This document shows, one piece after another, positions 1 through 64,000 of a DNA stretch of 64,000 nucleotides. The translations under genes and the position numbers were made by a program. Numbering within the stretch: position 1 is the stretch's first letter; every line of letters starts with the position of its first letter. The notes beneath the pieces were generated by a model. The model made no database searches. It was not told the DNA's origin and saw only the letters and a list, made by a program, of their open reading frames with translations. Location of the stretch: IMG/VR virus record IMGVR_UViG_3300005366_000002, positions 40,106 to 104,105 of that record; one strand, written 5' to 3'. The stretch comes from a virus.

Positions 1-5
1 TGCTG

Positions 6-863
6 GTGGCCCTGAAGAAGCTGCGTGACCGCGCGGAGATCCTGCGAGCCGACCAGATCGTGGTGGTCTTCCACGGGCGTCGGCCGTTCCGTGTGGATGT
101 CATGCCAGGTCTCGAACGAGAGGAGCCAACGGAAGACCCGGTGCACCAGCAGCTCACGGGTCCCGGCGAACCCATCGAAGAGCCGATCAACGCATCTGCC
201 ACATCGTCCACTCAGCCTGACCAAGCCGAAGATGAACTCCTGTCCCGACTCATCCGCTCGACCAGCGAGCACGATTTCCACGGTCACGTGGTTCCTCGCT
301 CCGATGGCTGTCGCGCTAAGTGCGGCGGCCCTCAATCCCGAGTCCTACGTTGCTCCGTCTGCGCCGCAGAAGCCGCTCTTCTCGCAGACGGCCGGCACCC
401 GCTGAGCGACCCGGAGGTCTACGCGCACATCAGCGCGACGACCCGACGACTGGAGGCCCGCAAGCCGTTCTCGGAGCTGGCCCACAAGATCTCGGTGGAC
501 CTCGGATCGGCCGACGATGAACTGATGAGGTCGCTCGTCAACTTCCTGGGCGCCGTTGCCTGGTGCGGTCAAGTCGGCCACTCCGCGACGATCTCCATGT
601 TCGTCGATGGTGACGGTGCCGGATCGCTCCGCATCGAAGGGCTGCCGGCTACCGATCTCAAGCTGGGTGCCGCGATGGCAGAAGCCGCGTCGAACCACGG
701 AGACTCGCTGATGGTCGAGGTCGGGCCCTCCTCCGCGTCCGCCTACTCGACGCAGTACGATGAACAAGATCGCACCTACTACACGCGCACCTGCGTGTTC
801 CCGAAATCCGAAGAACCCTCTGAAGAACTCTCCAAAGAACCCAAGTCCAAGGACTCGCAATGA
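6..863 (+). CDS. Hypothetical protein, probably 5'-truncated by the window edge, with a Cys/His module (HGHVVPRSDGCRAKCGGP...CSVC)
   Basis: Open frame from the window start with phage-like codon usage; stop overlaps the next start (ATGA at 860-863). Confidence 0.6.
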   Translation: MALKKLRDRAEILRADQIVVVFHGRRPFRVDVMPGLEREEPTEDPVHQQLTGPGEPIEEPINASATSSTQPDQAEDELLSRLIRSTSEHDFHGHVVPRSDGCRAKCGGPQSRVLRCSVCAAEAALLADGRHPLSDPEVYAHISATTRRLEARKPFSELAHKISVDLGSADDELMRSLVNFLGAVAWCGQVGHSATISMFVDGDGAGSLRIEGLPATDLKLGAAMAEAASNHGDSLMVEVGPSSASAYSTQYDEQDRTYYTRTCVFPKSEEPSEELSKEPKSKDSQ

Positions 864-2065
864 ACACCCAAGTGCAAGCCGCTGAAGGCAACCAGAACTT
901 CCGCTCCATCGAAGAGGTGAAGCGGTATCTCAAGGACCAGGCTTCCGACATCGCCGAGTTCAAGACGGTGTTCGACAAGCAGATGACGCAGATGGCGCGC
1001 ATGGTCGCCCGGGCCATCACCGCGTCCGGTGAAACCCAGATCCTCGACTTCTCGGGCTCCGGTGGACGTCGGAAGAAGACGATGAACGTCGACTTCCCCG
1101 TCGTCGAAGTGCCGAACAAGGAAAAGCTCCGCGAGCACTACAAGCTGGCCGAGCTGCTCAGCGAGCGCTACAAGAACCTGACGCAGGCCGAGAACGCGAT
1201 GCGCATGGACTTTGCTGGCGACCAGAGCCCGGCCTTCAAGGAGGCGATGGGCTCGTTCAACAAGCTGAAGTCCCACGTGGAGGCCATGCTGAAGGAAGTG
1301 TTCACGGCGCTCAACCAGATCGCCGAAGGCCACGCTCCCAAGCAGTACCTGAAGTTCGTGAAGGCGCTCGCCGACGAGCTGGAGGCCAACAAGCACATCG
1401 AGTGCGACGGCCTCCAAACCATGACCTACGCGTCGCTGGACGGTGAAGACAACCTGGTGTTCGCCGGCTACATCATCCTCCTGAACGCCGTGTCGGACGA
1501 CCAGAAGATCGTGCCGCACCTCTACATCGTGATCAAGTGGACCGTTGGCGGCAACGTCGAGCTGTTCATCGAGCACGACTTCGTGGCCCCGGGTCTGCTG
1601 AAAGGCGGGATCGTCATCGAGAGCCTGCGGGCCGCCGCATCGGCGATCGCCACGCAGATGGCCCTCGAAGGCTTCTCGTCCCAGATCGGCAACCTGCCGG
1701 TCTCCATGCAGATCAAGGAGCCGGCCGGTGGTCTCCGCAAGGAGGCGTTCTCGGCTGCCGACTGGATCGAGGACGTGAAGGGCGAGGAAGACGCGCTGGT
1801 CTTCGTCCTCAAGACGAGCGATCCCAAGCAGGTGTCGGAGATCCGTGCGCAGATCTACGCGCAGGTCCGGGAGATGCTGAAGCGCAAGCGCAGCACCTAC
1901 GTGAAGATCCACCAGGACGGGCCGAACGTGCTGCGCTACACGTTCTCCAACATCGAGCATGGCGGCGGGATCCACCCGCATGACCTGGAATGGCTGCGCG
2001 ACAAGTACAAGCTGGACGACGCGCAGCTCCGCAAGATCGCGAACAACATCAACTCCGGGGAGTAG
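860..2065 (+). CDS. Conserved hypothetical protein, probably virion-associated
   Basis: 401 aa, strong codon bias, AAGGA RBS; N-terminus MNTQVQAAE contains a V-x-A site. Confidence 0.6.
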   Translation: MNTQVQAAEGNQNFRSIEEVKRYLKDQASDIAEFKTVFDKQMTQMARMVARAITASGETQILDFSGSGGRRKKTMNVDFPVVEVPNKEKLREHYKLAELLSERYKNLTQAENAMRMDFAGDQSPAFKEAMGSFNKLKSHVEAMLKEVFTALNQIAEGHAPKQYLKFVKALADELEANKHIECDGLQTMTYASLDGEDNLVFAGYIILLNAVSDDQKIVPHLYIVIKWTVGGNVELFIEHDFVAPGLLKGGIVIESLRAAASAIATQMALEGFSSQIGNLPVSMQIKEPAGGLRKEAFSAADWIEDVKGEEDALVFVLKTSDPKQVSEIRAQIYAQVREMLKRKRSTYVKIHQDGPNVLRYTFSNIEHGGGIHPHDLEWLRDKYKLDDAQLRKIANNINSGE

Positions 2066-2068
2066 GCC

Positions 2069-2611
2069 ATGCAGGTGCTCGCGGAGGATCTCAAGCAGTA
2101 CCTGGCACGCCTCCGTGACGCGTTCGTCATGCTGCCCATGGGGCATGGCGCCTACGGAGTCGTCTACGACCACCCAAGCGATCGTGACATGGTGGTCAAG
2201 ATCAGCGCCAACGATCCCGGCTACATGGAGTACGTGAAGTTCTGCATGAACAACAGCGGGAACCGTTGGCTGCCGGAAGTCCATGACGTGCATCTCCTGG
2301 ACCTCGACGAGCCGTACGAAGTGTACGCCGTGTTCCTCCAGCGCCTGGAGAAGACGACACCACAGGCTGTGCAGCGCGTGTTCGCCCGTGAGATCGCTCC
2401 GTGGGTGACTTCCTGGGACACCTACAGTGAGCGGACGCGCCTGAGCTTTCCCGAGTGGAAGAACGTGCTGCGGACTGCCCCTGACCCGCAGACGCGGCGA
2501 CTCGCCCAGTTCCTGATCACCCACTTCAACCGGCTGGATCTGCTCAACCAGAACTTCATGCAGCGTGGCTCCCAGGTCGTGTTCAACGATCCGCTGACGC
2601 CCATCAAGTAG
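2069..2611 (+). CDS. Small Ser/Thr protein kinase-like protein (T7 gp0.7-like motifs)
   Basis: Gly loop GHGAYGVVY, VVK lysine, catalytic-loop-like DLLNQNFM, and NDP at the metal-binding position. Confidence 0.65.
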   Translation: MQVLAEDLKQYLARLRDAFVMLPMGHGAYGVVYDHPSDRDMVVKISANDPGYMEYVKFCMNNSGNRWLPEVHDVHLLDLDEPYEVYAVFLQRLEKTTPQAVQRVFAREIAPWVTSWDTYSERTRLSFPEWKNVLRTAPDPQTRRLAQFLITHFNRLDLLNQNFMQRGSQVVFNDPLTPIK

Positions 2612-2621
2612 AGGACAGAAG

Positions 2622-3608
2622 ATGAACAAACTCAACGCGGAGTCCCGGCTCCTCACAGCAGGTCTGCCCATCGAGGAGCGGCTGGCCCGTCTCGAGAACC
2701 GCCGTGAAGGTGACGGGCTCATGACGCCCCAGACAAGCCGCCACGAGGACACGGCGATCGAGGAGCAACTCGACACGCCCATGCACCCGGTGGACAACAT
2801 GGACGTCCAGTGCGAGGAGCCGCTGCCTGTCGTGGCCAAGCCGCTGTCGCAGCAGGTGCAGGTCATGGACCAGAAGCTCCAACAGCAAGACCAGGCTGAC
2901 GCCGAGTTCCAGGCCAAGGAAGGCGAGAAGAAGGCCAAGGCCAACCAGAAGGCGCGCCTGGGAGCGTCCGCCGAGGGCCACCCGATCTCCGAGTGGGACG
3001 TGCACCTGCCTGTCTCCTACAACGAGGACGACGGCACGATGAACATCCGCGTGCTCTCCGTGATCGCCCGTGGTGCCGAAGAGGCCGTCGAGTTCGCGGA
3101 AGCCAAGTGGAAGTTCATGCAGGCCTCGCCGGTTCAGCCGGTGAAGGCCGGTCGTGGCACCGGCTTCGGCGCTGGCGTGCTGCTCATGGCTGCTGACACC
3201 GGCCGGATCTTCCTGGCCAAGCGGTCCTCCAAGGGCGATGAAGGTGGCACCTGGTGCTGCGGTGGCGGTGGCGTCGAGGACTACGAGACCATCGAAGAGG
3301 CGGCGCGCCGCGAGAACATGGAGGAGCTGGGCTTCGACCTGAAGGGCGTGCAGTTGCTCCACATGCACCGGTCCGTCCAGCCTGGTTTCATCTTCCACAA
3401 CCACATGGCAGTCATCCCGCATGAACTGGAAGCGCGTCTCAACGACGAGCACAGCGAGTGTGGCTGGTTCTCCGACCTGCCCGAGCCGATGCATCCGAAG
3501 CTCATGGAGGCGATCAACACCTGGGCGGCCGCCCACGCCGACAACGAGCTGGTGAAGCAGGCCCAGGCGGAGGAAATGGCGAGCAAGATGGGCAAGGCAA
3601 ACCAATAG
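2622..3608 (+). CDS. Nudix hydrolase with an acidic N-terminal extension and the shared leader
   Basis: Intact Nudix box GGGVEDYETIEEAARRENMEELG plus LNDEHSECGWF; begins MNKLNAESRLLTA. Confidence 0.85.
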   Translation: MNKLNAESRLLTAGLPIEERLARLENRREGDGLMTPQTSRHEDTAIEEQLDTPMHPVDNMDVQCEEPLPVVAKPLSQQVQVMDQKLQQQDQADAEFQAKEGEKKAKANQKARLGASAEGHPISEWDVHLPVSYNEDDGTMNIRVLSVIARGAEEAVEFAEAKWKFMQASPVQPVKAGRGTGFGAGVLLMAADTGRIFLAKRSSKGDEGGTWCCGGGGVEDYETIEEAARRENMEELGFDLKGVQLLHMHRSVQPGFIFHNHMAVIPHELEARLNDEHSECGWFSDLPEPMHPKLMEAINTWAAAHADNELVKQAQAEEMASKMGKANQ

Positions 3609-3621
3609 ACGAGGGTCGATC

Positions 3622-4635
3622 ATGCGTCTCCAAGAGGTCAAGACTTTCCTGACCAAGCGTGGCTTCAACGGCCTCCAGTATGTGTCGCATTCGGAGGAGA
3701 CGAAGACCTTCAACTTCAAGTACACCGAGTTCAACGACTACCACATGGGTATCGAGCCTACGGTGGCCGCCAAGGGCCAGGTCGCGGTCTACAACATCCC
3801 CGAGGTCGGCAAGATCGGGGTGAGTCCCGCAAACCGGATGGTCCGGTTCATCGACGCCGGCAAGGCGATCGCCAAGAAGGCGGTCAACGACTCCCATCTC
3901 GGATTCGTCGAGGTCACGCCGGAGCTCACCGAGTTGTTCAACAAGGCCGTGACCAACTCGACGCAGCGCGTGCCCTACATGAAGGCTTTGTGGCACTACC
4001 TGAACACTGAGAAGTTCCAGGGCCGCATGCGAGAGCCGGAGTTGAAGACCGGTCCGAGGAGTGGGAGCCGCCACAAGAACGCCCGCGGTGTCTACTTCTC
4101 GACGAACTGGCACTCGAACGGTCCTGGCAAGATCTGGATGGCCGACTTCATGTTCAACGCGCGCGAGCCGTTCTTCCTGGAGGTCTTCCTCCACGAGATG
4201 TGCCACCAGGCTGCGCGTGAGATCGACCGCGACAGCTCCTTCGACGAGCAAGGCCACGGTCCCGTCTGGCAGAAGTGGATGCGCCACGCTGGCCTCGATC
4301 CCCGCCGCTTCGACCCGACTGACGACTACGAGTACAAGAGCACCGACGAGACGATGCACCAGGAGGAGCAGCTCGACGAGCAGTTTGGGCCACGTCAGGA
4401 CGGTGCTGCGCTGGCGAAGCTGAAGAAGCTCACCAAGTTCGAACCAGGCCCTTGCTTCTACGTCTACAAGTCGCGGGCCATCCGAGGCGTGCTCCAGATG
4501 GGCTTCGACGGCAAGTCCGTGATCTTCGAGTTCAAGAATCCGAAGGGGCAGACCCGCATGCTCAGCTGGAAGACGCTGAAGCTGTTCAACAGCGGCAAGC
4601 AGGGCGGTCTGATCCACTGCTACCATATCAACTGA
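3622..4635 (+). CDS. SprT-like zinc metalloprotease
   Basis: FLHEMCH (HExxH) followed by GHGPVWQKWM, typical of SprT. Confidence 0.8.
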   Translation: MRLQEVKTFLTKRGFNGLQYVSHSEETKTFNFKYTEFNDYHMGIEPTVAAKGQVAVYNIPEVGKIGVSPANRMVRFIDAGKAIAKKAVNDSHLGFVEVTPELTELFNKAVTNSTQRVPYMKALWHYLNTEKFQGRMREPELKTGPRSGSRHKNARGVYFSTNWHSNGPGKIWMADFMFNAREPFFLEVFLHEMCHQAAREIDRDSSFDEQGHGPVWQKWMRHAGLDPRRFDPTDDYEYKSTDETMHQEEQLDEQFGPRQDGAALAKLKKLTKFEPGPCFYVYKSRAIRGVLQMGFDGKSVIFEFKNPKGQTRMLSWKTLKLFNSGKQGGLIHCYHIN

Positions 4636-4644
4636 GGACTTCTC

Positions 4645-6126
4645 ATGAACCTCTTCGTGTTCACCAAGACCGCGGCCGACATCGTGAACCAGCTGAGCCC
4701 GCAGCTGAATCCGGGCGAGACCATCACGTCGATCACGCCTGCGGCTGCCACACCGGTGACGGCCAACTCGCCGTCGCTCTCGATCTCCAGCGGGACCGCC
4801 GTGCCCATCCAGTTCACGGTGACTGGCGGTGACACAGGCGTGACCTACGGGTTCCCGCTGACCATCGTGACCTCGCTGCGCACGTTCGTTGTGACGATCG
4901 CTGTGAACGTCCTGTCTGACACGTTCGACCCGTACCCGAACGCGGACCCCAACTCGTACCAGGACCTGGTGGGCAACATCCAGGCCGGCAAGACCGCGCT
5001 GTCCCGTACCGCCATCGTGTTCCCCCCGACCTTCGACGCCTCGGGCGCCTACGTCACGTGGGACATCCTCGACGAGGAGGGCACGATCTACGCCTCGGGC
5101 AATGCATTCGACCTGGTGATCAAGAACAACGGGATCGCCAACACAGTCATTGCCCGCTCCCTGATCAACATCCCGGCTGACATCCCGCCGTCGCCGGATG
5201 CCCCGTACCAGCTGCGATACACGCTGAAGGTCGCCGGCCAGAACTTCTACCAGTCCGAGGCGATCCAGGTCACCGGGCTCGTCGACATCCAGGTGGGGAC
5301 CGTCGACCAGATCGAGATGCAAGGCGACCCTGCGCAGCTCTCGCTGGTCACTTCGGTGCTCTACCAGAACTACGTGATGGAGCTCCGCAAGGACGGCGAC
5401 CTGATTGCGAGCCTCGCGATCACCCAAGACCCGGAGCGTGTCCAACAAGGCTACTGGGTCGGAGCCTCCATGGACACGACGGCCATGGTGCCCACGTGGG
5501 AGCCCTACCAGGTCGTGTGGAAGTTCTGGAACGACCCGAACCAGATCTTCCGCGAGGCCAGCTCTCTGTGGATCGTCACCGACTCGATGATCAACGCCAT
5601 CGAGGACGTGAAGTCCAAGGTCAACAAGGCACGGCAGACCCTGTACGGGACTCCTGACTCGCAGTTCCCGTCCACCGAGATCTCGAAGTGGCTGCGGCGC
5701 GGCATGGACCTGTTCAACGGCTGGCAGGGTCAGTTCACGTCGTTCACCATGACCAAGGCCAAGGGCGTCGTCCGTGAGTACTGGCTGCTCTGCGCCGAGA
5801 AGTCTGCGCTGGAGGCCCAGTACCTCATGGAAGGCGAGAAGGCGTTCAACTTCGCGGGCGCCAACATCAGCCTGGACGTGGACCGCACGTCCTACCTGGA
5901 CAACATGGCCTCGAAGATCCAGTCGCAGCTCGACAACGATCTCAAGCCGATCAAGGTCAACCTCATCGTGAAAGGAAATACCAGTGGCGATGGTTCCGGC
6001 CCGAACGGCGATGGGAACTTCTCGGCTCTCCAGCGCGGTGCGATGGGCAGCGTGCATCTGACGTTGACGACTGCGTCCCTGTACGGCGGTGGTTTCGGCT
6101 GGGGCCGTGGCGGTGTTCCCTTCTGA
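4645..6126 (+). CDS. Virion structural protein (possible neck/head-tail adaptor with N-terminal beta-rich domains)
   Basis: 493 aa, Thr/Val-rich beta N-terminal half, helical C-terminal half, GAGGA RBS; function inferred. Confidence 0.5.
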   Translation: MNLFVFTKTAADIVNQLSPQLNPGETITSITPAAATPVTANSPSLSISSGTAVPIQFTVTGGDTGVTYGFPLTIVTSLRTFVVTIAVNVLSDTFDPYPNADPNSYQDLVGNIQAGKTALSRTAIVFPPTFDASGAYVTWDILDEEGTIYASGNAFDLVIKNNGIANTVIARSLINIPADIPPSPDAPYQLRYTLKVAGQNFYQSEAIQVTGLVDIQVGTVDQIEMQGDPAQLSLVTSVLYQNYVMELRKDGDLIASLAITQDPERVQQGYWVGASMDTTAMVPTWEPYQVVWKFWNDPNQIFREASSLWIVTDSMINAIEDVKSKVNKARQTLYGTPDSQFPSTEISKWLRRGMDLFNGWQGQFTSFTMTKAKGVVREYWLLCAEKSALEAQYLMEGEKAFNFAGANISLDVDRTSYLDNMASKIQSQLDNDLKPIKVNLIVKGNTSGDGSGPNGDGNFSALQRGAMGSVHLTLTTASLYGGGFGWGRGGVPF

Positions 6127-6137
6127 GTGACGAGCGA

Positions 6138-6146
6138 CAATTTCAT
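6138..6146 (+). promoter_or_regulatory. CAATTTCAT motif, putative late promoter (class L)
   Basis: Same AT-rich motif recurs at 13402, 20648, 23726, 27892, 36315, 58847 and on - at 47211. Confidence 0.6.
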
Positions 6147-6173
6147 CCTCAAAGGTAATGAAAGGGTCGCTTC

Positions 6174-6995
6174 ATGTCAGACTTCTACGTGTACGCACTG
6201 CTTGACCCGCGCAAGCCTGGGAAGGCTCGCTGTCCTGGCACTGGCAAGGTCCTCCCTTGCCTGCCCAAGTACATTGGCAAGGGCCGTGGCATTCGTGCTG
6301 AGCGGTCTGCCAACGTAGAAGATCATCGGTTCATTCGGTCGACCAAGGCCGCCTGGATGCGCCGCCTCACCAGTGAAGGGCACGAGCCCCAGCTGGTCAT
6401 GTTGAAGACCAACATGGAAGAGGCGGCTGCATTCGCTCTCGAACGCGACCTGATCGCCCACTTCGGACGCAAGGATCTGAAGCTCGGGCCTCTCCTCAAT
6501 CGCTCGCATGGCGGCGAAGGGGCTACCCACACAACAGATGAAGACCGCGACGAGTACGTTCGCCTGCTCAAGCCTGTGAAGGGCTTCCGTCTCCTAGGGC
6601 GCATGCACGGACGAGGCTGCTATGCAAAGCATGAGTGCAAGGTCCACGGTGTCGTGGAGACTGCACCATGTCACGTTATGACTCGTCTCAAGAAGGGCAT
6701 CCCTCCATGCCCACGTTGCGGCGAGACTGCTCGCGGCCCACAGATCCGTGTCCATCGACTGGCAAACGGCGAGGCCTCCTACAAGGCCTACCTTGCCTCG
6801 AAGTTCAAGACCAAGCAGTACCGCCTCGACGGCCCTTACCTGGGCGCGGTCAAGCACACTGAGCATTGGTGTGCTGTGCATGGTCAGTTCAAGATCACAC
6901 CTTCCAACGTGAGACAAAAGCTCGACCAGGGGCTGACGCCTTGTCCGGCTTGCAACGCGGTCACGCAGAGGCATGGGCCTCGCCCAAGACTGTAA
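6174..6995 (+). mobile_element. Free-standing GIY-YIG (LEM-3-like) homing endonuclease with two C-terminal CxxHG...CxxC zinc repeats
   Basis: FYVYALLDPR...KYIGKGRGIRA, conserved E (ALERDLI) and LLN; CKVHG..CPRC and CAVHG..CPAC; codon usage differs from neighbours. Confidence 0.8.
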
Positions 6996-6999
6996 ATAC
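6993..6999 (+). promoter_or_regulatory. TAAATAC motif, putative replication-phase promoter (class R)
   Basis: Overlaps the endonuclease stop codon; followed by hairpin GCCCTC-TCCG-GAGGGC (7008-7023); upstream of the glycosyltransferase-nrdAB run. Confidence 0.6.
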
Positions 7000-7048
7000 G
7001 TCACAGTGCCCTCTCCGGAGGGCTTCCGCACCTGCACAGGAAACCACC

Positions 7049-8173
7049 ATGAACTTCGGCCGTGCGCCTCATCACCACCCTGGACCACGCGTCCTCTTCG
7101 TCCTCAAGACCCGCCCCGGTGGCGCCTACGGGTCCTGGGGCTACTCTTCCAACGGCGGCCCCCTCCCGTCCGGCATGAGCGTCTCGGTCCAGCAGATGGT
7201 CAAGGCGCTGGAAATGCTGGGCGTCGTCTGCAAGATGGTCCAGGTCGAGAACAACAACTTCATCAACCCGGAGATCGAAGCGTTCAAGCCGACGCACGTG
7301 ATCATCGAGGGCTTCTGGGTTGTCCCGGACAAGTTCAAGGTCCTGGAGGCCCTGCACCCCGAGGCCGAGTTCATCATCCGCTGCCACTCGAACACCGAGT
7401 TCCTGGCCCACGAAGGCAACATGTTCGGCTGGACCATCGACTACCTGCGCAACGGGATCGCCGTCGCGTTCAACAGCCCGGAGGCGGCGCGCAACTTCGA
7501 GGAGCTGAAGAAAGACGAAGGCCTGTCCGGCAAGATCCTGTACCTGCCGAACTACTACGACTTCAAGACCACCTCGTCGGTGTGCTGGGAGTTCCTGCAG
7601 AAGCTGGTCATCCGCCACTCCAAGGTCAAGCAGCACGGCGAGTTCCACGTCGGCTGCTTCGGCGCGATCCGTCCGCTGAAGAACCACATGAACCAGGCGC
7701 TGGCTGCGCTCCACGTGGCAAAGCGCATGGGCCTCACCCTGAAGTTCTACGTGAACGCGAACCGCGTGGAGAACAAGGGCGACTCGCTGCTGACCGCCCT
7801 GCGTTCCCTGTTCAACCGCATGGCTCCGCACCAGCTGATCGAGATCCCGTGGATGGAGCACGAGGAGTTCCAGGCGCTGCTGACCGACATGGACATCGTG
7901 TCGCAGGTCTCCATGTCCGAGACCTTCAATATCGTCCTGGCTGACGCCGTGTCCGTCGGTGTGCCGGTCATCGGCGCCAACATCCCGTGGCTCGACGACG
8001 ACTACCAGGCCGTGCCCAACGACGTGCAGTCCATCGAGCGGGTGCTTCACCACACCTGGCTCAAGAGCGGCAACCAGACGGTGCAGCAACGCCAGCGCCG
8101 GACCCTCAGCCGCTACGTCCAGCGCTCCAAGGACCTGTGGGAGGACTTCCTCCACATGCGGCACTGCGACTGA
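7049..8173 (+). CDS. GT-B fold glycosyltransferase (family 4-like)
   Basis: GCFGAIRPLKN and SETFNIVLADAVSVGVPVIG motifs; start reassigned to ATG 7049 after CAGGA. Confidence 0.8.
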   Translation: MNFGRAPHHHPGPRVLFVLKTRPGGAYGSWGYSSNGGPLPSGMSVSVQQMVKALEMLGVVCKMVQVENNNFINPEIEAFKPTHVIIEGFWVVPDKFKVLEALHPEAEFIIRCHSNTEFLAHEGNMFGWTIDYLRNGIAVAFNSPEAARNFEELKKDEGLSGKILYLPNYYDFKTTSSVCWEFLQKLVIRHSKVKQHGEFHVGCFGAIRPLKNHMNQALAALHVAKRMGLTLKFYVNANRVENKGDSLLTALRSLFNRMAPHQLIEIPWMEHEEFQALLTDMDIVSQVSMSETFNIVLADAVSVGVPVIGANIPWLDDDYQAVPNDVQSIERVLHHTWLKSGNQTVQQRQRRTLSRYVQRSKDLWEDFLHMRHCD

Positions 8174-8221
8174 GCTGCTGCACCCTGACAGATCATCGAC
8201 CAACTACCTGGATCCAAACAC

Positions 8222-10585
8222 ATGGACAAGACCGAATCGACTGCTGCCCTCTCGTTCGCTGGTGAACAAGGAGCCGCACCGGCTCCCAAGCCGACGTCGA
8301 AGGGCCGCGTGACCAAGCGCAACGGCTCGCTGCAAGAACGGGACATCAACAAGATCCACGCCGTGCTGAACTGGGCGGTCAACGGTGACGAGAACCTGCC
8401 ACCCATCAAGGGCGTGTCGGTCGCCGACATCGAGGCCAACGCGGAGCTCAAGTTCTTCGACAAGATGAAGACGTCGGAGATCCACGACACGCTCATCGCG
8501 TCGACGCGTGACCTGATCTCCGAGGACTATCCCAACTACGACCACGTGGCGGCCCGCCTCGTCTGGTTCAAGGTCCGCAAGGAAGCGTTCGCCGACAAGA
8601 AGCCGCCGCATCTGAGCTACGTGATCGCGAAGAACGTCCGCATGAAGTTCTACGATCCGGCGATCTACGACCTCTACACGGAGGACGAGATCGACCAGCT
8701 GAACCGCATGATCGACCACACGCGCGACGACCTGTTCCGCTACGCCGGCGCCGAGCAGATGCGCCTCAAGTACCTGTGCCAGAACCGCAAGACCCGGAAG
8801 CCCACCGAGTCCTTCCAGTTCCCGTACATCATGGTGGCCGCGACCCTGTGCTCCAACGAGCCGCGCGAGACCCGCATGCAGGCCATCAAGGACTACTACG
8901 ACGCGATCTCGACGCACCGCCTCAGCGAGCCCACGCCGGTCATGGCAGGTGTCCGCTCGCTGGTCAAGCAGTTCTCCAGCTGCGTCGTCATCTCCGCTGG
9001 CGACAGCCTGGACTCGATCGAACGGGCTGGTCAGGCGATCCTCCGCTACGCATCGAAGAAGGCCGGCATCGGCATCGACGGCGGCCGCATCCGTGCGGTG
9101 AACCAACCGATCCGTGGCGGTGAAGCGATCTCGACCGGCCAGATCCCGTTCATCAAGAAGTTCAACGGCGATCTCAAGAGCTCGGCCCAGGGTGGCGTCC
9201 GCGGTGCCTCTGCGACCTACAACTACATGTTCTGGCATCTGGAGCTGGAGTCGCTCATCGAGCTGAAGAACGAGAAGGGCACCGAGGAAACGCGCGTCCG
9301 CACGCTCGACTACGTGCCGGCCTTCAACCTCGTGTTCTTCGAGCGGTGGCGTGACGGTCGCGACATCACCCTGTTCTCGCCGGAGGACGTGCCTGGTCTC
9401 TACGATGCGTTTTACAGCTCCAACGTCGACGAGTTCCGTCGCCTCTACGAGAAGTACGAGGGTGACAGCCGGATCACCAAGCGGTCCATCCCTGCCGAAC
9501 TGGTCGCCCAGAAGTTCGTGCTCGAACGGTTCGAGACAGGGCGCGTCTACTGCATGTTCGCCGACACGGTCAACACGCAGACGCCGTTCCTGGAGCCGGT
9601 GACGAGCACCAACCTGTGCGTCGAGATCTGCCTGGCGACCACTCCTGTGTCGTCGGAAGATCACAGCATCGGCCGCATCGCGCTCTGCACCCTGGGCGCG
9701 ATCAACCTCGGCAAGGTCGACATCTCGACTGCCGAAGGCCGCGAAGCTCTGCGTCGCGACTGCCGAATCGCCGTGCGCACCAAGGATGCGCTCCTGACCT
9801 ATCAGGACTACCCGCTCGAGGAAGCGCGTCTCAGCGTCGAGGAGTACCGTCCGCTGGGCATCGGCGTCATCGGGTTCGCCCACTGGCTCGTCAAGAACGG
9901 GCTGCGCTGGGGCGAGGCGAAGACCATCGAGGCGGTCAACCTGCTGTACGAGCACATCAGCTACTACCTCATCGAGGCTTCTGTCGAGCTGGCGGAAGAG
10001 CTGGGTCCGTGCAAGAAGGAGACCAAGTACAGCCGTGGCTGGTTCCCCTGGGAGTCGTCGAAGCTGGTGCTCCCGAAAACCCTGGATTGGGAAGCGCTTC
10101 GCAAGCGCATGATCGCCGCCGGTGGTACTCGCAACGCCACGCTGATGGCCGGCATGCCCAGCGAGACCAGTTCTCAACTGGCGAACGAGACCAACGGCGT
10201 GGAACCTCCGAAGGACCTGGTGTCGACCAAGGACTCGAAGGACGGATCGCTCCCGCAGGTCGTGCCGGACTTCGCCAAGTACAACCACCTGTACGAGACC
10301 CTGTGGGACGTCAATCCCATCGCGTACCTCAAGACTCTGGCCCCGGTCCAGCACTACTACGACCAGGCCATCAGCGCCAACACGTCGTTCGACCCGATGA
10401 AGATGAGCCGCGATCCGGCGACCGACAAGGTACTGCTGTCCAACTTCGCCGAGGTGTTCTGCCTGGCCTACGAGCTGGGCTACAAGACGCTCTACTACTC
10501 GAACGTGCGGAAGCCGAAGCTGGCTGACGGGTCCGAACCGGCAGAAGCCGACGACGGCTGCGAAAGCGGCGCCTGCAAGATCTGA
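8222..10585 (+). CDS. nrdA: Ribonucleotide reductase class Ia alpha subunit with ATP cone
   Basis: VTKRNG ATP cone, PTPVMAG, QFSSC, QGGVRG, TNLCVEI, MPSETSS, KTLYY, C-terminal CESGACKI. Confidence 0.97.
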   Translation: MDKTESTAALSFAGEQGAAPAPKPTSKGRVTKRNGSLQERDINKIHAVLNWAVNGDENLPPIKGVSVADIEANAELKFFDKMKTSEIHDTLIASTRDLISEDYPNYDHVAARLVWFKVRKEAFADKKPPHLSYVIAKNVRMKFYDPAIYDLYTEDEIDQLNRMIDHTRDDLFRYAGAEQMRLKYLCQNRKTRKPTESFQFPYIMVAATLCSNEPRETRMQAIKDYYDAISTHRLSEPTPVMAGVRSLVKQFSSCVVISAGDSLDSIERAGQAILRYASKKAGIGIDGGRIRAVNQPIRGGEAISTGQIPFIKKFNGDLKSSAQGGVRGASATYNYMFWHLELESLIELKNEKGTEETRVRTLDYVPAFNLVFFERWRDGRDITLFSPEDVPGLYDAFYSSNVDEFRRLYEKYEGDSRITKRSIPAELVAQKFVLERFETGRVYCMFADTVNTQTPFLEPVTSTNLCVEICLATTPVSSEDHSIGRIALCTLGAINLGKVDISTAEGREALRRDCRIAVRTKDALLTYQDYPLEEARLSVEEYRPLGIGVIGFAHWLVKNGLRWGEAKTIEAVNLLYEHISYYLIEASVELAEELGPCKKETKYSRGWFPWESSKLVLPKTLDWEALRKRMIAAGGTRNATLMAGMPSETSSQLANETNGVEPPKDLVSTKDSKDGSLPQVVPDFAKYNHLYETLWDVNPIAYLKTLAPVQHYYDQAISANTSFDPMKMSRDPATDKVLLSNFAEVFCLAYELGYKTLYYSNVRKPKLADGSEPAEADDGCESGACKI

Positions 10586-10604
10586 TCGACGACCGGAGAA
10601 CACA

Positions 10605-11684
10605 ATGCAAACCATGTACGCGACCCCCACCAACCTGTTCTTCGCGCCGGGCGGCAAGCCCATCGCTCGCTACGACAAGCCGCGCTACCCGATCTTCGAG
10701 AAGCTGAACAAGCTGATGCGCAGCTTCCACTGGGAGCCGGAAGTCATCCCGATGTCCGGCGAGCGACGGAGCTTCAACTCGATGACCGACGCGGACCAGT
10801 TCGTGTTTACCTCGGGCTTGCAGCGAGCGATCATGCTGGACACCAAGCAGGGTGAGGAGCCGTCCCGCGTGTTCGGCACCGTCTGCACCGACCCCTCGCT
10901 GTCGAACTGCATCACGACCTGGCAGCAGTTCGAGACGATCCACAGCGAGTCCTACACGCACATCCTGCGCGCCATCTACCCGGACCCGAGCGCCGTCGTG
11001 GAGCAGATCCCGACGATCAAGGCGATCACCGAGTGCGCGGCCGCCATCAGCGACGCCTACGATCGCATGGTCGCCCATCCTTCGAAGGAGAACCTGTACC
11101 TGGCGCTGTGCGAGGCCAACGCGTTGGAGGCCCTGCGGTTCTTCAACTTCTTCGCCACGCTCTTCAACTTCAAGAAGCGCCTGATGGTTCCCGGTTCCGG
11201 CGACATCGGCAAGCTGATCGCACGCGACGAGAACATCCACCTGTCGCTGGTCATGCACATCATCAAGGCGCTGCCCAAGGACGATCCGGAGTTCGTGGAG
11301 ATCATCGGCGACAACCGTGAACGGGCCCTCCAGATCTACCGGACGGCCGCGGAGCAGGAGAAGGCCTGGGCCCAGTACCTGTTCTCCCACGGCCCGATCA
11401 TGGGTCTCAACGAGGGCATCCTCTGCGAGCACATCGAGTATCGCGAGATCAAGGCGACCAACGGCATGGGTCTGACCTCGAAGAAGCTGCCGCTTCTCAA
11501 CATCAGCTACATGCGCGAGTACGTCGACGACTCGGACAAGATCCAGGCCGCTCCGCAGGAAGACGGCGCGCTGGAATACCTGTCGTCTTCGTCGTTGCAC
11601 AACGACATGGAGAACTTCGTTCCCAAGTTCGGGACGGCCAAGCTGGACCTCAAGGCCCTGCTGGGCGTCGGAGTCGCCGCATGA
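10605..11684 (+). CDS. nrdB: Ribonucleotide reductase class Ia beta subunit
   Basis: FHWEPE, LDTKQG, ETIHSESY (radical Tyr), LEALRF, RDENIH, APQE tail. Confidence 0.95.
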   Translation: MQTMYATPTNLFFAPGGKPIARYDKPRYPIFEKLNKLMRSFHWEPEVIPMSGERRSFNSMTDADQFVFTSGLQRAIMLDTKQGEEPSRVFGTVCTDPSLSNCITTWQQFETIHSESYTHILRAIYPDPSAVVEQIPTIKAITECAAAISDAYDRMVAHPSKENLYLALCEANALEALRFFNFFATLFNFKKRLMVPGSGDIGKLIARDENIHLSLVMHIIKALPKDDPEFVEIIGDNRERALQIYRTAAEQEKAWAQYLFSHGPIMGLNEGILCEHIEYREIKATNGMGLTSKKLPLLNISYMREYVDDSDKIQAAPQEDGALEYLSSSSLHNDMENFVPKFGTAKLDLKALLGVGVAA

Positions 11685-12103
11685 CCCAAGACCCGAAGGA
11701 GCTGATCAAGCTCAACGACGGGTCGGCTCCCAACGCAGTGGCGCCAACCAAGTGGGCGCCGGACCCTGCGCTGCGCCGCATCGTCTGCGCGGCCGTCCTG
11801 ATCCAATGGGGCTCCAAGTCGCTGAAGCTGGTGAGTCCGCGGCACTGGGACTCGACGATGCATGATCAGCTTCAGCAGATCGTCGTGCTGGCCTACCCTG
11901 CAGCGGAGACCTCGGAAGCCCAGTTCGCCGCCTGGGTCAAGGCCAATCTGGACATGGAGGGCCAGATCCAAGGCTTCGTCGACCAGTTCGGTGACTTCTG
12001 GGATCGTAGTGACGCCTACTCGATCGCCCGGAGGCAACACCAGATCGTGCGGAAGACAGGCAACCAGGATTCCTGGGAGCTGTTCTCGGAGGACCTCTAC
12101 TGA
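11681..12103 (+). CDS. Conserved phage hypothetical protein
   Basis: IVCAA...RH...QGFVDQFG...LFSEDLY pattern; translationally coupled to nrdB. Confidence 0.65.
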   Translation: MTQDPKELIKLNDGSAPNAVAPTKWAPDPALRRIVCAAVLIQWGSKSLKLVSPRHWDSTMHDQLQQIVVLAYPAAETSEAQFAAWVKANLDMEGQIQGFVDQFGDFWDRSDAYSIARRQHQIVRKTGNQDSWELFSEDLY

Positions 12104-12606
12104 TGAAACCCGTGAAGCAGACGATCATCTACAACGACCAGACGATCGGCAACGGCGACTGCGTGACCGCCTGCTGGGCGTCCATCCTGGAGCTCCCGCT
12201 CTGGATGGTGCCTCCGTTCCACCAGATGTACGGACGCCCGGACTACAACGCACGCCTCGACGAGTACATGAAGCTCGTGCATCGCCTGCAGGTCATCACA
12301 GTTTACAACGTGAACGTCCCGGCAGAGTTCGACAAGGACGATCTGCGGAACCTGCGTGATCTCCCGGAGTTCTACGTGGCGACTGGTCCTACGGTTCGCG
12401 GCGGTCACCACGCAGTCGTCTACGGCGGTGATCGCTCTGTGAGGGCCTCTGCAGGATCTTCCTGGCAGTCCATGTGGCCGTCCGACAGGCTGGTCCACGA
12501 CCCACACAGCAGCGACGCAGGTCTGACATCCGTCTGGAAGATCATGTACCTGCGGCCTCTCGCCGCACCCGCCATCGACGTCAACAACGTCCCGGAGATC
12601 CTCTGA
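12103..12606 (+). CDS. Hypothetical protein with papain/C39-like Cys-His-Asp motifs
   Basis: QT..GDCVTACWASIL, HAVVY, VHDP. Confidence 0.5.
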   Translation: MKPVKQTIIYNDQTIGNGDCVTACWASILELPLWMVPPFHQMYGRPDYNARLDEYMKLVHRLQVITVYNVNVPAEFDKDDLRNLRDLPEFYVATGPTVRGGHHAVVYGGDRSVRASAGSSWQSMWPSDRLVHDPHSSDAGLTSVWKIMYLRPLAAPAIDVNNVPEIL

Positions 12607-12638
12607 ACTGGGACACCTGGAACTAGAAGGAGCAGCTC

Positions 12639-13016
12639 ATGGCTGACGATCAGAACACTGACACCACGCAGACCGCAACGGTCACCAAGACAGAGACCGC
12701 CACAGAGACGACCACCGTGTCTGTCGAGGAGCAGCAGGTCTCCAAGGTTCTCCGCATCGCTGGCATGTTCTGGGACTGGTTCGACCAGCGGGACGTGGAG
12801 AAGCACCTGGTGGCCTTGTTCACCCTGTTCATGACGTTCATGGAGCTCCGCTGGGGCATGCACTTCGCAGAGGTCAACGAGGCGCGACCGGGCACCGACA
12901 TCGCCCTGGTTCTCGCTGCGATCGGCGTGCCGTTGACGGCCCTCCAGGCGGCTGTCATCAACTGGTACTTCACGGCGCGCACCGTTGCTGTCCAACCGGC
13001 CTCGAAGGATCAATGA
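12639..13016 (+). CDS. Two-TM membrane protein (possible holin)
   Basis: Hydrophobic segments LVALFTLFMTFM and IALVLAAIGVPLTALQAAVINWYF; AGGAG RBS. Confidence 0.5.
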   Translation: MADDQNTDTTQTATVTKTETATETTTVSVEEQQVSKVLRIAGMFWDWFDQRDVEKHLVALFTLFMTFMELRWGMHFAEVNEARPGTDIALVLAAIGVPLTALQAAVINWYFTARTVAVQPASKDQ

Positions 13017-13384
13017 TGGGACGCCGTCAGACCATCGTGAAGCCCATGCACTTCAAGATCGCAGAGTCGCAGGAGGACATCCTGCTGACCCTGCGGCCGC
13101 TTCCACCTGGCGCCCCTGTGGAGTCAGGCGACCGGATCATCAAGAACCGGCGGTGTCGGCTCGACGGGTTCACCGTGCTCGAAGATCCCAACTGGGCTCC
13201 TCGCTCCGAATGGGAGCTTCACAACCCGTTCATCGTGTGGAACGTGGAAGGTGGCCCAGTGTTCGTCGCAACCGACGACGAGCTGCATCGCCTCACCGGC
13301 TTGGAGAGCTTGATGGTCCGTGGTGGTCTCCTCTCGTTCGCTTACCTGGATCGCAGGTACAACGGGTCGGACTGCCAGGGCTGA
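13013..13384 (+). CDS. Hypothetical protein
   Basis: Coupled ORF filling the gap. Confidence 0.5.
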   Translation: MMGRRQTIVKPMHFKIAESQEDILLTLRPLPPGAPVESGDRIIKNRRCRLDGFTVLEDPNWAPRSEWELHNPFIVWNVEGGPVFVATDDELHRLTGLESLMVRGGLLSFAYLDRRYNGSDCQG

Positions 13385-13400
13385 CCAACTCCTGGGGAAC

Positions 13401-13411
13401 GCAATTTTATG
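13401..13411 (+). promoter_or_regulatory. GCAATTTTATG motif, putative late promoter (class L)
   Basis: Match to the recurring motif; its ATG is also the start of the HNH gene. Confidence 0.6.
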
Positions 13412-13771
13412 TTCAACCGACGAAGGCCGTTTGTTCGCAAGAGCGCCAGCGGCACCGCCCGTATCCAACGTGATAGTTACTCCAACGATGCTCAGGGATG
13501 GTGGACGATCCGGGATGCGGTGTGGACTCGCGATGGTGGTCTCTGTCAGTCGCGTCGAGGTGGTGTGGTCTGTGGCAAACCTGGAAAGGAAGTCCACCAC
13601 ATCATCCGACTCAGCGATGGCGGAACGACGACCATGGGAAACCTGATCACTCTGTGTCATGGCTGCCATGACGCGCGCCACACCCACCTGGCGCGCCAAC
13701 CGGAGCGACAGAATGCCAAACCGAAGAACCCCTACGGGCGGAAGCCGAAGCTGAAACCCTACACACCGTGA
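13409..13771 (+). CDS. HNH endonuclease
   Basis: RDGGLC...CG...EVHHI...GG...NLITLCHGCHDARH. Confidence 0.9.
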   Translation: MFNRRRPFVRKSASGTARIQRDSYSNDAQGWWTIRDAVWTRDGGLCQSRRGGVVCGKPGKEVHHIIRLSDGGTTTMGNLITLCHGCHDARHTHLARQPERQNAKPKNPYGRKPKLKPYTP

Positions 13772-13778
13772 GGTCAAG

Positions 13779-13997
13779 ATGACTCGTCGACTCGTCCTCC
13801 AGGCCAAGCAGCGCCTGGCTGAATCCAAAGTGATCGCCAAGATCGGACCGATCAAGCACGGCGACTTCCATCGCTGGCTCGGCAAGTCCGAGGACGAGCC
13901 CATCACGGAAGCCGACATCGCCAAGGGCAAGGCCGCCGGCGGACACGCTGCCAAGATGGCGCAGTTCGCGGAGAACGCCAAGCACTGGCACCACTGA
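13779..13997 (+). CDS. Small leader-bearing protein
   Basis: MTRRLVLQAKQRLAES; GAGG RBS. Confidence 0.75.
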   Translation: MTRRLVLQAKQRLAESKVIAKIGPIKHGDFHRWLGKSEDEPITEADIAKGKAAGGHAAKMAQFAENAKHWHH

Positions 13998-14024
13998 AGG
14001 TCTGTGGAAGCCGAACAAAGGAAC

Positions 14025-14648
14025 ATGATGCAAACGCTGAAACTCCAAGCCAAGGAACGACTGCTGGCGACTGCCGACATCGTGCAGGACACGGTGCCTC
14101 CGTCGTCTTACGTCGCAGCTGACGTGGACGAGGACGCGCGCACCGAGCTGGAACGCCAGCTGGGCAAGGCGGAACACGGCGAGCACGAAGCCGAGAAGGC
14201 CGGTGACGACGTCGCCGAGAGCCGCTACAAGGACCTGATGAGCGAAATGGACACCGCATTGTCGCACGGCTCCGATTCGGTCGCAGCCGTGAAGGCCAAC
14301 GACACGTCGGATCAACCCGGCATGACGGTCGCTGATCCCGCGCTGCGTCCCCAGATGCAGCACGCACTGGGCCCGGAAGGCATGCTGACGCTCAACGCCT
14401 CGCTGTTCAACGAGACGGAGCTGAAGGAGCTGGCCCAGCTGAACGCCAAGGACTCGCTGGTTCAAGCCGACACGGAAGACCCGATCTCCGACGGCGCCGC
14501 CTACGACCTGCTGGTCGATGGCGATCCGTCCGAAGAGGAGCCGGTCGTCCAGGAACTGACGAACAACGACGGCTCCACGGAAGCGCCGGACGATCAGCCC
14601 CTGCTGGTCGACGACGTGCCGCCTGCCATCCCGGTCATGAAGGCCTGA
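14025..14648 (+). CDS. Acidic leader-bearing protein (putative head-internal/core)
   Basis: MMQTLKLQAKERLLATA after AAGGA; D/E-rich. Confidence 0.75.
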   Translation: MMQTLKLQAKERLLATADIVQDTVPPSSYVAADVDEDARTELERQLGKAEHGEHEAEKAGDDVAESRYKDLMSEMDTALSHGSDSVAAVKANDTSDQPGMTVADPALRPQMQHALGPEGMLTLNASLFNETELKELAQLNAKDSLVQADTEDPISDGAAYDLLVDGDPSEEEPVVQELTNNDGSTEAPDDQPLLVDDVPPAIPVMKA

Positions 14649-14670
14649 TCGGAGCTCCAGGAGCGAACGA

Positions 14671-14677
14671 TAAATAG
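14671..14677 (+). promoter_or_regulatory. TAAATAG motif, putative class R promoter
   Basis: Intergenic, upstream of the 14686-15372-SNF2 run. Confidence 0.55.
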
Positions 14678-14685
14678 AGGTCACT

Positions 14686-15375
14686 ATGGGTCCACAGTCC
14701 AAACCGTTGGTGAAGCCGCCGGGTCCACTTGACTTCCCGCGGAACTTCAATCCGCACGCGGTCGCCATCTGGTTTGCCGCGTGCCGTTCGCTCCCACAAG
14801 ATACCAGGTCGGCCTGGACTACAGCCATTGCCCGTTACAGGGCCGGTTGCAAGTCCGCCGGCCTCAGTCCATTTGTGGACCCGAAGCAGGACACGGACAT
14901 CGCGATCCGCAACTACCTGTTCATGCAGCGCACCGTCTTCGTCCGCGCCATGAACGTCACCGGGTTGACCAGGGACCTGAAGGTGATTCGGCTCGTCCAC
15001 CGAGAGTGCCGCGTCGAGCCTTACGGGTTCTCGCTGATCGTCTCGGTGCAGTTTCAGATGGACGATCCCACCTGGATCAAGAGTCTGTTCAGGCTCAAGG
15101 GTGGCTATCGGTTCAGCCCTGCGCGTGATGTCCACCGTCGCTACTGCATGGAGCTTGACCCTGGGCTCACGGTGTTCGTCTACAACGACAGCATCAACGG
15201 GCCGCGTCGCTGGCACATCGGCTACGAGATCAAGTGCCCGATCGCTCCCATGTGGAGCTCCGATGGTCCTGCTGATGCGGCGACCAAGGAGCAGTACGTC
15301 CTCGACAACCTGTGGGCGCCCCTGATGAACACGTACAGGGAGCGTCGACGCCTCGACAGGATTCGCCGGCTATGA
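14686..15375 (+). CDS. Hypothetical protein
   Basis: 229 aa with GAGG RBS. Confidence 0.6.
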   Translation: MGPQSKPLVKPPGPLDFPRNFNPHAVAIWFAACRSLPQDTRSAWTTAIARYRAGCKSAGLSPFVDPKQDTDIAIRNYLFMQRTVFVRAMNVTGLTRDLKVIRLVHRECRVEPYGFSLIVSVQFQMDDPTWIKSLFRLKGGYRFSPARDVHRRYCMELDPGLTVFVYNDSINGPRRWHIGYEIKCPIAPMWSSDGPADAATKEQYVLDNLWAPLMNTYRERRRLDRIRRL

Positions 15376-15704
15376 GCAAAGAGCTGACCTTCACCTGGAA
15401 CCGCGACGGTGCCGAAGGGGACGTCAGCGCTGTCTCGTTTCCTCAGGCGCTGGATCGCGCGAAGGTCCAGTTCCTGAAGAAGAGGGGCTGCGGTCCCGGG
15501 ACCGCCAAGTTCCGCATCAACAAGGAAGAACTGCGCGATCGGTTCTTCAAGATCGGGCTCAGTCCGCTGACGTTTCAGCGGTACAAGGAGCTCTACCTGG
15601 GCTTCAAGGAGGATCAGCTGAGTCCGGCTGACCTGGAGGAGCTCGCCCAATTCCAATCGTTCTACAAAGCAAGGTCTGCATATGAACACGAGTACAAGCG
15701 CTGA
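15372..15704 (+). CDS. Hypothetical protein
   Basis: ATGA overlap with the upstream stop (MSKELTF...). Confidence 0.6.
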   Translation: MSKELTFTWNRDGAEGDVSAVSFPQALDRAKVQFLKKRGCGPGTAKFRINKEELRDRFFKIGLSPLTFQRYKELYLGFKEDQLSPADLEELAQFQSFYKARSAYEHEYKR

Positions 15705-18700
15705 ACGCCAAGCTCTCGTCGAAGCCCACCTGGCGGTTCGCCCGATGACGAACCTCGTCCCGCACGAGGAGTTCGCGCTGACCAAGGAGCAGCTGAACAG
15801 CGGCTTCATGGGTGTCTTCAACTGGAACTATGAAGGCGATCCCCGCAAGACCCTGCTGAAGGTCGCGCTGGGTCCCATCATGGACATGACGGCCATGATC
15901 ACCGGCAAGATGCCGGTCGGCAAGACCGAGGAAGACCGCAAGAACCGGAAGCTGAAGAACCAGAGCCTCCGCAAGTTCGCCGAGAACCGCCTGAAGTCCA
16001 ACCTGGCGCAGTACACGACGCTCCAGAAGGTCAACAAGGGCGACGACTCCTACTTCCTGGTCGGCCTCCCGATCGCGAAGTTCACGGGTCCCGACAGCGC
16101 GGCTGCCCTGATCTCCCTGTTCGACGGCCCGGCCTTGACCGAGGAAGGTCGCGCCAACATCGAATCGTCCATGAAGAACGTGGACGAGAAGTCGGTGGCC
16201 GTGTTCCCCGCTGCCCAGGCCCTGAAGGGCGCTGGCCTCGCCCCGAAGGCCATGAAGGTCTTCAGCGAAGCTCTCGTCGACGTGCGCTACAAGACCGTCC
16301 AGGGTCAGGGCACGATGATGTTCCTGACCCTGAAGCTCGACAAGGCTGCCGCGCAGTACATCACGAGCCAGGACTGGGTCGAGATCCGTCCGTCTGACGT
16401 GTACCCGCTGATGGTCGGCTGGGTCGAGGCCGAGTACGTGTCGGTCAACTACGGCAAGACGTCTATGTCGATGTCGAAGATCGCGACGACGCTGCCCAAG
16501 CACCTGCCGGGTGACGAGCGCGTCGACGCCTTCAACATCGGCATCCTCACCTCCGGCGAGCCCATCTGGATTCCCAAGGAGTGCGACAACACGGAGCGCT
16601 ACGAGTCCATGTACTCGGCGGCCGGCTCCAAGGAGAACGGCGAGTTCGCGCTGCGTCAGCTGGGCCAAGAAGTCGAGCCGCATCTGCCGAACAACATCCC
16701 GATCCTCACCGACTGGGTCAACAACAAGTTCACGTACTCGAACTCCGTGGGCAAGCCGGTCATCCTCGACCTGGCCCACCTGCGCAAGTGCACCGCCTCG
16801 ATGGCGCTCAACGTCCTTCGCCGGGACATGAGCGAGGACTACGTCAAGACCATCAGCTACTACGCGAAGGAGTGCCGCGTCTCGATCGCCGCAACCGACT
16901 ACGGCGCCACGTCGGTCCTCGGTGCCTTCGGCTCGAAGCCGAACCTCGAGATCGGCGACTACGCGGTCTTCGCCTTCAAGACCTGGATGGAGATCACGAA
17001 GAGCGCGCACCTGCGCTACTACGACGTGATGGACAGCCTGACCCTGAAGGCTGACAACGAGGGCACGCCGGTCACCAAGGACTCGATCGTCGACAACCCG
17101 GAGATGTTGCTCGAGCCAATCGCGCGGTTCATCAAGGCCCTCGTGCCGTCGATGATCGCCAACCTCGAGGCTCTGTTCGTCCGCTACGCCGTCAAGACCA
17201 TGACGGAGCAGCTCGGCCTGCTGGCTCTCCTGGCCAACTACGGTGCGGACCTGACAAAGACGACGGTCGAGTCCAACACGATCAACAAGGCTGCGCTCCA
17301 GCAGGGCGTCCTGCCTGGGTGGACTCCGCCTCCGATCCCGCTCCTGACCTCGAAGTTCCAGTCGGAGAACGGCGGTCTCCTGCCTCACCAGCTGAAGATC
17401 CGCAACATCCTGCGTGACCGTCCTGACCTGGCTGCCCTGCCGGTCGATGCCGGTGGCGGCAAGTCCATGCTGGCCATCACGGATGTCCTGAACGAGGTGG
17501 CGGCTGGCGAGAGCGCTCCGTACCTGGTGATGTGCCCGTCCCACCTGGTCGCCAACTACGTGTCGGAGATCGTGGAGTTCACGGATGGCAAGGTCAACGT
17601 GATCCCGGTCACGACCTACAACATCCAGACGACTGGCCTCAAGCGCTTCCAGGAGATCCTGGAGACGGCGCCGATCAACACGATCCTCGTGGTCGACTAC
17701 GACTGCCTGAAGTACATGGGTCGTGCCACGGTCTACGGTACTTCGACGATCTACGTCTACCCGATCGTGGAGATGATCCGCCGCTTCAAGCCTGGCTACG
17801 TCTTCATGGACGAGTCGCACTTCCTGCGCAACGCCGGCAACGCCCGCTTCAAGGCGGTGATGACGCTGGTCGCTGACATCAAGAAGAAGCGCGTGGCGTC
17901 CGGTACGATGAACCCGGACAGCCCGTCTGACCTGCCGGGCCAGATGGCGATCCTCGACCCGACGATCTTCGGCACGCGTGCCCAGTTCAACGCGAAGTAC
18001 GGCGACAAGGTCAGTGGCAACCGCGTGCTGTCCTGGAAGACGACGGGTCCTGACTCGATCAACACCGTGCTGCCGACGCTGCAGAACTCGGTGGTCTGGG
18101 CTCCGGCCAAGCGCAAGGAGTGGGCGTGCGCGCTGCCTCCGCGTCGCGACCGCTTCCTCGCCGTCACGCTGACGGACGCGCAGATGGCGGTCTACGACGC
18201 TCTGTTCGACGAGATGGTGGAGTCGATCCGCAAGAAGGCCGAGACCGACAAGAACGCGAAGAAGCTGCTGGACAAGCTGACCGGCAAGGCCGCGACCGCC
18301 GAAGACGAGGCCGCGTTCTCCGACCTGGGCGGCGACAAGGAGAAGGGCGACGCTGAAGGCGGTGACGACGAGGAGGATGAAGACGAAGAGGACGTGGGTC
18401 CTGCGCTGCAACCCTACCTCGCCAACATCGAGCGGTTCGTCAGCAACCCTGCGTGGCACCCGTACGCCAAGCATGGTTTCAAGGATCGCAACGGCAAGGT
18501 CCACCCACCTCTCTCCGGTGAAGACCTGATCTCGCCGAAGGCTCGCGAGCTGGCGAAGCAACTGAAGCTCTACCTGGACTCGCACGAGACCAAGGCGCTG
18601 ATCTTCACGAACTACAACGAGACCACCGACTCGCTGTTCAACGCGATGCCGGAGGAACTCCGGTCCTGCGGTCTGCTGTACAAGACCGGCAACAAGACCG

Positions 18701-20634
18701 AGTTCGTGAACCGTTTCAAGACGGACCCGAAGATCCGCTGGATGATCGGCATCCGCAAGTCGCTCGAAGTCGGTCTGAACCTCCAGCAAGCCGGCTACCT
18801 GGTCCGCATGGAAGGCGTGTGGAACCCAGGCGAGCAGGAGCAGGGTGACTCCCGGATCGAACGCCCGAACTTCTCGGTTCAGGGCGACCAGCGGACAGAG
18901 CTGCTGTTCGACACGATCGTGGCCAACTACACGATCGACATCACCAAGGCCGCGCGTCTGCGTGCCAAGATCGTGGCGCTCGCCAAGTTCGACAACTCGC
19001 GGAACCCCGCGTACAACGACGAAGCGATCCCGCCGATCCCGGTCATCCCGATGAACCTGGAGACGATCAAGACGATGAACGACTTCAACTCGAACCTGGC
19101 CAAGTACCAGTCGTCGATGAAGGCGCTCAACGACATCACGCAGGCCGAGTATAAGGAGTACAAGGAGCAGACGATCGCCGAGGGCGGCTTCAAGTTCACG
19201 CAAGTCGAGCAGGCGCCGGTTCCTCCGGGTGCGGCCATGCTGGCCCGCGTGCCTTACGCCCAAGGCACCGAGCTCTACAGCGCCAAGGAGATGGGGCTGA
19301 TCCGCGTCGACAACTACCTGGGCATGGAGCTGACCCAGGAGGACGAGGAAGGCGACGACGAGACGCCGGAAGTCGAAGACGACAGCACCGACTCGGAAGT
19401 CGTGAAGGAGCAGCGCGCGAAGGTCATGGGCAAGCGTTGCCACTGCGAGTTCGGCGACGGTCGCATCAGCGGTGCGGCTGCGATCGGCGGCAAGGGCTTC
19501 GTGACCCGGATCAACGTGGCGCTCGACGACGGGACTGCGGCGGTCAAGCTGAAGGCGACCAACGTGTTCATCATGACGCGTACGGAGACCAACGGCATCG
19601 ACATGCGGAACAAGCTGGCGCAAGCGGCCGGCCTGGAGGTCACTGCTCCGATCACCGTGCCTGGTACGGTCATCCGCAATCGTCGCATCACCCGCAAGGA
19701 GATCGAGGAGCGCGAAGCCGAGCAGAAGAAGCAGGCGGTGCAGAAGAAGAGCCTGTTCGTCGAGAAGAAGTCGAAGCTGGCGGTCAACCTCGAGCTGACG
19801 CTGATGAACGGCTACATCCGGCTGTCCTACGCGATGGGCGAGAACGACACGGCGTCCAAGGCGCTCCAGGCCCTGGGCTTCCGCAAGGATCCCAGCTACT
19901 ACGAGACCCGCGTCCGCTCTGCGTCTCAGCTGATCAAGCAGGCGAAGCTCTGGGTGGAGCATGGTCTCGACACGACGAACGCGACCGACAACGACGCGTT
20001 CGAACTGCTGTTCGACGAGCTGCAAGGTGGCAACCTCTCGCACCCGAAGCTCTACACGCAGCTGGTGTCGAAGCCAGGGTTCAACAACTTCATGCGCCAG
20101 GAGTTCAAGCCGAGCGCCGACAAGACCAAGCTCAACCTGTTCGCCCTGGTCGTCAACGACGGCCACACGAACATGGCGGAGCAGGCCGACGCGGCGAAGC
20201 AAGAGCGTGAGCCCTCCTACGGTGTGATCTATATGTGCCTGCCCGCAGGCCCTGGTCACCCGGCTTCGAAGATCGCGATCAGCCCGCAGATGAAGCACCC
20301 GTCGACCCGCTGGTTCCTCAGCTCGCCGACGCTGTCCATCTTCGTCAACAACTCCATGGGAGCGCGGAAGGTGCTGAAGTCCATCATGGACGCCGGCATC
20401 GTCATCGAGAACATGGACGAGCTGAAGCGTGACAACGCGCGCCTCAAGCTGGCACGCCTCGCCAAGGACGACGAGTTCATCGACGTCCACGCTGATCCGG
20501 AGACCAACTCCGGTGATGACGACGAGGATCCGGACGAACGCCGCGAGCTCCAGCGCAAGACGAAGATGAACCGTGAGCAGGCTCCGAAGAAGCCGGTGAA
20601 GCCGGTGCCGAAGAAGCCTGCTGGTCGTCGCTGA
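15682..20634 (+). CDS. Very large SNF2-family SF2 helicase/translocase
   Basis: LLPHQ, DAGGGKS, VMCP, DESH, ASGT, EVGLNLQ, WNPGEQEQGDSRIER. Confidence 0.9.
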   Translation: MNTSTSAERQALVEAHLAVRPMTNLVPHEEFALTKEQLNSGFMGVFNWNYEGDPRKTLLKVALGPIMDMTAMITGKMPVGKTEEDRKNRKLKNQSLRKFAENRLKSNLAQYTTLQKVNKGDDSYFLVGLPIAKFTGPDSAAALISLFDGPALTEEGRANIESSMKNVDEKSVAVFPAAQALKGAGLAPKAMKVFSEALVDVRYKTVQGQGTMMFLTLKLDKAAAQYITSQDWVEIRPSDVYPLMVGWVEAEYVSVNYGKTSMSMSKIATTLPKHLPGDERVDAFNIGILTSGEPIWIPKECDNTERYESMYSAAGSKENGEFALRQLGQEVEPHLPNNIPILTDWVNNKFTYSNSVGKPVILDLAHLRKCTASMALNVLRRDMSEDYVKTISYYAKECRVSIAATDYGATSVLGAFGSKPNLEIGDYAVFAFKTWMEITKSAHLRYYDVMDSLTLKADNEGTPVTKDSIVDNPEMLLEPIARFIKALVPSMIANLEALFVRYAVKTMTEQLGLLALLANYGADLTKTTVESNTINKAALQQGVLPGWTPPPIPLLTSKFQSENGGLLPHQLKIRNILRDRPDLAALPVDAGGGKSMLAITDVLNEVAAGESAPYLVMCPSHLVANYVSEIVEFTDGKVNVIPVTTYNIQTTGLKRFQEILETAPINTILVVDYDCLKYMGRATVYGTSTIYVYPIVEMIRRFKPGYVFMDESHFLRNAGNARFKAVMTLVADIKKKRVASGTMNPDSPSDLPGQMAILDPTIFGTRAQFNAKYGDKVSGNRVLSWKTTGPDSINTVLPTLQNSVVWAPAKRKEWACALPPRRDRFLAVTLTDAQMAVYDALFDEMVESIRKKAETDKNAKKLLDKLTGKAATAEDEAAFSDLGGDKEKGDAEGGDDEEDEDEEDVGPALQPYLANIERFVSNPAWHPYAKHGFKDRNGKVHPPLSGEDLISPKARELAKQLKLYLDSHETKALIFTNYNETTDSLFNAMPEELRSCGLLYKTGNKTEFVNRFKTDPKIRWMIGIRKSLEVGLNLQQAGYLVRMEGVWNPGEQEQGDSRIERPNFSVQGDQRTELLFDTIVANYTIDITKAARLRAKIVALAKFDNSRNPAYNDEAIPPIPVIPMNLETIKTMNDFNSNLAKYQSSMKALNDITQAEYKEYKEQTIAEGGFKFTQVEQAPVPPGAAMLARVPYAQGTELYSAKEMGLIRVDNYLGMELTQEDEEGDDETPEVEDDSTDSEVVKEQRAKVMGKRCHCEFGDGRISGAAAIGGKGFVTRINVALDDGTAAVKLKATNVFIMTRTETNGIDMRNKLAQAAGLEVTAPITVPGTVIRNRRITRKEIEEREAEQKKQAVQKKSLFVEKKSKLAVNLELTLMNGYIRLSYAMGENDTASKALQALGFRKDPSYYETRVRSASQLIKQAKLWVEHGLDTTNATDNDAFELLFDELQGGNLSHPKLYTQLVSKPGFNNFMRQEFKPSADKTKLNLFALVVNDGHTNMAEQADAAKQEREPSYGVIYMCLPAGPGHPASKIAISPQMKHPSTRWFLSSPTLSIFVNNSMGARKVLKSIMDAGIVIENMDELKRDNARLKLARLAKDDEFIDVHADPETNSGDDDEDPDERRELQRKTKMNREQAPKKPVKPVPKKPAGRR

Positions 20635-20646
20635 CCTGCGCAGTCC

Positions 20647-20657
20647 GCAATTTCATG
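20647..20657 (+). promoter_or_regulatory. GCAATTTCATG motif, putative late promoter (class L)
   Basis: Intergenic; followed by hairpin GGGGCACC-CTCGC-GGTGCCCC; upstream of the protease operon. Confidence 0.65.
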
Positions 20658-20707
20658 AAGCACACGGGGCACCCTCGCGGTGCCCCTCCCAACATCAAGG
20701 AACAACC

Positions 20708-21223
20708 ATGCTGACCCTGAAGCAAGCAATGATCGAAGCCGGACACGTCCTCAGCGAGGGCGAAGGCTTCCTCGTCTCCGAGTTCCAGAAGGTCCGCGAC
20801 TTTCTCCACAGCTCGGGCTTCGCCCACATCGGCGACAACTTCCACCTCTACGAGCAGGAAGTGGCGAAGCGCGCTGCCACCGTGAAGACTGTCGTCGAGG
20901 ACGACGTCGCAAAGATCGAGGCGGCTGCGAAGAAGGCGGCGGAAGAAGCGGAGGCCGCCAAGGCCAAGGCCGAACAACTGGCGGCGGAAGCCAAGGCTGC
21001 CGAGGAGAAGGCCGTCGAGGAAGCGAAGAAGCTGGAAGCGGAGGCCAAGGCTGCCGCTGAAGCTGCTGCCGCCGAGACGGCGCGTGTCGCCGCGGAAGCT
21101 GCCGCCGCTGCGAACGCCGTCAAGGACGAGGCGACCAAGCTGGCCGGCCCTGCCGCTGAAGACGCCGAAGAAGGTGCGGCGTCCGAAGAAGCCGGCGACG
21201 CCGACCAAGCCCACAAGGAGTAA
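20708..21223 (+). CDS. Ala/Glu/Lys-rich coiled-coil protein
   Basis: Low-complexity helical sequence; AAGGA RBS. Confidence 0.7.
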   Translation: MLTLKQAMIEAGHVLSEGEGFLVSEFQKVRDFLHSSGFAHIGDNFHLYEQEVAKRAATVKTVVEDDVAKIEAAAKKAAEEAEAAKAKAEQLAAEAKAAEEKAVEEAKKLEAEAKAAAEAAAAETARVAAEAAAAANAVKDEATKLAGPAAEDAEEGAASEEAGDADQAHKE

Positions 21224-21226
21224 ACG

Positions 21227-21646
21227 ATGGCCCGAATCATTGGCAACGCCGGTCCCGGCATGAACCCGACGCGCACTGGTTCGGGTATCGACAAGCGCCG
21301 TTCCCCGTTCGCCCGCATCACGATCATCGCTGACGAAGACGGCGACGTCTTCCGTCTCCCGTCGTCCGATCTGTTCCCGAAGTTCGCCCAGGTCTACCAG
21401 GGCATCTTCGTGCAAGGCCAAGGGCTGACTGGTGGCACGGTCCAGGTGGACGCGACGCTGGTTCCCGCTGACCAGGCGCTGAACCCTGCGCAGGACACGC
21501 CGGAGACCGGCGAGCAGTCCATCTGGCACGCGGACACCACGGTGGCCGTCGGCAACGCGATCTCCAAGCTGAGCTGCCCGTGCCCCTCGGCTCTTCGCAT
21601 CACGTTCGCCAAGAAGGGCACGCTGCTCCACCTGGTGGGAGTCTGA
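21227..21646 (+). CDS. Probable virion structural protein
   Basis: Beta-rich 139 aa in the late operon; AGGAG RBS. Confidence 0.55.
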   Translation: MARIIGNAGPGMNPTRTGSGIDKRRSPFARITIIADEDGDVFRLPSSDLFPKFAQVYQGIFVQGQGLTGGTVQVDATLVPADQALNPAQDTPETGEQSIWHADTTVAVGNAISKLSCPCPSALRITFAKKGTLLHLVGV

Positions 21647-21647
21647 C

Positions 21648-22415
21648 ATGGGCTTTCCTCGACAATACTTCGACTCCGAAGAGCGAGCACGACTGCTGAC
21701 GGCGGCTCAGCTCATCAAGGGCGTCGGCATTTCCCAGGAGCCTGCGGTCGATCTGGAGCACGCTCCCGAGATCATCAGCCGTCTCGACTTCGAGACGTGG
21801 CTCCCGTTCGCGGCGAAGACGTACCACATCAGCCCGCGCATCGAGGACTACATCCTCAAGGCGATGCCGATCTGCCCGTCGGACTTCCCGAACCGCAACG
21901 GCATCGGGTTCCCGCTCGCCGAGCTGATCAAGTTCCAACCGCCGCCGATCAATCGACAGGTCTTCAAGGCCTGGACTGGCTGCCCGGTGCATCTGGAGCA
22001 TGACAACGAGGACTGCACCAAAGCCTACGGTGTGATCTTCGACACGGCGCTGACGGCGATCTCCAAGTACGGCCAGGGCAAGCACTACAAGGTCATGGGC
22101 CTCGTCGGGATCGACAAGACCAAGTACCCGGACATCGCGCAGGAGGTGATGGAGGGCAAGATCATCACCGGCTCCATGGGAGCGATGGCTGACGCGTTCA
22201 CCTGTTCCGTCTGCGGCCGTGAAGCCCACGAGAACAAGTTCATGAACTGCGGCCACGTGGGCTCCACCAAGGAGGTCAACTGGCGGTACGTGGACTACCA
22301 GGGCAAGCGCCACATCGCGTACCTCAACGCGCACGGCCTCTCGCCGATCGAGTACTCCCTGGTTCGCGACCCTGCGTGGGTCACGGCCCTGTCTGACCAC
22401 CAGATGAGCTGGTGA
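21648..22415 (+). CDS. Prohead maturation protease (assemblin/HK97-fold serine protease with zinc-ribbon insertion)
   Basis: PNRNGIGF, VHLEHD, GSMG, CSVCG...CGH, EYSLVRDPA; upstream of scaffold and capsid. Confidence 0.8.
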   Translation: MGFPRQYFDSEERARLLTAAQLIKGVGISQEPAVDLEHAPEIISRLDFETWLPFAAKTYHISPRIEDYILKAMPICPSDFPNRNGIGFPLAELIKFQPPPINRQVFKAWTGCPVHLEHDNEDCTKAYGVIFDTALTAISKYGQGKHYKVMGLVGIDKTKYPDIAQEVMEGKIITGSMGAMADAFTCSVCGREAHENKFMNCGHVGSTKEVNWRYVDYQGKRHIAYLNAHGLSPIEYSLVRDPAWVTALSDHQMSW

Positions 22416-22456
22416 CCTGAACTCAACGACCATCATCGACCATCATCGAGGAACTC

Positions 22457-22639
22457 ATGAAGAACCCGTACATCCGCAAGCTCGACCTGCAGGCGAAGTC
22501 GCGTCTGCAAGCCAGCACCAGTCTCCACGGAGACGACTACACGTCCGTGCCCAACGCCGAGAAGAACAGCGTCGGGCAGAAGCTGAACAACGGGGGCTCG
22601 GAAGCCCAGAAGGTCCAGCTGGCGTCCAAGAAGAAGTAA
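22457..22639 (+). CDS. Small leader-bearing protein
   Basis: MKNPYIRKLDLQAKSRLQAST; GAGGA RBS. Confidence 0.7.
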   Translation: MKNPYIRKLDLQAKSRLQASTSLHGDDYTSVPNAEKNSVGQKLNNGGSEAQKVQLASKKK

Positions 22640-22700
22640 CTCGACGAGCACCTTCAAGGGGCACGGAGGGAGGGACGTGCTTCACACTTGGTAGAAACCA

Positions 22701-23108
22701 ATGGGTACGACGCACTTGCAGAGGATCAGTGTCTCGCAGCGTGCGTACATCGCGATCGTGGTCGCGATGATGGACGGTCGTATGAAGCTGGACCAAGGAC
22801 CAGCTTCTACCGTCGCGCGCTACCTGCGGGCTCACAGGCCGCCCGAAGGGGTCCTGTGTCTGGTGGGAGAGTCTTTCAACGATCCGTTGCCCTTGCACTG
22901 CTTCTTGACCCACGTAGATGGGCGGAGGCTTGCCGACGCGAACAGAGTCTGCCGCATCCGCGGCCGGTTCTATGATTGGAAAGACAAAACAGGGAAGGCG
23001 ATGAGCGGAGTGATCACGACGAGGATCCACGTTCACGTGCTCTACGGAGGTCCTATGATCTCCGCTGCGGCACTCCGACAACGGAGGGCCACCGACTTAC
23101 GAACTTGA
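22701..23108 (+). CDS. Hypothetical protein with atypical codon usage
   Basis: Longest + ORF in the gap; weak RBS. Confidence 0.4.
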   Translation: MGTTHLQRISVSQRAYIAIVVAMMDGRMKLDQGPASTVARYLRAHRPPEGVLCLVGESFNDPLPLHCFLTHVDGRRLADANRVCRIRGRFYDWKDKTGKAMSGVITTRIHVHVLYGGPMISAAALRQRRATDLRT

Positions 23109-23124
23109 GACACTGGAGTGGTCA

Positions 23125-23610
23125 ATGCTCAAGGCGCTGAAGAACTTTCCGAAGACGTTGGTTGTTCCGGGGATCGCGCTGTTCGTAGGCGCGGTCACTG
23201 ACATGGCGATCAAGCCGGTGGGTCTTCCACCAGGCATGACGTTCTACGACCAGTCTGGTCTCCACGGATGGGGCGTGCTGCGCCTGATCTGCTTCGTCTG
23301 GATTGCCTTGTCCCTGGTGATCCTGGCAACGATCACGCAACGCGACGCCGGCGAACGACGGAACGAGGCGTTGAAGAAGCGAGGCTTCGTCCTCGCCAGC
23401 TTCTACTCCACGTTCGGTTGGTGGTGCTTCACCTTCAGCGGAGTGCTACTCCTCGGAGGTGATTGGAATGTCTACTCGTGGATCTTCGGGTTCGCGTGTT
23501 GCTTCACCGCTGTTCGTGCAGTTCTGATCTCCCTGCTCACCGCGTCGGAGATCTTGAAGCTGGAACGTCGCTGGCGCGCCATGCAAGACGAGTACGTTCT
23601 GCGGGAGTAG
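23125..23610 (+). CDS. Four-TM membrane protein
   Basis: Four hydrophobic segments; GGAG RBS. Confidence 0.65.
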   Translation: MLKALKNFPKTLVVPGIALFVGAVTDMAIKPVGLPPGMTFYDQSGLHGWGVLRLICFVWIALSLVILATITQRDAGERRNEALKKRGFVLASFYSTFGWWCFTFSGVLLLGGDWNVYSWIFGFACCFTAVRAVLISLLTASEILKLERRWRAMQDEYVLRE

Positions 23611-23640
23611 CGCTCTGCAGATGACCACAAGATGACAACG

Positions 23641-23673
23641 AAGCCGCACACCGGAAACGGGTGCGGCTTTTTT
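23641..23673 (+). terminator. Rho-independent terminator
   Basis: AAGCCGCAC...GTGCGGCTT stem followed by a T run. Confidence 0.85.
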
Positions 23674-23724
23674 CTTGGCCTGACAAACTGGTCGACCTGC
23701 CAAATCAGCCAAGAGTTGCGGGAT

Positions 23725-23734
23725 GCAATTTTAG
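23725..23734 (+). promoter_or_regulatory. GCAATTTTAG motif, putative late promoter of the scaffold-capsid operon
   Basis: Variant of the class L motif, between the terminator and the scaffold gene. Confidence 0.6.
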
Positions 23735-23833
23735 TCTGCGGGCGAACAGCCTGATTTCTAGCTGAGAAGGTTAGGCCCTGTGGACTAGTACACAGAGCCT
23801 AGCCGACTCGTTCATTCAACACAAGGAGTGCTC

Positions 23834-25330
23834 ATGACCAAGACAGTCCGAGCCGCTTCCACCACGATGACGCATGACGGCAACGACCTCAAGCTGAAGG
23901 TGGAGCAGGGCGACCAGGATCTGGAGAACTCGCAGAAGTCGATGATGCTCATCGACCCTGACGAGCTCGAAAGCGGCTTCACGCATTCGACGGAGACCCC
24001 CAAGATGCCGGGTGACAAGAAGGCGCCGACGACGGCTGCCGTCAAGAAGGTGGAGGCCACGGCCGCCAAGCCGGCACCGAAGGCCCCCGTGAAGGCCAAC
24101 GGCGCACCCGCGCAAGACCTGGTGGACAAGGAAGTGCCGAAGGGCGCTCCCGACGGCACCGTCGAGCTCGCGGAGCTGCCGAACGAGGAAGATCCCTCGG
24201 CCGGCTACCTCGAGAAGGAAGCGGGCATGCCCGTCCTGAACAACGCGTCGGTCGACGACAGCGAGTTCCACGACGAAGGCGAGAACGACATCGACAGCGC
24301 CAACGAGTTCGACGATCTGCCGAACATGACGGCCGCGCCGATGATGGACGAAGGCCTGGACGGCGAGTTCGAGGACCTGGGCACCGGTGAGCCGGTCGCC
24401 GACGAGAACGCGGTGGAAGCCGAAGGCATGGCCGGTACGCCGAACATGGCGCCGGCTGCCGAGTGCGCGGACTTCGCGTCCCCGGAATCGACCGCCGAGG
24501 AAATGCCGCTGCTGGACGTCGACGGCGTGCCGGACGACGAAGGCACCGACGACCTCGCGTTCGCCTGCGTGGCCGGCAACGTGCTGGTCCTCCGCAAGGA
24601 CCGCGTGATCGCTTCGATGGGCCCCAAGCAGGCCAAGAAGATCGGCGCTGCCGACGTCTACGACGGCGAGCAGTACCAGGCCGTGACGGCGCACGCGATC
24701 GAGCAGAAGGGCCTCCGCAAGGGCCTGGTGCAGCAAGGCTTCGTCCTGTCCAAGGTCAAGATGACGGCCAGCGCGGCGACCGCCAAGGTCGTGGCCGCCA
24801 AGGTGGAAGCGGGCCTCAAGGCACGTCACGAGCAGCTCGCTGCCCGCGACAAGGCCCTGGAGCACTCCATCGCGATCGCCTCCGTCGGCATCAACAAGCG
24901 CTTCTTCAAGGACGCGGAGAACCCGCTGAAGGACGCCCTGATCGCCGAGCTGAAGACCGCCGGCGTCCGTGGCGCCGAGAAGCTGGTCGCCAACGCGTTC
25001 GCCGAGCACGGCCCGGGCTACGCCAAGTCGATCATGACGCTGGCCAACCGCATCGTCGCTGCTCCGGAAGAAGTGCGCAACCAGTACGCTGACGCGCTGG
25101 ACATGACGTCCGACGAGGACTTCATGGACGACGAGCCGGCGATGGAAGTCGAGGGCGGCGAAGGCTGCATCGACGGCGAAGACGAGTTCGAGGACCTGGG
25201 CCACGGCGCGACCGTGACCGCTGCCCTCAGCGCTCCGTCGATTCGCAAGTACCCGGGCGCGCTGCTCGCCGGCATGAAGGACGCCGGCTCGCATGCCCTG
25301 CTCTTCGGCGACACCCCGCTCGTGGGCTGA
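23834..25330 (+). CDS. Capsid scaffold/prohead core protein
   Basis: Highly acidic, flexible plus helical; AAGGAG RBS; extreme codon bias; position between protease and capsid genes; many V-x-A sites. Confidence 0.7.
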   Translation: MTKTVRAASTTMTHDGNDLKLKVEQGDQDLENSQKSMMLIDPDELESGFTHSTETPKMPGDKKAPTTAAVKKVEATAAKPAPKAPVKANGAPAQDLVDKEVPKGAPDGTVELAELPNEEDPSAGYLEKEAGMPVLNNASVDDSEFHDEGENDIDSANEFDDLPNMTAAPMMDEGLDGEFEDLGTGEPVADENAVEAEGMAGTPNMAPAAECADFASPESTAEEMPLLDVDGVPDDEGTDDLAFACVAGNVLVLRKDRVIASMGPKQAKKIGAADVYDGEQYQAVTAHAIEQKGLRKGLVQQGFVLSKVKMTASAATAKVVAAKVEAGLKARHEQLAARDKALEHSIAIASVGINKRFFKDAENPLKDALIAELKTAGVRGAEKLVANAFAEHGPGYAKSIMTLANRIVAAPEEVRNQYADALDMTSDEDFMDDEPAMEVEGGEGCIDGEDEFEDLGHGATVTAALSAPSIRKYPGALLAGMKDAGSHALLFGDTPLVG

Positions 25331-25372
25331 TCGCAACCTCCCTCACCATCCGTTTCCCAACAGGAGATACAC

Positions 25373-26059
25373 ATGCTGTACCTGCCCCTCACGAAGATCG
25401 TCGACAGCGCCGAAGTGAACGTCGCCGCCGGTTCTTCCATCACCGCCGAAGGCCAAGCGCTGGTCCGCGCCGCCGGTGCCACCGCCTCGGGCGTGACCCC
25501 GTCGCAAGGCACCGCGGGCGAGATCTTCGTCGGCTTCTCGTTCGCCGGCCTGTCGGCCGCGCCGCTGCCCATCAGCTTCGCGTCCAAGGTCGAGCAGTTC
25601 GTCGTGCCGTCGTCCGGCACCATCCAGCTGGCCTTCACCCCGCAGAGCGGCCAGGTCTACGTCTACGACATCACCTCCGGCGCCGGCGTGCCGATCACCG
25701 GTGGCGTGACGCTCGTGGGCAACGCGATCAACGGCCTCACCGCCGGCGACAGCGTCCGCGTGACCTACCACTACGCCCTGTCGGTCGTGCAGGCCCGTGC
25801 CCTCCAGGGTGACGTGCAGCCCGGCGGCTACTCCGGCGCCTACGTCGGCCAGGTCGGCGCGATCAAGCGCGGCACGGTCTACACCGACTGCTTCGACGCG
25901 TCCAAGGACTGGTCGAACGTCGCCAAGGACGGCATCCTGCTGCAAGCGGGCGGCTACCTGACGACCTCCGGTTCCGGCGTGGCCCTGACCGGCGCCTACG
26001 TCGTCGCCATCCCGACCCAGGAAGTTCCGTTCCTGGGCCTCGAGTTCAGCGCCGTCTAA
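25373..26059 (+). CDS. Head decoration/cement protein
   Basis: Small-residue beta-rich protein directly upstream of MCP; extreme codon bias. Confidence 0.65.
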   Translation: MLYLPLTKIVDSAEVNVAAGSSITAEGQALVRAAGATASGVTPSQGTAGEIFVGFSFAGLSAAPLPISFASKVEQFVVPSSGTIQLAFTPQSGQVYVYDITSGAGVPITGGVTLVGNAINGLTAGDSVRVTYHYALSVVQARALQGDVQPGGYSGAYVGQVGAIKRGTVYTDCFDASKDWSNVAKDGILLQAGGYLTTSGSGVALTGAYVVAIPTQEVPFLGLEFSAV

Positions 26060-26098
26060 GCGTAGACGTCGACCACCCAACCACCTAGGAGCATCAAC

Positions 26099-27169
26099 AT
26101 GCAAAAGGCAACTCTCCGTGCCGCCAAGAACCCCGTCGTGCTGGCCACGGAGCTGAAGCTCGCCGGTTCCGACGAGTACGCGATCGGCCGCTTCGGTTCC
26201 GGCAAGGGCGAACTGAACGCGTCCAACAAGAAGGACCTGCTGGCCCAGCAGCAGAAGTTCCTGCAGGCCGCGTCGCAGGGCAACATGCTGGCGATCACGG
26301 CGGCCCAGTCCAAGGACATGGTGCACGCCGCGTTCAACAGCCCGGAAGCCCACCGCGTCCTCGGCGAGAAGATCAGCGAGTCGCTGTACATCACCGCGAA
26401 CCGCCAGGGCTTCATGCGCAAGTACCTCGCGAAGATCGACGTCCAGCAAGGCTCGATCCCGCGCTTCCCGCTGCGCACCAAGAACGTGACCGCCGTCTGG
26501 TCGACCTCGCCGACCAAGGTCGAGTCGCAGATCACCCGCGACAAGTGGTTCACGCCGCCCGAACTGTCGGTCGTGGCCCGCCCGTTCATCACGCAGATCG
26601 ACCTGCACCAGTCGAGCGGCGACCTCCTGCAGGAGAAGTACATCGAGGCCGTCGAGGCCACGATGGTCGCCGAAGATCGCCTGTACTACAACCAGCTGCA
26701 AGCGCTGGTGGGCGTCGACAACAACCTGACCATCGTGTCGGGCCAGCTGACGCCGTACTCGCTGATGACGGTCGTCACGAACGTCACCCGCTGGGGCCTG
26801 AAGGGCGCGCACCTGCTGATGGCGACGGACCTGTGGCAGGACGTGGTCGGCAACTCCGACTTCTTCACCGCCATCGACCCGGTGGCCCGCCACGAACTGC
26901 TGCTGACCGGCGAGCTGGGCACGATGTACGGCATGACCGTCACGTCGGACGCCTTCCGTCACCCGGAGCACAAGGTCCTGGGCCAGGGCGAGTTCTACGT
27001 GATCTCGGACGCGCTGAACCACGGCGCGTACTCGGATCGCGGCGGCCTCCAGTCGACCCCGATCGACATCTCGATGGAGAAGGTGCCGGGCCGCGGCTTC
27101 GTCGTGCACGAAGCGCTGGCCGTGTCGGTGGCGAACAGCCGCTCCTTCGCCAAGGGCTACCGCCTGTAA
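26099..27169 (+). CDS. Major capsid protein (HK97 fold)
   Basis: 356 aa, strongest codon bias, MVAEDR spine helix, GELGTMYGMTV A-domain pattern, synteny. Confidence 0.85.
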   Translation: MQKATLRAAKNPVVLATELKLAGSDEYAIGRFGSGKGELNASNKKDLLAQQQKFLQAASQGNMLAITAAQSKDMVHAAFNSPEAHRVLGEKISESLYITANRQGFMRKYLAKIDVQQGSIPRFPLRTKNVTAVWSTSPTKVESQITRDKWFTPPELSVVARPFITQIDLHQSSGDLLQEKYIEAVEATMVAEDRLYYNQLQALVGVDNNLTIVSGQLTPYSLMTVVTNVTRWGLKGAHLLMATDLWQDVVGNSDFFTAIDPVARHELLLTGELGTMYGMTVTSDAFRHPEHKVLGQGEFYVISDALNHGAYSDRGGLQSTPIDISMEKVPGRGFVVHEALAVSVANSRSFAKGYRL

Positions 27170-27268
27170 GCGGATGCGGCTGGGGAGGGATGTCTAGCCG
27201 TCTAAACTAGCTCCCTCCTCAGTCGGTCCACTCATCAGGCCTCAACCCTCAGCTCCAAGGAGATCGAC

Positions 27269-27805
27269 ATGAAGTACAACGCATCGCTCGACGTGCTGGC
27301 GATGGCACTGCACGAGCTGGTCAAGGCCAACACCGGCAAGGCGAAGGACGCGGGCAAGGCTCGCACCCTGGCCGCTCGCCTCCTGGCGAAGGCTGCTGCC
27401 ATGCCCGACGCGGAAGCCGCCATCGACATCATCGAGGCGTCCAACCGCCAGGCGCACGCCCAGCTGATGGCTTCCCGCAAGGAAGCCGAGAAGGTGGCCG
27501 CTGCCGCCAAGAAGGAAGGCGACGACAAGCCCGCCGCGTCCAAGACGACCGCTGCCGCCAAGCGCGTGCAGGCCGCCGAGGACATGGACGGCGCCGGCGA
27601 GTTCCCGATGGAAGGCGAAGGCGACGGTGACGGCGGCGAGGCCGTGATCGAAGCCGACGAGTTCGACGGCGACCCCGTGCTCGAAGTCGAAGACGAGGAA
27701 GAAGTCCCGGCCCCGGTCGAGGAAGTCATCCCCGCCAAGACGATGGCCGGCGTGCTGGCGCGCCTGGCTGCCAAGGCCGACAAGCCGAAGGCCGCGACGA
27801 AGTAA
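27269..27805 (+). CDS. Ala-rich/acidic head-associated protein
   Basis: AAGGAG RBS, strong codon bias, RVQAAE and AARLLA sites. Confidence 0.65.
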   Translation: MKYNASLDVLAMALHELVKANTGKAKDAGKARTLAARLLAKAAAMPDAEAAIDIIEASNRQAHAQLMASRKEAEKVAAAAKKEGDDKPAASKTTAAAKRVQAAEDMDGAGEFPMEGEGDGDGGEAVIEADEFDGDPVLEVEDEEEVPAPVEEVIPAKTMAGVLARLAAKADKPKAATK

Positions 27806-27830
27806 TTCGTCACCGCACCCTACCGGTGCT

Positions 27831-27857
27831 AGAAAGGGAGCTCCGTGCTCCCTTTCT
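27831..27857 (+). terminator. Strong hairpin ending the capsid operon (probable terminator)
   Basis: AGAAAGGGAGC-TCCGT-GCTCCCTTTCT perfect 11-bp stem, flanked by two more small hairpins. Confidence 0.6.
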
Positions 27858-27890
27858 CCGTAATGGGACTCTGAAAAGCAGTCCCGTTCA

Positions 27891-27901
27891 CCAATTTTAT
27901 G
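27891..27901 (+). promoter_or_regulatory. CCAATTTTATG motif, putative late promoter of the tail operon
   Basis: Match to the class L motif just upstream of 27912. Confidence 0.6.
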
Positions 27902-27911
27902 GGGAACTGCC

Positions 27912-28568
27912 ATGACACAAGAGGCTGCACAGCAGTCGATCGAGCCGGTCGATGACCTTGTGCGGGCTGGGTTCATCCAGGAGTTGATGCGGCAGTTTCG
28001 GACGCGCAGTGTGTTCGTGACCAGCCCGGACATGACGGAGAACGTGAAGAAGATGTTCGGCAATAAGCAGCCGTCCTATCCGTACATGTTCGCCCTGATC
28101 ACCAACACCTCGCCGAACCCGGACTCCTACAACTCGCGTCGCCTGTCGAGCCAGGGCGTACCTGTCACCATGAACCGTGACGGCAAGCAGTTCCAGGCTG
28201 CGCGGATCATCCCGGTGAACTTCGACGTGGAGCTCACGTTCATCACCAACAACTACGATGGGATGGACGTTCAAACGGTCAACGGTTTCATCCGCCGGTG
28301 GCATCTGAGTCGCCGGACCAACGCGCTCAACTTCGAGATCGAGTACGGCCTGCTTCGGCTGACCGTCGGCTCTACCCTCTCCGAGTCCCTGGCGGTTCCC
28401 AAGCGGGACAGCCCTGCTGACACGGAGTCGGTGTACCCCGTGATCGCCAACCTGACGATCCACGGCTTCGTCAGCGAACCGGCCTTGCTCACGCGTGGCC
28501 GGATCAACCAGGTCGTGCTCGCCGAGGACATCGCTGTCCCTCCAGGCGGGCAGTTCTTCCCCTTCTGA
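27912..28568 (+). CDS. Tail completion/terminator-like protein
   Basis: Position before the sheath; YPY...IPVNFDVELTF...LTIHG pattern. Confidence 0.55.
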   Translation: MTQEAAQQSIEPVDDLVRAGFIQELMRQFRTRSVFVTSPDMTENVKKMFGNKQPSYPYMFALITNTSPNPDSYNSRRLSSQGVPVTMNRDGKQFQAARIIPVNFDVELTFITNNYDGMDVQTVNGFIRRWHLSRRTNALNFEIEYGLLRLTVGSTLSESLAVPKRDSPADTESVYPVIANLTIHGFVSEPALLTRGRINQVVLAEDIAVPPGGQFFPF

Positions 28569-28586
28569 CCAGACAACGAGGATCAC

Positions 28587-28901
28587 ATGGACGTGCTGAA
28601 CATGAATGCGCACCAAGTCAGCGTGCGCTGCAAGGGCCCTGCGGGCATCAAGGACTACGTCACGGTCGCTCCGAAGCGTCGGGTCACCCTGCCCGAAGGC
28701 TACGCGGTCGACAACAACTGGCTGGCCCAGGCGGAGAACGTCTCCGTGTTCGCCGACAAGACTGCGAAGTCGCCGATCGTGCTCCAGGCCTCGTCCGAGG
28801 TCGCGATCGCACCGGCGTCCACCCAGTCCGCACCGGCGCCGACGGCTACCAAGATTTCGGCGAGCGCTCCTGCCGCCCCTGCGCCTTCGCCGGCCGCCTG
28901 A
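28587..28901 (+). CDS. Small protein preceding the sheath, with a Pro/Ala-rich tail
   Basis: GAGGA RBS; synteny. Confidence 0.6.
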   Translation: MDVLNMNAHQVSVRCKGPAGIKDYVTVAPKRRVTLPEGYAVDNNWLAQAENVSVFADKTAKSPIVLQASSEVAIAPASTQSAPAPTATKISASAPAAPAPSPAA

Positions 28902-28954
28902 ACGAAGAGCCGCTGAGCTACTGACATCCACCCTCCACCATAGGGCAGAATGAC

Positions 28955-30892
28955 ATGACCCAAATCATCAGCCGCGCGTCTGACGTTCGCGTCACGGAGA
29001 TCAACCTCTCGCAGGTGATCACTTCGTCGTCGATCACGGTGGCCGCGTTCCCCATCATCAGCGCGCAAGGCTCGACCAAGCCGATGCACTTCACCAACGG
29101 AAACGACGTGCTCAACGAGTACGGCAATCCGGACCCGTCGGTGTCGATGACGATCCAGTCGGCGCTCAACTACTTCTCCGAGGGCAACGATGCCTGGTGC
29201 CTCCGCGTCGTCGGCTCGGGCGCCATGTACGCCGGCATCCTCATGTTCCAGCAGGCTGGCGCGACCAACCTGGTGGGCCAGGCAACTGCCGATCCCCTCA
29301 ACACCGACCTGAGCACCCTGGTCACGTCGGGTCAAGAAGCGATCGCGCTGTTCTACCCGATCCACGGTCCCGGCTCGTACGGCGACAACATCTCGATCGC
29401 CATCGACACCGCCGTCATCGGCACGCCGACGAACCTGGATGCGAACGCGCAACTGGGCTCCGGCTCGATGCCTGCGACGACCTACTCGTACCAGGTCTCG
29501 GCCGTGGGCCCGAACGGCGAGTCGCTGGCCTCCAGCATCGTTCAGGTCCTCCTGGGTGGCGTGTCGGTCCCGGTGGCTTCGATCACCCTGACCTGGGATG
29601 CGGTCGTGGGCGCCATCGGCTACAACCTCTACGGTCGCCTGCACCCGAACTCGAGCTATGGCCTGCTGGCGCAGACCGGTGCATCCACCCTGACGTTCGT
29701 CGACAACGGCACGATCACGCCGGACAACACGAAGCAACCGATCACCGACATCGGCCAGGTCGTGGGCGGCGACGAGTTCATCGTCAGCGTGTACGACAAC
29801 ACGAAGCCGAACCAGAGCGCCCTGGAGGAGTTCACCTGCACCCTGCGCGCACACGTGGACGGCTCGGGCGTGCAGACGGAGCTGGAAGATCGCATCAACC
29901 CGTTCTCGTCCTACATCCAGGTCAAGTCGAACGTGCCGGCACTGTCCGACACGCCGGCGATCACCACCGTGGACGAGACGGCGATGGACGGTGGCGACAG
30001 CGGCTCCACGCCGACGTCGTACCAGATCGCGAACGCCATGCAGGTGTTCACGAACAAGCAGCTCTACAACACCAACGTGTTCGTCAACGGCGGCATCTCC
30101 GATCCGGTGTACCAGCTGGCGATCGACACGCTGGTCCAGGGTCGTGGTGACGCGGTCTCGCTGCTGGACACCCCGCCGACGGCCCAGCGCTTCCAGGCTG
30201 CGATCGACAACCGCAACCTCACGCTGAACCTCCAGTCGACCTACAGCGCGATCTTCTGCCCGGACCTGCTCCAGGCGGACATGATCAACGGCAAGCAGAT
30301 CTACTGCCCGCCGTCCGGCTGGGCCGCCGCCCTGTGCGCGCGTACCGACCGTGTCGCCAACAGCGCCTACTCGATCGCCGGCCTGAACCGCGGTGTGGTC
30401 AATGTGCTGAAGCAACGGTACACCTACGACGACGGACAAGCCACAGAGCTGTTCAACGCGCAGGTGAACTACTTCCGCACGTTCGTCGGCCAGGGCATCG
30501 CCCTGTGGGAGCAGCAGACGCTGACGGGCGAAAAGTCCGCCCTGCAGTGGCTGTCGGTCCGCCGTATCGTCAACGTGATCAAGGTCGCGCTGTACAAGTT
30601 CCTGCTCTACTCCCTCCAGGAGATGGACACGGACGCGGTGCGTCGCCAGATCATCAACTCGTGCTCGCAGTACCTGGACACCGTCGTCAACAGCAACGGC
30701 CTGTTCTCGTACACGGTCGAGTGCGACAACGGCAACAACACGGCAGCGACGGCCAACGCCGGTATCCTCGTGGTCAACGTGGTGCTCGTCCCGAACATCC
30801 CGATCCACGAGATCCAGCTGAACGTGATCGTGTCCAAGCAGGGCGTCACGTTCACCGAGGTGCTCCGCCAGGTCAACGGCAACACGCAGTAA
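28955..30892 (+). CDS. Contractile tail sheath protein
   Basis: DVRVTEINLS, PPSGWAAALCARTD, AGLNRG, LSVRR, C-terminal P..PIHEI. Confidence 0.95.
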   Translation: MTQIISRASDVRVTEINLSQVITSSSITVAAFPIISAQGSTKPMHFTNGNDVLNEYGNPDPSVSMTIQSALNYFSEGNDAWCLRVVGSGAMYAGILMFQQAGATNLVGQATADPLNTDLSTLVTSGQEAIALFYPIHGPGSYGDNISIAIDTAVIGTPTNLDANAQLGSGSMPATTYSYQVSAVGPNGESLASSIVQVLLGGVSVPVASITLTWDAVVGAIGYNLYGRLHPNSSYGLLAQTGASTLTFVDNGTITPDNTKQPITDIGQVVGGDEFIVSVYDNTKPNQSALEEFTCTLRAHVDGSGVQTELEDRINPFSSYIQVKSNVPALSDTPAITTVDETAMDGGDSGSTPTSYQIANAMQVFTNKQLYNTNVFVNGGISDPVYQLAIDTLVQGRGDAVSLLDTPPTAQRFQAAIDNRNLTLNLQSTYSAIFCPDLLQADMINGKQIYCPPSGWAAALCARTDRVANSAYSIAGLNRGVVNVLKQRYTYDDGQATELFNAQVNYFRTFVGQGIALWEQQTLTGEKSALQWLSVRRIVNVIKVALYKFLLYSLQEMDTDAVRRQIINSCSQYLDTVVNSNGLFSYTVECDNGNNTAATANAGILVVNVVLVPNIPIHEIQLNVIVSKQGVTFTEVLRQVNGNTQ

Positions 30893-30955
30893 TCCTGAGC
30901 CTCAGCTCCGCCTCGCCAGCCAGCTGGGCGGGGCTCACCCTCACAAGGAACAGAC

Positions 30956-31474
30956 ATGGCACGTACCTCTTACCAACAGATCCTCAACCTGCCGGATGCC
31001 GCGCAGTCGTGGAACTTCGACCTGTTCATTCCAACCATCCCGGGAGCCTCCGGCTCTTCGCAGTCGCTGACCTACAAGGTCCGGACGACCGCGCTGCCGG
31101 GTGCGAAGATCGAACCGGTGCCCATCGAACTCCACGGCGCCAAGAAGCAAGAAGCGGGTCGCGCGATCTACGATCACACCCTGCCGGTCACGCTGCTCGA
31201 GACGATCGACTGGGAGACGATCCTCAAGTTCCGTGCGTGGCGCGACTACATGCGCTCGTGGAAGAACAACAAGGGCTCGGACTCCACCGCCTACAAGGTG
31301 AACCTGGAGCTCGACGTCTACGACAACCAGGGCAACATCAGCCAGACCTTCATCATCGCCGGCGCGTTCCCGACGGACGTGGGCGACGTGCAGCTCGACG
31401 GCGCTGCCTCGACGGCGCTGGACGTGTCGATCACGTTCAGCTACGACTACATCAGCGACGGCCTGACCTGGTAA
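30956..31474 (+). CDS. Tail tube protein
   Basis: Follows the sheath; LPG, GAFPTDVGDVQLD, ITFSYDY. Confidence 0.9.
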   Translation: MARTSYQQILNLPDAAQSWNFDLFIPTIPGASGSSQSLTYKVRTTALPGAKIEPVPIELHGAKKQEAGRAIYDHTLPVTLLETIDWETILKFRAWRDYMRSWKNNKGSDSTAYKVNLELDVYDNQGNISQTFIIAGAFPTDVGDVQLDGAASTALDVSITFSYDYISDGLTW

Positions 31475-31483
31475 GGAGTGACC

Positions 31484-31867
31484 ATGCACCTCCAAGCACG
31501 ACAACGGGTGATCGCGCTCGACATGCACCCACACCTCGAACAGCAGACGGCGCTCGAGGAGAGCCTGCTCGAACTGTTCTGCGGCTCGGGCGCTGGCGAG
31601 CGCGGCTACCAGTTCGTCGACGCGTCGGACGTGCAGGGTGGCCGCTCGCTGAAGATCGACGCCACGGACGTGTTCCGTCTCGGCACTATGCTCGACGACT
31701 ACCTGGAAGCCCAGGGCTACGCCGTCGAGCCGTTCGAGAGCGCCGAAGATCTGAGCCGGCAGGCCACCTCGCTCCAACTGCGGAGCCCTGAATCGAACAT
31801 CGTGATCTGGCTGACGGCCCACGCCTGCACGCTCGAGATCACGCTGTTCGAGTTCCAAGGAAGCTGA
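31484..31867 (+). CDS. Leader-bearing hypothetical protein
   Basis: MHLQARQRVIA after AGGAG. Confidence 0.7.
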   Translation: MHLQARQRVIALDMHPHLEQQTALEESLLELFCGSGAGERGYQFVDASDVQGGRSLKIDATDVFRLGTMLDDYLEAQGYAVEPFESAEDLSRQATSLQLRSPESNIVIWLTAHACTLEITLFEFQGS

Positions 31868-31869
31868 CC

Positions 31870-32112
31870 ATGCGTCTCCTCGCACACGAACGGCTGCAAG
31901 CCAATACGTCCACCTACAAGGACGAGCAGGCCATGGACGACTCGATGGTCGTCCAACAAGATGCCCCTGAAGAGCAGCTGGAAGCGCGCGACGAGCAGCT
32001 CCTGGCTGACCAGCAGGACGTCTACCCGGACACGATGATGTTCGGCAAGCTGAACGCCGGTGAGCGTCTGCTGTCGATCAGCGCTTTTCGTGTCCACTTC
32101 CACGGAGACTGA
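31870..32112 (+). CDS. Small acidic leader-bearing protein with two motif copies
   Basis: MRLLAHERLQAN...KLNAGERLLS. Confidence 0.7.
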   Translation: MRLLAHERLQANTSTYKDEQAMDDSMVVQQDAPEEQLEARDEQLLADQQDVYPDTMMFGKLNAGERLLSISAFRVHFHGD

Positions 32113-32113
32113 G

Positions 32114-32782
32114 ATGCGCCTGATGGCAAAGCAACGTCTCACGGCAACTGCGCTGACCGACAAACTGAAGGTCGAGTTCTACATGGGCCTCCAGGAGGCC
32201 TGTCCTTACTTCAAGACCTGGTCGGTGGAGCACCGCACCGAGTTCCAGAAGAAAGGCGACTCCAAGAAGGTCGAGGCAAACGCCCTGAAGTACCTGCAGG
32301 AGCTCGGCTGGACGATCGAGAAGACGCCCAGCGCGCTGCCTGGTACGACGTTCCTCAGCCGTGGCGAACACAAGGACTGGATCGTCAAGGTCACACGCTG
32401 GGGCTTTGGTGGTGCCTCGATGGTTCTCGTCGCTGAACGGTTTCGCAAGTTCAGCGACTTCCCACATGGTCACGAGATCGAGGAGGCTCTGCGGAGCCAA
32501 GGCCACAAGGTCAAGGAGCTGCCGGAGGATCCGTTGCAGCATCTCCGTGACGACGGCGCGATCCTCAAGATCTGGCGCGACAAGAGTGATCAGTGGTACA
32601 CCTCCAAGGTCTACGAGGTCATCAAGGGTATCGTCGGTGCCCACAAGGACAAGACCCGTCCTGGCGCCCTCAGCCTCGAAGCCGGTCCGTGCACCTACAC
32701 GGTGACCGCCGACGGTCAGGAGGTCACCGTGACCGTCTCCTACACCGATGACTACGTTCAACCTGTGACGAGGTGGCGATGA
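32114..32782 (+). CDS. Leader-bearing hypothetical protein
   Basis: MRLMAKQRLTATA after GGAG. Confidence 0.7.
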   Translation: MRLMAKQRLTATALTDKLKVEFYMGLQEACPYFKTWSVEHRTEFQKKGDSKKVEANALKYLQELGWTIEKTPSALPGTTFLSRGEHKDWIVKVTRWGFGGASMVLVAERFRKFSDFPHGHEIEEALRSQGHKVKELPEDPLQHLRDDGAILKIWRDKSDQWYTSKVYEVIKGIVGAHKDKTRPGALSLEAGPCTYTVTADGQEVTVTVSYTDDYVQPVTRWR

Positions 32783-33441
32783 GCGATCCAGTGCAGTGCT
32801 TCATGCTCGAGATCGAGGAGATTCATCAGTGGTGGGTTGGCCTTCTGACCCGCGACATGAATCAGATCTGCCCTTCGACTGGCAAGCCTCATCGGCTGGA
32901 CCTCGAAGTGCCGGAAGGCGTGTCGATCTCTGATCTGATCTCGCTGGGTGACGGCATGGCACTCCAACTGCCTGATCGCCTCGAGCCTATGGTCTGCGCC
33001 TGCGGCCTCAGGTTCACGCGTGAGAACTCGACGTCCCACAGCACCGAGTCGAAGCACAGGTTCCGCAACCCCAAGACCGGCAAGGTCGGCTCGTGCTACG
33101 AGGTGGCGACACCCGGTGCCATGTGGTACTGTCCGTGGCTTGTCGATCGAGACCTCGAGAAGCTGAAGCAGCTGGTCGCCGAGGGCAAGAACACGTACCT
33201 GTCGCCCATGTACGTGAACCAATGGATGGACAAGCGCGATCCGCTGTGTGTCATGTGCCCGGACGGTTCGCACTGGATGCCGGACGCTCGCTCGACGAAT
33301 GGTGATGGCTGGACCGTCATCGGCGAGGCTCCGAACATCACCGCCAGTCCTTCGATCCTCACCCCTGGCTACCACTCCTTCCTGGTCAATGGCGTCTTCG
33401 GCGCCGACCCCAACTGCAAACCCTGGACGCCAAGAACATGA
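32779..33441 (+). CDS. Cys/His-rich protein with a DUF6527-like C-terminus
   Basis: PGAMW...WT...PNITASPSI...YHSFLVNG. Confidence 0.5.
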   Translation: MSDPVQCFMLEIEEIHQWWVGLLTRDMNQICPSTGKPHRLDLEVPEGVSISDLISLGDGMALQLPDRLEPMVCACGLRFTRENSTSHSTESKHRFRNPKTGKVGSCYEVATPGAMWYCPWLVDRDLEKLKQLVAEGKNTYLSPMYVNQWMDKRDPLCVMCPDGSHWMPDARSTNGDGWTVIGEAPNITASPSILTPGYHSFLVNGVFGADPNCKPWTPRT

Positions 33442-33881
33442 TGAAGCTTCAAGCCCGCCAGCGCCTCATGGCCCGCCCCGAAGTGGAACGCGTCATGGAG
33501 GAGTCGGTCATCCGCATCGCCAACGAGCGGATCGCGCGCCTGGCTCGTCCGTGCGCAGCGCTCGGTATCTCCCAGGAGATGCTGACCACGTACTTCGGCG
33601 AGTACCTGCACGAAGAAGTGCTGCCAGGCATCGAGCACGGCGCCTACGACGCGCACAAGGCTGCCGAGGTCATCAACTCGATCACGGCACTCCAGATCGC
33701 CCACCACTTCCTGATCTCCGGGTCCAAGCACTCGCCGGCCGAGATCCATCAGCACGGCAAGCTGATGGCGGACGACCCGGAGTTCAAGAAGAAGATCCTG
33801 GCGAAGATGGGCCTGACGCCGCACGAGTTCCACGCGCTGTCGCTCATGATCCTCCAGGAAGCCAAGGAGACGATGCGATGA
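33438..33881 (+). CDS. Leader-bearing hypothetical protein
   Basis: MMKLQARQRLMAR. Confidence 0.7.
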   Translation: MMKLQARQRLMARPEVERVMEESVIRIANERIARLARPCAALGISQEMLTTYFGEYLHEEVLPGIEHGAYDAHKAAEVINSITALQIAHHFLISGSKHSPAEIHQHGKLMADDPEFKKKILAKMGLTPHEFHALSLMILQEAKETMR

Positions 33882-34576
33882 GCCGCCAGCTGGTCCTCCA
33901 AGCCCGCCAGCGTCTGCTGGCAGAGGTTCCCAAGCGTGATGACTTGAAACCTGCGACGAACGTTGTGGTTCACAAGTTTGCCGAGGCGGGCATCGAGGTC
34001 ACACCCAACTTCAACTACGCATCCAACCTGTACCCTGACATCGGGTTCTTCTACCTGCCAGGTACTGGTCGCGATCTGGGAGATCGCTGGAACATCCATC
34101 CCGGTCAGCAGGAAGGGCACATGATGGAGATCTCGGTCTCCATGGATGCCAGCCGCTCCAACGAGCTCTATCGTCTGGCTCAAGAAGGCCAGGACCTGAC
34201 GGATGCGAAGAAAGCCGTGCAGGCTGTGGCAAAACTGCTGGCCAAGACCGGCATCAAGTTCAAGCCAGGCAAGCCGAATCCGCACTCGCCGATCGACAAG
34301 GCGCTCGGTGGCTCGCCCCGTTTCATTGGTGTCGTCGACATCACGGAAGAAGCCCCTGACTCCGACCCCAAGTCGAAGCCCTTGTGGGGCATTGCCGTCA
34401 AGGACACGCAGGGCAAGATCCACGTGTGGACCATGACGCCGCACTCGCGCGGCCCTTGGACCTACTACGAGGCCGAGCACAACATCCGTGACCTCCAGCA
34501 GCATCTGGAATACGACGACGAGTACAAGCGCGCCGACTACTTCAAGGTCGTGAAGGCCCCAAAGGAGAAAGCATGA
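33878..34576 (+). CDS. Leader-bearing hypothetical protein
   Basis: MSRQLVLQARQRLLAE after AAGGAG; start reassigned to 33878. Confidence 0.7.
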   Translation: MSRQLVLQARQRLLAEVPKRDDLKPATNVVVHKFAEAGIEVTPNFNYASNLYPDIGFFYLPGTGRDLGDRWNIHPGQQEGHMMEISVSMDASRSNELYRLAQEGQDLTDAKKAVQAVAKLLAKTGIKFKPGKPNPHSPIDKALGGSPRFIGVVDITEEAPDSDPKSKPLWGIAVKDTQGKIHVWTMTPHSRGPWTYYEAEHNIRDLQQHLEYDDEYKRADYFKVVKAPKEKA

Positions 34577-35025
34577 AGATCATCTACGTGACCGCCAACT
34601 CGATCCCTGACCGTCTGATCCGTTACTTCGACGGCGGCGAGTTCAGCCACTGCGCGATGGTGTTCGGGGACAACGTAGTCCAGGCCATCCGACAAGGCGT
34701 GGTCGTCACGCCTCTCAAGAACCTGCTGGACATCTGCACGGTCACGAAGACGATCGACGTGCCCCTCAAGGATGAAGAGGCTGCGAAGTCCTGGGCGTAC
34801 CACAAGGTCGGTGCGTCCTACGACTTCCTGGCCGTCGCGATCCTCGGCTGGCGCGACGTGTTCGGTGTCGCCCCTCGCTGGGACTCGAACGGCCGCTTCT
34901 TCTGCGACGAGCTGGTGCTGAGCGCCTGCATCGCCGGCGGTCTTCAGGAGCCGGAGCAGTACCCGCGCTTCTACGGGATCAAGCGCTCCTTCGAGTTCCT
35001 CTCCATGTTTGCCACCAAGGGGTGA
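34573..35025 (+). CDS. Permuted papain-like (YiiX/NlpC-P60) amidase/peptidase
   Basis: FSHCAM, GV, GASYDF, FFCDELV; His precedes Cys. Confidence 0.8.
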   Translation: MKIIYVTANSIPDRLIRYFDGGEFSHCAMVFGDNVVQAIRQGVVVTPLKNLLDICTVTKTIDVPLKDEEAAKSWAYHKVGASYDFLAVAILGWRDVFGVAPRWDSNGRFFCDELVLSACIAGGLQEPEQYPRFYGIKRSFEFLSMFATKG

Positions 35026-35032
35026 CCTGATC

Positions 35033-35989
35033 ATGCGTCTCCAAGCCAGTGCACGGCTCCTCGCTGAGGAGGCCGACGTCTCCTACGAGGACTACGTGAA
35101 GGTCGTGGCGTCGCTGGCGCGTCCCGACAATCAGCTCGTGGCGTTTGACTTCAAGGTGCCGGGCGCCCTGAAGAAGCTGTGGTCGGAACTCAAGGAGATC
35201 GGCCAAGAGCTGACCGAGAGCGCAGGTATCGGCTGGGACGCGATCGTCAAAGCGTTCCAGGAGAAGTCCGTGTTCACCCTCCTCAAGGGGCTAGGCTTCT
35301 CCGTCAAGAAGCTGCTGAAGGCAGTGTCGAAGGCCTCGGCGATCCCTGCGCACGCCCTGTTCATCGCTCTCGACGAGTTGATCGAGGCGTTCGGTGACAG
35401 CGAGACGCTGAAACGTCTGAACGTGCATGAACGAGTTGAGCGCCTCGACGAAGTGATCAAGCGCCACCCGGTGCTGTCGAAGCTGACCGGTGTGGCTGTC
35501 GCAGGCTTCCTCATCTGGCAGTACCTGCACACGTCGAACACCGGTGACGTCCACTACGACCTCTCGCTGGTCGACACGATCCTGAACTGCATCAAGGGCG
35601 ACTACTCCCTGGCGGACATGTTCGCGTCCAAGCAAGGTCTCAAGGACATCAGCGTGCTCTTGTTCGGACTGGCCTCCGGCGGCATGGGCCTCACCAGCTA
35701 CGGTGCATCGCACGTGGAGCACGCGCTGACTTTCCTCGGCAAGCACGCAGGGACTGCCGCGTCGATCCTCCTGGCCCTGTTCTACGCGGGTGCGAAGAAG
35801 CTGGGCATGCACATCGACTACTCCCACGAGCCAGTGCATGCTGGCCTGTCGGTCGAGCAAGGCGATCCTGCAGGACGAACCCAACGCTGGTTCAACCAGC
35901 TCAGCGGGCCTGAACGCGAGAAGTACCGGAAGAAGTATCCGGGCACCAAGTTCAACGACAAGACCAAACTCATCCTTCCGAAAGCCTGA
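35033..35989 (+). CDS. Leader-bearing protein with hydrophobic helices
   Basis: MRLQASARLLAEE; LTGVAVAGFLIWQYL and other hydrophobic segments. Confidence 0.7.
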   Translation: MRLQASARLLAEEADVSYEDYVKVVASLARPDNQLVAFDFKVPGALKKLWSELKEIGQELTESAGIGWDAIVKAFQEKSVFTLLKGLGFSVKKLLKAVSKASAIPAHALFIALDELIEAFGDSETLKRLNVHERVERLDEVIKRHPVLSKLTGVAVAGFLIWQYLHTSNTGDVHYDLSLVDTILNCIKGDYSLADMFASKQGLKDISVLLFGLASGGMGLTSYGASHVEHALTFLGKHAGTAASILLALFYAGAKKLGMHIDYSHEPVHAGLSVEQGDPAGRTQRWFNQLSGPEREKYRKKYPGTKFNDKTKLILPKA

Positions 35990-35991
35990 TC

Positions 35992-36303
35992 ATGCGCCAA
36001 CTCGTTCTCCAAGCCAAGCAACGTCTGATCGCCGCGCCGTTCGGCAAGAAGCCTGGTCGTGCTCCGGCTGGCCCGCGTGACCGCGAAGCCGACATCGAGG
36101 CGCTGCTTCACCAGGCGTGGGCGGAGTGCCAGTCGGCCGCACGGCAGGATGGCGATGATGTGTCGCACTGGAACCCGGAGACGGCGGCCGACTACCTGAT
36201 CGGCTACGCTGAAGGCCGCCCGGAGTACCGCGAGCTCGGCATCTCTCCAGGCGAACTGGACAAGTACGCCGAGGCGTTCATCAACAAGGTGCAGAGCCGC
36301 TGA
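35992..36303 (+). CDS. Leader-bearing hypothetical protein
   Basis: MRQLVLQAKQRLIAA. Confidence 0.7.
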   Translation: MRQLVLQAKQRLIAAPFGKKPGRAPAGPRDREADIEALLHQAWAECQSAARQDGDDVSHWNPETAADYLIGYAEGRPEYRELGISPGELDKYAEAFINKVQSR

Positions 36304-36313
36304 GCTGCACCAC

Positions 36314-36324
36314 GCAATTTCATG
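36314..36324 (+). promoter_or_regulatory. GCAATTTCATG motif, putative late promoter (class L)
   Basis: Identical to the 20647 copy; intergenic. Confidence 0.65.
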
Positions 36325-36388
36325 TCCTAGCGAATCCCGTATCGGATAGCTCTCATTGCGCACTGACGCTCACAATAGAGGAACTCTC

Positions 36389-37129
36389 ATGTTCAACACC
36401 GAAACCGTTGCGATCACCGACTACCGCCTGATGACGCCTTCGCTGGCCAAGGTCATCGTCTCCTTCACCGGCAACATCGACCGCCGCTTCCTCCACGAGA
36501 AGCTGACCGAGATGTTCGACGGCTGCGCTCAACCGGTGCGCGCGTCGTTCAAGCAGATCCAGGAAGGCGTGGCCGTCGGCTTCATCAAGGCCAACCGCGC
36601 GATCCGCATGGTCGACGAGAAGCAACTGAAGGCCTACCGCCTGATGGGCTCGAACATCATGATGGACGAGTCGGACAAGAGCCTGTGGGAAGTCAAGACC
36701 GGCGCGTCCGGCAAGTACCTGGCCCGCCACGGCCAGGAAGACCTGCAGGCGCTGGTGCAGGCCTCGAAGATCACCCGCACCGACATCCCGCGCATCGCTC
36801 ACCTGACCATCGCCCGCGCGGCCGCCGCCGAGCTGGTGTCGTTCGTGGACGACGAAGGCGACGTGGATCACGGCTTCGCCTACCAGACCTCCGAGTCGCA
36901 GGTGCGCGTCGTCTCGTTCGCCCGCAAGATGCCCATGACGGTCGACTACGACGCCGTCGTCGGGATCGTGCCGATGGACGTGCCGGCCCACGTGCGCGCG
37001 CAGGTCATCGCCTCGATGACCCCGGAGGAAAAGAAGCAGGCCAACGCCTACTGGACGCGCCTCTACAGCTACGCGCCGGACTACATGCGCGAGACGATCA
37101 AGCAGGTGAACGAAGGCACGTTCGCCTGA
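36389..37129 (+). CDS. Abundant probable virion protein
   Basis: Capsid-like extreme codon bias; own promoter motif and terminator; GAGGA RBS. Confidence 0.6.
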   Translation: MFNTETVAITDYRLMTPSLAKVIVSFTGNIDRRFLHEKLTEMFDGCAQPVRASFKQIQEGVAVGFIKANRAIRMVDEKQLKAYRLMGSNIMMDESDKSLWEVKTGASGKYLARHGQEDLQALVQASKITRTDIPRIAHLTIARAAAAELVSFVDDEGDVDHGFAYQTSESQVRVVSFARKMPMTVDYDAVVGIVPMDVPAHVRAQVIASMTPEEKKQANAYWTRLYSYAPDYMRETIKQVNEGTFA

Positions 37130-37144
37130 TCCTGGTCGACATGG

Positions 37145-37168
37145 ACGGGACCTTCGGGTCCCGTTTCT
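37145..37168 (+). terminator. Rho-independent terminator with cUUCGg tetraloop
   Basis: ACGGGACC-TTCG-GGTCCCGT-TTCT. Confidence 0.75.
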
Positions 37169-37190
37169 ACAGCTCACGTAGAGGTGCAAG

Positions 37191-37481
37191 ATGCAAACAC
37201 TGAAGCTCCAAGCAAAAGAACGGCTGGCCGCAGCTGATGTCAAGAGAACCGCGCCCGAGTGGTCCGGCATGCCGGTGGTCTATGACGCCATCCTGTCCAT
37301 GTGCTCGCTCTGCCACGAGTGGGAAATCGCTGACGACGCGGTCAAGGCCTTGCGAAACAAGAAAGCCTTGGTGACCAAGAAAGAATTCCTGGCCAACTGC
37401 AAGACCATGTGCGGCGAGCTGACAGATGCCATGAAGGGCCAGTACAGCGCCATCAAGGACATGGCTGACGGCGTGAAGTAG
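37191..37481 (+). CDS. Leader-bearing small protein
   Basis: MQTLKLQAKERLAAA; GAGGT RBS. Confidence 0.7.
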   Translation: MQTLKLQAKERLAAADVKRTAPEWSGMPVVYDAILSMCSLCHEWEIADDAVKALRNKKALVTKKEFLANCKTMCGELTDAMKGQYSAIKDMADGVK

Positions 37482-37510
37482 GGCAACCGAACAGCGGGCT
37501 CGCGAACCGG

Positions 37511-37615
37511 GCTCGTTGTGTGTGGTGTTTTGCTGAGGTCCGCCCGTCTCACACGCGGGCATGGAACGTCAGGGCTATAGAGGCCTCAGCTCCTTTTTCC
37601 ACACGCAGAAACGAC
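37511..37615 (+). ncRNA. Candidate structured RNA (nested multi-stem)
   Basis: 37517-25/37599-607, 37532-40/37582-90 and 37542-47/37555-60 are complementary, with G-U pairs on the + strand. Confidence 0.35.
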
Positions 37616-37660
37616 GAAGGGCCCCACGGGATTCAGTTCCCGTGGGGCCCTTCTGCTTTT
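37616..37660 (+). terminator. Strong terminator at the convergence of the + and - blocks
   Basis: GAAGGGCCCCACGGGA...TCCCGTGGGGCCCTTC perfect stem, then TGCTTTT. Confidence 0.85.
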
Positions 37661-37752
37661 CCGGCTCTGAAACCGCCGTTCTGGTTCGTCATACGGAATG
37701 CCCGATTTAGGCTTCATTCCAGACGTTGGCATCGCGGTCTAGCACCTGCTAA

Positions 37753-38064
37753 TCACGCGTATTCCTGCCTCGCGTGATCGTAGTCGATCGCCTTGAACAG
37801 TGCCCAGACGTCGCGCACAGGGACGCAGGTTGGACGCACCAGCTTCGCCTCCTGTGCTTCGATCCAGCAGGTGAAGCTGACGCGCCGCGAGAACCGCGAG
37901 CTCTGGGAACGCGCCAGTTCCGCGTTCCTGAACGCATTGAACGCCGTGACGGACTGCCTGAACTTCGGGTCGTCCCACTGTGGCAGCGTCAGGTCGTACT
38001 GGGCGGAGGTCTTGCCGCTGTCGCGAACGATCACGAGCCAGCGGAATGGGATTTCCTTGGTCAT
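37753..38064 (-). CDS. Hypothetical protein
   Basis: Coupled to the upstream gene (ATGA overlap). Confidence 0.55.
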   Translation of the reverse strand: MTKEIPFRWLVIVRDSGKTSAQYDLTLPQWDDPKFRQSVTAFNAFRNAELARSQSSRFSRRVSFTCWIEAQEAKLVRPTCVPVRDVWALFKAIDYDHARQEYA

Positions 38065-38492
38065 TGGTCAGGAAGGTCGATGGTTGCGCGGTAGACGAGT
38101 GACACGTAGGCCCTGCAGAACGCGACGAGTCGTGTGGGCCCGTAGCACATGATCTCCAAGTCCTTGCCTGTCGATCGTCCATTGTAGACGCGGATCTCGC
38201 AGCACTGAATCCGGCCGTGCTGAGTCTCGGCATGCCAGAACGAGACGCCATCGAGGGCCTCGATGATCGGACCTGCCCAGTCCCAATCCTTCGTGGGCTT
38301 GAACGGAACGAACTCACCTTCGCTGTCGTAGCCGAGGCCGTGGAAGTTCTTGCCCAGGGAGTAGACCCTGTATTCACCGCTGCCAAGACGGCCAACGCTG
38401 AAGAACGGCGCACCTTCACGCTGACCGTAGACGAGGGCGACGGCCGCGTCCAGTGCCGAGCCCTCCATGTGAATCACCAGATGTTCGCTCAT
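38061..38492 (-). CDS. NinX-family (DUF2591-like) protein
   Basis: LDAAVA...FKPTKDWDWAGPIIE...GPTRLVAFCRAYV. Confidence 0.7.
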   Translation of the reverse strand: MSEHLVIHMEGSALDAAVALVYGQREGAPFFSVGRLGSGEYRVYSLGKNFHGLGYDSEGEFVPFKPTKDWDWAGPIIEALDGVSFWHAETQHGRIQCCEIRVYNGRSTGKDLEIMCYGPTRLVAFCRAYVSLVYRATIDLPDQ

Positions 38493-39808
38493 ACGTCCGC
38501 CAGATTTGCCATGGTCTCGGAGCTCTCTGTTGATGTGTCCGGCATCGACTCGACGGGCATGACACGCATCCACGCCCAGTGGAAGCCGACCTCGAACGGA
38601 TAGGAGCCGCTGTTGCGCGCCTTCGGTTGCTCGACCTTGATTCGGCCGATCTCCTTCTCGCGCTCTTCCTTCTTCGTGACCCAGATCCACGAGTTGTTCG
38701 AGTGCTCGCTGATGGCCTGCGCGTAGCGGATCTTGCCGTCCTGGTTGACCTGACACAGCAGCACGTTGACCGTGTTGGTGTTGTCCGCGTTGATCTTCGC
38801 AGTGCGAGCGATCGCACCCAGGGCCTGCCACGAGTCCTCACCGGTCGTGCCCTTCAGCAGCGAGATGTAGTCGATGATCCGCACGTCGCAGTCGTAAGCG
38901 TTGACCGCGGCCAGCACGTCCTCGATCGACACGTCCTCGTCCGGCTTGTAGATCGTGAGGCGGCCGCCCTTCTTCGCGATGTGCTTCATCCACCGCTGGA
39001 ACTTGGCGTACCCTGCATCGCGTTCGACGTCGGTCAGCTTGCCGGTCAGGATCCGCGTGACGTCCACCTTGTTGAGGTTGGCGCCGATGCGGCTCATCAT
39101 CTCGTCCTTGGTCATCTCCAGAGGGACGATCACGACCTTGTAGCCCTGCTGCGCGATGTTCATCGCGAGCTGACAGGCCAGCAACGACTTGCCACCACCG
39201 GACGAGGCGCCGACGGTGAACAGGCCGCCGCGAAGCAGACCGCCAGAGCGCTCGTCGAACGGTCCGATCATCGTGGGGATCACGTTCTCGGTCTTGTCAC
39301 CGTAGAACAGGTTCTTGACGGCCTCACGGCTGTTGTTGTTCAGCCCGAAGTGCAGGAAGTTGTTCTTCTGCGACTTGTTGGCCCGAGCCGAAGCGATGGT
39401 CGACGACGCCTGCTCCATCAGCTTGTCGATATCGCACTTCGATCCGCTCATCGCTTCGTCGATGGCGAACTTCAGCTCGTTCATCATCCGGTACTGCCGG
39501 TACGTGCTGAGGATCTTGACGGCCTTGCGCGCGTCGTCCTTCGTCTGGATCGCTGCCTCCGAGTCGCGGAAGAACGACCGCGCTTCCTCAGACAGGTCAG
39601 GGTCGGAGATCACCAGCTTGTAGAGCGGCGGCTCACCGGTGTCGACCATCTGCTTGCGGATGGCCTTCAGCACCTCCTTCGATTCGGGCGCGTCGAAGAA
39701 CGACTCGTCCACCGAGCTGAGAATCGAACCGGCGATGACGCGGTTCTTGTTTGTCATCCCCCGCAGAACCATGAGTTCGGTGCGGGGGCTTACGGTCTTG
39801 ACTGCCAT
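38489..39808 (-). CDS. dnaB: Replicative DnaB-like helicase
   Basis: GASSGGGKS, PLEM, IIDYI, LLCQVN, KAR arginine finger. Confidence 0.9.
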   Translation of the reverse strand: MAVKTVSPRTELMVLRGMTNKNRVIAGSILSSVDESFFDAPESKEVLKAIRKQMVDTGEPPLYKLVISDPDLSEEARSFFRDSEAAIQTKDDARKAVKILSTYRQYRMMNELKFAIDEAMSGSKCDIDKLMEQASSTIASARANKSQKNNFLHFGLNNNSREAVKNLFYGDKTENVIPTMIGPFDERSGGLLRGGLFTVGASSGGGKSLLACQLAMNIAQQGYKVVIVPLEMTKDEMMSRIGANLNKVDVTRILTGKLTDVERDAGYAKFQRWMKHIAKKGGRLTIYKPDEDVSIEDVLAAVNAYDCDVRIIDYISLLKGTTGEDSWQALGAIARTAKINADNTNTVNVLLCQVNQDGKIRYAQAISEHSNNSWIWVTKKEEREKEIGRIKVEQPKARNSGSYPFEVGFHWAWMRVMPVESMPDTSTESSETMANLADV

Positions 39809-39829
39809 TGGCTTCCTCTCGTTGACAGT

Positions 39830-39836
39830 CTATTTA
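39830..39836 (-). promoter_or_regulatory. TAAATAG motif, putative class R promoter of dnaB
   Basis: Reverse complement CTGTAAATAG, overlapping the upstream TAA stop. Confidence 0.6.
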
Positions 39837-40568
39837 CAGGTCCAGCTCGCGGTACATGACGGACCCGTCGCGGGCGAAGGTGTAGAGGTAGTCGCCGTTC
39901 TGGGAAATCGACTCGTCCTCTTCGCCGATGTCGATGTAGACGCGGATGCCAAGGAGCTGGCCGATCATGCCGGACTCCTCGACCTCGGCGAACGACGGCG
40001 GACAGCTCATGCACGTCATGATCGCCTTGGTGCACATGAGGCGTACCAGCACGCGCTTGTTGATCAGGACAGCGTTGACACCCAGGTTCGACGACAGTGC
40101 CTGGAAAGCGCCCAGCGAGAACGTGAGAGGGAGGCCGCGCAATGCATCCTGGGAGCGCATCTTGGCGCGCAGCTCCTGCATGGTCGTCCGCTTGACCATC
40201 GGGTACTCGACGAAGTAGGTGCCGCCGCCCACCGCGTGGTTCTTGACGACCAGCGCGCTCATGTGGGACACGAAGCGGCTCTCGGGCGTCAGGTAGGCGT
40301 CGGTCAGCATCTGGGTGTCGCCGATGTGGCCGATCTGGCCTTGCAGGACATGTCCGTTGTCCGCCGACTGGCGGATCATGCGGATCGTCAGCTCCTGCGA
40401 GCACATGAGCTCCCAGAGGCCGGCACCGACGACGATCGCTTCGACCTCGTCGTCTTCGGCCAGCTTCTTCAGGAGATCACGCGACCAGAACTGCGGCTCG
40501 GACTTCACGATGTCCTTGCCGTAGGTACGAGCTTCGAACTCGACGAGGGGTTTGACTTGAGCATTCAT
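39834..40568 (-). CDS. Protein built from two major-capsid A-domain-like repeats
   Basis: Ungapped 56-aa alignment to this window's MCP (see findings). Confidence 0.7.
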   Translation of the reverse strand: MNAQVKPLVEFEARTYGKDIVKSEPQFWSRDLLKKLAEDDEVEAIVVGAGLWELMCSQELTIRMIRQSADNGHVLQGQIGHIGDTQMLTDAYLTPESRFVSHMSALVVKNHAVGGGTYFVEYPMVKRTTMQELRAKMRSQDALRGLPLTFSLGAFQALSSNLGVNAVLINKRVLVRLMCTKAIMTCMSCPPSFAEVEESGMIGQLLGIRVYIDIGEEDESISQNGDYLYTFARDGSVMYRELDL

Positions 40569-41146
40569 CAGATGATCTCCTGGACTTGCTTCACGCTGGT
40601 GTTGGCGAAGTAGGCGATGCCGTGGCAGGGCACGTGCAGCCGCGTTTGGGCAAACGAAATCGGGTCTTCGCCGGCGACGACCACGATCTTGGGAACCGAC
40701 GAGAACCGCTCGATGATGTCGCGGGCCTTGTCGTACTTGAGGTAGTTGGACTTCGTGCTCAGGTTCGAGATCACGATTATCGACGGACTGAGGTCACGCT
40801 TGAGGATCGGGTTGTCATAGCCGTTGAAGACCGGCTCCCAGATCGGGTCGGCGTTGATGCCGAGGCGCAGCCTGTGGATCTCGACCAGGTAGGCCGCGAA
40901 ATACTTGGCCTTCTCGTCGTCCGGTGATCCAGCAACAACGTAGGTCAGCGGAGTCCTCGGCGACCTGGTGAACAGGTCCAGCGAGTTCTGCTGTACCTTG
41001 GCTTCGATGATCTTCTTCTCGCGCCGCGAGCTCTCGGTCATGAAAGCCTTCGGCTCCCAGAGCAGGCGCTTGCGACGGAACGCCGTGCAGTCCGGGAACA
41101 TGGCGAGTGTGTCTCTCCCGACCTTGATGTAGTTCTTCTCGGTCAC
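40568..41146 (-). CDS. Degenerate P-loop protein, possible helicase loader
   Basis: TYVVAGSPDDEKAKYFAAYLV and IIVISNL topology; close to dnaB. Confidence 0.45.
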   Translation of the reverse strand: MTEKNYIKVGRDTLAMFPDCTAFRRKRLLWEPKAFMTESSRREKKIIEAKVQQNSLDLFTRSPRTPLTYVVAGSPDDEKAKYFAAYLVEIHRLRLGINADPIWEPVFNGYDNPILKRDLSPSIIVISNLSTKSNYLKYDKARDIIERFSSVPKIVVVAGEDPISFAQTRLHVPCHGIAYFANTSVKQVQEII

Positions 41147-41316
41147 TTCTTCGGCTCCCTGATGATCACGGTATGAGCGTTGAGCCTGCCGCTGATGCTC
41201 GAGGGCTTCTGGTAGGTGAACAGGACGTGTCGCACGTCCTTACCAGCGCAGAACGCACAGCCACCGAACACCTTCGGGAACATCGAAGACAGGCATCGCC
41301 CGCATTGCATCTTCAT
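41143..41316 (-). CDS. Small CxxC-CxxC zinc-finger protein
   Basis: MKMQCGRC...GCAFC after GGAGGAG. Confidence 0.55.
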   Translation of the reverse strand: MKMQCGRCLSSMFPKVFGGCAFCAGKDVRHVLFTYQKPSSISGRLNAHTVIIREPKK

Positions 41317-41324
41317 GGCTCCTC

Positions 41325-42854
41325 CTAGAGCTCGAACTTGGTGCCCATACCGGGCCGATCCTTCGCCTTGAAGTAGGCATCCAGCAGCGCCTGGTCCCGC
41401 TCGCCGATGTGCGGCTTGAGCTTGGGCTTCAGCACGTTGAAGAACTCGTTGCGCAGGCAGTTCCGGCGCACGTTCATGTTGTCGAGGAACAGGCGGATGA
41501 CCGGCTGCGGCTTGTCGTCCATGGCGGTCAGCACGCGCATCATCCGCTGCTCCGCGTTCTCCTTGTTCGACGACATGGAGACCTCGTAGAGCATCGAGGC
41601 CCGCGGGATGTTGAGGCCGACGGACAGCTTCTTGGTCGTGCCCACCAGGATCTTCACGCGGTACTGGGTGGCCCTGGCCAGCGTCTCGTCCAGGATCTCC
41701 TTCTTGATCCCACCGTAGTACGGGTACGCGACCTTGCGACCTGCCAGCCGGTTGATCTCGTCGATGCACTTCTGCACCGGCTTGACCTGCGTGAACGGGA
41801 TCATGACGAGGTGACCAGCCTCCATGTCCTTGACGGCCATGCGCGCGATCAGCTTGATCCGGTCCTTGTCGTTCTCCAGCGAGGAGACCATACGTGTCCA
41901 CGGCACGTTGCCCTTGTAGGTCTTCACGTACTTGGTCGCCGTGACCTTGACCACCGGGCGCAGGCGTTCGACGATGACCTCGTGGATGATTCGACCGACG
42001 ACGTGACGGACCAGCACGAACTTGGCATCCTTGCGCGACGGAGTAGCCGACAGGCCGATCATCCAGCGCACGTTGAACTTGGCGAGGATGCCGATGTAGC
42101 GATCAGCGGCACCCATGTGGCATTCGTCGATGAACATGACCTCGAACTCATCGCGCAGTTCATCGAGGATCTTCTGGCCCTTGTCCGAGTAGAACAGGTT
42201 TGGCGTGCAGAGGCAGATGTCGTGGGTCTTGAAGTCCTCGAGGGTCTTGCACAGCTTGATCCGCTTCGGGTCGATGTCCGTCAGCTTGGGCGCCTTCTTC
42301 TTCGGGTTGCCGAGGAAGGTGTCGATGAAGCCGTTGAGCCACTCGCGCTGACCAGCGATGATCAGCGTCTTCCGCGAGAGCCGGCAGATGGTGGCAGTGC
42401 CACTGACGGTCTTGCCGGACCGCGGAGGCGCTTTCATCACGCCCTTCTTCTTGCGGATCATCGTCTCGACGGCCTCTTCCTGGCCTTCGCGGAACGACCC
42501 TGTGAACTTGATCGGCTTGATCGGCTTGCGTGGGCTCTTGTCCCGAAGGTTGATCTCGTAGCCCTTGGCCTCCAGCAGGTGCTCGATCACCGGGTACGAC
42601 CCGACCGGCACCTTCAGGTACTTGTTCTCGCCGACCTTCTGCACCGTGCCCAGCTCGTAGCCGCTCTTGAACGCTGGACAGTTGTCGCAGATGTCGCAGT
42701 GCCGCTCCGCCAGCCACTCACAGCTCTTGCAGGCCTTCTCCTCGTAGAACTTGAAGGTCAGCTTCTCCTTGATCCTGTCGACGGTCGGCCGATCGAGGCT
42801 CTTGATCGGGATGAACACGCCTTCGCGCTTGGTGACGGTGAGTTCCTTGGTCAT
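41325..42854 (-). CDS. UvsW-like SF2 DNA helicase with an N-terminal Cys cluster
   Basis: REGQ, APPRSGKT, DECH, LSAT, GLNIP, QRMMR. Confidence 0.88.
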   Translation of the reverse strand: MTKELTVTKREGVFIPIKSLDRPTVDRIKEKLTFKFYEEKACKSCEWLAERHCDICDNCPAFKSGYELGTVQKVGENKYLKVPVGSYPVIEHLLEAKGYEINLRDKSPRKPIKPIKFTGSFREGQEEAVETMIRKKKGVMKAPPRSGKTVSGTATICRLSRKTLIIAGQREWLNGFIDTFLGNPKKKAPKLTDIDPKRIKLCKTLEDFKTHDICLCTPNLFYSDKGQKILDELRDEFEVMFIDECHMGAADRYIGILAKFNVRWMIGLSATPSRKDAKFVLVRHVVGRIIHEVIVERLRPVVKVTATKYVKTYKGNVPWTRMVSSLENDKDRIKLIARMAVKDMEAGHLVMIPFTQVKPVQKCIDEINRLAGRKVAYPYYGGIKKEILDETLARATQYRVKILVGTTKKLSVGLNIPRASMLYEVSMSSNKENAEQRMMRVLTAMDDKPQPVIRLFLDNMNVRRNCLRNEFFNVLKPKLKPHIGERDQALLDAYFKAKDRPGMGTKFEL

Positions 42855-43075
42855 GGGTTCTCGAGTTCTTCGGGGTCAGGGTGATCGTCGTTGGGGTCGA
42901 TGCTGTCGAAGTGGATGACCTCGTTGTCGCGGTCGCGACGCGCCTTGGCAAGCAGCTCGTCCCATGCACGACGGTGGTTGAGCGCATCCGCACGCGCGAG
43001 CTCCAGCACCTCCTCCGACGAGTAGGACTTGGGGAACCGTGCTCGCATGGTCTCGGCCTTGAGCTGGAGTTCCAA
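42851..43075 (-). CDS. Hypothetical protein
   Basis: Short ORF coupled to the helicase start. Confidence 0.45.
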   Translation of the reverse strand: MELQLKAETMRARFPKSYSSEEVLELARADALNHRRAWDELLAKARRDRDNEVIHFDSIDPNDDHPDPEELENP

Positions 43076-43080
43076 GTCCG

Positions 43081-43383
43081 TCAGCTTGTACTCGCGCTTG
43101 CGCGCCGGTCGTAGGGTTGGACCGCCTCGTCGCCGCTGTAGGTTTGCCCTGCCTTTCCCTCCTGCTTGTCACGCAGCTTCTTCTGCGACCAGTAGTTCAC
43201 TTGCAACGTGAACGTGTAGTTGCCGTACAGCATCGCGTTGGACATCCGCAGCGGCAGGATGAATCCCATGACCTCCAGATACTCCCTGTAGGCCTTGGAC
43301 ACGTAGCGCACCTTGGTCTTGCGTCGCCTGTTGGACTGCGAAGGGTAGGCGAACAGACCCTTCGGCTTGACGACGCGCTTCAC
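43081..43383 (-). CDS. Basic hypothetical protein
   Basis: GTGA overlap start (MKRVVKPKG...). Confidence 0.5.
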   Translation of the reverse strand: MKRVVKPKGLFAYPSQSNRRRKTKVRYVSKAYREYLEVMGFILPLRMSNAMLYGNYTFTLQVNYWSQKKLRDKQEGKAGQTYSGDEAVQPYDRRASASTS

Positions 43384-43946
43384 AGCACGCGCCCCTTGCC
43401 CTCGCTGAGCAGAGCCACGAGGTCGCCCATGCGCTTGAGGGCGAAGCCGGCCGCGTCGATGTCCTTGATCAGCACGTCGATGTTGGACAGGAGGGTTTCG
43501 CCGTCGGCGATGTACTCGAGCGCCGGCTTGATGCAGCGATCTGCGAACGCCTTCTGCGCGGTGATCTGCCCGTACTCCTCCTTGAGGTCGTCCTTGTACT
43601 TGGTCAGGATGTGCTTGCGCATCGCTGCGATCGCAGAGCGGAGAGTCGACAGCCGCAGGTCCGACTTGACGCGAATCTCGGCCATGCGCGACCGCGCGCT
43701 CATGTCCTTGGAGTTGGCCTCCAGCATGGCCTTCGGGGAGTAGCGCGACTCGCCCACCATGTTGCGACTCGTCCGGCCGGCGTGCAAGCCCTGGATCTCC
43801 TCGGTCATCTCCTCGATGTTGACCATCTTCTTGGCCTTCTCGTAGACGCCGATGAACTGGACGAACACCGGATCCTCGCGGATCTCGCTCATCAGGCTCT
43901 TGGTCCCGCCGGAACCACCGGTCTTCTTGCTTGTCGTTGCCATCAT
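43380..43946 (-). CDS. All-helical protein, possible UvsY-like recombination mediator
   Basis: Coiled-coil pattern and proximity to the UvsW-like gene; function inferred. Confidence 0.4.
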   Translation of the reverse strand: MMATTSKKTGGSGGTKSLMSEIREDPVFVQFIGVYEKAKKMVNIEEMTEEIQGLHAGRTSRNMVGESRYSPKAMLEANSKDMSARSRMAEIRVKSDLRLSTLRSAIAAMRKHILTKYKDDLKEEYGQITAQKAFADRCIKPALEYIADGETLLSNIDVLIKDIDAAGFALKRMGDLVALLSEGKGRVL

Positions 43947-44314
43947 TGTCCTTCCAGGATCTGTTGCATGTGGTCCGAGACCGCCGTCGAGATCGCCATA
44001 GCTCCACAGCCAGGGAAGTCGAACAACAGGAACTCGTCGCACCGTAGGATCAGTTTCCCCACATCGGCGCGTCCACGTTTGGTCTCCATGAAGGTCGCGA
44101 TGTAGGCGCCTTTCGACTCGACCCGCATGCCTGACAAGAAGAAGTGACCTACCTTCTTGCCATCGCGCAGCAGGTCCCACATCTGGAACATGCAGACCAG
44201 GTTGAACTTGTTGCCCAGCTCGTACTCACCGGGCTCTTGCGGGCTGCTGACGAGTGCATGCCCCTGGCCTAGCCTGTAGAACAGGCCTGTCGTCCATGGG
44301 ATTCGACTCTTCAT
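43943..44314 (-). CDS. Hypothetical protein
   Basis: GAGGGA RBS; coupled. Confidence 0.55.
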   Translation of the reverse strand: MKSRIPWTTGLFYRLGQGHALVSSPQEPGEYELGNKFNLVCMFQMWDLLRDGKKVGHFFLSGMRVESKGAYIATFMETKRGRADVGKLILRCDEFLLFDFPGCGAMAISTAVSDHMQQILEGQ

Positions 44315-44321
44315 CAGTCCC

Positions 44322-45395
44322 TCACTGGTTCAGGGCCACCAGCGCGTAGCCCCCGCTCAGCTTCATCGACAGGAACGCACCGTCGACCACGTTGAGCGTC
44401 AGCTCGTCGGAGGCCTTGGAGATCAGCTCCTGGATGTACTCGAGGTCGACACGGAAGCCCTTGGCCTTCGACGAGCCGCCAGCGATCAGCGACTTGACCT
44501 GACCTTGACCGGTCTTGACCAGCAGCTCGACCTTGTCGCCCTTCGTGCCCTTGCCGGACGAGACCTGGATCTCGGCGCGCTCCTTGCCGATGACGGCACG
44601 CGCGTTGTCCATGAATCCCAGCACGTCCTTCTGGCCGATCGTGAACGTGGTGGCCTTGACCGCCATCGCCTCCTTGATCTTGCCGCGCACGTCTTCGAGC
44701 GACGGGATCTCGTCCGTGTTCGGGATCGAGAGGATGACGTTGGTCAGCTTGTTCCGCACGCGGATGAACGATGGGGCGACCGAGATCTGGAAGTCGGAAG
44801 CGCCGAACACCTCGACGACCGCCTTCAGCGTGTCGATCGGCATGACGCATTCGAAGTCGCCCTTCACGTCCTTGTTGTTGACCCAGCTCATGTGCTGCGT
44901 GTCGTAGCAGCAGACGAAGCCGCCCTTCTCGGACAGCTTGACGCCCACCGGCATCCACGCCGAAAGGATCGCCGTCGGCTTGAGCGTCACTTCCTTGAGC
45001 GCCTTCTTGAGCCAGTTGGCCTGCTCGCCGGTCAGCTTCCAGTCCTTGGTCTCGTCCTTCGGAGCCTCGTCGGCAGGAATCACGTCCAGCGTTGCCAGGT
45101 CTGCCGAGTAGCCGCCGGCCGCGTTGACGGTCAGCGTGCCTTCCTTGTAGGTCAGCGTGACCTCCTTGCGGGCCTTCGTCGCGTCACGCAGGCTCTGCAT
45201 GAGAATCGCGAACTCGCCGTCGCCCTTGACTTCGCAGGGCACGACGACCGTCGCGCGCGACAGGTCAGCGACCGAGTGGACGGTCAGACGGCCCTTGTTG
45301 GAACGGAAGGTCACTTCGCCTTCGAGCGGCGGAGCAGTCTTGGAGATCACGTCCAGCGCATTCTGGACCGCGTCGGTGTCTACTTGGATTTTCAT
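44322..45395 (-). CDS. DNA sliding clamp (Pol III beta-like)
   Basis: 357 aa, three repeated alpha/beta domains, MKIQVD..ALDVISK start, YDTQHMS resembling beta TDGHRL; clamp loader in the same block. Confidence 0.75.
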   Translation of the reverse strand: MKIQVDTDAVQNALDVISKTAPPLEGEVTFRSNKGRLTVHSVADLSRATVVVPCEVKGDGEFAILMQSLRDATKARKEVTLTYKEGTLTVNAAGGYSADLATLDVIPADEAPKDETKDWKLTGEQANWLKKALKEVTLKPTAILSAWMPVGVKLSEKGGFVCCYDTQHMSWVNNKDVKGDFECVMPIDTLKAVVEVFGASDFQISVAPSFIRVRNKLTNVILSIPNTDEIPSLEDVRGKIKEAMAVKATTFTIGQKDVLGFMDNARAVIGKERAEIQVSSGKGTKGDKVELLVKTGQGQVKSLIAGGSSKAKGFRVDLEYIQELISKASDELTLNVVDGAFLSMKLSGGYALVALNQ

Positions 45396-45435
45396 GGTCT
45401 AACGTGTGATGAGGTTGTTGAGGCGCCTAACGACT

Positions 45436-45442
45436 CTATTTA
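45436..45442 (-). promoter_or_regulatory. TAAATAG motif, putative class R promoter of the clamp operon
   Basis: Reverse complement CTGTAAATAG, intergenic. Confidence 0.65.
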
Positions 45443-45450
45443 CAGTTCCA

Positions 45451-45491
45451 GAACAAAGAAGGCCCCGGCAAGACAAGCTCACCAGGGCCTT
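45451..45491 (-). terminator. Rho-independent terminator after the structural gene pair
   Basis: - strand AAGGCCCTGG...CCGGGGCCTT-CTTTGTTC. Confidence 0.7.
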
Positions 45492-45525
45492 GAAACCCAG
45501 GCCGAGACCTGGGGTCGTTGGGTTC

Positions 45526-46320
45526 TTACGCGACGGTCAGGTTCAGCGTGACCGCCGTGACCTGGCCCAGCACGTCGTACACGTTGAACGTGAACGCGTA
45601 GGCGCCAGGGATGAGGTCGGCCAGCTTCATGATCCGGATCGAGTCGTAGACGACACCGTTGACGGTCGCTTGCGGCTTGCCGATCACGGACGCGACCATC
45701 GGGGGCACCGTCGCCGGCGCGATCGGCGCGGGGTTCGACGTCACGACGATGCGCAGCGGAGCCGCCGTGCCGGTCGTCGCAGCGAACAGCGTGATCCAGT
45801 TGAAGTCGAAGAACTCGCAGTCGCCGAGCAGCGACTCGTACTCGACGGAGGCTTGCCAGGTGATCGCGGCAGGAGTGGTCACGCCAGGTGCTCCCGGGTT
45901 GGTCGCAGGCGCGACGGTCAGGTTCATGCGGGTGCTCATGGCCGTCAGGAGCGTACCGAGGCCGAAGTTCAGGACCCACGTCTCCGCCGGCATCTGGTAC
46001 CAGCGGAAGTAGCCTTGGTCAGCCGGCACCAGCGATGACGAAGCCCAGGGCTTGTAGTTGGAAGCCTTGCCTTGGCCGCCCACCGGGAACAGGGCAGCCA
46101 TGTACTGGCCCACGCCGTTGCCGCTGTCGGTCGTGACCGTCGTGATCGGCAGCGTGATGTGACCGGCCGACGAGCTGTCCGGGACGTTGTAGGTCGTCTC
46201 CGTGCCGTCGAAGGTGTGCGCCGTGATCGGGAACCAGCCGTGGACACGACCGTCCCTGGTCAGCACCGGCAGGAGCGTCTGCGAGATCGAAGCCTTGAGA
46301 GGCTGGCCATACTTGTTCAT
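45526..46320 (-). CDS. Virion structural protein with an Ig-like C-terminus
   Basis: Thr-rich beta composition; PGAYAFTFNVYD...VTLNLTV. Confidence 0.6.
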   Translation of the reverse strand: MNKYGQPLKASISQTLLPVLTRDGRVHGWFPITAHTFDGTETTYNVPDSSSAGHITLPITTVTTDSGNGVGQYMAALFPVGGQGKASNYKPWASSSLVPADQGYFRWYQMPAETWVLNFGLGTLLTAMSTRMNLTVAPATNPGAPGVTTPAAITWQASVEYESLLGDCEFFDFNWITLFAATTGTAAPLRIVVTSNPAPIAPATVPPMVASVIGKPQATVNGVVYDSIRIMKLADLIPGAYAFTFNVYDVLGQVTAVTLNLTVA

Positions 46321-46358
46321 CTTGCTTCCTTGGGTTGAACTGAACTGAATTGAAAGGG

Positions 46359-46730
46359 TCAGGGGCTGGTGGTGACTTGGATGTACTGGAGGTCAGTGCC
46401 TGCACAGCTGATGCCGCACACGCACTGGCCGTTGTTCGGATCCACGATGGTCTCGACGTCAGTACCGACGACCGCGGCCGACGTGACTCCGATGACCTTG
46501 CAGAGGAACCTGTTGTTCCACGTGGCGCTGATCTGGTTCACGTCGTTCGACTCCGGGTAGAGGTCTCCCGGGATGTCACCCGTCACGTTCTGCACGGTCA
46601 CCAGCATCACGTAATCCGCGTCCTGCGGGCGCACGAACTGATTGCCGTCGAAGACCAGCACGTCGCTGCTGCCGAGCCCGAGATAGACTTTCTGGCCCAG
46701 GTACCAGGCTTCGATGACCGGTTGGCTCAT
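46359..46730 (-). CDS. Probable small virion protein
   Basis: Val/Thr/Gly beta-rich; co-oriented with 46320. Confidence 0.5.
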   Translation of the reverse strand: MSQPVIEAWYLGQKVYLGLGSSDVLVFDGNQFVRPQDADYVMLVTVQNVTGDIPGDLYPESNDVNQISATWNNRFLCKVIGVTSAAVVGTDVETIVDPNNGQCVCGISCAGTDLQYIQVTTSP

Positions 46731-47434
46731 GACTTGTCCTTCTTCGCCTTGCCTTTCCCTGCCGAGCTTAGGTACATGATGTCGAAGGACGGAACGCCGG
46801 TCATGGACTGGATCGTCTCGGCATCATGTGTGGCCAGCATGGCAACCGCAGCCTTCAGTTCGTCTCCCATCAGCACGACCTCCTTCAGCTTCTCCAGCCG
46901 CAGGTTGGTGTTGAGAAACGACATCATGGCACGCCTGCTTGTCTTCGAGTTGAAGTAGGCCAGGGTGAACGCAACCGCCTCCTTGCGGAGCGAATACGGT
47001 TGGATTCGCAGGAGCTCAGTCTGGATCTTGTTGAGCAGCGAGGGCTTGGCGATCGTGTTGATGTAGTCCACGGGCGTCAGCTTGCTGACCTTCACGGCCG
47101 TCAACTGCGCACTCATCAGCGCGATCTTCAGGGCCTCGTGAAGGCCTGCAGACGCTGAGAACGGCAACGACGGAATGTTGGTCACGCTGAGCGCACCGTA
47201 GGATGCGACGATAAAATTGACCGCATGCGGCTTCACCGTCTTCAGCGTGTGAGTCACGTGCACCTGCCTCGGTTGAGGCTGACCCATGTCGATGGTCCGT
47301 GTCGGCTTGGTCTTGTCCCGCGGATCCAGCGTGTGGGTCACGCGCAAGGAGGCCAGTGCGTCGCTGATATCCCACTCGGAGTACGCCGAGCTGCTCCAGA
47401 TCGCGATCTTGGTTGTCTTCAGGTTGGGTTTCAT
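46727..47434 (-). CDS. Hypothetical protein
   Basis: Coupled to sbcC; basic, helical C-terminal half. Confidence 0.6.
   Translation of the reverse strand: MKPNLKTTKIAIWSSSAYSEWDISDALASLRVTHTLDPRDKTKPTRTIDMGQPQPRQVHVTHTLKTVKPHAVNFIVASYGALSVTNIPSLPFSASAGLHEALKIALMSAQLTAVKVSKLTPVDYINTIAKPSLLNKIQTELLRIQPYSLRKEAVAFTLAYFNSKTSRRAMMSFLNTNLRLEKLKEVVLMGDELKAAVAMLATHDAETIQSMTGVPSFDIMYLSSAGKGKAKKDKS
47211..47219 (-). promoter_or_regulatory. CAATTTTAT motif embedded in a CDS, putative late promoter for 46730/46320
   Basis: + strand ATAAAATTG; coincides with rare AAT TTT codons. Confidence 0.55.
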
Positions 47435-49593
47435 AGAGCGCTCGGGTGCCCCTTCTTGATTTGAGCGCCACCTGCATCACGGAAGACCGTGTACTCGGCA
47501 GCGCCTTGGTAGCGTTCGTAGTCCTTCGGGGTCAGGACCAGGATCGACGGAATGAGGACCAGCATGTGCGGCAGCAGCGCGTGGAACCGTTCGATCATGC
47601 CCTGCCCGAAGTTGGCGCACGGCTCGTCGAGGATCAGCAGCGACAGCCGCTTCTTCGTGGGTACGAACATGAGCAGCGAGAACACGAGCATCAGCGTGAA
47701 CAGCTTCGACTCGGCACCGCTGAGGGTCCGCACGTCCGTCGGCGGCCTGTTGCCACGATGCACCAGCAGACGGATCTCCGTGTCCCACACGAACTCGAAG
47801 CGGAAGTCGTTGAACACGATGGCGCTCATCTTGTTGATCGTTGCCATCATCTTCTCGCTGATCGCCTCGACTGCCATCTTCTTCATGGCCTTGTCGTCGT
47901 AGGCCTCGAGTGCGAACAACAGGGCTTCTTCGTCCGCCAGCTCAGCAGAGAACTCCTGGAGCCGCTTGCGCATCGTCGAGGCTCTGGCCTTCACCGTGTT
48001 GTGGACCTCGAGCTTGGTCTTGGCCTTGCTCATCTTGTCCTGTGCGGCTTCCAGCTTGTCTGCGTCGAACTTGATGGCCCGCTGCTCGTCAGTGAGAGCA
48101 CGAAGGTCCTTGATGGTCTGGAGGTTCTGCAGGCCCCACTCGAAGACGCCTAGCACCCGGTTCAGAGCTACCACGTCTTCGGGCTTCTCCGGTTTCTCGA
48201 CCGGTTCAGGCTTGGCAATCCGCTGCCGCTTCTTGTACAGCGCGTGGTCTTCGCGGTACTTGTTCTGGATGCGCTCGGCGCGCTCACGCGCCTCAGCCTT
48301 GGGACCGTAGTCCTCCATCTCCTTGTCGTACTTGGCCTTCAGCTCGACGTAGCGATCCCACTGTTGCCACTCCATCTCCAGGAGCTCAAGCTGGGTCTTC
48401 AACTCGTCGATCTTGTCCGGGTCGTGGGCCTTCACAGGCTGACCACACTCGCCGCAGACACCACCCTTGAACTTGCGCGAGTGGTTGACCATCTGGTCGA
48501 GCCGGACTTCCATCTTCGCCATCTCGGCGCGCGACACGTCCGGCTTCTGTGCGCTCTGACGCATCTGCTTGAGCGCAGGCTTGTACAGCAGGTCTGGGCT
48601 GACCAGCTTCTCGTACAGCTTGAGCTCCGTCGTGGCCTCGACGAACTTGGCACTCCTGCGAGCCAGCTCATCGAGGTCAAGTGTCATGTCGAGGTCAGCC
48701 GTGGCCTCCTGGTACTGGACCAAAGCAGCCTTGTAGATCTTCCACTCGTCCATCGACTCGCTGAGGCGCCGTGCCCTGCGGATGCGCTTGCGCACCTGGT
48801 CCACAACGTCCTCGTCCAGGGAGTCGATGTCGCACGCCGCCTCCAGCTCCTCGAGTTGGTTCTTGGAGAACCGCTCGAAGTCGAGCAGCGACTTGATCCG
48901 CTGTGCCTCGTCACCACGCGACCGCAGGGCCTTCAGCCTGTCCTCGAGCTGCTCGACCTGTGCTTCCAGTTCGATGCGCTGGTCCTTGGTCAGCATGTCG
49001 GCCTTGACGGCCCTGAACGTAGTGTCGAGCTCCGAGAAGCGCGCACGGATCTTCTTCAGCTCGTTGGAGTGGGCACTCAGCACCTTCTTCTCGGCATCCA
49101 GTCGGTCGAGCTGGAAGAACGACGTGAAGAACGCCTTGCGTTCGAGGGTGGAACCGCGCACGAGCTTGTGCGGCACGTTCGCGTCGAGGTGGCCGTAGGT
49201 GCGGTACTCGTCTTCGCTGACCGTCCAGAACTTCGGGATCAGCTCCTTGGTCATCGACGGCGTGCGGCCTTTGCGCTCCTCGCCGTCCACGTAGATCTTG
49301 AACCGCTCCGAGCGACCGACGTGCGACTGCTGGATCTGAACCTTCTTGCCCTCGCGCTCGAACTCGATGAAGCGCACGCCGGTCTTGGCCTTGTCCTTCT
49401 TGGTGCCGACGATGGGCGTGTCGTAAAAGATGCCGGCCACGGTGGAACCCAGCAGCGACTTGCCTGCCGCGTTGCCGGTCCCACCCATCAGCATGTTCTT
49501 CCCGTACACGTAGGTCACGCCGGGTCCGATCTTCAAGACGGACTTCTTGAAGTCGGCGATCCCGGACAGACCAATGGCGCGGATGATGTTCAT
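47431..49593 (-). CDS. sbcC: SbcC/Rad50/gp46-like ABC ATPase
   Basis: GNAAGKS, coiled coils, CGEC zinc hook, LSGAE, LILDEP. Confidence 0.9.
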   Translation of the reverse strand: MNIIRAIGLSGIADFKKSVLKIGPGVTYVYGKNMLMGGTGNAAGKSLLGSTVAGIFYDTPIVGTKKDKAKTGVRFIEFEREGKKVQIQQSHVGRSERFKIYVDGEERKGRTPSMTKELIPKFWTVSEDEYRTYGHLDANVPHKLVRGSTLERKAFFTSFFQLDRLDAEKKVLSAHSNELKKIRARFSELDTTFRAVKADMLTKDQRIELEAQVEQLEDRLKALRSRGDEAQRIKSLLDFERFSKNQLEELEAACDIDSLDEDVVDQVRKRIRRARRLSESMDEWKIYKAALVQYQEATADLDMTLDLDELARRSAKFVEATTELKLYEKLVSPDLLYKPALKQMRQSAQKPDVSRAEMAKMEVRLDQMVNHSRKFKGGVCGECGQPVKAHDPDKIDELKTQLELLEMEWQQWDRYVELKAKYDKEMEDYGPKAEARERAERIQNKYREDHALYKKRQRIAKPEPVEKPEKPEDVVALNRVLGVFEWGLQNLQTIKDLRALTDEQRAIKFDADKLEAAQDKMSKAKTKLEVHNTVKARASTMRKRLQEFSAELADEEALLFALEAYDDKAMKKMAVEAISEKMMATINKMSAIVFNDFRFEFVWDTEIRLLVHRGNRPPTDVRTLSGAESKLFTLMLVFSLLMFVPTKKRLSLLILDEPCANFGQGMIERFHALLPHMLVLIPSILVLTPKDYERYQGAAEYTVFRDAGGAQIKKGHPSAL

Positions 49594-50330
49594 GGTTTCT
49601 TCTGGCGATCAGCGCCCTTGGATTCGAGGAACTTGACGAGAGGCGTGTAGAGCTCCGGGAAGGTCCCGGTGTTGGGCAGCACCTTGTCGTAGTCGTTCCA
49701 GAGGACGTGCTGCCATTCCGACTCGTGGACCTGGAGGTCGAACGGGACAGCGTGCATGCAGTCGGCACCATAGGCCAGCATGGTCAGCTGGTGCTTCCGG
49801 TCCATCAGGTCCCACTCCTGCGGAGCTTCTCGTCCGGAGAGCTGGAGCATGTGCTCCATGGACTTGTAGAACGGCTTGAGCCACGGTGGGTCCTTGCGGT
49901 GGACACCGAGGATCAGGCCGCCCATGCGGCGCACCGACGCCAGCTCGTTGAAGAAGCGCGTGTCGGTGATGACGACGGCACCGCCGAAGTTCTTGATGCG
50001 ACGTTCCAGCGACAGCACCCAGATGTCCGGGTGGAAATGGTGACGCATGGTCTCCGTCGCGTAGTTGACCATGACCCAGCGCGGCGTGATCGGCACACCG
50101 ATCGCGAGCCGGTCGGTCCACCATTGGTCCGCCGTGGACCTGAAGGTCCTGGACTCCTCGGTGAGGCCGTCAAGGAGCTCACGGTCCCACCCGAAGATGG
50201 CGGCCACGCTGTCCTTGACGGCACCAGCCCAGCTCATGCGCGTGTAGCCGTGATACTTCACGAGGAAGTCGCCGACCGTGTCCTTGCCTGCTCCGATGAC
50301 ACCAGAGACGCTGACGATTTGCTGCTTCAT
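49590..50330 (-). CDS. Deoxynucleoside monophosphate kinase (T4 gp1-like)
   Basis: GVIGAGKDT, TPRW..TE..R, IWV, VVITDTRFFNE, HESE. Confidence 0.9.
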   Translation of the reverse strand: MKQQIVSVSGVIGAGKDTVGDFLVKYHGYTRMSWAGAVKDSVAAIFGWDRELLDGLTEESRTFRSTADQWWTDRLAIGVPITPRWVMVNYATETMRHHFHPDIWVLSLERRIKNFGGAVVITDTRFFNELASVRRMGGLILGVHRKDPPWLKPFYKSMEHMLQLSGREAPQEWDLMDRKHQLTMLAYGADCMHAVPFDLQVHESEWQHVLWNDYDKVLPNTGTFPELYTPLVKFLESKGADRQKKP

Positions 50331-50331
50331 G

Positions 50332-50709
50332 TCATTCGTCCTGGGCAAAGTCGTTCTTCGCGGCCCTGGTGACCTCCTTGGCGAGACCGGTCAGGACAGC
50401 CGTCTTCGGCATGACTTTCAGCAGCAGGCGGATCATGCCTTTGATCTCGTTGCCGGTCGGCTCGTTCTTGAAGCTCATGCCATTGATGTAGTGGACGGTC
50501 CCATCGCGCTTGCGGATGACCTGCTTGATCGAACGGAACTTGCGGCCGTCGCTGCACTTGGACAGCTGGGCTTCCCACTCGTGACCGTCCGTGACCTGGA
50601 ATGCGGCAACCCGCTTGTTCTCCCAGGTCACGCCGGTCTTGGCCTTCGTGTGCTTGACCTTCGAGAGGTCCGGGGCCTTGCGGGCCGTCTTCTTTGCTGT
50701 TGCCATCAT
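50332..50709 (-). CDS. Basic protein, possible PC4-like ssDNA-binding fold
   Basis: DGRKFRSIKQV..KRDG..YINGMSF followed by a helix; AAGGAG RBS. Confidence 0.4.
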   Translation of the reverse strand: MMATAKKTARKAPDLSKVKHTKAKTGVTWENKRVAAFQVTDGHEWEAQLSKCSDGRKFRSIKQVIRKRDGTVHYINGMSFKNEPTGNEIKGMIRLLLKVMPKTAVLTGLAKEVTRAAKNDFAQDE

Positions 50710-50722
50710 GGCTCCTTGTTGG

Positions 50723-51121
50723 TCAGGGGAGGATCTTGCGGTACGCACACCATACGCGTTTCCACCAGGGCATGCGCTCCCAGGTGCGGAGATCGCTACG
50801 GAGGGTCGTGAACTTCTGGCACTCCTTCGCGTTCTCCCGGATCAGCTCCGAGATACGGCCTTCGAGTTCACGTCGTTCTTCCTCGAACATGAAGGTGTAG
50901 GCGCGCTTGGCCGTCTCGTCGTAGGCCACGTGGAACTCGCGGCCGTCCTCGATCCAGGTCCTGACCTCCAGGTGTTTGCGCACGTACTGGGCACGGACCG
51001 CGAAGTGATCTCCAGGGCCACGCGGCCGCTCGAACTCGTGCTGAAGATCCTGGACCGTAATGACCCCGCCTCGGCGCTCGTGCATTTCCTTGACGAGCCT
51101 GTAGACTTCGACTTGTGGCAT
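50723..51121 (-). CDS. Hypothetical protein
   Basis: AGGAG RBS; first gene after a TAAATAG motif. Confidence 0.6.
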   Translation of the reverse strand: MPQVEVYRLVKEMHERRGGVITVQDLQHEFERPRGPGDHFAVRAQYVRKHLEVRTWIEDGREFHVAYDETAKRAYTFMFEEERRELEGRISELIRENAKECQKFTTLRSDLRTWERMPWWKRVWCAYRKILP

Positions 51122-51149
51122 GAACTCTCCTGTGTGGTGTAGCGTCGGT

Positions 51150-51156
51150 CTATTTA
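51150..51156 (-). promoter_or_regulatory. TAAATAG motif, putative class R promoter
   Basis: Overlaps the J-protein stop; upstream of the kinase-sbcC run. Confidence 0.55.
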
Positions 51157-51812
51157 GTGTTCGGCCCTGCGCCCCATTGACCGGGGTTCATCGTGAAGAA
51201 GACCGAGCCGTGGATCGTCGTTGTCGTCGGCTGGGGTGGCGGAGGAGGCGGGGCAACGTCGTCATAGTCCGTGATCAGATCAGACACGATCTCGAGGACG
51301 CCCAGGCCCTTCGTCATGTTGGAGACGGCCAGCGTGGCCAGCCTGATCTTCTCGTCGATGACCTCGTAGGCCAGGTTGCGGCGGCCGGTGGCCTTGACCA
51401 GGATCTTCTTGCGCTGGATCTCGAGCTTGTTTCGCTTGGACGTCATGTCGGCAATGCCAGCGCGAAGAGCGTTCTCATTGGCGCTCCGCGCTTGCCGAAC
51501 CCAGGCCACGATGTTCGGCTGATCCTCGTCCACTGCCTTCGCGAAGTGCTGGTGCAGCCAGGTCTTGGCCTGTGCCTCCAGCTCGTCCTGCGTGAGCACC
51601 GACTCGCCCTTGTCGTAGGCGATGCGCTTCTGACCATCACCGAGCACCGACCACGCCTCGTTGATTTCCAGCATGCGCGCCGCGTGGTCGGGTTCGGTCG
51701 ACACGTCAGGGTGGTACTTGCGGGCCAGCTTCTGGTACGCCTTCTTGATGTCGTCCTTCGACGAACCCTTGGCGACCCCCAGCACCTGGTAGTAGTCGCG
51801 CGCCCCGTTCAC
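51150..51812 (-). CDS. J-domain (DnaJ-like) co-chaperone
   Basis: DYYQVLGV...IKKAYQKLARKYHPD...INEAWSVLGD..KR..YD. Confidence 0.9.
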   Translation of the reverse strand: MNGARDYYQVLGVAKGSSKDDIKKAYQKLARKYHPDVSTEPDHAARMLEINEAWSVLGDGQKRIAYDKGESVLTQDELEAQAKTWLHQHFAKAVDEDQPNIVAWVRQARSANENALRAGIADMTSKRNKLEIQRKKILVKATGRRNLAYEVIDEKIRLATLAVSNMTKGLGVLEIVSDLITDYDDVAPPPPPPQPTTTTIHGSVFFTMNPGQWGAGPNTK

Positions 51813-52405
51813 AGCATGATCCTCGTCGGCTTCTTCACAATCATGGTGTTGACCTTGCCCTCGCGGTTCGTCGTGTTCCAGACCTTGCCGCAGGTCTTGC
51901 ACTCACGCTCCTGGCTGTAGGTCCCTTCGGAACCAAAGTCCCACTGGCCGTTGATCATGATCGGCGTCTGGCTCTGCATGTCGTCGTTCTTGACCTTGAT
52001 CTGGCAGCGCCCGAACTCGATGCACTTGGAGTCCGGGCGGACCGTCACCGGCACCACGATCTCGTCCTTGGTGGTCTCGTAGTTGTCGAGGATCGAGTCC
52101 AGCGACTTCAGCGCGGCCTTCCACTTGGGCATCGGCTCCGTCGTGTGCTCGGCCCAGAAGGCGTCCTGCTCTTCCAGCAGGGTGCGGTACTGGAGCAGGA
52201 CACCGCGCATGCGGGGCGTCAGCGGCTCCTTCGCGTCGGTCTCTTCTACGTCGTGGAGCTCGTAGTTGAGGTCGCCGAGCATGGCCTTCCAGGTCTTCAG
52301 CGGATCACCTGGGAAGGGCTCGCGGCCAACCCAGGACTCGATCTTGCCTTGGACGATCTGCTTGGCGATGCCAAGGTGCTTGAGGACGTTGCGATTGACT
52401 TTCAT
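51809..52405 (-). CDS. Hypothetical protein with C-terminal Cys pairs
   Basis: Typical codon usage; CKTCGKVW. Confidence 0.6.
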   Translation of the reverse strand: MKVNRNVLKHLGIAKQIVQGKIESWVGREPFPGDPLKTWKAMLGDLNYELHDVEETDAKEPLTPRMRGVLLQYRTLLEEQDAFWAEHTTEPMPKWKAALKSLDSILDNYETTKDEIVVPVTVRPDSKCIEFGRCQIKVKNDDMQSQTPIMINGQWDFGSEGTYSQERECKTCGKVWNTTNREGKVNTMIVKKPTRIML

Positions 52406-52623
52406 GTTCTATGCTCTACTGAGACTTCGACGTAGGTGATGGAGCCGCGAAGCGTTCGCTCGCGGTTGAAGAATTTGTTGTGGGTCGTGCAGCGGCAGAC
52501 TGAACCGAAGTACGACTCTACGCGGGGCCGCGCGGTCTCACGCGGTCCTGTAGGAGCAGCAAACGAGGACTGCGATGCCACTGTCCTCTTCTTCAGCTCT
52601 TCGCGGACCAACGTGGCGATCAC
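52402..52623 (-). CDS. Small hypothetical protein
   Basis: Fills the gap; stop overlaps the next start; start uncertain. Confidence 0.35.
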   Translation of the reverse strand: MIATLVREELKKRTVASQSSFAAPTGPRETARPRVESYFGSVCRCTTHNKFFNRERTLRGSITYVEVSVEHRT

Positions 52624-52645
52624 ACAGGACTCACCAAGAGGGCAC

Positions 52646-52855
52646 CTAGGCTCCATAGGAGCCGTCGTGCTCGTGTACCACGTAGTGCCCGAGGTCCTTG
52701 CTGCAGAACTCGCAGATGGCATGGTCGTGCGAGTCCCGATAGCACGCCTCGTGGTCGCATGCTTTCTGACGGACCCAGCGGACAAACGCACGCGCTCCGA
52801 CGATCAGCACGATCGCAAAGACGCCTGCGAGAAAGCACTTCGAATCCGTGTTCAT
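52646..52855 (-). CDS. Small membrane protein with a Cys/His tail
   Basis: GAGGAG RBS; TM segment FLAGVFAIVLIVGA; CDH...CEFC. Confidence 0.55.
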   Translation of the reverse strand: MNTDSKCFLAGVFAIVLIVGARAFVRWVRQKACDHEACYRDSHDHAICEFCSKDLGHYVVHEHDGSYGA

Positions 52856-52868
52856 GATGATCTCCTCT

Positions 52869-53546
52869 TCAGGTTGGATGAGCCTCTTCCCAGGCCTTCT
52901 TGACTTCGGTGAACAGGTACAGGCTCGTCGTCTCCCACGACTTGAACTCGTTCCGCTTGGCCTGATCCACTGCACGCTCCGTGTCCCAGACCGAGGCAAA
53001 CGCCAGCGCATGCATCAGCGTGGGCTCCTGGAGCGCACGGGCCACCAGGTCCTTCAGGTTCGTGATGCCTGCCTTGATCGCCTCTTGCGCCTTCGCCTGG
53101 TTGAACCGCGCAAGCGAGTCGTCCATACGGCGGAACGAGTTGAGCACCGAGTCCGGCTCGGGTCCGATGACCGACACGTCGAGCCGAGGTCCGTGTGGGC
53201 CGTCGGAGGACAGGTGGATGGTCCACGCGTAGCGGCCATGCGGTTTCGGCTCTGCACCACGCAGCGTGAAGTCGTATGGGTCGCAGGCCACAGAGTCCAC
53301 AACCTGGCCTCCGCAGTGCTCGGCCATCGCCTTGATCAACTCCTCGGCCGGCTTGGCCCCGTGGACCCATGCGACGGCGCACAAGTCGAAGTCGCGGCAC
53401 AGGCTGCCGTGGACCATGAGGTTGTAGCCCATGGAGTCCGCCAGCTTGTAGAGCCCGCTGAGGAGAGCCATGTAGAACGCAGGGCGCCCACCGTCCTGGA
53501 ACTTCTTGTTGCGTGGCTGTTGAATCTCCTTGTCGTCCATGGTCAC
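52869..53546 (-). CDS. Putative minimal nucleotidyltransferase-fold protein
   Basis: GYNLMVHGSLCRDFDLCAVAW (GS...DxD), KPHGR, LDVS. Confidence 0.5.
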   Translation of the reverse strand: MTMDDKEIQQPRNKKFQDGGRPAFYMALLSGLYKLADSMGYNLMVHGSLCRDFDLCAVAWVHGAKPAEELIKAMAEHCGGQVVDSVACDPYDFTLRGAEPKPHGRYAWTIHLSSDGPHGPRLDVSVIGPEPDSVLNSFRRMDDSLARFNQAKAQEAIKAGITNLKDLVARALQEPTLMHALAFASVWDTERAVDQAKRNEFKSWETTSLYLFTEVKKAWEEAHPT

Positions 53547-53734
53547 TCCTGCTTCGACAGAGCGAACTGGCAGGCCTCCATGAGGGACTCGATCTGCTCG
53601 CGGCCGCAGAGCATGGAGGACCCACCGAAGTTGAGCACGCTGATCTGCGGCTGCTCCGACGTGTCGGGATCCGGCTGGGACGCCGTGATCGCCATGCAGG
53701 CATTGTTGGGGACAGCGAACGCTTTGGTCTTCAT
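53543..53734 (-). CDS. Small hypothetical protein
   Basis: AGGAG RBS (MKTKAFAV...). Confidence 0.5.
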   Translation of the reverse strand: MKTKAFAVPNNACMAITASQPDPDTSEQPQISVLNFGGSSMLCGREQIESLMEACQFALSKQE

Positions 53735-53742
53735 GGTTGCTC

Positions 53743-54000
53743 CTAGCGGTGTTGCTTGTGATGCCGTGCGGCCCAGACGAAGCGGTACGTCCGCATGCGG
53801 ATGCCGCTCTTCGACAGGTGGGAGTGCGAGGGCTTGGACTTCCGCGGCTCGAGGCGATGCTCGAGCTGACGGATCCGCATGACCTCTTCCTGGATCTGCA
53901 CGTTGATCTCCTGGAGCTGACTGAACAGCCACTTGAGTCCCAGGAGGAGTCCGCAGATCAGGAGGCCCAGCAGCAGGATCGGATCTTCACTGTGCAGCAT
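53743..54000 (-). CDS. Small membrane-anchored coiled-coil protein
   Basis: N-terminal TM segment ILLLGLLICGLLLGL. Confidence 0.5.
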   Translation of the reverse strand: MLHSEDPILLLGLLICGLLLGLKWLFSQLQEINVQIQEEVMRIRQLEHRLEPRKSKPSHSHLSKSGIRMRTYRFVWAARHHKQHR

Positions 54001-54003
54001 CGC

Positions 54004-55119
54004 TCACCCCTTCGCCGGCGGTTGTTGGTTCTTGATGAACCGGTAGACCTTCGAGGAGATCAGCGACTGCGCGTCCACCGTGAACTGCATGGACTCGGTC
54101 TTCAGCTGCACCGCCATCTCGAGGAATGCCGCGTAGGCACCCAGTGAGATCTTCTGGCCCTTGAGACCGTTGAGGGCAGCACGGTTCGACGGCATCCAGA
54201 TCACCTTCGACGACTTCTTGCCGTCGAGCACCTGGAGGTTCAGCAGGAACTGCGCCGCCCAGAGGATCTTGTTGATGACCTGGAACGGATCGCCGATCTC
54301 CAGGACAGCCAGCTGAACCGGCACGAACTTGCCGATCAGGGCCGACGACACGATCTGGGCCGCCAGCTTGTCATCGTCCTGCTCCGTGGAACCCAGGGCT
54401 TCGATGAGCGTGTCCATCGACAGCTTCTTCGGCTTCTCGTCGAGACCTGCGTAGTAGTCGGCCACCGCCTGGATCGACGAGGCGACGCCGCGCATGTCCG
54501 ACGTGCCCTCGACGATGCGCTGGAGCAGCTCGTTGTCCTTGAGGAAGGTCAGTTCTTCGCCGACGACGATCCGCTTCGCCTGCTTCATGCGGTCGATCTC
54601 GGTGTGCGGGCCCAGCACGAACTGGACGCAGCGGCCGGCGATGGCCTTGCCTTCCGTGGTCGACTGGAACTTGCCCGGATCCATCGAGCAGAGGATCCAG
54701 ATCGTGTCCTTGGTGCCAGAGTCCTCGATGGGCTTCAGCAGCGCCTGCGCGGCCACCTTGTTGGTCAGGATCGACTGCGCCTCGTCGATCACGAAGATCC
54801 GCTTGGCACCGCCCATCGGCTTGTGACGCGAGAGCTGCACGAGGTCGCGCACGTCCTCGATGGAGCGCTGCGATCCGCCGTCGAGCTCCTTGTAGAGGCC
54901 TTGGCGTTGCTGCTCCTCGATGGTCTTGCCATTGACCTGCGCGGCGATCGCGCGGGCCAGCGTGGTCTTGCCGGCCGCCGGGGCACCCGTGAACAGCATG
55001 GCCGAGGGCCAGTTGCCGTTGTTGATGATGCCCTTGAGACGGGTCACGGCCTGCTCGTGACCGATCATCTTGTCCAAGGTCTGCGGACGGTACTTGGTAT
55101 GCCAAAGGGTCGAAGTCAT
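54004..55119 (-). CDS. Clamp loader AAA+ subunit (DnaX gamma/tau-like)
   Basis: KYRPQTL..MIGHE, GAPAAGKTTLAR, IDEAQ, ALLKPIE, GRC. Confidence 0.9.
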   Translation of the reverse strand: MTSTLWHTKYRPQTLDKMIGHEQAVTRLKGIINNGNWPSAMLFTGAPAAGKTTLARAIAAQVNGKTIEEQQRQGLYKELDGGSQRSIEDVRDLVQLSRHKPMGGAKRIFVIDEAQSILTNKVAAQALLKPIEDSGTKDTIWILCSMDPGKFQSTTEGKAIAGRCVQFVLGPHTEIDRMKQAKRIVVGEELTFLKDNELLQRIVEGTSDMRGVASSIQAVADYYAGLDEKPKKLSMDTLIEALGSTEQDDDKLAAQIVSSALIGKFVPVQLAVLEIGDPFQVINKILWAAQFLLNLQVLDGKKSSKVIWMPSNRAALNGLKGQKISLGAYAAFLEMAVQLKTESMQFTVDAQSLISSKVYRFIKNQQPPAKG

Positions 55120-55155
55120 GTGGTGAGTTTCCGTTGTTGTCTGTGTGGAACCGCT

Positions 55156-55162
55156 CTATTTA
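55156..55162 (-). promoter_or_regulatory. TAAATAG motif, putative class R promoter of the clamp loader
   Basis: Reverse complement CGGTAAATAG, intergenic. Confidence 0.65.
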
Positions 55163-55167
55163 CCGTC

Positions 55168-55452
55168 TCAGCGGCGAATGCGGTCCATGTCCTTGGAGTG
55201 CTCGATCGCGTTGTTCATCAACTCGAAGCGGAGCCATGCGGCCTCCGGATGGTACGGGATGCCGTTGCGCTGGACCTCGCGCGCCGGGAGCTGGAACATC
55301 TCCTGGCGCTCGCCTTCGCGCGACACGTAGATCAGTCCGTTCTCGAGAACGTAGTCCACGACTGCGTGATCGCCGGCCGCCAGGACGTGCTTCGGTGGCG
55401 GCAAGGGCCTGAACGAACTCGGCGAGTTGAACATTGCTCGGTGAGGGAACAT
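55168..55452 (-). CDS. Hypothetical protein
   Basis: AGGAG RBS. Confidence 0.55.
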   Translation of the reverse strand: MFPHRAMFNSPSSFRPLPPPKHVLAAGDHAVVDYVLENGLIYVSREGERQEMFQLPAREVQRNGIPYHPEAAWLRFELMNNAIEHSKDMDRIRR

Positions 55453-55460
55453 GGTGTCTC

Positions 55461-55958
55461 CTAGCGGCGCTTGCGATGGCGCCCGTACCACGGGTGATTG
55501 GAACGCTGGGGTCCGCGGATGTCGGTCTGCTGGCCCATCAGCCGCACCTCGTTGTCCTTCGCACGCTCCATGATGAGTGCCTGGGCAATCCTGGGGTCGT
55601 TCTTGTTGTAGACCATCCCCTTGAGGCCCATCGTGTGGATGATCGCCAGGCTCAGATCATCGCGCACGATATACAGTGCCGCATCGGGATCAGCACCACG
55701 CAGGAGATCGACGAGCAGCTCACGGGTCTTGGTGAACCAGCTCTCGAAGTTCTGACGGACAGCGAAGTCCACGTGGCCATCAGCTTCGTGGATCGGACAG
55801 CACATGCCGTCCTCGTCAATCCAGAACATGGGCACTTCCGAGATCTTCAGCCTGGAATTGCCATACGTGTCGAGCAGCTCGAGGTGTTCGACACGCTTCG
55901 ACCACGGGCCCATGTTCACCGTCTTGATGGTCCACTGGCGATCGTCATGCTGGTTCAT
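55461..55958 (-). CDS. Hypothetical protein
   Basis: GGAG RBS; tiles the operon. Confidence 0.55.
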   Translation of the reverse strand: MNQHDDRQWTIKTVNMGPWSKRVEHLELLDTYGNSRLKISEVPMFWIDEDGMCCPIHEADGHVDFAVRQNFESWFTKTRELLVDLLRGADPDAALYIVRDDLSLAIIHTMGLKGMVYNKNDPRIAQALIMERAKDNEVRLMGQQTDIRGPQRSNHPWYGRHRKRR

Positions 55959-56286
55959 CGCCGTCTCCCGCCTGCTGCATCATGCCGCGCCACAGGCCCT
56001 CCAGCTCGGCGATCTTCTCGAGCGTCAGGACCTGCCCCTCGTTGAGGTTCAGCCAGTGGACAATCACGTCGGTGAGGGGCGTCATCTTCTCGAACCAGTC
56101 GTAGACGCTCTTCGACCACTCCTTGCCGTTGGGTCCCACGTAGTTGACCGTCGCGGGATACTCCTTCTGGCGGTCGCTCAGGTTGGTCACCGAAGTGACC
56201 TGGTAGATGCGACCGTTGCGATGCTTCCAGTAGGAGTTCTTGCGAGGCAGCGTCTGCAGCCCCTTGCTCGTCATGACCTGCATCAT
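55945..56286 (-). CDS. DUF1653-like SH3-fold protein
   Basis: YWKHRNGRIYQV...VNY...GKEWS. Confidence 0.55.
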   Translation of the reverse strand: MMQVMTSKGLQTLPRKNSYWKHRNGRIYQVTSVTNLSDRQKEYPATVNYVGPNGKEWSKSVYDWFEKMTPLTDVIVHWLNLNEGQVLTLEKIAELEGLWRGMMQQAGDGDEPA

Positions 56287-56672
56287 GCGCTTGCCCTCGG
56301 TTGTTCCTTGCCCAGCGAGGACCAGCTGTGTTCCTTGCCCCTCGTGAACGCCGTTGCGATCGCCGCGTCAGCCTCGGCAACCTTGGCAGCCCAGCGCTCT
56401 TCGTTCCCGTTCTTCAGGGCCGGTCGAGCCATGATGAGGCGCACGTTCGTCTCCGGAGTAACCGACGGTTCCCAGTCCTCGGTGGCGAAGCGCCAGATCA
56501 TGGCCTCGCGTTGACCCAGCTCGGGCCGGTTGATCTCGAAGCGTCCTTCGCAGGGCATGTTCTTGTAGCCCCTTGCGAACAGGTTCGTCTGGATGTCCGG
56601 GAGAAGATCGTCCTTCGTCCAGGAGTCGACGTGCGCCTGGGCACTCGCCGTGGTGTTGTCAGGGTCGGTCAT
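56283..56672 (-). CDS. Hypothetical protein
   Basis: GGAG RBS (MTDPDN...). Confidence 0.55.
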   Translation of the reverse strand: MTDPDNTTASAQAHVDSWTKDDLLPDIQTNLFARGYKNMPCEGRFEINRPELGQREAMIWRFATEDWEPSVTPETNVRLIMARPALKNGNEERWAAKVAEADAAIATAFTRGKEHSWSSLGKEQPRASA

Positions 56673-56673
56673 T

Positions 56674-57042
56674 TCAATCTCCGTTGAGGCGCTTGTCGAG
56701 GGCTTCGCGGAATCCTTCGACGCCGGCGGCCTTGCAGTCCTCGATCGTTGCTCCGAGGTTGTCGCGACTGTGGGACGTGGCAGCGACACGGAACGCCTCG
56801 GTGCAGACCTCGATATCCTTGTCGGACAGCCAGGACGAGGCGGCGATCAGCGCCTGGTCGTCCGCGTGTTCGATCTGGCGCACCTGGATGCCGGGACGAA
56901 ACGCCATGACGGCGCCCACCGGGTCGGTCTTCGCCGACATGAACACGTTGACCAGCTCCTGGAGTTCTTGGCCGGAAGGCTCCCACTCGGCAGAGCCGGC
57001 AGTGATCACGGTGAGCTTCTTGGGTGGTGTGGGATCAGTCAT
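56674..57042 (-). CDS. Hypothetical protein whose N-terminus resembles a portal clip segment
   Basis: ITAGSAEWEPSGQELQELVNVFMSAKTDPVGAVMAFRPGIQV; resemblance from recall only. Confidence 0.45.
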   Translation of the reverse strand: MTDPTPPKKLTVITAGSAEWEPSGQELQELVNVFMSAKTDPVGAVMAFRPGIQVRQIEHADDQALIAASSWLSDKDIEVCTEAFRVAATSHSRDNLGATIEDCKAAGVEGFREALDKRLNGD

Positions 57043-57271
57043 CGGTCTGCTCGTCTCTTTCCGCCTTCTTGGCTGCACGGTACTTGCGCACCTCGTTGTC
57101 GACCGCGTTCTTGACGAACTTGGTGACGCCCTTGTAGAGCTCCATGCGGGCCTCCGCAACGTCTTCGCCATCGGCGACGGTGATAGTCTCTTCGACCTCC
57201 ACCGACACCGGCTCGTAGCGTTCGACCTGCGTGGTCCGCCCTACTCTGATTGTGATCTTGCGCATCGTCAT
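57035..57271 (-). CDS. Small conserved phage hypothetical protein
   Basis: GRTTQVERYEPVSVEV pattern. Confidence 0.55.
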   Translation of the reverse strand: MTMRKITIRVGRTTQVERYEPVSVEVEETITVADGEDVAEARMELYKGVTKFVKNAVDNEVRKYRAAKKAERDEQTDD

Positions 57272-57274
57272 CTT

Positions 57275-57640
57275 CTAGCCTTGGTTGAAGCCGTTGAGGA
57301 GGTCGAGTTGGTCCTGCTGGACCTTGTAGAGAGGCCTCCGCTCGGTTCGTGCGACCTGCAGGTCGTGATCGGACTGGATGCACGCGAGCTTGGCCAGCGC
57401 GAGCGCCATGTCGAGCGTGCAGCGCCGCGTCGAGTAGATCTCCTCGTGCAGGCGCTCCTCCAGGTGCCTGATCCTCGCCATGTTCTCGTTCGTCGCCTGG
57501 AGGCCCAGGAAAGCCTGGGCTTGAGACAGCCAGTGGCCTCCAGGCGACGGATCGGCAACGTAGCTCGACGTCTGGACGATCATGGGTGTCATGCTTCGCC
57601 CTTGTCTGTTCAGCTCCGGTTTGTCAGGGTTGTGGTCCAT
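57275..57640 (-). CDS. Hypothetical protein
   Basis: Tiles the operon; start uncertain. Confidence 0.45.
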   Translation of the reverse strand: MDHNPDKPELNRQGRSMTPMIVQTSSYVADPSPGGHWLSQAQAFLGLQATNENMARIRHLEERLHEEIYSTRRCTLDMALALAKLACIQSDHDLQVARTERRPLYKVQQDQLDLLNGFNQG

Positions 57641-57649
57641 GTGGTGATC

Positions 57650-57880
57650 TCACTTCATGTTGGTGATCTTCTCGAGGATCTTCAAGTCCTCTTTCGTTGC
57701 CTGGTCACGCTTGACCCTCTCGCGTGCCCGGCTGATGTAGGTCTGCACCAGGTCGATCAGAAGATCGAACGAGGGAACGCCGAAGCGCTCCATGTGCTTG
57801 GTCAGTTGTTTCTCCAGGTCGAGCGCCTTCTGCTCGTCCCGGTCCAGCGCCCGACGTTGCCACTTCGGATTGGAGCTCAT
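57650..57880 (-). CDS. Small helical hypothetical protein
   Basis: GGAGG RBS; ATGA overlap. Confidence 0.55.
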   Translation of the reverse strand: MSSNPKWQRRALDRDEQKALDLEKQLTKHMERFGVPSFDLLIDLVQTYISRARERVKRDQATKEDLKILEKITNMK

Positions 57881-58767
57881 GCTGCGACCTCCGCCAGCTT
57901 CTGCAGCCTGATCTTCTCCTTGGTCTTGTCGTCCATGATCGGGAACTTGTGAAGGTTCTTCTTGATCTTGGCGAGCAGCGAGTTCACGTCAGCCTTGCAG
58001 TTGTCGCAGTAGGGGTTCTGGCAGTTGGCCTTGAACACCTCGCGGAAGTCGGCCAACGTGCGGGCCTCCATCGTCTTCTTGTGGAGGCGCTTGTCAGCCA
58101 TCAGCTCTTCGCGGATCGAATCCATGTCGTCGGCCTTGACGATCGTCTCCCAGATGATCGGCTCCCACGGGTTGTCGCGTGGCAAGAAGACGAGCATGCA
58201 GCCTTCGACGCGGATCCCGTACTGCTTCCACAGGAGGTACGCGTAGGCTCGGACCTGCCGCTTGTAGTTGGCGCCTGGCTGAGTCCGCTTCTTCGGACCG
58301 CTCTTCAGCGAAGTCGTCTTGAAGTCGACGATCCAGTACCGGCCTCGCTTGTCCTTGAAGATCGCGTCGATGTGGCCGACGATCCCCTTGTAGTCGATGG
58401 TCACTTCTTCGTACCGCGTGGGGAATCCGCAGCACTCGTACTTGTGACTGAACGGGTACTTCTTGCCACACTCGCGGCAATCGTAGTCGGCGAGCAGCGA
58501 GCCACTGCTCGCCAGGTACGTCTGCATCACGTGGTGGACAGCGTGGCCCACACCAACGTAGTAGGCCATCCGCATGTCCATGCACTGGTACATGCCGACA
58601 ATCGCGTAGTTGAGAGCCACCGATCGCGGGCAGTAGGGCATCTGCGAACAGCGGAGATTGAACAGGCGGGCCGGATCCGACTTGTTGGTCGTCATCGCGT
58701 TGGCCAGCACGTCCTTGTACATGCTCAGGAACTCGGCGGATCCTGAGCGGGCAGGACTGATCTTCAT
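57877..58767 (-). CDS. Cas4/RecB-like PD-(D/E)XK exonuclease
   Basis: YCPR, GHAVH, GHIDA...IVDFKT, QVRAY, C-terminal CQNPYCDNC; CRECG...CCG insert. Confidence 0.85.
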   Translation of the reverse strand: MKISPARSGSAEFLSMYKDVLANAMTTNKSDPARLFNLRCSQMPYCPRSVALNYAIVGMYQCMDMRMAYYVGVGHAVHHVMQTYLASSGSLLADYDCRECGKKYPFSHKYECCGFPTRYEEVTIDYKGIVGHIDAIFKDKRGRYWIVDFKTTSLKSGPKKRTQPGANYKRQVRAYAYLLWKQYGIRVEGCMLVFLPRDNPWEPIIWETIVKADDMDSIREELMADKRLHKKTMEARTLADFREVFKANCQNPYCDNCKADVNSLLAKIKKNLHKFPIMDDKTKEKIRLQKLAEVAA

Positions 58768-58793
58768 CGTCGTAGGTCCTCGGGCTTATGAGA

Positions 58794-58800
58794 GTATTTA
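58794..58800 (-). promoter_or_regulatory. TAAATAC motif, putative class R promoter opening the - strand block
   Basis: Reverse complement CCGTAAATAC in the divergent intergenic region. Confidence 0.65.
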
Positions 58801-58845
58801 CGGTTCTCGGGTGCTGGTCTGAGGCTCCCGAGAGACAAGAGGTGC

Positions 58846-58856
58846 GCAATTTTATG
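58846..58856 (+). promoter_or_regulatory. GCAATTTTATG motif, putative late promoter of the tail fibre operon
   Basis: Identical to the 13401 copy; divergent intergenic region. Confidence 0.65.
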
Positions 58857-58890
58857 CAGTTCCACAGCCATCAAACTAACGGATTGACCC

Positions 58891-59256
58891 ATGATCGCCG
58901 ACTTCATCGCACTCCTGTTCTTCTCGCGCGACTACGCTCATCGGGCTCACCTGCGCACCACCAGCTACGCGGTGCACATGGCCCTCGAAAAGTTCTACGA
59001 GGACCTTCTGGAGGCTGTGGACGAGCTGACGGAGACCTACCAAGGTCGCTTCGACATCCTGGAAATCGGCTACTACACCGCAGAGGCTGACGCCGACGCG
59101 ACGGATCCGGTGGCGGTCCTCCAGCGCCACTACCAGCTGGTCAAGCGTCTCCGCTACGAGGCGGTCCCTAAGGCGGAGACGATGCTTCACAATCAGATCG
59201 ACACCATCGAATCGATCTACGCCCGCGCCCTCTACAAGCTCAAGCACCTCTCGTAA
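58891..59256 (+). CDS. Ferritin/Dps-like four-helix protein (DUF5856-like)
   Basis: AHRAHL.TTSYAVHMALEKFYEDL...DELTETYQG...NQID...YKL. Confidence 0.75.
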   Translation: MIADFIALLFFSRDYAHRAHLRTTSYAVHMALEKFYEDLLEAVDELTETYQGRFDILEIGYYTAEADADATDPVAVLQRHYQLVKRLRYEAVPKAETMLHNQIDTIESIYARALYKLKHLS

Positions 59257-59264
59257 GGATCACG

Positions 59265-62200
59265 ATGAGCACCATCCAGATCACTGACGCCGGCGTGGCG
59301 ATCATGCAGGCGGCGACGGCTCCGGTCGTCCTGACCTCGTATCGCCTTGGCACCGGCTTCGGCTACATCCCCACGTCCGGCCAGACGGCGCTGCAGGGCT
59401 CCACGGTCTTCACCGGGACACCTGGTGCACCTGTGGTCAAAGACGCGAACACCGTCCTCTACCCATCGCAGGTTCCGTCGAACGCCGGCACGTTCCAGTT
59501 CGGTGAGGTCGGGTACTACTACGGCTCCACCCTGTTCGCGATCCTCGTCTGCGACACGCTGATCACGAAGACGCCCCTGGACCCGCAGACCAACCAGGGC
59601 GGCCCGATCATCATCGACGCGTTCATCCCGATGGTGGGTGGCAACTACCAGATGTGGGCGAACATCTCGGAGTCGAACACCAACAAGGTCTCCGTCGCAT
59701 CGGGCCCTGAAGGTCTGCCCTACAGCGTCAATGCGCTGCCCAACATCTGGATCGTCAACGCTGTCGGTGCCGCCAAGTCGTTCCTCGCTTACACGGACCG
59801 CCAAGGTCTCTGGAGCTTCGACACCTACAACGAAGCCCTCGAGAGCCACGCCACCGGCTCGACGACGACGGCGATCAAGCTGGACGCTTCGATCTGGGCG
59901 GCCTCGAACCTGACCTACACTGGTCTCGGGTCGCTGCTGATTCAGTGCGCCTCGGGGACCAACGCTGCGGCTTCGCGGTACGTCGTCTCGGCGCTGGAGG
60001 ACAACAGCGGCAACATCGTACTGTCACTGAACGCTCCGCTGACCAAGCCCTGCAACGTCGGTGACTTCATCAAGGTCTACGTGCCGACGGCTGACGCGAT
60101 TCAGAGCGGTGGCGGCGGTTCCGACGTGACGACGTTCCCGCCGGTCCCCTCGACGCCCAGCACGAGCGACAAGATCGTGATGCTCCAGGGCGGTCAGGGC
60201 TACACCTACACGTTCGGCCAGTTCGCCAACTGGCTCTCGTCGGTCGCCGGATTCAACCGTCCGCCACAAGGCACCGACATCGGGTCCACGACCTTCGACA
60301 CGGCCTCGCAGATCACCGGCAACCTCTACTCCACGATCTCGGATCCGGACGGCGATCCGCTGACCCTCACGTCCATCGGCTACACCGACGACGGCGGTAC
60401 GTTCACCACGTTCGATCCCAACGCGGGGTCCGTCCAGACCGGACTTGGTGTGTTCTTCGCAGACCCTGCGACCGGCAACTGGACGTTCACGCTGGGCAAG
60501 GGTGCGCGGGCACTTCTCGACGGTCAGACGGGTCACGAGATCATCACCTACGTGATGGCTGACGGTCGCGGTGGCATCCGCACCAATCACCTGACGATCA
60601 CGGTCAACGGCACCAACCAGAAGCCGATCGTCGCGTTCGTCAACGGCGGGACACCGATGAACGTGGAGGTGACGGGCAACCTGCTGTACCGCCTGGCCTT
60701 CGACTACGAGACCGGCGTGACCGTCGCGTCCTACACCGTGGCTGGCATGACTGGCACGTTCACCGGGACGACAACGGTCGTCGTCGGTGGCACGACCTAC
60801 GGTGTGATCGACATCGAGAGCAACGGCGACTGGTCGTTCACACCTGCCACGGACTTCGTCGGACCGGTCCCGACCATCACCTACGGGGTCACTGACGGCG
60901 TCAACGTCGTGCCCTCGTACCTGACGCTGGCCGTCACTCCTCTGATCTCCGGGTCCCAACCGCAGATCCTGGGTACTGACGTGGTGGCAGGGCCCACCAC
61001 GGGCGGCGAGAACAACCAGGGCCAGTACCTCACGATCTTTGGCCGCCGATTCGGTCCCAACAGCGGCATCGGCACCAACACCAAGGTCTACATCGGCGGT
61101 GTCGAGGTTGTCCACTACATCCAGATGGTGGACGATCAACTGGCCCCGAAGTTCAGCGGCCTCCAGCGAATCGACGTGCGCGTCGGTTCCCTCGGCTCGC
61201 CGGTGCAGGGGCAGGCCCTCCACATCAAGGTCACGTACAACGGACAGGACTCGAACCAGGACTTCACGTTCACGCCGAACCCCGGTCGCTTCCTCTACGT
61301 GTCGCACGCAGGTAACGACTCGACGGCCGTTGTCGGTGACATCAACCATCCGTTCCGGATGCTCCAGTACCCAGATCGGACACAGCGTTCCGTCTACACG
61401 GAGCTCCTGCCTGGTGACACCGTGATCCTCATGGACTCGGACGGCCAACCGTGGACTGACATCGGGTACAACTCGACATGGCTGCGCTTCCGCGATCCTC
61501 AGCAGCAAGGCTCTGCACCTACGGGTCAAGCCGGCACTGGCTGGATCACGTTCAAGGGCTACCCAGGGCAGACCATCCACTACATCACGACCGGCAACGG
61601 TCTGGCGGGTGGCATCCAGGGTCCTGGCTCTGCGTTCACCGGCACCTGCGGCGACTGGATTGTCGTCTCGAACCTGTCGATCGAAGTTCAGGGTGGGTCG
61701 CGGCGCGATGCGGGCCCGATCAACATGCAGTACAACAGCGAGCGCTGGCGCATCGTTGGTTGCAACCTCGGCCCCTGGGTTGCTGGCGACTCGGCCGTGC
61801 TCAACTGCGCGTGCATCTCCGGTGAAGGCAACTTCATCTACATCGCGTTCAACAAGATGCACGACGTGGAAGGCACGTCGGCGCTCCAGAACCACGGCAT
61901 CTACGCAGGCACGACCTCCTACGGCTGGGAGATCTGCTTCAACTGGATGTTCAACATGACCGGCGGGTCGCTCATCCAGTTCAACGACTCGGACGGCGGC
62001 ACCAACCTGTTCCAAACGCCTTACGGTGTGTGGACTGGCTTCACCAACATCAAGATCCACCACAACTGGCTCGAGACGTCGGCGAAGTACGGCATCCTGT
62101 TCGCCGACATCAACACCGGCAACGGTGGCGAGCTCGACTTCCGGGTCTGGAACAACATCATCCTCAACACCGGTCTGGCCCCGCTGCGCCTCAACACGAA

Positions 62201-63917
62201 CACGACGACCTCCGACGGTTTGTACGCGTTCAACACCTGCTACAACTGCGTGCAGGTGGATCAGGCAGGGACCGGCAACGGCTTCCTCCGCAACGAGGGC
62301 TCGCAGGGTGCACCGTCGCACGTCATCCGCGCCTACGACAACATCTTCGCATGCGGTCCGGACACGGTTACCAACTCGATGCACTGGTTCGTCGCGTCCT
62401 CGGACTCGAACGGCAGCGACGGCTACGACCTGAAGCGCAACCTCTACTCGGCGGCCGGGCGGACGATCCCGAACGACCCGACCGAGACCATGGGCGTCTA
62501 CGGCGATCCGCTGTTCACCAACCCATCGGCGTCGGACTTCACGCTTCAGGCTGCCTCGCCGGCGGTCAACGCGGCCACCTACCCGCTGGGTTCGCTGCTG
62601 ACTGTCCAGGACGACTTCACCGCGATGAACACGCGCCTCTACGGTGGCGTGCCGGACATCGGGGCGCTGGAACGTGTGGGCGTCACGCCCTTCCCGATCA
62701 ATCCTCCTACGTTCTCCGGTGGTCCGCAGGTTGGCGTGTCGACTCACGTGACACCTGGCACTTGGGGCAACACCCCGACGAGCGAGGCCTACGACTTCCA
62801 GGTCGCTACGGTCTCCAAGCTGACGGCCACAGGGTTCGCGGGTGCCAACTACACCCCGGACTACACCGGCGTTCGCCTCGATCTCCAATGCGTGATCACG
62901 GCGACCAACGGGGCTGGCAGCTCTCAGTACGTGCTGGAGATCGGAACGATTGCCCAAGGTGTGGGTGGTCCTACGAACACGGTGACCCCAACGCTCAGCG
63001 GTACGTTCCGTGTCGGTGGGACCGCGACCTGTAACCCGGGCTCGTGGTCCGGGACCAACAGCGGGTACGACTACCAGTGGTACTCGGTGGTCGGTTCTAC
63101 GTCGACGCCGATCAGTGGTGCGACGGCTCAGACCTACACGTTCACCAACGGGGACTATCTGAACAACGTGTTCTGCAAGGTCTTCGCCCGCAACACGACG
63201 ACCGGTTCCGGTGTGGCTCAGTCGGCGAACAGCCCGCAGATCGCGGCCGGTATCGCTGACCCTGTCGTGGTCCAGTCGAAGACTGGCAACGCTCCGACCT
63301 CGACCAACACGTCGATCACGATGAACAGCTCCGTCACAAGCGGAAACTGGATCATCGCTGTCGGCCAGGTCTGGGACAACGCGATCGACAACGGGAACAT
63401 CAGCGACAATCAGGGCCACATCTATGGGTCCGGCGGTAACGGCACGTACACGATGTACGCGCGTGCTCCGGCTCCGAACAGCAACAACCCGAACTCGCAG
63501 TTCTTCGCGGTCAAGCTCACGGCAGGTGGGACCTACACAACGACCGTCAACCCGCAAGCGTCCAACGGCACCAACCTGATCTTCCTGGAGATCGGTGGCA
63601 CCGACGTGACAACGCTGGTCGACCTCGCGCAGGTCTCGGCTACTTCGAGCGGCACGTCGAGCTCGGTGGTGCTGACCGGCAGTGTGGCGAACACGAAGAA
63701 CAACGACCTGGAGCTGGTGCAAGTGACCGTCCCAGGTACGGGTATCGCGTTCTCCGCCTACACCGGGTGGAACCTGGAGGCCCAGGTCAGCACCTCACTG
63801 GCCACGCTGGCCGTGTTCTCGCGCAAGGCGAGCACGACGGAGACCCTGTCGTTCTCGTGCACAACCACCGGCACTGCATGGACTGCGCAGTCGCTGGTTC
63901 TCAAGGGAGGCCTGTGA
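59265..63917 (+). CDS. Large tail fibre/spike: collar domain, cadherin/VCBS-like and IPT domains, pectin-lyase-like beta-helix, Ig repeats
   Basis: ITDAG...EVGYY N-terminus; DPDGDPLTLT; Asn-ladder repeats; DPLF..DFTLQAASPAVN..PDIGALE; YDYQW Ig motif. Confidence 0.8.
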   Translation: MSTIQITDAGVAIMQAATAPVVLTSYRLGTGFGYIPTSGQTALQGSTVFTGTPGAPVVKDANTVLYPSQVPSNAGTFQFGEVGYYYGSTLFAILVCDTLITKTPLDPQTNQGGPIIIDAFIPMVGGNYQMWANISESNTNKVSVASGPEGLPYSVNALPNIWIVNAVGAAKSFLAYTDRQGLWSFDTYNEALESHATGSTTTAIKLDASIWAASNLTYTGLGSLLIQCASGTNAAASRYVVSALEDNSGNIVLSLNAPLTKPCNVGDFIKVYVPTADAIQSGGGGSDVTTFPPVPSTPSTSDKIVMLQGGQGYTYTFGQFANWLSSVAGFNRPPQGTDIGSTTFDTASQITGNLYSTISDPDGDPLTLTSIGYTDDGGTFTTFDPNAGSVQTGLGVFFADPATGNWTFTLGKGARALLDGQTGHEIITYVMADGRGGIRTNHLTITVNGTNQKPIVAFVNGGTPMNVEVTGNLLYRLAFDYETGVTVASYTVAGMTGTFTGTTTVVVGGTTYGVIDIESNGDWSFTPATDFVGPVPTITYGVTDGVNVVPSYLTLAVTPLISGSQPQILGTDVVAGPTTGGENNQGQYLTIFGRRFGPNSGIGTNTKVYIGGVEVVHYIQMVDDQLAPKFSGLQRIDVRVGSLGSPVQGQALHIKVTYNGQDSNQDFTFTPNPGRFLYVSHAGNDSTAVVGDINHPFRMLQYPDRTQRSVYTELLPGDTVILMDSDGQPWTDIGYNSTWLRFRDPQQQGSAPTGQAGTGWITFKGYPGQTIHYITTGNGLAGGIQGPGSAFTGTCGDWIVVSNLSIEVQGGSRRDAGPINMQYNSERWRIVGCNLGPWVAGDSAVLNCACISGEGNFIYIAFNKMHDVEGTSALQNHGIYAGTTSYGWEICFNWMFNMTGGSLIQFNDSDGGTNLFQTPYGVWTGFTNIKIHHNWLETSAKYGILFADINTGNGGELDFRVWNNIILNTGLAPLRLNTNTTTSDGLYAFNTCYNCVQVDQAGTGNGFLRNEGSQGAPSHVIRAYDNIFACGPDTVTNSMHWFVASSDSNGSDGYDLKRNLYSAAGRTIPNDPTETMGVYGDPLFTNPSASDFTLQAASPAVNAATYPLGSLLTVQDDFTAMNTRLYGGVPDIGALERVGVTPFPINPPTFSGGPQVGVSTHVTPGTWGNTPTSEAYDFQVATVSKLTATGFAGANYTPDYTGVRLDLQCVITATNGAGSSQYVLEIGTIAQGVGGPTNTVTPTLSGTFRVGGTATCNPGSWSGTNSGYDYQWYSVVGSTSTPISGATAQTYTFTNGDYLNNVFCKVFARNTTTGSGVAQSANSPQIAAGIADPVVVQSKTGNAPTSTNTSITMNSSVTSGNWIIAVGQVWDNAIDNGNISDNQGHIYGSGGNGTYTMYARAPAPNSNNPNSQFFAVKLTAGGTYTTTVNPQASNGTNLIFLEIGGTDVTTLVDLAQVSATSSGTSSSVVLTGSVANTKNNDLELVQVTVPGTGIAFSAYTGWNLEAQVSTSLATLAVFSRKASTTETLSFSCTTTGTAWTAQSLVLKGGL

Positions 63918-64000
63918 TGGCTATGGACTTCAGCAAGAACCGCTTCTTCTTCGCCGCTGGCACCAAGGTCAAGGTGCGTGACACCTTCGGTGCCGTCTGC
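63917..64000 (+). CDS. Start of the next tail-region gene (3'-truncated)
   Basis: GGAGG RBS; TGATG overlap; MAMDFSKNRFFF. Confidence 0.55.
   Translation, partial: MAMDFSKNRFFFAAGTKVKVRDTFGAVC

Follow-up and report, generated by a model that had tools for sequence, protein, structure and literature searches.

A lineage-specific gene among the replication genes of a phage encodes a tandem protein of probable capsid A-domain origin

The window that we analyzed is a 64,000-nucleotide stretch (positions 40,106–104,105) of the IMG/VR virus record IMGVR_UViG_3300005366_000002; the 104-kb source record has a CheckV completeness of 44%, and its GC content is ~62%. The ORF under study (hereafter the target) sits between the genes for p192 and a DnaB-like replicative helicase in a minus-strand replication block, outside the head module (Table 1). 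[quoted passage not shown] The limits that it gave for the ORF were correct, and its placement of the gene among replication genes also held, with moderate confidence; from position 45437 to the target, the minus strand showed no terminator-like site.

Table 1. Features of the window that bear on the target gene and on its resemblance to the MCP.
Feature	Coordinates	Strand	Remarks
MCP, 356 aa	26099..27169	+	phrog_2522 major head protein, E 4e-89
MCP residues 239–311, segment resembled by the target repeats	26813..27031	+	
Bidirectional terminator, 16-bp stem	37616..37653	.	closes the minus-strand replication block
DnaB-like replicative helicase	38489..39808	-	downstream neighbour of the target
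TAAATA promoter-like motif	39831..39836	-	overlaps the target TAA stop, 22 nt before the DnaB ATG
Target ORF (P0001), 244 aa	39834..40568	-	sequence ORFan
Repeat 2, residues 123–244	39837..40202	-	more diverged copy
Second-copy hairpin motif EESGMIGQLLGIRVYID, residues 197–213	39930..39980	-	same within-repeat offset as in the first copy
Repeat 1, residues 1–122	40203..40568	-	more MCP-like copy
56-aa segment, residues 45–100	40269..40436	-	gapless against MCP 239–294 (26813–26980); LW, L-x-G-x-I-G, D-A-Y-x-x-P-E
p192, 192 aa	40568..41146	-	upstream neighbour of the target; phrog_20094, labelled 'DNA polymerase'
AGGAG ribosome-binding site	40577..40581	-	8 nt 5′ of the target ATG
TAAATA motif before the clamp-like gene	45437..45442	-	just after the terminator at 45459–45491

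The target ORF is a real gene, as indicated by its native GC3 and codon use, its AGGAG ribosome-binding site, and its TGATG coupling to the gene upstream. GC3 in its frame is 0.89 and its codon-adaptation score is 0.72, the same as that of DnaB, and its ATG shares bases with the TGA stop of p192. Two overlapping ORFs, at 39639–40613 on the plus strand (GC3 0.66, codon score 0.37) and at 39790–40404 on the minus strand (GC3 0.40, codon score 0.21), were rejected as real genes on comparison with the values for the target. With a pI of 5.2 the encoded protein is slightly acidic, and it lacks any hydrophobic segment.

The order SF2 helicase, p192, DnaB was kept in four isolated phages and in more than 15 IMG/VR relatives, and in most relatives p192 directly adjoined or overlapped DnaB, with nothing between the two genes in more than ten. 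In the closest relative that we found (88% identical in MCP, 71% in DnaB, and 66% in p192), p192 and DnaB overlapped by GTGA and the target was absent. The insertion found in the window was precise: the end of p192 (CAGGAGATC...TGA) was kept and now provides the ribosome-binding site of the target, a new DnaB ribosome-binding site follows the target, and the DnaB start lies 25 nt after the target stop. Across ~20 relatives the cargo at this junction differed, comprising one 58-aa ORF in phiRSL1, five ORFs (one of 611 aa) in BcepSaruman, three ORFs in one further relative (L010), two paralogous ORFs in another (L011), and one to four small ORFs in each of four others (L019–L022). Since the junction houses unrelated cargo in other relatives, the p192/DnaB slot is an accessory-gene hotspot, and the target is a lineage-specific insertion into it. 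As a separate observation on the cargo of relatives, a 65-aa ORF in L022, itself an ORFan, has a hairpin that may be MCP-like (P = 0.0027 as the best of 32 ORFs, or ~0.09 when corrected) and is no more than a lead.

The motif TAAATA occurred seven times in the window, versus 0.6 expected, each time ~10–50 nt upstream of a start codon, and five of the seven sites were in the minus-strand replication block. The copy before the clamp-like gene, at 45437, likely marks the start of a transcription unit that includes the target, and from the upstream region of that gene to the terminator that closes the block we found no terminator-like site on the minus strand. The copy at the target stop (CTGTAAATAGA) has the same extended motif as the one before the clamp gene. 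Among the relatives, GTAAATA was present 34–39 nt before DnaB in five loci with junction cargo and at −63 or −87 in two more, and it was absent from every locus in which p192 adjoins DnaB. phiRSL1 is rifampicin-sensitive and has no RNA polymerase gene of its own (PMC5468394); TAAATA, if a promoter, would be read by the host polymerase. From the co-orientation of the target with the replication genes and from the TAAATA motif class, it can reasonably be inferred that the target is made before the capsid.

The target protein consists of two in-register diverged repeats of ~122 aa each, with a period of 122–123. Its best ungapped self-diagonal (over offsets 20–224) was 122, exactly half of the protein length, with offset 123 ranking third, and the Smith-Waterman score of one half against the other was 41, compared with 25.3 ± 4.1 for shuffles, a score that 4 of 1000 shuffles reached. 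The pattern G-x-I-G...D...ES is equally placed in both halves, with G-x-I-G at offset 77 within each. The repeat was detectable only by Smith-Waterman alignment with shuffles and by MAFFT, and BLASTP between the halves gave no match. The second, diverged copy claimed by the first-pass annotation is supported at moderate strength. Divergence between the two repeats is ~80%, and both are open. The elements of repeat 1 run RDLLKKLAEDD, EAIVVG, LWELM, and then LQGQIGHIGDTQMLTD, and those of repeat 2 run AFQALSSNLG, NAVLIN, LVRLM, and then ESGMIGQLLGIRVYID; repeat 2 additionally contains a cysteine cluster, C179-x6-C186-x2-C189.

Searches for relatives returned the target protein itself and nothing else, whether by a word-indexed search of 5.8 billion clusters, by exhaustive phmmer against 1.84 billion representatives, or by megablast. 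Likewise, tblastn against 50,697 phage records yielded no homologue, and six-frame searches of five close relatives found the gene absent from each. The protein was present on four contigs and belongs to a single lineage, without relatives among ~15 billion proteins. A conserved replisome subunit was rejected as an identity for the target, the gene being missing from relatives. Scans of Pfam and PHROGs with the whole protein and with each half, at E ≤10, matched no capsid family and nothing else of relevance, and the Pfam scan at this threshold gave no match to PF08967 (DUF1884). In the PDB, phmmer with the target produced non-significant, non-capsid matches only, and a PDB-wide HMM search with the halves found no capsid, the best match being 5d88 (E = 0.28).

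The MCP of this phage shares 65–67% identity with its counterparts in four jumbo myophages, Ralstonia phiRSL1 and Burkholderia BcepSauron, BcepSaruman, and BCSR5, and the DnaB of this phage is 47–50% identical to the DnaB proteins of the same four phages. A profile of the MCP family matched the solved phage G gp27 MCP (6WKK) over nearly the full chain (E = 1.3e-24) and the 80-alpha capsid protein (5TJT) with E = 0.0039, which establishes the MCP as a true member of the HK97 fold. The match to 5TJT spanned profile positions 220–289, which overlap the 239–311 segment resembled by the target and are the only part of the MCP family common to this distant capsid. Along the MCP chain, a long helix (~172–204) is followed by a helix (219–233), the strand AHLLMAT, the helix DLWQDV, and the hairpin LLLTGELGTMYGMTVTSD; we take the long helix to be the spine helix and what follows to be the A-domain core, as in the established HK97 topology. 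Our mapping of the segment to the A-domain rests on this topology together with the homology to 6WKK and 5TJT. For the MCP, AlphaFold2 supplied with a low-diversity alignment of 46 rows gave no usable model (pLDDT 42.8).

When the two proteins were compared directly, BLASTP aligned target residues 45–118 with MCP residues 239–311 at 20% identity (E = 0.015), reproducing in the same register the gapless 56-aa alignment of residues 45–100 with MCP 239–294 that had originally been reported. The Smith-Waterman score for target against MCP was 48, compared with 33.4 ± 5.0 for shuffles (z = 2.9; reached by 17 of 1000), such that the single-sequence similarity would by itself be marginal. The aligned segment keeps the invariant MCP residues G271, D284, and E290, as well as the nearly invariant A285 and P289, and has lost the invariant residues D244, D248, E266, R287, H288, and H291.

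Profile comparisons gave a stronger signal. In hhalign, the single target sequence aligned to the MCP-family profile with P = 0.031, and the C half alone fell on the same MCP columns with P = 0.56. A two-row profile built from the halves aligned target residues 45–98 with MCP residues 239–292 with P = 5e-4, and none of 462 column shuffles of this profile reached its score of 31.0 (mean 13.5, SD 2.8, maximum 29.3); the profile comparison that had been suggested as a check thus came out in favor of a relation by P value and by shuffling, but the hhalign probability was only 29–31%. The reversed control gave P = 0.11, and the same halves profile against a larger and more diverse MCP alignment gave P = 0.0036. 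That the signal grew when the second half was added is as homology predicts. When an HMM built from the halves was run unfiltered on all 776 six-frame ORFs in the window, the MCP came first after the target itself, ahead of all others among the remaining 775, with an E value of only 0.31. Against 97 MCP-family sequences the same HMM produced more than 25 matches of 8–16 bits, all at residues ~235–331, with more distant members of the family outscoring the phage's own MCP, and in a six-frame search of ten related genomes the sole match of the halves profile was the equivalent MCP segment of a 172-kb relative (E = 0.003 per genome). No single sequence test of the relation between target and MCP was strongly significant. 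We rejected an origin of the target in a recent duplication of the MCP gene of this phage, because distant family members score better and because the closest relative lacks the target gene.

The ESM Atlas holds a model of the exact target sequence (pLDDT 0.67, pTM 0.48), and all eight structural neighbours listed for it were phage capsid clusters, three of them aligned on residues 7–123 and five on the C half, mostly on residues 125–243. These alignments covered 103–117 residues of capsids that are 290–398 aa long, with TM scores normalized by the query of 0.34–0.38; a TM score of 0.38 over 244 aa with 117 aligned amounts to ~0.79 per aligned residue, which implies close superposition of each half. 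The clusters matched by the N half (353 aa with 429 members, and 371 aa with 222 members) have the descriptors of the top two clusters of the phage's own MCP. The Atlas feature scores of 0.85–0.89 are in a range that, according to the tool, shuffled proteins can attain. The set of Atlas matches is the strongest single evidence for a capsid relation, but it is a language-model prediction of moderate confidence and is tied to the sequence motif. AlphaFold2 gave no usable model of the target (pLDDT 30.6) when run without an alignment, none being available because the target is an ORFan.

We conclude that the target product probably has its origin in a capsid A-domain. The gene is likely a lineage-specific accessory gene, whose product would be a tandem duplication of the A-domain core of a phiRSL1/phage G-type HK97 MCP without the N-arm, E-loop, spine helix, and P-domain. 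At ~122 aa, a repeat has no room for these four elements, and because they are missing the target product cannot form a shell. The absence of the rest of the capsid fold, which was part of the original description, agrees at moderate strength with this repeat length and with the restriction of all alignments to MCP residues ~235–331. Overall, we confirm the first-pass observation at moderate strength and find partial support for the interpretation attached to it; the weakness of the case is that it concerns a single ORFan for which the evidence of homology is moderate.

Several bacterial defences, including CapRel SJ46, Lit/Gol, Avs7/8/10, and Thoeris, sense MCP or head proteins (PMC13728456, PMC13581612), and several capsid sensors recognise the A-domain interface of the capsomer, an example being the region bound by Avs7/8/10 (PMC13581612). 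Bacterial immunity has capsid proteins as one of its chief triggers. With several sensors gripping the capsomer-forming A-domain face, a non-assembling phage protein that consists of A-domain copies only and is encoded in a fast-changing accessory slot readily suggests itself as a molecular mimic. We tentatively suggest, as a possible rather than a probable role, that the target is soluble, imitates the face of unassembled MCP through which capsomers form, and occupies a host capsid sensor. The gene was inserted precisely into a cargo slot between the normally overlapping p192 and DnaB, where it is probably translated by coupling to p192 and presumably transcribed with the replication genes. 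The mimic would then be made before or alongside the MCP, and its likeliest partner would be an immune protein of the host that senses capsids, which the mimic would engage yet leave untriggered. Most of the invariant MCP residues are lost in the target, which makes mimicry of a specific surface doubtful, and a ligand that binds a sensor would be expected to switch it on, not to block it, which also speaks against a decoy. A place in a variable hotspot is compatible with an accessory role or a role in conflict and does not tell the two apart. In a bolder version, to which we give little credence, the target, made together with the replication proteins, would use its two linked A-domains to build, perhaps as a trimer, a pseudo-hexameric likeness of the centre of a capsomer, and it would be the first capsid-derived immune decoy known, blocking Avs7/8/10- or CapRel-like sensors of the A-domain face of unassembled MCP.

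The proposed mimicry has to be weighed against the idea that the resemblance arose by chance, the target being an unrelated ORFan alpha/beta protein, whether or not its internal repeat is real, whose G-x-I-G...D motif was over-read by a language-model structure. The pairwise E value of 0.015 and hhalign probabilities of at most 31% leave room for this idea, as do the lack of any Pfam, PHROG, or PDB capsid match, the failure of AlphaFold2 to find a fold, and Atlas feature scores (0.85–0.89) within the range of shuffled proteins; moreover, the MCP was picked after the whole window had been read, so multiple testing applies. However, unbiased rankings also chose the MCP (first of 775 ORFs in the window and sole match in ten genomes), the second half strengthened the signal instead of diluting it, and all eight Atlas rows were capsids, on both halves and including the clusters of the phage's own MCP, all of which leads us to regard a chance resemblance as unlikely. 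A capsid origin would also be compatible with an evolutionary by-product, in which a capsid-derived cassette with little or no function stays for a short time in a permissive hotspot. Its confinement to one lineage without relatives among ~15 billion proteins, in a hotspot filled with many unrelated ORFans, is what such a by-product would look like, but the 244-codon frame is intact, its codon use is fully native, and its ribosome-binding site is strong. Both repeats have in addition remained open despite ~80% mutual divergence, which suggests a long history under some constraint, and we consider a by-product quite unlikely.

The structural and sequence evidence that would support a mimic would equally support a tandem A-domain that binds the MCP itself at its capsomer-forming A-domain contacts, and that would in this way poison capsid assembly in co-infecting related phages or satellites, or delay or tune the assembly of its own phage. 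A-domain helices make the main subunit contacts within a capsomer (PMC8346489), two linked A-domains would resemble two adjacent capsomer subunits, and the hotspot position would fit a conflict between phages. Such interference remains doubtful, because the phage's own MCP would likely be poisoned too, the N half being closest to its own MCP family, and because the target is missing from all relatives and so is not needed for assembly. Coupling to p192 and a position directly before DnaB might instead point to an exapted replisome scaffold, which would stabilise or control the loading of the helicase through contacts with p192, DnaB, or both, much as the Family 4 A-domain proteins associate in complexes with the enzymes of neighbouring genes (PMC8346489). 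But with p192 adjoining DnaB in more than ten relatives and unrelated cargo between them in others, the junction looks like a hotspot and not a partnership, and a scaffold of this kind is very unlikely.

As for known systems, each repeat of the target has in common with the phiRSL1/phage G gp27-type MCPs (phrog_2522, 6WKK) the succession of helix, strand (AIVVG/AVLIN), helix, and G-x-[IL]-G...D hairpin. It differs from them in that a repeat amounts to about one-third of the fold, is present in tandem, has ~20% identity, and matches no family HMM, and in that the gene is in the replication block, is missing from relatives, and has lost most of the invariant residues. Full-length MCP paralogues are also found in phages, as with the T4 vertex protein gp24 and gp23, for which a capsid gene was duplicated and then diverged; such paralogues have the whole fold, are virion components, and are encoded in the head module, whereas the target is a fragment tandem outside the head module. 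Several capsid-sensing defences recognise the part of the MCP that the target resembles (PMC13728456, PMC13581612), and the known way for a phage to escape such defences is a point mutation in the MCP. In the published literature we found no capsid-derived decoy or assembly poison, and no phage example of a tandem A-domain-like gene. The Family 4 'A-domain encapsulins' (DUF1884, PF08967; 2PK8) are stable, free-standing HK97 derivatives of ~100 aa that consist of the A-domain only; they are single-domain cellular proteins, known from hyperthermophilic archaea and from two genera of Bacteroidetes, and are encoded downstream of partner enzymes with which they form a complex (PMC8346489). Like them, the target is free-standing, is A-domain-like only, and has very low sequence similarity to capsids; unlike them, it is encoded by a phage, is a tandem of 2 × 122 aa, lies among replication genes, and does not match PF08967. 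Even without a known function, the target would represent a second way in which the HK97 fold has been reduced to its A-domain, the archaeal A-domain encapsulins being the first, and it would be the first tandem form of such a derivative.

The junction between p192, the 192-aa protein encoded upstream of the tandem-repeat gene, and DnaB is a hotspot for accessory genes. Across the phiRSL1-like phage loci that we compared (L002–L005, L009–L022 and L167–L169), the content of this junction differed, ranging from 0 to ~3.2 kb of unrelated ORFs, and the flanking genes (SF2 helicase, p192 and DnaB) were conserved. p192 itself belongs to phrog_20094, which is labelled 'DNA polymerase'. We regard that label as doubtful: at 192 aa the protein is far smaller than a polymerase, and it had no match in Pfam. 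Two related genomes (L170 and L171) carry a second, distant p192 paralogue.

[quoted passage not shown] Its hhalign match to the MCP profile ranked first among 32 cargo ORFs (P = 0.0027, non-significant once corrected), and it matched the phrog_1650 major head protein with an E value of 0.11. This ORF may be a second capsid-fragment gene in the hotspot. Its N terminus, MN[AS]HQRR[VI], is common to the last ORF before DnaB in three relatives, beyond which these three ORFs differ from one another. L011 carries tandem paralogous ORFs of 114 and 111 aa, both starting with MRPK[IV][KR]ITSS, and L020 has a third member of this family in the same slot. A 167-aa ORF of L010 contains an HEVGH (HExxH) motif and is possibly a small metalloprotease-like accessory protein. 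In the cargo protein of the window phage, the C repeat has a cysteine cluster (C179-x6-C186-x2-C189), of which the N repeat keeps only the C179 equivalent (C56, in LMC); the cluster is possibly a metal or redox site acquired after the duplication.

Coordinates of features in the window and in related phage loci
Feature	Locus	Position	Strand	Basis
p192	window	40568-41146	-	
Cys cluster, C repeat	window	40002-40034	-	residues 179-189
Perfect hairpin	window	37616-37653		
TAAATA	window	6993, 14671	+	motif search
TAAATA	window	39831, 45437, 51151, 55157, 58795	-	motif search
Last cargo ORF, MN[AS]HQRR[VI]	L003	4129-4464 region		
Last cargo ORF, MN[AS]HQRR[VI]	L010	4485-4955		
Last cargo ORF, MN[AS]HQRR[VI] (65 aa)	L022	4763-4960		
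HEVGH ORF	L010	3231-3734		
Tandem paralogues	L011	4293-4637, 4634-4969		
Third paralogue	L020	4610-4972		
GTAAATA	L002, L010, L011, L020, L022	34-39 nt before DnaB		
GTAAATA	L003	-87 from DnaB		
GTAAATA	L016	-63 from DnaB		

The hairpin, with a 16-bp stem, 12 G-C pairs and T-runs on both strands, is a bidirectional terminator that separates the virion block on the plus strand from the replication block on the minus strand.

TAAATA occurred seven times in the window (0.6 expected), in every case with a start codon ~10–50 nt downstream, and the genes that it precedes include DnaB, clamp-like and clamp-loader genes. In relatives, GTAAATA was found upstream of DnaB only at loci with cargo between p192 and DnaB, often overlapping the stop codon of the cargo gene; there was none upstream of DnaB at the loci in which p192 abuts DnaB (L005, L009, L013, L015, L017, L018 and L167–L169). 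The window motif is a candidate phage promoter class. The −10 element of T4 late promoters is TATAAATA, which TAAATA resembles.
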